Positions 1 through 32,000 are shown, numbered from the stretch's first letter. The stretch is 32,000 nucleotides of DNA from Wallemia ichthyophaga EXF-994 (GCF_000400465.1 NW_008806287.1:120001-152000); one strand, 5' to 3'. Translations and numbers: made by a program. Notes: generated by a model from the letters alone, not told the origin.

Positions 1-1167
1 GTGTATGTAGAACTATAATTCCATTATTTAATTTTAATTGAGAGATATCGGTTGATTGCAAAATGCGAGGAAGAGTATCCAGAAGAATTTGAGGACTAAT
101 TAGAGCCAAACCTCTACTTCTATTCCAGGCGCACCAAAGGGTATCTAATGTGATGATAGATTTGTAATTTTGAGCGAATAAATTTGTTAAAATAATTCGC
201 AACTCGTTGTAGTATAAAGATGAATAGTCGTCGTCTTGATTGGATTGGTCGAGTGAAATAGAGTTGAAAGATGAAGTGAGGAATTGATTGATATTATTTG
301 AATTGTTTGGTAAATGCTTAGATAATTTTTGCGAAATTCTGAGTAATTCGTCTGCTTTAAAAAATAAAGTGTCTAGATCTTTAAATGATTGATTCAAATC
401 TGATTGATTTGTATTTGATTTACTATCGACTGACTTTAGTATACCGCTAATGCCAGCCATGTTATTATTATCAGTAGTGATGTCATCGAAATCATCATTC
501 AACCAGCATTTAAAGTTCAATGAGACAGACAACTTGTTATAAAAGTTTGAGCCATCGCCCGATCTGAAGCTGAGTTTGATGAAGTTGATATCATCACTCT
601 GTTGTTGGCTCAACCTGGTTGATTTCAAAGGCTCTTCACATATTTCGCATATTTCCATTGAAGGGTGGTTATCGAAAGTGCAAGATCTACACCTTGTTGA
701 TGAAATTTCATTTGTTGAAGATTCTATTAAATCTTTTTTAGTGATTTTAACGCCACATAATTCACAAGTTTGACTAGATGACGGATTCCTATATGAGCAA
801 ATTGAGCAAACCAAGACTGAATCACTGGCTTTGCTATTATCGTTATTGAAATTTATTGTAACTTTAGGTGAAGATTTCAAGAATCCGCTGAAATATTCAG
901 TTTTACGAATTGACTTTAATTCCAAGTAAAACGACTTGGATATCGAATCGACTGTGTCTAAATAAAAAATTCTAAAGTTTGTTAAATATATTCTGCCGAG
1001 CTGTCTATCTTTGTCTTTCTCTTTGCTATGCGCTGTCAAAGCAGTACACGATAACGATAATCCACTCACTTCTTATAAACACCAACATTTTCATTCTTAA
1101 AAATAATTTTCTCGTTTTTCATCAAGTAAGCGTTTATAACTTTGGAGTTTATTGGGACTGCTTGCAT
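1..1167 (-). CDS. VPS36: ESCRT-II subunit Vps36 (GLUE domain with NZF zinc fingers); 3' end runs off the window
   Basis: Manual minus-strand translation from ATG 1167: MQAVPINSK...VGVYKN|KEKDKDRQLGRIYLTNFRIFYLD...FSGFLKSSPKV (GLUE domain). It then gives CRSCTFDNHPSMEICEIC (NZF), IKLSFRSGD, AGISGILKS...FKDLDTL and WCAWNRSRGLALISP. One GT-AG intron lies near the 5' end. Not in the ORF track. Confidence 0.9.
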
Positions 1168-1219
1168 TTCAGATTAGATGAATGTTATGCAGAAAGAACT
1201 TCAACAAATACAATAATAT

Positions 1220-3606
1220 TCATACAATTTCTAATTGTTTTAACCTTTTTGTTAAAATAACAGCTTTGTCCTCATCTAGACTCGTTATTGATATTCCATC
1301 CAATACCTTTAATGTATTGCATACGCTCTTCATTATTCCCCTGTAAGCTATACGCTTTATATAATCTTCATCCTTCATCTCCATCTCTACGTACTCCTTG
1401 TCCATCTTTATCCACTCTTCCACTTTCTCAATGCTCTCACTTCTCCGTTTCACTCTAATTGCAGGTATCGCAACCGCATACTTGGTCCTTTCATCTTTTA
1501 TATCAACGTAGTACTTCCTAGTACATGGGTTGTCCCTCAAATCTAGCACTTCCAACTCTATTAAACTGCTAATCACCTCATACGCTATATCGATATTTTC
1601 AATATCACATCGATTGATGCTTAACCTTTGTAATCTATTCAGATTCGTTAGCGTTTCAACATCCTTAATTGGATTCATATTTATGTTCAACACCCTCAAA
1701 TTTGGGCATACTTCGGAGAAATTCTTTGGTAACGCTCTCAAACCACAATTTGCTATCTCCAAGTACTCCAAATGGTAACAACATTCCGCTGGAAACGTTT
1801 CAGGTAAATTGTTTCCACTCAGGTAAAGCCTCTTGATATCCCTTATATCCTTCATCGATAATTCAAAGTATTCCCCTTTTTGCTCCCTACACGATAGGTT
1901 CTCCAGCTTTTTCAATTCACTTATTCCAGATAGCGCACTTAGTTTGTTGTTGTCTATGAATAGAGTTCTGACTTTCGTTACCATTCGAACGTCTAGCGTT
2001 TTAAGTCTGTTATTTGAGACTCTCAACACTTTCAAATGATCAAACTTTGCGTTCAACTTGAGCTCTTTCAAAAAGTTACTATCCAAAGAGAGGAATGACA
2101 AATTCTTGAGCTCTTCAATGCCCCGAATGCCGATTATTTCATTATTACTCAAATCCATATATTCTATTTCTTGCCATTGGTAATTACTAAAATCTAGCGC
2201 ATGCAAAACATTTCTCGAAACTGAAAGCTTTTGAAGTCCTTTGATGCCATCTAGTCCTTCAAGACTATGTAGTTTGTTATCGTCAAGGTTCAAATGACGT
2301 AAATGTAATAAAGACTTCAAAGCTATGAACTTGATTAGACACTTTGACATCAAAGTCCGCTAGATTACCTACGTTTAACACACGTGATCTTATTCTTTGA
2401 TAAATCTAGATATTGTAGATTTCCAGCTTCGAGGCCAATTTGAACGAGTGATTGAATACTTCTGTTACAAAAGCTAGCTTTTGTTGCCAAGTTTAAGTTT
2501 ATTTCTTGGGTGATATCCTGATTCGATAACTCGCTCAACGTTCGATGAAATAAGCTAGAAGAATCAGGTCTAGATAAGCTGTCTGATCGAAAGAACTCAG
2601 ACGCAGGTGATGATTTTATCATTTCGTTTTGACTATTTGAATTGAAAACATTTCTAAGAGCCTCCTGATTTTTGAGACTCGACTTTCTCAGAGATTTTGG
2701 TGAAGGGTGTTTGAAAGAGACCGAGCGCAAAGGTGTATTTGTAGACGAGCCTTTAAAAGCTGAACGACGATTGAGTGAGTTTCTCAAAGATGATTTTGGC
2801 TCTTCACCTAAACTCTCTATTCCTTCAAAAGGATCAGCATCGGAATCTGAATCGTAGAAACCTGATCTTGGTAGCCATTTTTTCAGATGTCTATCAAAGA
2901 CATAATTCCCATACTCTTCTTTGTACGGATAATCGTTTGGTTCAACGAATTTCAATGAGGTAGGACCCGGAGCTTTTTGACAAGTAAATTGTGATAACTT
3001 CGAAGTAGAAGGGGTTGCTGAATGATACACTTGAATTGAAGGTTGATTAAAGTCGTTGTGTGATTTTGATTTTGGTATAAAGCTCATATCAAAGTGATTT
3101 GGATCACGTAACTTGAGGAGGCTGATATCATCGTTCACAGGAGTTGAAGTTTTGAAAGGGGAATTGTCACTATCATTGAATCTGAGTAAGTCCATGAACT
3201 GATTAGCTTCCTTCAAGATGTCCCTATCAGATTTATGAGATGGCTCAAAGAGTGAAAGATCTTTGATGGATGAAGTGAGATTATCTGAGAGTTTTAATTT
3301 CTTCTTTGCTTGCTCAGTTTGTAAGGAATTTGAGCTGCTATTTGACGCGATATCTAACTCATCGACTAAAGCGTCGATATTGGTTTGACCGAACAGTGAT
3401 TTCGTAGGAGATTTTAATAAGTTATCAGAACTCTTTATAGTGGAATTAAACGTGAATTTAAAGTTATTGAATATATTCTCCAGATCCAGGCCATTTGAAC
3501 CTTTTGATTTCACCAGGGAGTTACTTGACTTTATGGAGTTCTTATGGGAATTTGATGACTTTGAGCCCCAATTCACTGATAAGTTTTCATCCTCAATATC
3601 ATCCAT
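1220..3606 (-). CDS. NUD1: Leucine-rich-repeat protein, Nud1/Cdc11-like SIN/MEN spindle-pole-body scaffold
   Basis: ORFs 2365-3606 and 1220-2353 join through a 50-nt intron (2323-2372, GTAGGT...CTAAT...CATAG), giving LDLSKNKITCVKPLKSLLHLRHLNLDDNKL. The N-terminus is Ser-rich and carries GNYVFDRHLKKW. The LRR array ends in LDLRDNP...RIAYRGIMKSVCNTLKVLDG. Confidence 0.8.
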
Positions 3607-3713
3607 AATCGGACGCTGTCTTGCTTATGACTTCAAATCCTCGAACTTGAATGTTTGGTTTTAAGAATGTTTCATAAATTATTATCCTCTATTAATTTTA
3701 CATTTACTCTCAT

Positions 3714-5576
3714 CTACCTTTTTCCTTTCGAAACCTTTATTTTACGCTTCTTTTCAGATTTCGGTATCTTAGTCTTACGCTTTTCACGCTTTTCATCCTT
3801 CATTGCTTGCTTACGCTCCTTCTTTGTATCTTTGTCCTCATGTTTCTTGCCTCTAGGTGCTCTCTCCTTCCATTCACCCTTGTCTCCATCTTCGCTATCA
3901 CTCTCACTATCACTACCTTCATCTTCACTACTCATATCACTTGTATTATCATGATTTATCTTATCATCTTCATCATTACTGCTCTCAATGTTCTCGGCTG
4001 GACGCTCATTCGCTTCAGTTACACCAGTCGTTGTTCCATATATCAGATCAGCTCCTTCACCACGCCTTATCTTCTCAGCATCACGCTCAGGGTCAATGAC
4101 CTGGTCTAAAGTTCTTGGTATGTAAGATTGAAGGAATACTGCATCATCTTGCTTAATTTTTTCGTCTTCCTTGCCATTTTGATCGAAATCTTTGATTGCT
4201 CTTTCGATCCAAATCTGTAATTCTTGGTAGAGAACTTGGTCTTCTTCAACTTGGCCGATACTAGGACGCTCTCCCCAAGTGGGATTCTTTTCAAGACTTT
4301 CACGAGTGACGTATTCGAAGCTGTCCCTCAGTGATAGTGTCTCGACACCACGTTTTGAGAAAAAGTTCTCAATATTTCGCAAGTCTGAACGCAGAAAGTC
4401 GAATGCAGCAGGATGCTCTTGCTCAACTGATTGAGAGACATCAATTATATATAGTTGTGAATTATGATATCTGTGTTCGACGTCAGTTGAGTCAGTTGAA
4501 TCCTATAGTGATTGAAGACAACTTACAGAATATTGTATTCAGATAAGTCAGCATGTACAAGCCTGCAAGCTCTGTACATTTTCCTTACATTGACCATGAG
4601 CTGAGCATAAAGTTTTGGCAATTTAGATGAGGCGATTTGAGCATCTTTGAGTCTTGGTGAAGCCCATCCATCTTCTGTACCAAAGAACTCCATAATTAAA
4701 ACGTTTTCCCTGACTTCTATTGGTTGAGGACATGGCAAACCTTGATCCCAAAGTCGTTTGAGGTTCCTCATTTCCTTTTCTGCCCATAATCTCACCATCT
4801 TACGAGGGTTACTTTTGGCATAGCCTTTCCTGAATCTAAATTCTCCGCTGACATAACGATCACGGTCTTTAAAGACCAAAATAGAAGTTTTGTAGATCTT
4901 GATTGCCAATTGTATACCTTGACGATCTCTTTGCAGAGAGGGAGCAGAGCCATGATAGACATTTGCCTTTAGAGGTAGTCAGTTGGTGTATACGAGCGAG
5001 AAGGAAAAAGCACCTCTTTACCAGTGCTCAAGCAACCATTGATCTCAGATACGACACCGCGGTTGATCATTTTCAAAAGAATAAGACGAGTTCTTGGATC
5101 GAGTACTTGCTCAGTTGTAGCTCTATCGCTTTTGTCCTTCTCTTTAGATTTCTCTTTGGTGTACGGTGCCAGATTGATCTGCTGAGAGAACCTGGAGTTG
5201 AGAGAAGAGAGTTGATCTGGATGTGAGTGATCGTTGGATTGATCATTTGGAAGAGCGGCAGAATCATCACCGCCATCAGTCTTCTTTAGTGTAGACTTTG
5301 ATTTAGCGTGTGACTGCTTGATATGAAGTACTTGATTCTTTAGCTTGTTATATTGCTTGGTAAAGTCTGCGATTTGATTCATATCGTTTCATTCTTTTGC
5401 TTTAAAAACTTACCACCGCCTGCACCTTCCCAGTCCTGGTTGTCGATAATATCCGCGCTATCGTCAAACTCATCCAATGAATCGTCAGATCTATCCGATA
5501 ACTCATGACTGGAATCATCGATGTAAGTCACAGATTCTTCTCTCTCTGTTTCGTATGTACGTTCTCGTGAACCCAT
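3714..5576 (-). CDS. RIO1: Atypical Ser/Thr kinase Rio1 (40S maturation)
   Basis: Spliced ORFs contain GCLSTGKE|[40 protein letters not shown] and [12 protein letters not shown]. The C-terminus is acidic then Lys-rich ([16 protein letters not shown]). Confidence 0.95.
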
Positions 5577-5618
5577 AAGGCGATGATGGTTGATAAGACG
5601 TTGTAAATTTAAACAAAA

Positions 5619-6644
5619 CTAGTGGATATATTTTCTATATAAGTATCTGCTTAAATGGTATCTACGATGACTGTATTCGATCATAAACAAAATGGTGACC
5701 AAGCTAATTGCTGTCATCATTTTCTTGGCTGTGAATACTTTGGCCATCTTCTTAAGCAGCTCCATAAGCTTACTTGACTGGTCCTGGCGACTGTTTATTT
5801 TGCTCAAAGACTCTAAAACCCTTTCAATTTTGGCTTCAATCGCCTCTAAACGTACTTGAACGGCGGTGAAATCTTCAACATGAACATTATCACTGTCTTC
5901 TGATTTAGGCGTAACTTCAGCAACGCTGCTTGAAGGTAGAATTGCTCCTCGTATACGCTTGTTCGTATACTTGCTCAGGCTATGTGAATAAGTTTGAGGC
6001 AACGATCTTGTTGAGTCCCAAGCCAATTCCATGTCATTGCCTTGCTTTAACTTGCCTTGTGGAATTGGATCAGACTCTGTCACGGATGGAGGAACGATGA
6101 GGCGCAATGATGGATTATCAGCTGAGCCTGATGAATCTGAACTGGTTTCTGAGACTGCTATTGCTAATTTATTAGAGCTTTAGATGAAAACTTACTCCCC
6201 GCTTACATCGATCGTCATCTGTGATAGGCTGACGCAATTTAAGAAGTAATTCGACACCTGTTGCTTTATCGCTGTGCCTTTTGAGAATCTGATTTCGCAT
6301 TAGCTGTGCTGATGTAAAGCCTACCTCCCTCACTTTCTTCAAAGTCTCATTGTACAAGTACTTGGCTTCAGATGAACTAAGTTCCTTCTGTGTTGACCAT
6401 GCGTCCCACTTTGCCCTTTCGAGCATGTTAAATATACTTGGTCTACTGCCATTGACGTTACCCTCTGTTGCTGCAAAATAAGCGTTAACTCGTTCATAAA
6501 GAACTTCGTTTGCCAACCTTGCTTGAAGAGGCTGTACATGTTGAGCTTCTCTTCGTAATTTGTCTGTATAGGACCATCCCTCGGTAATTCTTGCACGATT
6601 CCAACCGCTCTGTCGAATTGTAAATCAATTCCGCCTAACGCCAT
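5619..6644 (-). CDS. Acyl-CoA-binding-domain protein with C-terminal coiled coil and transmembrane segment (ACBD4/5, Atg37-like architecture)
   Basis: MALGGIDLQFDRAVGIVQELP...KLNMYSLFKQ|ATEGNV...RAKWDAW is an ACBP domain. Three introns lead into ORF 5619-6107, which has VRLEAIEAKIERVLESL (coiled coil) and MMTAISLVTILFMI (hydrophobic tail). Confidence 0.85.
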
Positions 6645-6736
6645 TGTGGTGATCAAGATAGCACTCACGAGCACGCAGGCTTTAAACTGAAATATAATAA
6701 ATACATCCGTTTCAATAAATATTTTCAATAATATCA

Positions 6737-8536
6737 TTACATGGTTAACGCTGGGCATCCCATTATCTGCGTGCCAGGCTTCAGTCGGGTCAGCTAATGC
6801 AAATCATGTCAAAGGCAACTTACCTTTCGTGTACAGTCTTTAGTTACTAACAAGCAGCCAAAGCAAGTTATTTTTATTAACTCCGGACAAGTTTCAACAA
6901 ACTCCTTCATTACGGAGTCATCTGTCTGTCTGCACCAACTAATATCAACCTCTCTGATCTTTGGAATCATTGAAGGTATTTTTAGAAGGAAATCTTTTGA
7001 GATATCCTTTAACTTATTTAGATTCAACAATTCGATCGTTGGTCCAATCTTGTTCAAAATCGTCTCTAGACATTTGTCGTTGATGACATGATTCAATGAT
7101 ATGTCCAATTGCTTTAACCCGATATTGTTCCATTGCTTGAATAGGTCCTCGAAGCCAGAATTATCGATCAAGTCGCAACTATTCAGATTAAGAATCCGCA
7201 GATTCGGACAGTATAATCTGATGCCATTGGTAAGTAGCCCATTGTCCAAGTCAGAATTTTTAGACAAGTTGAGCTCTTCAAGACATTGACCAACATTGGA
7301 AAGTAAATTGACAATGGCCTCCGATGTGACATTACCCTCAACTTGGACAATTTCTAAATTTTTAAGATTTTTCAATCCATTTAAGTGATCAACACCCTGA
7401 TTTTCCATCTTGATTTGAGATATACTAAGTACATTGAGCTTTTTGCAATTCCTTCCAACTGCTTCTACACTGCTTTGATCAAAGTGTGGACATTCAGAAA
7501 TTCTGAGCGATTGTAAAGAGCTGCCAATAGTATTTAGGAATTCGATCCATCCATCTGACTTAACGAGGTAGGCACCATGAACATCTAAGTGTTGTAAATT
7601 TCTAAACCTTAAACACCAATCTTTGATAACGTCGTTATTTAATTGACCAGCAAAAGCTATTTTTAACCGAGAGATACTTGGACAGAGAGTTGCTATAGAT
7701 TTTAGACATTCAGGATTAAGGTTCGCAGCATCGTAAAGAGACAGTGTGTCTTGATGACTGCCAAGAAATAGTTGAACCGTCTTGTAGTTAAGACTGCGAT
7801 TCTTTGATAGGACTTTTGCTATCGTATCTGTTGCATCACCGCCAATTTCACCGAGATTTTCGACGTAATCGATGTTAGCAATGATGACTTTAATAGAATA
7901 ATCGGCTAAGGATGATAAAGGTTTTGAAGATTCAACTTTAGGCGCAATTCTCTTTTCTTTTTGAGCAGGTTTTTTGGGCTTTGGTTTTGATTGAGCTTGC
8001 TTGAAGGGATCAATACCGTGGGCAGAGGTACACTTTGGACAGAGAACACCGATACCGTCTGGACCCGTTGGAGTATACTTTGTCTGTAAAACATTTAAAA
8101 GGGAAAAGACGTGAGAAGAAGAAAACTTACGATAATAACCTTTGATTGACATTCGATGCACGAAGTCTTACTGCCGACGCCACCAGCTGAAGAGCTTTGA
8201 GACTTTGAAGGAGCAGTGTAAGGATCGTCTTGCTCAATTTGAGGATTAGACTTTTGACGCTTCAAAGAAGGCTGAATGGGATCGTCGTCAAGGTCTTCAG
8301 AGTCAGAGCGGTGATGTGGGATTGGTGAGCGAGAAGTGGTTGGTTGAGGTGGAGGATTCTGTTGAATTTCACGCTGTTGACGCCTATAAGGATCGCCAGT
8401 GGGGCCAGTAATGCCTTGTTCTAGAAAGCAATTGAGGAGGAAAGGAGAAAAGAAAAAGCCAAGACGAACCTCTCAAAAAAGAAGTCAAAGCTGAAGTAGG
8501 GCCTCTGACGTTGTTGTTGTTATTTCTTCTGCTCAT
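6737..8536 (-). CDS. RAD7: Nucleotide excision repair LRR protein Rad7
   Basis: The N-terminus is MSRRNNNNNVRGPTSALTSFLR, the Rad7 signature. A CxxC...CxxC motif and an RNI-like LRR array follow (ORF 6809-8161). A final intron leads to PGTQIMGCPALTM-stop at 6737. Confidence 0.9.
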
Positions 8537-8579
8537 CTGGGTAGATAACTGTTGATCAAAGACGACCAACTGTTGCGAT

Positions 8580-9604
<1,025 letters not shown>

Positions 9605-9840
9605 TTTTATTGCTTTAATGCATTACTTTACTTCTATTGTGTAAAAGCTTATTCCTACACGGGTCAACTTACGTCTGAGCCTTTTTTGTTTGTAAGTTTG
9701 CTGATATACCCGTGAGATAGACTTGAATCGACTTAGAAGCAATTCTTCTCGAATAGGGAATTTCACACTCTTCTAAAACTCTGGACATTTATAATTTCTA
9801 TGTACTCTCTAAAGTGCTAGGTATACCACTATCGCATTTT

Positions 9841-12496
9841 GCCCAAAAACTTCCGACTTGAATTTATTTCTAACGACTTTTTAAACTCTCCAGATAAATT
9901 GAAAAGCTTGATCATGACGTGCGCGTATCTAATCATGACATTTTGGCACAAGGATTTGCGAAAGTCTTGGAGCGACTAGGATCTACGTTGATAATTTAAA
10001 GATAGCTGCAGAAAGGTTAAATATACTGTTGATATCGAATAATTTAAACATGCTTCTCCGATAATGCAAAGTTGATCGGCAGTGTCCTAAGCTAATAATA
10101 TCACGTAAATCAATAAGAGAGCTAGTTTGAGCGCACAAAAAATGTATTATACGAGGACTATGACTAGAAACACAATATTACTGAACAAACACTTTTCTTA
10201 AGTGTTTGTTATAGAGAGTTACAATCAATTCGAGTTATGAACTCACATGGACCATTAACTAGCGACTACGTGAGAGAAGGCAACCGGTGATCTATATTTT
10301 ATGAAACACTAGATCGACACAGCGATCTTGAAATTTTGACGCAATGCTTGGCATTTCCACTCCGCTAATAAGAAGAAGTCATCGAGATTACTCAGGTAAT
10401 TTTTCATTAGGAATCGCATAACTTTGGTAAATCTTCATAAACTTGAAACTTCGAAGAACTTTGTGATTTCTATTTTTAAACTAGGCGATTCCAAATACGT
10501 GTAAATTCCTCAAAGAAAAGCTAAGTAATTCCAGAAAGTAAAACATTGACATCTAATACTAGATCAAAAATTTACGCAGACATAAAATATCTCAAGCTTA
10601 TTTCCGTAAAATTTCAAGTAATGAAGTATAATCCGCTTTCTTTTTTTGTCGAATTGTCACTAATAGATTAGTGTTTGCAACTTGTTTAAATGTATCTTAA
10701 AAACAACTGTTTAGAAATTGTTTAGAGATAGCTTGGTAGATGCTATATTTCTCTGTAACCTTAATGATTGTATTCGTACTATCTGTTAATTTGTTGTACA
10801 AGCCATTCCTCAACCCAGCAGCCAGACACTTATAACATCTGTTTAATTGTTCATTGAAGATGAAAGTATTTGACTGTAAAATATATTATCGACAAAAATT
10901 TAAGAGATTATAAGAATTTTTGGTGGGTGCTAAGGTAGGGGAAAGTATGATAAAAGAAAGTACAACTGCATTTAGACTGTATTCTCACTAATCATCAATC
11001 TAATACCACTCCTCAATAAGGGATCGACCGGAAGACCCCGAGGTATTGAACGCACCAGTGTGCTTAACCGAAAACAGGGTAAACCAAAAATGGACCAGAT
11101 TAGCAATACATTCGACCCAATTTATACTCTCAAATCAAGCATTATCAGTAAAAATTACAATCAGACAACACCTACTAACCATAATGTATGTATGAAGTTA
11201 GGTTAAACTGTTAAGCAGCCAGAATAGAAAGTTCTTAAAACACTTTAAACTTTAAAAATACTGGTAAACGTTCTAATCAGAACCGCAACACCCCCACTAT
11301 TCATATTATTAAAAAATGCGTGCATTAATTAAAGGTACAATAGTAGTAGCGTTAAGAGTTACACCATTTGGAAAACGTTTGGTTCCTTTGTGTTCTAGAA
11401 ATGTTGAATTTGGAGTGAAAGTGAGGTGCTTGATGAGGTGCAATTTGACGTATTAGTGCCATCGCAGGTACAATTCAGGCTGTAGTTTCATATATCTTCA
11501 TGCGAGAAGACGATGTAAAGTCCGCATTTGACCATCTTACTGTCTCTTCCTAGTATTAACGTCCTAATATGCGGCGTGTATGATATGTCTTCGTCAGAAG
11601 AAGTAAGAACTTTTTGAAGAAAATGATTGTCAACCAATATCTGTCAAATTTCCTATGTTTGTCGATTGAGGTTATTCTGTAATTATCTAGAATAAACTGT
11701 TAACCGGATTAAACCTTACTTTGAAGTATTTAGCAGTTTTCTTATCTTTGCAACAAAAGCTCTAACTCTGAAATCCCTAAAATTACTTCATTAAAGATTA
11801 GCTGGGTGGAAAGACAGGCCATGCTCCCGAACTAATGACGCATGTTGTGGACAGTTTAAGGTTCAGATTTGTTACTGGGGTATGAATGTCTGTGCAATAC
11901 TGAAATGTAGGAGAAAAACAGGATGCTTTCAGACAAAATAAATTGGATCTAGGCCGTCCTATGGTACTCAGGGAAGTGAGTCTTGAAAGTTTATCCGTCA
12001 AGGCAGCCGGAAAGAAATGATAGAAGGATATAAGGCGATAATGGGAAAGCTAGAAACTTTGTAATGAATAAAATCGCGTAGCAATTATTTTGATTTTTCA
12101 ACTGAGATAAAACGTAGTCGACCAAAAGACATCATCTATCAATTAAAGAATTAGGCTAATAAAAACATCCCGCGCAGTCGACAAGCCCGCTCGGTGTACA
12201 CAAGAAGTTCAGAAACACTTACTTTACAGCGGAAATACACTAGTCCGACCAAAGCGTGGTTGAAAGTAATAAAATTGAGACGTCAGAGAAATAAGAGCAG
12301 GACAAGAACATCTCTGATTGAAGTTCCTGCCATCCCAACGAAGATAGGTCAATGCAGTAAATTTAAAGCAATAATCAATGGTCCAGCCCAGGAGTCATGC
12401 CTTACACAAGTTTATATCAAAGAAGCAGAAAAAACTCAATGAGCAAATTGATCTGAATGAGGACACTTCCAAGCCCTAAGCTTTCATCTGATAGCA
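9841..12496. repeat. Left arm of a 2,656-bp near-perfect inverted repeat
   Basis: Position i pairs with 26301-i along the whole arm. Comparing all lines against the reverse complement of 13805-16460 gave only two mismatches (11934/14367 and 12488/13813) and no indels. Confidence 0.99.
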
Positions 12497-13804
12497 AAAA
12501 AAGTTATAGCACGGAAATAATGAAAATTCGTGGCCGTCCAAAAAGAATATTATAAAACGAAATGCTTAAAAAAAAAAACAAAAGTATCGCTAATGGCATT
12601 ATGATTTAGCTGTTTAATCAGTAATACAAAGTTTCTTCCCAAAAATTGGAACCGAATCTTAGCTTAGAATAAGTAAAAGCCCAAGTACTCTTTGTTTCTC
12701 AGTATTTTAAAACTCAACCCAAGCCAAGCTAATGAAGGACTACATCATCCTAAGGCAGATACGCTGTTAAAGACTTTAGACTCTTTTTATAAACACGCTT
12801 TTTATTTTCGGAGAACGAGAAAGTCCTTTTTCAATTTAAATTTAAATGTCCGCTGATTTTAAAAAGTTGGCCAAAATTATATATACATTATCTGTCTTCT
12901 GTTAGTCTTTGAAAAGAAAATACTTTCGGGAAAAGTGTTACCCACGCTAAATTCAACGGTCAGATTGTAAAAATACGACCTTTCTATTACTTTGAAATAA
13001 TGCTCACCCAAACTTAACTATGTCAAAAATCGCAATATCCTACATAAATTGATATGAACATGAATTTTGAATGAAGGAAATTGCTAAAGTTACTTCTAAG
13101 TTAGAGATTTAAGATTGAGGAACTTTATTGGCTTCGGAGAGCATAGTAAATTGGGAAAACCCGGCAAAGTGACAAAAATTAGGTTTCACTGAAAAATTAT
13201 CAAAGTAAGCTTTGACCAAATTGACATAGTGAATAGACTGTTACGGGCTTGCCAATCGTAGATCTAACCTGTTTGACAGTTTTTCTCAGAAGTTAAGGTT
13301 TGGGTCATTGAAGTTGCCTGTTTAGTTTTGATAAGAATTAAAGTTTCGACATCTAGTCTATGAACACTATGATCAGGAATATAAAAGGCGTAGCTACCCC
13401 AATTGTAAGGAATACCATGCATTTCAGCTAGATATGTTCAATATCGATCGATTCACGCGTTTGAAAGATTTTTTAATTTTTTGTCTTTTTCCTTCGAGCT
13501 TGGTAACACGGTTGATTCCAATTTATTTAAAGACCTATCATAAAAAGACAACTATGTTGACAGTACAGGTTCATTACGACTTGAGCGCATTATTACAAAT
13601 TCCATATCCTATTTTTTTACCGTATTGAAAGAATACTCGTTCGTATTCTTTGAAGCTCACAGCAAATACTATTATGAGATTGATTTCCTATGATTTAATT
13701 GTTGACAATCATCCAAATGTGGAGGAAGCTCAATGTTTACCTTAGATCAAATATGCGAAATGATGGTTAAATTTTAATCATAGATGGTTAAAATTATTTA
13801 CCCC
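12497..13804. other. Unique AT-rich non-coding spacer (central core) between the inverted arms
   Basis: 1,308 bp at about 32% GC (hand count 402 of 1,260 bases over 12541-13800). It has an A11 tract near 12568, T-runs and no credible ORF. Arm homology stops abruptly at both inner edges. Confidence 0.95.
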
Positions 13805-16460
13805 TGCTATCAAATGAAAGCTTAGGGCTTGGAAGTGTCCTCATTCAGATCAATTTGCTCATTGAGTTTTTTCTGCTTCTTTGATATAAACTTGTGTAAG
13901 GCATGACTCCTGGGCTGGACCATTGATTATTGCTTTAAATTTACTGCATTGACCTATCTTCGTTGGGATGGCAGGAACTTCAATCAGAGATGTTCTTGTC
14001 CTGCTCTTATTTCTCTGACGTCTCAATTTTATTACTTTCAACCACGCTTTGGTCGGACTAGTGTATTTCCGCTGTAAAGTAAGTGTTTCTGAACTTCTTG
14101 TGTACACCGAGCGGGCTTGTCGACTGCGCGGGATGTTTTTATTAGCCTAATTCTTTAATTGATAGATGATGTCTTTTGGTCGACTACGTTTTATCTCAGT
14201 TGAAAAATCAAAATAATTGCTACGCGATTTTATTCATTACAAAGTTTCTAGCTTTCCCATTATCGCCTTATATCCTTCTATCATTTCTTTCCGGCTGCCT
14301 TGACGGATAAACTTTCAAGACTCACTTCCCTGAGTACCATAGGACGGCCTAGATCCAATTTATTTTTTCTGAAAGCATCCTGTTTTTCTCCTACATTTCA
14401 GTATTGCACAGACATTCATACCCCAGTAACAAATCTGAACCTTAAACTGTCCACAACATGCGTCATTAGTTCGGGAGCATGGCCTGTCTTTCCACCCAGC
14501 TAATCTTTAATGAAGTAATTTTAGGGATTTCAGAGTTAGAGCTTTTGTTGCAAAGATAAGAAAACTGCTAAATACTTCAAAGTAAGGTTTAATCCGGTTA
14601 ACAGTTTATTCTAGATAATTACAGAATAACCTCAATCGACAAACATAGGAAATTTGACAGATATTGGTTGACAATCATTTTCTTCAAAAAGTTCTTACTT
14701 CTTCTGACGAAGACATATCATACACGCCGCATATTAGGACGTTAATACTAGGAAGAGACAGTAAGATGGTCAAATGCGGACTTTACATCGTCTTCTCGCA
14801 TGAAGATATATGAAACTACAGCCTGAATTGTACCTGCGATGGCACTAATACGTCAAATTGCACCTCATCAAGCACCTCACTTTCACTCCAAATTCAACAT
14901 TTCTAGAACACAAAGGAACCAAACGTTTTCCAAATGGTGTAACTCTTAACGCTACTACTATTGTACCTTTAATTAATGCACGCATTTTTTAATAATATGA
15001 ATAGTGGGGGTGTTGCGGTTCTGATTAGAACGTTTACCAGTATTTTTAAAGTTTAAAGTGTTTTAAGAACTTTCTATTCTGGCTGCTTAACAGTTTAACC
15101 TAACTTCATACATACATTATGGTTAGTAGGTGTTGTCTGATTGTAATTTTTACTGATAATGCTTGATTTGAGAGTATAAATTGGGTCGAATGTATTGCTA
15201 ATCTGGTCCATTTTTGGTTTACCCTGTTTTCGGTTAAGCACACTGGTGCGTTCAATACCTCGGGGTCTTCCGGTCGATCCCTTATTGAGGAGTGGTATTA
15301 GATTGATGATTAGTGAGAATACAGTCTAAATGCAGTTGTACTTTCTTTTATCATACTTTCCCCTACCTTAGCACCCACCAAAAATTCTTATAATCTCTTA
15401 AATTTTTGTCGATAATATATTTTACAGTCAAATACTTTCATCTTCAATGAACAATTAAACAGATGTTATAAGTGTCTGGCTGCTGGGTTGAGGAATGGCT
15501 TGTACAACAAATTAACAGATAGTACGAATACAATCATTAAGGTTACAGAGAAATATAGCATCTACCAAGCTATCTCTAAACAATTTCTAAACAGTTGTTT
15601 TTAAGATACATTTAAACAAGTTGCAAACACTAATCTATTAGTGACAATTCGACAAAAAAAGAAAGCGGATTATACTTCATTACTTGAAATTTTACGGAAA
15701 TAAGCTTGAGATATTTTATGTCTGCGTAAATTTTTGATCTAGTATTAGATGTCAATGTTTTACTTTCTGGAATTACTTAGCTTTTCTTTGAGGAATTTAC
15801 ACGTATTTGGAATCGCCTAGTTTAAAAATAGAAATCACAAAGTTCTTCGAAGTTTCAAGTTTATGAAGATTTACCAAAGTTATGCGATTCCTAATGAAAA
15901 ATTACCTGAGTAATCTCGATGACTTCTTCTTATTAGCGGAGTGGAAATGCCAAGCATTGCGTCAAAATTTCAAGATCGCTGTGTCGATCTAGTGTTTCAT
16001 AAAATATAGATCACCGGTTGCCTTCTCTCACGTAGTCGCTAGTTAATGGTCCATGTGAGTTCATAACTCGAATTGATTGTAACTCTCTATAACAAACACT
16101 TAAGAAAAGTGTTTGTTCAGTAATATTGTGTTTCTAGTCATAGTCCTCGTATAATACATTTTTTGTGCGCTCAAACTAGCTCTCTTATTGATTTACGTGA
16201 TATTATTAGCTTAGGACACTGCCGATCAACTTTGCATTATCGGAGAAGCATGTTTAAATTATTCGATATCAACAGTATATTTAACCTTTCTGCAGCTATC
16301 TTTAAATTATCAACGTAGATCCTAGTCGCTCCAAGACTTTCGCAAATCCTTGTGCCAAAATGTCATGATTAGATACGCGCACGTCATGATCAAGCTTTTC
16401 AATTTATCTGGAGAGTTTAAAAAGTCGTTAGAAATAAATTCAAGTCGGAAGTTTTTGGGC
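13805..16460. repeat. Right arm of the 2,656-bp inverted repeat
   Basis: Reverse complement of 9841-12496. It ends ...CAAGTCGGAAGTTTTTGGGC, mirroring GCCCAAAAACTTCCGACTTG at 9841. Confidence 0.99.
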
Positions 16461-16685
16461 GGATATATATGATAATAATGCACTTTTATTTCTGTATATG
16501 TTTATCTACGTCAAACCAAGATAATGAACCTCATTAGGCGTTTAAGGATAAGCTCATCAGCGTCAGGCTGCCAGAGTTTATCACGGAAATGCAAAGGTTC
16601 AAGCAAATATCGAGACATTTTGACGAGGCACTTTACCAAATTTTTTTGGTACTTTTAACCCACTTTACGCCATACATTCGAGACC

Positions 16686-17458
16686 ATGTGGGAATTGATA
16701 AAGAGGCACACGAGAATAGACAATAAGCGTGCTTTCATTGATATTTCTAACAACATCAACTGGATAGTAGGAGGTCTGAAGCTAACCTACTTGATCGATT
16801 ATCCTTTATACGGCGTGGAAGAATTCTTGGCCGAATTACAACAAGTAGATCAGCATTTTATTCTAGAGATTAAAAAGCTTATCAATTTAGTTCGACGAGA
16901 GTCACTCTGATCTGAGGGTTCTCACTCTTGCAGGAAATAATCTCATCATCAACTTTAGGCACTTTCATAGGTGTCTGCAGACCGAAAACTATGTCTTCGT
17001 AAGTCAACAGGCTCTAAAGTGTGGTTCTAACTGTATTCCAGGCTGAATATACTCCGCTAAAAGTCCTGGAAGCTCTCGATTGGTTATCTGATCAATTCAA
17101 AAGAAAGAAAATGATTTCCATTGAAAACCTAAAAGTTGAAACTAGCATTGCATTAGTTGGAGTATTGCTAGAATACGTAACGCCATACTCCACTTTGAGT
17201 GACGGTGGAAATTTCAAGCTGTACCAGTACAAGCTCAAGTCAAACCATGATGGCTTGGTTGAAGACATGATATCATCATTCACATGTCCAATGGCTTTAT
17301 TTCAGGTCAAGGACTTTGACGTAAAAGAAAGAGTTGATCAGCTACTTCATAGATTCCGTGACAGATTAATTTCAGCTCAAGAGAACAAATTATGTTTGAA
17401 ATATACTCATGTAGATTTAAGCGTTGAAGATATTTACATGAATAAATTAAATCTATGA
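16686..17458 (+). CDS. Conserved hypothetical protein, UPF0739/C1orf74 (DUF4504)-like
   Basis: A three-exon model gives one continuous frame: ...LAELQQ|FDESHSDLRVLTLAGNNLIINF...NYVF|AEYTPLKV.... The motifs GGLKLTYLIDY, IALVGVLLEYVTPY and ISSFTCP resemble this family, recognised from memory. Confidence 0.6.
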
Positions 17459-17471
17459 ATGCGCATCAATT

Positions 17472-20400
17472 TTATAAACTTTCAGAGTCCAGGGGAGACC
17501 TCAGCACCATCCTGACTTTACCTCTTTGGGTGTTCCTATCGTTTTCAACAAAAATCTCTACGTCTACCAAATCGAAAAGACTGATGGTGTGTGATTTGGA
17601 TTGAGAATCCTCAACTACGATCTTGTATTCTTCGGCTATAAAATTAATAGCCTTTTTGAATGTAATAATACCTTCCAGGCCCAAATTGGGTACATAAACC
17701 GCTAAACCATTCCTAAAAGTTCTGATTACATGTGCTTTTTCTCTGACACATTCGCCTTTACGATCATTACGAGCTTTAATTGCAAGTGCAACGTAGAATT
17801 CGATTGATGCTCTGCCAGCTTGTTGACCAAGACGATGTCTTTTATTAATGTTTTCCATAATACCTTCAACGAAAGACTTATTGTGCAGAGAACCATGTAA
17901 AGGTGTATGATTGATCGCAGACGCCAATTGACGATGAGCCAAAACGTCGGCGTATCTTCTAATAGGACTCGTGAAATGAGTATAAATCGGAGCAGCTAAA
18001 CCATAGTGTGAAAATGTTTCTTTACTATGACTACCACTACAGAAATACTCGGCAGATAACATACAGCGTGTTGCCATAATTCTGACTAGAGTGTTAAATG
18101 ACTTTTCATCTTTATCAATGCAATTATCTAATGATCTAGCTAATGCACCTGAGGATGAAACATCTAAATTAATACCTTTTCTTTTTGATAGTATGTCCTG
18201 CAAAGCTTCAAAGTTTTGCTTCGGTGGGGGAAGGTGTCGTCTGAAAGGAGTTAATGGGTAATAAATTAAGTGGACAAATCTGTAATTACCTTAGAACAGC
18301 AGTACCAGGAAACGTTTCATTAATCTTTGCAGCTACACTGCAATTAGCCAACAGCATGAATTCTTCGACAAGTTTGTTGGTTTCTTTGACTTGTTTTTGT
18401 TCTACGTCTATTGGTTCAGAAGATTCAGAACTATCTAGATGAATTTTAACTTCAGGTGAAGCCAAATCAAGAGCACCTCTATCAATTCTTTGCTTTTTCA
18501 ACTTGATGGCGATATCGTTCAATAATCTAATTGAAACTGTGAGGGAATCATTCAAAGATTTATCATCTTTTCTTAATTGAGCTTCTTCATAAGTGAATGC
18601 TGCTTTTGAAGCAATTACTGATTTGTTAAATTTGACATTAACAATTTCAGCATTTTGGTTTAACTCCCATGTCACACTAAATGCCAATCTTTCGACGTTT
18701 GGACGTAAAGAGCATAAATTTGTACCGAGTAATGAAGGAAGCATGTCAATTCTCTTATCAACCAAGTAAACGGTTGTACCTCTTGATGCGGCTTCTAGAT
18801 CCATTGTATTATCAGGTTTGACGAAGTGTGAAACATCAGCAATATGGACACCCGCTTCAATATTACCATTTGGTAAGTATTTAGCATGTAAAGCGTCGTC
18901 AATGTCAGTACAACCTGCATTGAAAGAAAGTGTTAGAGAGATGAATGATTCTAAATAGTCTAAAGATTCACCTGGTGGATCAATTGAACAAACAATTTCG
19001 TCTCTTAAATCAACTCGATTTTTCCACACTGGGTCATTTGAATCTTTTGGAGGAACGACCCAAGATTCACCTTCCTTTGGTAAACAGTTGAGAATAGATT
19101 TGGAAAAAGATCTGTAAGGAACTTCATATTCTAGTAATAAACTTTCAATTTCAGCTTCTTTCGATTGAACTTTACCTAATGCTCTAATGAAATGACCTTG
19201 AGGATAACGTGATAATATTGACCATTGATCGATTGCAACCAAAATCTTTTGGTCGACTAAGTTTGCAGCTTGTCTAGTTCTTATTTTAATTTTTGGAATA
19301 CGACGATCTATAGGACTAACGAAAACGGATTGTTGAGATTGAACTGAAGAGTTATTCACGGTAGATTTGTCTAAATGACAGACATAAGATCTCCACTGAC
19401 GTTTTACTATTCCCACTACACGACCAGTTGGCTGAATATCTGAATGAAAGGAATTTGCTTGATCAATTGATGAATTGATCTGATCAGATTGTAGTTTAGA
19501 TTCAAATTCAACAGTAGTAGGATCTAAATCTTGATCAACGTCATCAAATTTCAAAGCATTATCGGGATCAATAATTTGATCAGCAGAAGCTTTCCATTGG
19601 GATTTTGGAAGAAGTTGAACGACGACTACATCATCTTGAACAGCTCTATTGATGGATTGTCTACCAATGAGTAGAACGGGTTTAGTAAATTTAGGAATTT
19701 TGACAGAACCTTCTAAATAGTTGAATGGATTAGCTTGAAATTGACCTTGAAAAAGATGTCCAGATTTGATACCAGCTTGTAAAGAAGAATGAGGAAAGTA
19801 ATCAGGATATAAAACGGAGTTTGAAGAAGAGGAGGTAGAAATTGAAGATTGAGTTGTAGAAAATAAATCGATTAATTGATCAGAATTTGGTAAAGCTTTG
19901 ACATAAGAGAGAATATCGGAAGCAATGATATTATCCTTTTTAGCTAGGTTTAAGTTTTCATTATCATTTGATAGTAAAATGACGTCTTTGTGTTGTAGAT
20001 AATTATTGTACCAAGCAGCAGCGATTCTGATAGATTGGTCATTTATATCGTTAGGGGAAGAGAAAGAAGAGTTCAAATTTGAAGTTTCTGAGAAGAACTC
20101 GTTGTAGAAGACGTAGAATCTATTATCATGATCATTGATGATGGATAACAATCTTGAATATAGAGGAAGAGACCGATGTTTAACTTCATTTAAAACAGTC
20201 TGTAAAATGATAACGTCTTTAAAGCCACCTAAATCCAACAAGTCTAGCTGAGATAACAATACGTTTGTATCAGGCAAAAGGTAATGAGGCTTATTGAAGA
20301 GGGAACTAGTAGTGATACCGGATTTAGATAGGATTGGGTTTTGACCAGGATTCAAATCATCGTCCAAGCTACCTGAAGGGATATCATCACGCAAGTATCT

Positions 20401-20520
20401 CTCCTGAGTAAATTTGATAATATTCCCCTTGTTAGATTTTTTAATATAAGATTTGTAATTAGCAGTGCTATTATGTAAAGGCCTTTTTAAAATTGAAATA
20501 TCAGATTTATTGAAGTTCAT
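17472..20520 (-). CDS. DIS3: Exosome catalytic subunit Dis3/Rrp44 (PIN, CSD, RNB and S1 domains)
   Basis: Starts MNFNKSDISILKRPL at ATG 20520, then ERYLRDDI and the PIN motif LPDTNVLL. The RNB motif is CSIDPPG|CTDIDDALH across intron 18915-18971. HIADVSHFV, RGTTVYLV and YTHFTSPIRRYAD follow. Confidence 0.97.
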
Positions 20521-20543
20521 TTCTTGGTTGGATAGAGTCAACG

Positions 20544-20870
20544 ATGCAGTTGACAGGAATTTTGAACAAGAGATCAGTATGGAAGGGTGAATAGGTGTTG
20601 AAATCGTTGATATTGTAATAACAGTTCATCATAGGTCCATTTTTCAAGTCATTTCCAAATTTAACTCAACTAAAGAAGGATAATCAATTGATAAAGACAA
20701 CAGCGAGGAATTGTACAATTCTACCAAACTTTGTTGGAATGAAATTTGGAGTTCATAATGGAAAGAATTATATACCAATACAAATAACAGAAGCAATGAT
20801 TGATTACAAGTTAGGATTCTTTGTACCAACGAGGAAGAAGTTTAGCTATCGATTAACTAAGAACAAGTAG
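20544..20870 (+). CDS. RSM19: Mitochondrial ribosomal protein uS19m
   Basis: [15 protein letters not shown]|PFFKSF...[49 protein letters not shown], with one intron. Confidence 0.93.
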
Positions 20871-21415
20871 TCTGGATAGCTCAAAGATCTATACTCTGAC
20901 TCAAACGTTTGTAATTTAATTTTATTTAGTAGATATTCGTCAATATTGCCTTCATATCCAGATTTCCTGACTAGAGATGTGATGGATTGAATTTTGTTCC
21001 AATTTTGATCAGTCAAAACGTTGGGAAGGTATACAGCGTTGTAGTTGATATGATCAACTAAGAAATTAATCTTAATGCCATGTTTACCGATAGTGAATTC
21101 ATTCCAATTCGATTGGGATGTAAAGTTGAACAAGACAGATATCGCGCAAGACAATCCAGGTAAAATAGAATAGTCTATAGGTTTAAACCTTTTATCTTTC
21201 AAAGCTGACAATAAGCTGTATTGTTTAATACCTTTTAATAGATTGAGTGAATTGAATGTACCCAAGCATCCTCTCAGCCTCTGATTGAAATTCCAGGTTA
21301 AGAAAATGGGGTAATTGATATGACAGTCTCCAAGATGAATAACTTGATGATTAACGTCGAAGTGATTGATTAGGGTATCAAATGCTAAGATTAGATGATT
21401 ATCATTTAATATCAT
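20846..21415 (-). CDS. AMMECR1-domain protein
   Basis: Motifs [41 protein letters not shown] and SLVRKSGY. The likely start is MILNDNHL at ATG 21415. The ORF track extends further upstream into the neighbouring gene. Confidence 0.9.
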
Positions 21416-21435
21416 TTCCTTTACATAAAACGACG

Positions 21436-23987
21436 ATGATGACTGAATTTGATGAAGTGATCGAGTTTCATAAAAGATATCAAACAACTCAATTGATTGG
21501 TTTAGATGATTTGAATCAGTCAAAAACTTTATTGAAGAGCATCATTATGAATTTGAATGATGATTATAATGATAAATTGGTGTATCTGATATCATCACAT
21601 TATTCACCGATACAAGAATACTTGATGAATAATCATCACTTAGAACTATTTAATCACTTTATCGATCATTCTATCTTGAATCACTTGATATCCACACTCT
21701 CAACTTCTTCATCTATCTTATCTTTAACTTACGTAATAAAATCAAACTCAAGCTTTGCAGTAAAATCAAAGTGCTCATCTTTGTTATCGTCCTTGATATT
21801 AAAGCCTGATGGCGTTTCTTCTTTATTAGTCATTCTATTAAACTCTCCTGATGATTTCAACAATCAAAAATTCATTCAAGTTGCTAAATTATTATCAACT
21901 AAGCCAAGTACTTTGGATATTGATGGCTATCTTTCTATTATAGTCAAAAACATACTACAAACTCTCCTCCTATCTCCTCCAATTAACCATCTAAAAGCAA
22001 TCGCACTCACTTTTGACTTCTTTCTATCAAAATATCAAGATAAGTTTATTCATCAATTAAATCTTAGCTTGATTAAACCTTTTCACACTCCAAATCAATC
22101 AACTCAGTTAACAAACGCCTTAACTCACTTAAACATTCTAATCCCTCACTCAAATATCATTTTGAACAAATTCACTACTCATTTATTTCCTTTATTATTC
22201 AATTTAGGTTGTCATTTGGACTCTTCAAAAACTGCTAACCCCTTATACAAATCTTTGATTGATAATATATTTAACAATTGGTCGTCACTCGTAGACAACG
22301 ACTTAGCTATTGATACTGTTTGGTACACTCTTAAATCTGGTACCGGTTGGCAAGATGATTCTTTCCAATGGTCCACATCCAACCCAGATGGTTTAGTCAT
22401 CACTCAACAATCATCTTCATCTTCACCAAATCCAAACTTGTTCAATATTCATCAATCTCAACAAAATGATTTACTAGAAATAGCACCAAATCCTCAATCT
22501 TTAGCAACTTTTGTCATTAACATTCATAGGAAGCAGATACTCAGTCCAATTCTCATCAAATGTCTCAGTCAATATCAAGGTTTAAAAGACTTTAATGATT
22601 TACAACCTCTACGTTTTAAAGACATTATGAAATACTTGCAATTCTCTACCTGTTTAGTTGAACAAATGGGTACTGACATTTTAGAAAACAAAGATGACAT
22701 CCTTGCTTTTATTTATCACACCCTACAAATTCAACAACAATCTTCCTCTCGAAAACCAAACGTTGAAAATACTACTAAAAGCTTACAAGACTTATTGGTG
22801 TTTGAAGATCATGTTCATAATAACACCGCAAACGACGAGGAGGATGTTGATAGCCTGAAGGAGGTTGATCAGATATTAATCTCAACTGCTTTGTCCCTCC
22901 TTTTAGCAACTTTAGAAGGTATGTTATTCAGTTATATATGTGTCAATAACAACTTACTCTCAAATAAGCCAACGAAAGTATACGAGTAGACAACGCTCCC
23001 CTGCTCGCATTAATCTCTGATCGCTTGGACATATTCATTGACGAGTTTCCTGCTATTTCACCTGTGGCACATGAGTGTAAATTGGTTTTATCAGCTAGGA
23101 ATGCTACATCATCAAAAATAGACGATATCATCAGTTGGTCTTACAAAAGGCAAAGAGAGATATTCAATTTATCTCTAAAAGACATTCAAGACTCACAGTT
23201 ACCTGTTAGAGCACATGGTTTAGATCAATTGAGAAAATTAGTGCAACACACTGTCTCAAAAAATGATGTAAACGCCAATAAAGATAACACGCTCGATCCT
23301 TCTTTAATTAGTAATATACTAGATGTTTTTATTCAAGCAATCAAGGCAGATGATAGCTATATCTACCTCAATGCTGTTAGAGGTTTAGTCGTAATGATGG
23401 ATAAGATTGGTCATGAAATACTAAGCCAATTGTCAATCAAGTACTCCGAGTACCATGAAAGCTTGACTGAAATTGAATTAGACCAAAGGTTAAGAATTGG
23501 TGAAGCGATCATACAAGTTATCAAGAACTTATCGGACGCTTTACCCTCATACTCTCACTTGATATTACCCCAATTAATAAAAGTAATGTCCCAAAATAAC
23601 CTACCAAGTTTGTTGAGAGCTTCGAGCTTAACTATTCTAAGTCAAGCTTGCATCACGTGCATACTGGCAGTTGAACCCTTCATCAATGAGATTTTAAACG
23701 GTATGGAAGACTTATTGATGATTGAATCTCTACAAAACTCAAAAGATTTGAGTAACCCTTTGGACAAAGATACCAATTTAGTTCAATTGAAGAGATCTGC
23801 TTTGATTCTAATAGCGATGATATTCAGATCACTTTATGATACTGCAAATATCACTGTACCTCTCGCATTGAAAAGCAGTTTAAGAACAAAGATCAACTAC
23901 ATCGCCCAATTTGATAATGACGAGTTAGTTCAACATCAAGCAACAGAGGTTCTAGAAGAATTCAACTGGAGCAATAGATTACCTTGA
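21436..23987 (+). CDS. RTP1: Armadillo/HEAT protein Rtp1/TANGO6 (RNA polymerase II assembly/import)
   Basis: ORFs 21382-22989 and 23025-23987 are joined by an intron near 22920-22990. C-terminal motifs are LPVRAHGLDQLRKLV, DDSYIYLNAVRGL and RLRIGEAIIQVI. Confidence 0.8.
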
Positions 23988-24129
23988 ACAATTCCTTCCA
24001 AATTTTCTTGAATAATAATTTATTTCACATGCAGTTCGCTTTCTTCGTCCTGCACCATAACGTCGAAAATGCGAGTAGTCTGGTAGATTGATCCAAATCG
24101 CCATCAGTCTATTCTATTCCGATTATCCT

Positions 24130-24215
24130 ATTTGCCGATGATGATTTAATTCTACCCTTTACTAGCGAACCTGATGAGCTATCAAAAATTACTACTGAAG
24201 ATTTCTGAGGCAAAT
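24130..24215 (+). ncRNA. Candidate box C/D snoRNA
   Basis: A 7-bp terminal stem (ATTTGCC 24130-24136 / GGCAAAT 24209-24215) directly flanks box C (ATGATGA 24138-24144) and box D (CTGA 24205-24208). An internal CTGA is also present. It sits in the only other large intergenic gap (474 bp). Confidence 0.75.
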
Positions 24216-24461
24216 TTGTATCATTTACATTTCATGCATTGATTGCTTCACAAGTATTTGTAGTCTCTAAACGTCAATCCAACCATCACTCCCCTCTAAA
24301 TAGGACAATTGCGAATGTAAATTACATAAGAAAAGATTGTACAAGCATATCCAGAAAGAATACAAACACTGAAGTATTACATTTTCAAGCTTCTCTTCTT
24401 TGCTTGAAGTTTATTGACTTGGTTAACTAATGAAGCGGACGTTGCCCGGGCTAGATGAGTA

Positions 24462-26880
24462 TCAGACTGTCCTGGGGCTCCATTCTTTAATATCTCTGCG
24501 ACTTTGAGTACAGACACGTGTACTAGGAATAACATTAGAATTCCCGCTCACAAAATTTAGCCTTGACTCACTTTGTTCTAGAGTAACAACCGGTGCTATC
24601 TTTTCCAAAATAGGAACTGACTTCAACAATACACCTGCAGCCAAAGATATCATCTGCAATTATTGTCAATTGTGTCTGCGTAATCTCTATCCTCATACCT
24701 TAATGTAGATGAGCGGTAACAACGACCAAGTTGAACACAGTGGCTCTTCAGCTACTGCATCTAACATTTGTGCAGCTGCTTTGACTGCTGCAGTAGCATA
24801 CCTCCAACGTTCACTAGAAGAACTAAAGTTATCAGCTTGATCGTAAGCATTGGAATCTCCAATTGAAATCTGGTTGATGTAAAGCCGAGCAAAGAGGTAG
24901 AACAATGTTAAAGATGTGGCAGGCCATTGATCGGCTGCGCTAACTGAATATTTAATTAGCATTCTCATCTTAGCAACTAAATAAAAATTAACCTACGAGC
25001 TGATTCAGGTAGGTTGATGCGCCTCCAACTTTCCAACTCCTCATTCCATGTATCTAAGCAGCTTTTTGTGTCAGCTGTACCAGCATCTAACCAGTCACGA
25101 CTGTCTAATAATTGTCGAGCTTGTCTAAGTAATGTACATATCCTGGCGTGAGCAACTAACTGCTTGTCACGATTATGGTCTGCTGGATGTCCTGGAGCTG
25201 ATGCTTCTAAAAGCAACGTACAAAATGATGTTGGATCATACGTCTTTGATGGTCTGCTGGAGTAAAATGACGCCTGGCTTTCGACAACCTGGTATTACTT
25301 AGCTAAAGTTATTAAGTGGCTAATTAACTCACATATGTAAATAGCCATAGTCTCAGCCAGTTCTCCAACCCAAGTTGTCTACGGGGAGGTAAATATCCGC
25401 AGGCCTCACCAATTGTCATTTGAGGTGGCACCGAAAGCATAGAAGTCTTCAAGAAACCTCTGGCCCATTTGAAAGCTACTTGTGCAAGCGCATGAGACGT
25501 TGTGCCAAATCCGTCTGCATTTTGTTTCTTCATATCAGGTCTTGTTGACACATCGCAAAATACCGAAGCAATGCACATTGCTACAATTTCTTCTGGCCCA
25601 ATTCCCATTTCAAGATCCAGATCATCATTATCAATCGCATCTTGATTATCGACCAAATAATGTTGAGTAATTGCAGGCTTAAAGGAGAAGTCGTCCAAAT
25701 CCACCATGAGATTACTAACAAGAGATCTGAAACTTTCCGAAGGTACTCTCTCAGATGCCGCCAGGCAGATAACACCTATAATGAGTGGTGTCAAAGTTGG
25801 TCTACCTTCAGGCAGGTATGGGAAATGACCAATCTGAAGTCTAAATCCAAACAATTGGCCAGAAAGGTTCGTATGAAAGAAGTCTACCAATTCTTCCGCT
25901 GACCTTTGTGAAACTAGACCCTTTTTAATAACATTTGGACGGGGATCAAGAGAACCACTACCCAAAGCCTTGAGCTCTTCCTGAGAAGCACTTGCAACGA
26001 TATCATGTGATGTTGAAGGTTGGCCTGGAAACACTGATGGGATACCAACTGGTTCAAAAGACATAGCGTCAATGTCTGACAGAGACTTCTCTGGTTTCGT
26101 TGAGACAACGTTCTCCGGATCGAGAAGTTCATCTAAGATACTCAAGAATCCTGAGGTTGCGTTACGTTCATTTGAGTGGTCCTCGTCTAGCTTGATTGTA
26201 TTAGTTGTATTGTTTACATGTGTCTGAGCCAATAACGCAGAAGCACCAGATAAGGTAGTATGATTAGGAACGGAGAAAGGTGAAAGAGGGCCATGATCCT
26301 TTGGATGATTGAAATCAATGCTGCCCTTGAGTAAGGAGGATTGTTCGTTGTTTGAATTATCTGAGGATTTACGGGTGACTGCAGACGTCGGTGGTGAAAG
26401 CTGTCCAGAAGACGGGAAGTTAGGTGGATTGCTGAGTTGTTGGCTGCTTCCAATATGATTAAAAAAGTTCTCCATGTTTTGACTCATTGCTTCTATCTTA
26501 TCAGTCAAGTGACTCAATCGGTCTTCAACCGATGCTTGCCATTCGTCGTCCTTAGAATATCAATATAATCCCAATTATTAGTTTATAGCTTACGTGTGCT
26601 CTAGTTCTAAATCTACATTCCACTCCTGTGCTCATGCACCTTTTGCATGGTTCCCCTGGAACGGGAATTTCACATTTCAGCTTTAAAAAGAGAATGAGTT
26701 AGATCATTTGAAGCTCGCCGCACTTACTTTTGCTCTCCTGCAAGTCAAGCACGCTTTCTGCTTCTTCATTTTAACGATTGGCTCACCACGCGAGTCCATT
26801 GATTGTATAGGGATTACGCTGGTGTCGTCGGTGGTGTGGCTCTGTTTAGCTCTCTTATTTTGGTGCTGATGGGTTGACAT
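24462..26880 (-). CDS. Zn(II)2Cys6 fungal transcription factor
   Basis: The spliced N-terminus MSTHQHQNKRAK...KQKACLTCRRAK|LKCEIPVPGEPCKRCMSTGVECRF has six Cys in the binuclear-cluster spacing. The middle homology region lies in ORF 25324-26517 and later exons. The 3' exon boundaries are approximate. Confidence 0.88.
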
Positions 26881-26962
26881 GATAATTCAATCTTCACGAT
26901 ACATATTAAAGGAAACAATTTATCTCATTTCGGTAGTTACCTCATTGAGTGATAATGAAAAA

Positions 26963-28595
26963 TTACTTTCCTATTTTGGATTTCTTCCGCTCTCTATGGT
27001 TTTGCCGTTTTTCTTCCTGTATTTGCTTACGTTTGTTGAGCTTTCCTTCATGTTCCTCACATCCAATATTGTTTCCAAGCAATCTGCAACAACTCAAACA
27101 GGCTTTGCGCAAGCACTTGCCGAATGCAGCAGAATCACATCCTTCTCCAATGCATTTCAGTATCTCCTTTTTCACTAAGAGCTCTCTTTGTGGTAGGGAG
27201 GTCTCTTCTGTTAACTTTTTCACCTCTTTTGCCCAAGTTAGAATTTTGTCTCAGATATGAATGAAAGACATACCACTGTCCTGTTTATTATCAACTAAGT
27301 CGCCTTCATTGACATTGACAGGACGCATGTAAGGCTGTGCGTAGAAAAATGGCACCGATCTATAGCCATTCTCATCCAGTTGTGGTACATTTGACAATTC
27401 ATCCTCTGCTACGTACGCTTCATCGGATTTTATTCTCCTCTCAAATTCCTCGATAATTTCTTTCCACTCCTTGTCGTTACCTCTACCTAATCTTTCCCGC
27501 AAATCTGGCCATCTACTCAGACAAGGCTTGAATATCTTGAAAAGGTGAGACTTTTGAGCACTGACAGCTGTTTCCGTTTTAAGGGAGTTTACTATTTCTA
27601 GGTATTCCTTAGCAAGTTTAATAACAGATGGATGCCTCGCTTTATCACTGAAAATCGCAGGGTTGTATAAGTTACCCTTGGTGGAGTGAGATTGGTAATC
27701 AACTTTGAAAAGTCCTCACCTCTGCAGACATTATTCCATCGCAACCGGTTGCTTCAAGGCATTTATCAACATCCTCGTGATATAAAATATTACCATTGGC
27801 AAAAACAGGAACGTTAACGGCATCTTTAACTGCCTTAATCTTATCCCAGTCTGCTAGGCCCTGGGACAATCAGATATCCACCTTTATAAACCAAAATCAC
27901 GTACCGTTTGTTGACCCTTCATTTCACGAGTGCGTCCATGCACGCTCAGAATTTGTGCACCTGCTCGCTCAAGAAGTTGAGCGTATTCGACGGTCCGTTG
28001 TACATCATCAAGGACTCTAAATTTAGCTGTTACAGGAGTTTCCTCAAGATTCTCATGTAGAGTATTGACTGATATCGTTAGCTGTAGCTTTGAGTAATTA
28101 TGTACGACTAACTCAATTTGTAAATTAAATCTTGATCCTCTTGTAGCCAAGAACCATAACGACCACGTCTCGCAATGTGCTATAGGAATTAGGTCATTGA
28201 TTTAACTAACGACAAAGACGCACCTGTGGGCAACCCAAATTCAAATCGACAGCATCGCACTTTCCTTCAAGATCTTTTGCGGATTCTAATAGCAACTGAG
28301 GGTCATTGGCTGCGAACTGGACTATTAGCGGCCTATCGAGACCAATCAAACCTTCTTCGTTATTAATCTTATCAAACCACATTTTCTTATTAGAATCGGA
28401 TTTTAATTGAGCATATTGCTTTGTGTTTATCATTGGTGTGTATGCCAAAGTAGCGCCATATCTGCGTGAGAGAATTCTCCAAGCAAGCTCAGACTGATCA
28501 ACCATAGGAGCGACTATTTTCTTTGGTCTGCCAAAAGACTCATAAAGATCCCAACCAGCCAGTTTCCTTGATTTTTGCTCAACGGATGATTCCAT
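26963..28595 (-). CDS. DUS1: tRNA-dihydrouridine(16/17) synthase Dus1
   Basis: [49 protein letters not shown] and [14 protein letters not shown]. The C-terminal module is Cys-rich (CxxxxC...CxxxxCxxCC...CxxH). Confidence 0.93.
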
Positions 28596-28624
28596 GTCTT
28601 TGTGGTTAACGACGATCAAAAGAA

Positions 28625-29606
28625 ATGTCAAAACCCAGAATTTTGGGTGAGTCTGACAACAATTGTCGCGTTGAAATAGCTGATGATACAAGTGTTACAC
28701 GGATGTTTGTGAATGTTGCACAAGTTTTGGATACAGCTAATTTTTATAGACACTCAATCAGCTTACATATTATCAAAGAAGATTGGCGCAATAAGGAAGG
28801 CTGTGAGTGTTTTTACGCGTCTATAAACCATTTCTCATTCTTTAAAGCTCAAAGATAGCTGTGATTTGCACTTCATTGACGGTCCCTTGGAATTAGATAA
28901 GACTGATATGCCTAACGCTGAAATGTACGATAGTATGTTTGTGGATTCAGCTCCAAGAGCTTGGTATGTCCTTAGACATAATCACAAGACCGATAACATG
29001 GACTGTGGGTTCCGTTCCGAGATGCGATCATGCATTAATTAAATTCAGTCAAGTATTTTGAAAAGTCTTGGACCTTTCTAAAGGAATTACTATCGGAAAA
29101 CAAGTACGATGGCATCTTTGGCTTCAGTCAAGGTGCGGGCTTCGCAGCTGCCCTAGCAGGTGTACTGGCAAACCCAGACTCAAAACCTGAATTTAAAGGT
29201 GTGCATCCACCTTTCAAGTTCTGTATCACTGTTGGTGGCTTTAAAGTCGTCGACAAGGCGTACGAAGATATTTATCCCCTTCCGAGGTCCGGTGAAAAAA
29301 CTCACTTCTTGCACGTGACGGGCGAAAACGACATGATAGTTACGCCAGAAAGAAGTGCAACTCTCATTGACAATAGCCCAAATTGTCGCCTTGAAAAACA
29401 CCCGGGTGGTCACTGTGAGTTGAACGTGAATCACATGGATTTTGTTGACGATGAACATAGTCGTGCCATCAAGTGCTCCTTGGCGCCACTTCTTTGTTAG
29501 GTACATTAGTAGCTTCACAGAAGGCGGTGATCAGGGTAACGTTGTTGGACCTCAACCCACTCCGGAAGCTGTGGTTGTAAAGTCACTTCAGGGCAAATCT
29601 CTCTAG
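28625..29606 (+). CDS. FSH1/OVCA2-family serine hydrolase
   Basis: Spliced MSKPRIL(V)LHG(Y)TQSA..., with nucleophile elbow DGIFGFSQGAGFAAAL, LHVTGENDMIV and HPGGH|FVPSSAPWRHFF. It includes a 12-nt microexon at 28693-28704. Confidence 0.9.
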
Positions 29607-29700
29607 GTAACGGAAATACCTAATTGATAGAATAAGGACTATATCTGAAATATTCACTACATATATATCAACTTCGTACAAATTATATCCGTAACTGGGT

Positions 29701-31210
<1,510 letters not shown>

Positions 31211-31380
31211 ATTAAATTGATTACGTAGTTGGTGTGAAAGGGTTACTAGCCCCAATTTACATTTAACATCATGTATAAAATTGTTACTTTCGTTTAAACA
31301 GACTTTCCAAATTTCTTTTATTTGTATGTTTGTGTGTTCCCCTGGATGATCACTTCACTTAAGATTGATTGCTGGGTTCC

Positions 31381-32000
31381 TTACTCTTTTTCTGAGAGGT
31401 ACGCTTTGCGATTATACGTTGCTTGATCTCTAAGCCATTGCCTGTAAGACTTCAAGCTTACAATAGACTCGCCGTAGTAATCTAACTATGTAAGCTTGTG
31501 CAATGAGACAATAAATTGCACCCACCAGGAACTGGATTTTGAACTGATTGTCTTGCAGGATCTACCCTCTTCTTCATAACTGCAGTTGTAAACATTTACC
31601 ACCTCTAAACTATTAAATGCACTCACTATGATGGAAAAATAGTCTCTCTTTGATCTCATACTCAGGTAATTTTGACTTATGTAGGAATTTCCAGATGGAA
31701 GTACCTAAAGATGGACCAGTTAACCATCCAAGTGCGCCACATCCCATCTATTTTTGTCAAATGATCCAAATTTAGAGGATAAAGACTCACTGATGCAATC
31801 GAGTAAACCCAAATTGCTTCAATACCTGACGATTGTTATTCCTGCTAGACTAAATAACGTAAACAAACCAAATATGACTTGATTAGGATCAAACGAAGAA
31901 AAGTAGCTTGCACCACCAAAGAAACCACCTAAGGTGGTTGGTATGCTAGCTATAGCGTCATATCTGTCTAGTTAAGGTATTAAATATAAGCCAATAACCC
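31381..32000 (-). CDS. PAM17: Presequence translocase-associated motor subunit Pam17; 5' end outside the window
   Basis: A manual splice gives ...MGCGALGWLTGPSLGTSIW...KRVDPARQSVQNPVP|DYYGESIVSLKSYRQWLRDQATYNRK-stop at 31381, the Pam17 C-terminal signature. Not in the ORF track. Confidence 0.9.

Follow-up and report, generated by a model that had tools for sequence, protein, structure and literature searches.

To our knowledge, inverted-repeat centromeres have so far been found in only a few ascomycete yeasts, in which the inverted-repeat structure itself may play a role in specifying CENP-A deposition. At each centromere of Komagataella phaffii, a mid region of ~1 kb lies between inverted repeats of 2.0-2.7 kb, and the GC content is only a little lower than the average for the genome (Coughlan et al. 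2016, PMC5010909). There, Cse4 ChIP-seq, transcription coldspots, occurrence once per chromosome, and polymorphism in core orientation have all been demonstrated. Candida tropicalis and Candida parapsilosis likewise have a unique, CENP-A-binding mid core between kilobase-scale inverted repeats, and synteny breakpoints are found adjacent to centromeres. In Schizosaccharomyces pombe, a central core lies between inverted innermost repeats (imr, which are chromosome-specific), and the complete cnt/imr/otr arrangement, which also includes arrays of outer repeats, H3K9me/RNAi heterochromatin, and tRNA genes at the boundaries, spans 35-110 kb.

Basidiomycete centromeres have been described in two forms: retroelement-rich, as in Cryptococcus; and short, AT-rich, and repeat-free, as in Malassezia (PMC7025860). 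The Malassezia centromeres are intergenic, occupy a few kb in a tiny gene-dense genome, and lie at or beside synteny breakpoints; the core is shorter than 1 kb, is ~78% AT, carries a 12-bp motif, and explicitly is without direct or inverted repeats (Sankaranarayanan et al. 2020, PMC7025860). In the papers searched, there was no description of Wallemia centromeres, or of an inverted-repeat centromere in any basidiomycete.

Wallemia ichthyophaga is a salt-loving basidiomycete, and its public assembly (GCA_000400465.1) is 9.6 Mb in 82 scaffolds. Here we describe a large palindrome in a 32-kb stretch (hereafter, the window) of the reference assembly for strain EXF-994 (KE007237.1). The best reading of this palindrome, and one that we consider evenly balanced between right and wrong, is that it may be the inverted-repeat regional centromere of its chromosome.

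Anatomy of the Palindrome

A repeat search of the window found a single inverted pair, which together with the intervening core forms a palindrome of 6.6 kb. The features of the locus, in window coordinates, are as follows:

8580-9604, plus strand: YPT1, the left flanking gene, with 8 short introns; its 205-aa product is identical to EOQ99997.1
9605-9840, no strand: unique spacer from the YPT1 stop codon to the left arm; 236 nt; no target-site duplication at the junction
9841-12496, no strand: left arm; 2,656 nt, 35.6% GC, non-coding
12497-13804, no strand: unique central core; 1,308 nt, 32.3% GC, non-coding; orientation as assembled in the reference
13805-16460, no strand: right arm; 2,656 nt, 35.6% GC; the left arm in reverse complement, differing from it at 2 nt (the mirror positions of 11934 and 12488)
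16461-17020, no strand: unique spacer from the right arm to the 145-aa ORF; 560 nt; distal part conserved in other Wallemia species
17021-17458, plus strand: right flanking ORF, 145 aa; unannotated in EXF-994; no Pfam match
17472-20541, minus strand: DIS3/RRP44; EOQ99998.1, the accession right after that of YPT1

Direct comparison of the arms gives 99.92% identity, and the inverted identity stops at both arm ends, with no extension beyond. A repeat of such length cannot have originated by chance. The core is continuous and N-free, both inner arm ends lead into its two ends, and no similarity was found between it and the arms or any fetched Wallemia locus. A unique core between two near-identical inverted arms is the anatomy of inverted-repeat regional centromeres. 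The original prediction had placed two arms and a core at these coordinates in a basidiomycete-like fungus, and had likened their size to that of the K. phaffii centromeres; anatomy and host are as it proposed, and the dimensions agree with those published (PMC5010909).

The likeness to K. phaffii extends further: a total length of ~6.5 kb; near-identical, non-coding arms; GC content a little below that of the surroundings; no flanking heterochromatic repeat array; and a compact (~9.5 Mb), repeat-poor genome. However, K. phaffii belongs to the Saccharomycotina and W. ichthyophaga to the Basidiomycota (Wallemiomycetes), the two elements share no sequence similarity, and the Wallemia element is a candidate centromere. 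The other systems resemble it in plan and differ in detail. In C. tropicalis, homogenization of the repeats extends across chromosomes, and the cores, at 2-10 kb, are larger. Unlike the much larger S. pombe centromeres, the Wallemia element has neither outer arrays nor tRNA genes. In contrast to Malassezia, its core is 67.7% AT, and the inverted repeat is its defining feature.

A Gene Desert in a Gene-Dense Genome

The YPT1 and DIS3 accessions are consecutive (EOQ99997, EOQ99998); therefore, nothing is annotated between them. The distance from annotated YPT1 to annotated DIS3 is 7,867 bp, and the gene-free gap, which opens at the YPT1 stop codon (9604) and closes where the 145-aa ORF begins (17021), is 7,416 bp. 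This ORF is conserved in position both in Wallemia mellicola and in W. ichthyophaga contigs from Logan. The gap is the sole large one in the window, and the palindrome fills all of it except the 236-nt and 560-nt spacers. The W. ichthyophaga genome as a whole is 73.6% CDS and 1.67% repeats, with a mean GC content of 45.35%.

Searches for coding content within the element returned nothing. A six-frame Pfam scan of arm and core gave no match below E=0.2, and all open stretches of at least 38 aa, compared with 5.8 billion proteins, gave no match at E<=1e-3. Since both searches were empty, a coding region or transposon remnant was rejected. Open frames reach at most 97 aa, versus a longest frame of 93.8 +/- 17.4 aa in shuffled sequence, and the element contains no tRNA, Rfam family, or notable tandem repeat that could be found. 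Annotation, searches, and open frames thus describe a gene-free, non-coding region well beyond normal intergenic spacing. A flip-flop inverted repeat of the mating-type kind (Ogataea/Komagataella) also was considered and rejected: core and arms are without coding capacity, and the neighbors are YPT1, the 145-aa ORF, and DIS3. Copies of the arm or core elsewhere, sought through called ORFs in the protein search, gave no match, and metagenome scans with 24-mers from the arms of W. ichthyophaga and their putative W. mellicola counterparts gave 0 matches.

The window is 37.3% GC, with GC3 of 25-44% in its coding sequences, versus the genome mean given above, so the GC-poor domain around the palindrome extends for at least 32 kb, which would suit a pericentromeric region of low recombination. 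The lowest GC content in 300-bp windows is 28%, a value equalled inside the RTP1/AMMECR1 genes at ~21.4 kb, and the core shows no sharp AT trough. A short AT-rich centromere of the Malassezia type does not fit the locus, because this minimum also occurs within genes and because an inverted repeat is present. The original prediction had called the element non-coding, had cautioned that the core is not the GC minimum of the window, and had put the gap at 7.1 kb. The first of these statements holds; the gap is there, and is larger than was thought.

Strain Comparison and Assembly

The locus was compared with short-read assemblies of about 20 other W. ichthyophaga strains, from which 10 of the 18 contigs carrying YPT1 and 4 of the 12 carrying DIS3 (the other DIS3 contigs being grouped with these as similar) were fetched. 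The fetched YPT1-side contigs end 119-124 nt into the left arm, at window positions 9959-9964. The fetched DIS3-side contigs end at 16337-16342, except for one that ends at 16457. In GCA_004918315.1, from which both sides were recovered, the same 119 nt, read inward, are found at both ends; therefore, one repeat abuts the YPT1 and DIS3 flanks in inverted orientation. Independent assemblies thus confirm that both outer boundaries are true repeat boundaries, and that they are inverted. Among the fetched contigs, the repeat is fixed with identical boundaries in every strain examined. (W. ichthyophaga contigs from Logan stop 16 and 49 nt short of the arm, inside an AT-rich stretch, and so do not reach the boundary.)

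The same 2-bp deletion is present in the right arm of strain SPOC and in the left arms of SPOB and SPOG, being seen in one arm per variant strain. An indel common to left and right arms of different strains suggests that the arms may be homogenized.

The reference was assembled by SOAPdenovo (K=21) from libraries of 500 bp and 2 kb. Because these inserts are shorter than the arm span, the flank-arm-core-arm-flank continuity and the orientation of the core are the assembler's own inference. Linkage between the YPT1 and DIS3 flanks likewise rests on the reference scaffold, and no other assembly joins them.

Comparison with Other Wallemia Species

The original prediction raised the possibility of a sister species carrying an inverted repeat in the interval from YPT1 to DIS3. 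In W. mellicola this fails: the two genes are not adjacent but lie on different scaffolds, and YPT1 adjoins a different gene across a 345-bp gap. The locus therefore coincides with a synteny break, and for Malassezia and Candida there is good documentation of breakpoints at or beside centromeres (PMC7025860).

On the DIS3 side, each of the W. mellicola assemblies examined (JGI, SPAdes-type, megahit, and Logan) ends 1.03-1.9 kb past DIS3. The distance between the repeat boundary and the DIS3 stop codon is ~1,000-1,020 nt in W. mellicola, versus 1,012 nt in W. ichthyophaga. Beyond DIS3, the W. mellicola sequence is unrelated to the W. ichthyophaga element, and on the YPT1 side there is no conservation. 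Outside the conserved spacer and ORF beside DIS3, tblastn and sensitive blastn searches gave no match, so derivation of the arms or core from flanking genes or W. mellicola neighbors was rejected. The W. mellicola repeat is a putative candidate for an inverted, centromeric counterpart. A head-to-head telomere fusion was rejected because telomere repeats occur neither anywhere in the window nor in the W. mellicola scaffold end as read; none was seen at the W. mellicola contig ends past DIS3. The closest other species sampled (SRR25399871, ~81% nt identity) was uninformative, having two contig ends near the boundaries without common inverted sequence.

Alternative Explanations

An inverted duplication of intergenic DNA might have generated such a palindrome, perhaps through fold-back repair at a YPT1-DIS3 rearrangement breakpoint, with later homogenization by gene conversion and with the centromere located elsewhere. 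We regard this as unlikely. It would account for the synteny breakpoint and for a core with neither a sharp AT trough nor a motif; the near-identity of the arms is as compatible with a young duplication as with homogenization; and the literature search turned up no basidiomycete precedent for the centromeric alternative. However, the arms and core are unlike either flank or any gene, and therefore are not duplicated flank material, and a functionless 6.6-kb insert would be unusual where 74% of the genome is coding. Moreover, in W. mellicola, where the partner flank differs, a repeat begins at an equal distance from DIS3, which speaks for an old feature that has been kept, not for the by-product of one recent break. 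As for a misassembly, in which YPT1 and DIS3 lie at separate loci, each abutting a copy of one repeat, and were wrongly closed into a palindrome, it is very improbable: the inner arm ends enter one continuous, N-free, non-coding core of 1,308 nt, as a genuine inverted repeat would do in an assembly graph, and a false closure would require the seamless fusion of two unrelated gene-free continuations. An independent assembly, too, confirms that the outer ends are identical and inverted. These points stand against the inability of SOAPdenovo at K=21, with 500-bp and 2-kb inserts, to bridge a 2,656-nt arm; the failure of any other assembly to join the flanks; and their location on different scaffolds in W. 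mellicola.

Mobility offers another explanation, and quite an improbable one. The element could be a non-autonomous transposon with very long terminal inverted repeats, since foldback transposons have just such arms around a short non-coding center; or the arm could belong to a dispersed repeat family, any member of which would break short-read contigs. Yet the junctions (left, ...cgcatttt/gccc; right, gggc/ggatatat..., with the slash at the boundary) have no direct repeat and hence no target-site duplication. Foldback arms typically carry tandem subrepeats, and these arms do not; neither Pfam nor the protein search detected a transposase or other protein remnant, site and boundaries are the same in every strain examined (fetched contigs), and repeats make up only 1.67% of the genome.

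A Candidate Centromere

The case for a centromere is circumstantial, and is built from the anatomy, non-coding content, fixed boundaries, absence of transposon hallmarks, gene desert, low GC content, and synteny break. Weighing on the other side are the absence of this design among known basidiomycete centromeres, a core without a sharp AT trough, an arm-core continuity that comes from the assembler, and, in SRR25399871, contig ends that have no inverted sequence in common. The original prediction, which had proposed the inverted-repeat centromere of this chromosome, is supported in part: structure, non-coding nature, host, and size match to K. phaffii all favor it, and its sister-species expectation, which fails in W. 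mellicola, does not.

If the palindrome is a centromere, CENP-A nucleosomes and the kinetochore would assemble on the unique core of ~1.3 kb between the 2.66-kb inverted arms, with CENP-A occupancy tapering along the arms. The palindromic, presumably untranscribed, gene-free setting would favor CENP-A deposition and maintenance. Intrachromosomal gene conversion would keep the arms near-identical, and occasional crossovers between them would flip the core. Kinetochore binding, the presence of one such element per chromosome, and ongoing arm homogenization are features that we infer. Occupancy of the core by CENP-A is the decisive mark of a centromere of this type, whose other defining properties are a single element on each chromosome, arms specific to the chromosome, and a hole in transcription.

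A broader reading, which we hold tentatively and at somewhat less than an even chance, is that Wallemia centromeres may be compact and K. phaffii-like; that the position adjacent to DIS3 may have been kept since the split between W. ichthyophaga and W. mellicola while the sequence turned over wholly; and that these may be the first such centromeres outside the Ascomycota, independent in origin.

Implications

The palindrome would provide the first centromere candidate for Wallemia, useful for chromosome-level assembly, for work on karyotype evolution, and for stable plasmids. If the centromere reading is true, the palindrome would be the first example of an inverted-repeat centromere beyond the Ascomycota, having originated independently in a tiny, transposon-poor basidiomycete genome, and would widen the range of basidiomycete centromeres past the retroelement-rich and AT-rich types. 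An element of nearly the same structure, in a lineage that branched early within the Agaricomycotina, would represent clear convergence. It would suggest that inverted repeats are a recurrent mark of centromeres where retroelement-rich pericentromeres are missing.

An inverted repeat in a gene-free gap

A search for repeats of at least 40 nt in the 32-kb window returned just one, an inverted pair that lies between YPT1 and DIS3.

Features of the YPT1-DIS3 interval (window coordinates; arms and core from the repeat search)
8580-9604, + strand: YPT1, 205 aa, 8 introns; the rebuilt model is exactly EOQ99997.1
9841-12496: left arm, 2,656 nt
12497-13804: core between the arms, 1,308 nt
13805-16460: right arm, 2,656 nt, inverted relative to the left arm
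17021-17458, + strand: ORF of 145 aa between the palindrome and DIS3, unannotated in EXF-994

Compared base by base, the arms differ at two positions (11934 and 12488; 99.92% identity), and their homology extends past neither the outer nor the inner ends. The original prediction, a 2.66-kb arm, 1.3-kb core and 2.66-kb arm, thus described the palindrome accurately. GC content falls from 37.3% for the window as a whole to 35.6% for the arms and 32.3% for the core. The inner arm ends (12001-12500, mirrored at 13801-14300) are strongly A-rich on the strand reading toward the core, with an AT skew of +0.29 against about 0 elsewhere.

The DIS3 open frame (18286-20541) matches its Wallemia ichthyophaga counterpart at 100% identity. 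YPT1 and DIS3 carry the accessions EOQ99997.1 and EOQ99998.1, and therefore no annotated gene lies between them. The palindrome fills 6,620 bp of a 7,416-bp gene-free gap, with spacers of ordinary size (236 and 560 nt) to either side. W. mellicola has an ORF of equal size in the corresponding position (locus L011, 12916-13323), and gene calls on Logan contigs of W. ichthyophaga include the 145-aa ORF; no Pfam family matches it, and the name UPF0739 originally attached to this interval is unconfirmed for it.

Arm and core are non-coding. Of the 1,321 codons in each reading frame, 74-117 are stops, and the longest open frame reaches 97 aa (93.8 +/- 17.4 in shuffled sequence). A six-frame Pfam scan of arm and core gave no match (best E=0.22). 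Neither the 35 open stretches of at least 38 aa from the palindrome nor five from the W. mellicola equivalent matched any of 5.8 billion proteins at E<=1e-3. Searches for tRNAs, Rfam families and meaningful tandem repeats found none, and no telomere repeats occur in the window. The arms do not resemble the core, and neither resembles the flanking or W. mellicola sequence compared.

The published genome figures are 9.6 Mb, 73.6% CDS, 1.67% repeats and 45.35% GC. The window lies far below that mean and marks a GC-poor domain that extends over 32 kb or more; third-position GC of its coding sequences is 25-44%, with DIS3 lowest (25%). Such a domain may be read as one of low recombination, like those around centromeres. 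A sharp AT trough is lacking: GC in 300-bp windows goes down to 28%, a value reached within the arms and likewise in genes near 21.4 kb.

Several neighboring gene models differ between annotations. YPT1, whose eight introns are very short (44-63 nt) within about 1 kb, is modeled at only 196 aa in the strain annotations. In EXF-994 and the strain annotations RTP1 is 423 aa and AMMECR1 is unannotated (window 20846-23987; locus L010, 6534-10001), whereas W. mellicola has RTP1 models of 810-825 aa and a separate AMMECR1. Both open frames are intact in the window (AMMECR1 Pfam E=7e-33), which suggests that in W. ichthyophaga the models have been truncated or left out. The 2019 strain annotations fuse Rhp7-like, ACBP and RIO1 into one protein of 1,391-1,402 aa (loci L013-L022, 5093-9957; window ~3700-8500); this is probably an annotation merge, since the three are separate genes in W. 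mellicola CBS 633.66, and may be why the Rhp7-like ORF matched no W. ichthyophaga protein. A ribosomal protein S19/S15 family gene separates AMMECR1 and DIS3 in W. mellicola (L009 9651-9869; L006 9633-9960), an interval of only ~300 nt in W. ichthyophaga (window 20542-20845).

Support from other assemblies

Window 7472-30520 matches 127472-150520 of KE007237.1, from the EXF-994 reference GCA_000400465.1, with no mismatch and no N. The palindrome is internal to that 333-kb scaffold, as it lies at ~141.5-148.2 kb. The reference was built with SOAPdenovo (K=21) from Illumina libraries of 500 bp and 2 kb (PMC3849046); no read pair bridges a 2,656-nt arm, so it was the assembler that inferred how arms and core join and which way the core faces. 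The inner ends of both arms lead into opposite ends of one continuous, gene-free 1.3-kb sequence, the pattern that a genuine inverted repeat leaves in an assembly graph. Connection of the YPT1 and DIS3 flanks through one core, displayed by the reference scaffold alone, is likely because a single core meets both inner arm ends.

Other W. ichthyophaga strains carry DIS3 on 12 contigs and YPT1 on 18. The four DIS3 contigs fetched end at window 16337-16342, 119-124 nt into the right arm (in one case at 16457); the ten YPT1 contigs fetched end at 9959-9964, 119-124 nt into the left arm. GCA_004918315.1 yielded contigs from both sides, whose terminal 119 nt are identical when each is read from the flank inward; therefore, one sequence adjoins both flanks in inverted orientation. 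The inverted repeat at both flanks is supported by assemblies independent of the reference scaffold, and the palindrome is confirmed, on sturdier grounds than the reference by itself would permit.

The contig ends also reveal polymorphism. A 2-bp CT deletion (AAACTCTCC to AAACTCC) at arm positions ~49-50 (window ~9889-9890 and ~16411-16412) was seen in one right arm (strain SPOC) and two left arms (SPOB and SPOG), with one arm available per variant strain; it is absent from the remaining strains, both SPNX arms and both reference arms. One polymorphism in left and right arms is what homogenization would predict; independent recurrence of a CT-dinucleotide slip could also produce a common deletion. 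Arm-to-arm divergence (0.075%) is below the mean strain-to-reference SNP density (0.32%). A second polymorphism, an A-to-G change at arm position 5, is found in the right arm of strain SPOP; like the deletion, it lies within 119 nt of the arm's outer end.

The DIS3 boundary in W. mellicola

The YPT1-DIS3 interval of sister species had been proposed as a place to look for an inverted repeat. W. mellicola CBS 633.66 offers none there: its left flank is collinear as far as YPT1, which is separated by only 345 bp from a DWNN-domain gene, with neither repeat nor DIS3. DIS3 and the collinear right-flank genes occupy a different scaffold, which ends 1,881 nt past DIS3; no telomere repeat was seen on reading that end. 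The other W. mellicola assemblies fetched (about ten SPAdes-type, one 106-kb megahit metagenome contig and one Logan contig) all stop there too, at a distance from DIS3 that varies with k (1,030-1,225 nt). By these ends, the boundary of a putative repeat falls ~1,000-1,020 nt beyond the DIS3 stop; the W. ichthyophaga distance is 1,012 nt. Past the boundary the two species' sequences are unrelated. Given the shared boundary and differing partner flank, a repeat has probably kept its place beside DIS3 in the two species as the flank on its other side was exchanged. Contigs of a closer relative (Logan SRR25399871, ~81% nucleotide identity) end near both boundaries with no inverted ends in common, and are uninformative.

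A candidate centromere

The dimensions match Komagataella phaffii centromeres almost number for number (inverted repeats of 2.0-2.7 kb, mid region of ~1 kb; PMC5010909). Both have near-identical arms and slightly lowered, unexceptional GC, in a compact, repeat-poor genome; identical repeats longer than 1 kb occur in K. phaffii only at its four centromeres, at MAT (as inverted repeats) and in the rDNA (PMC5010909). A DIS3-side boundary with a changed partner flank would match translocation at a centromere edge, as documented in Malassezia and Candida (PMC7025860). With several independent circumstantial supports, the centromere reading is plausible, and we give the palindrome about an even chance of being an inverted-repeat regional centromere.

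A palindrome without function, or with another function, might instead mark a rearrangement breakpoint. This is a possible but unlikely explanation, given that neither arms nor core resemble the flanks, and that W. mellicola has its boundary beside DIS3. A mobile element of foldback type, or a dispersed repeat, is improbable: the junctions (left …cgcatttt|gcccaaaaac…; right …gtttttgggc|ggatatatat…) both lack a target-site duplication, coding remnants and subrepeats are absent, and the palindrome is fixed at one site among the strains compared. More doubtful still is a scaffolding artefact fusing two loci, against which stand the single gene-free core and the independently confirmed inverted outer ends.

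Our literature search found no description of Wallemia centromeres, nor of an inverted-repeat centromere in any basidiomycete. A standard ChIP test is feasible, since CENP-A, CENP-C and the KMN network are retained in basidiomycetes. If confirmed, the candidate centromere would represent a known architecture in a new phylum: convergent evolution, rather than a new kind of element.
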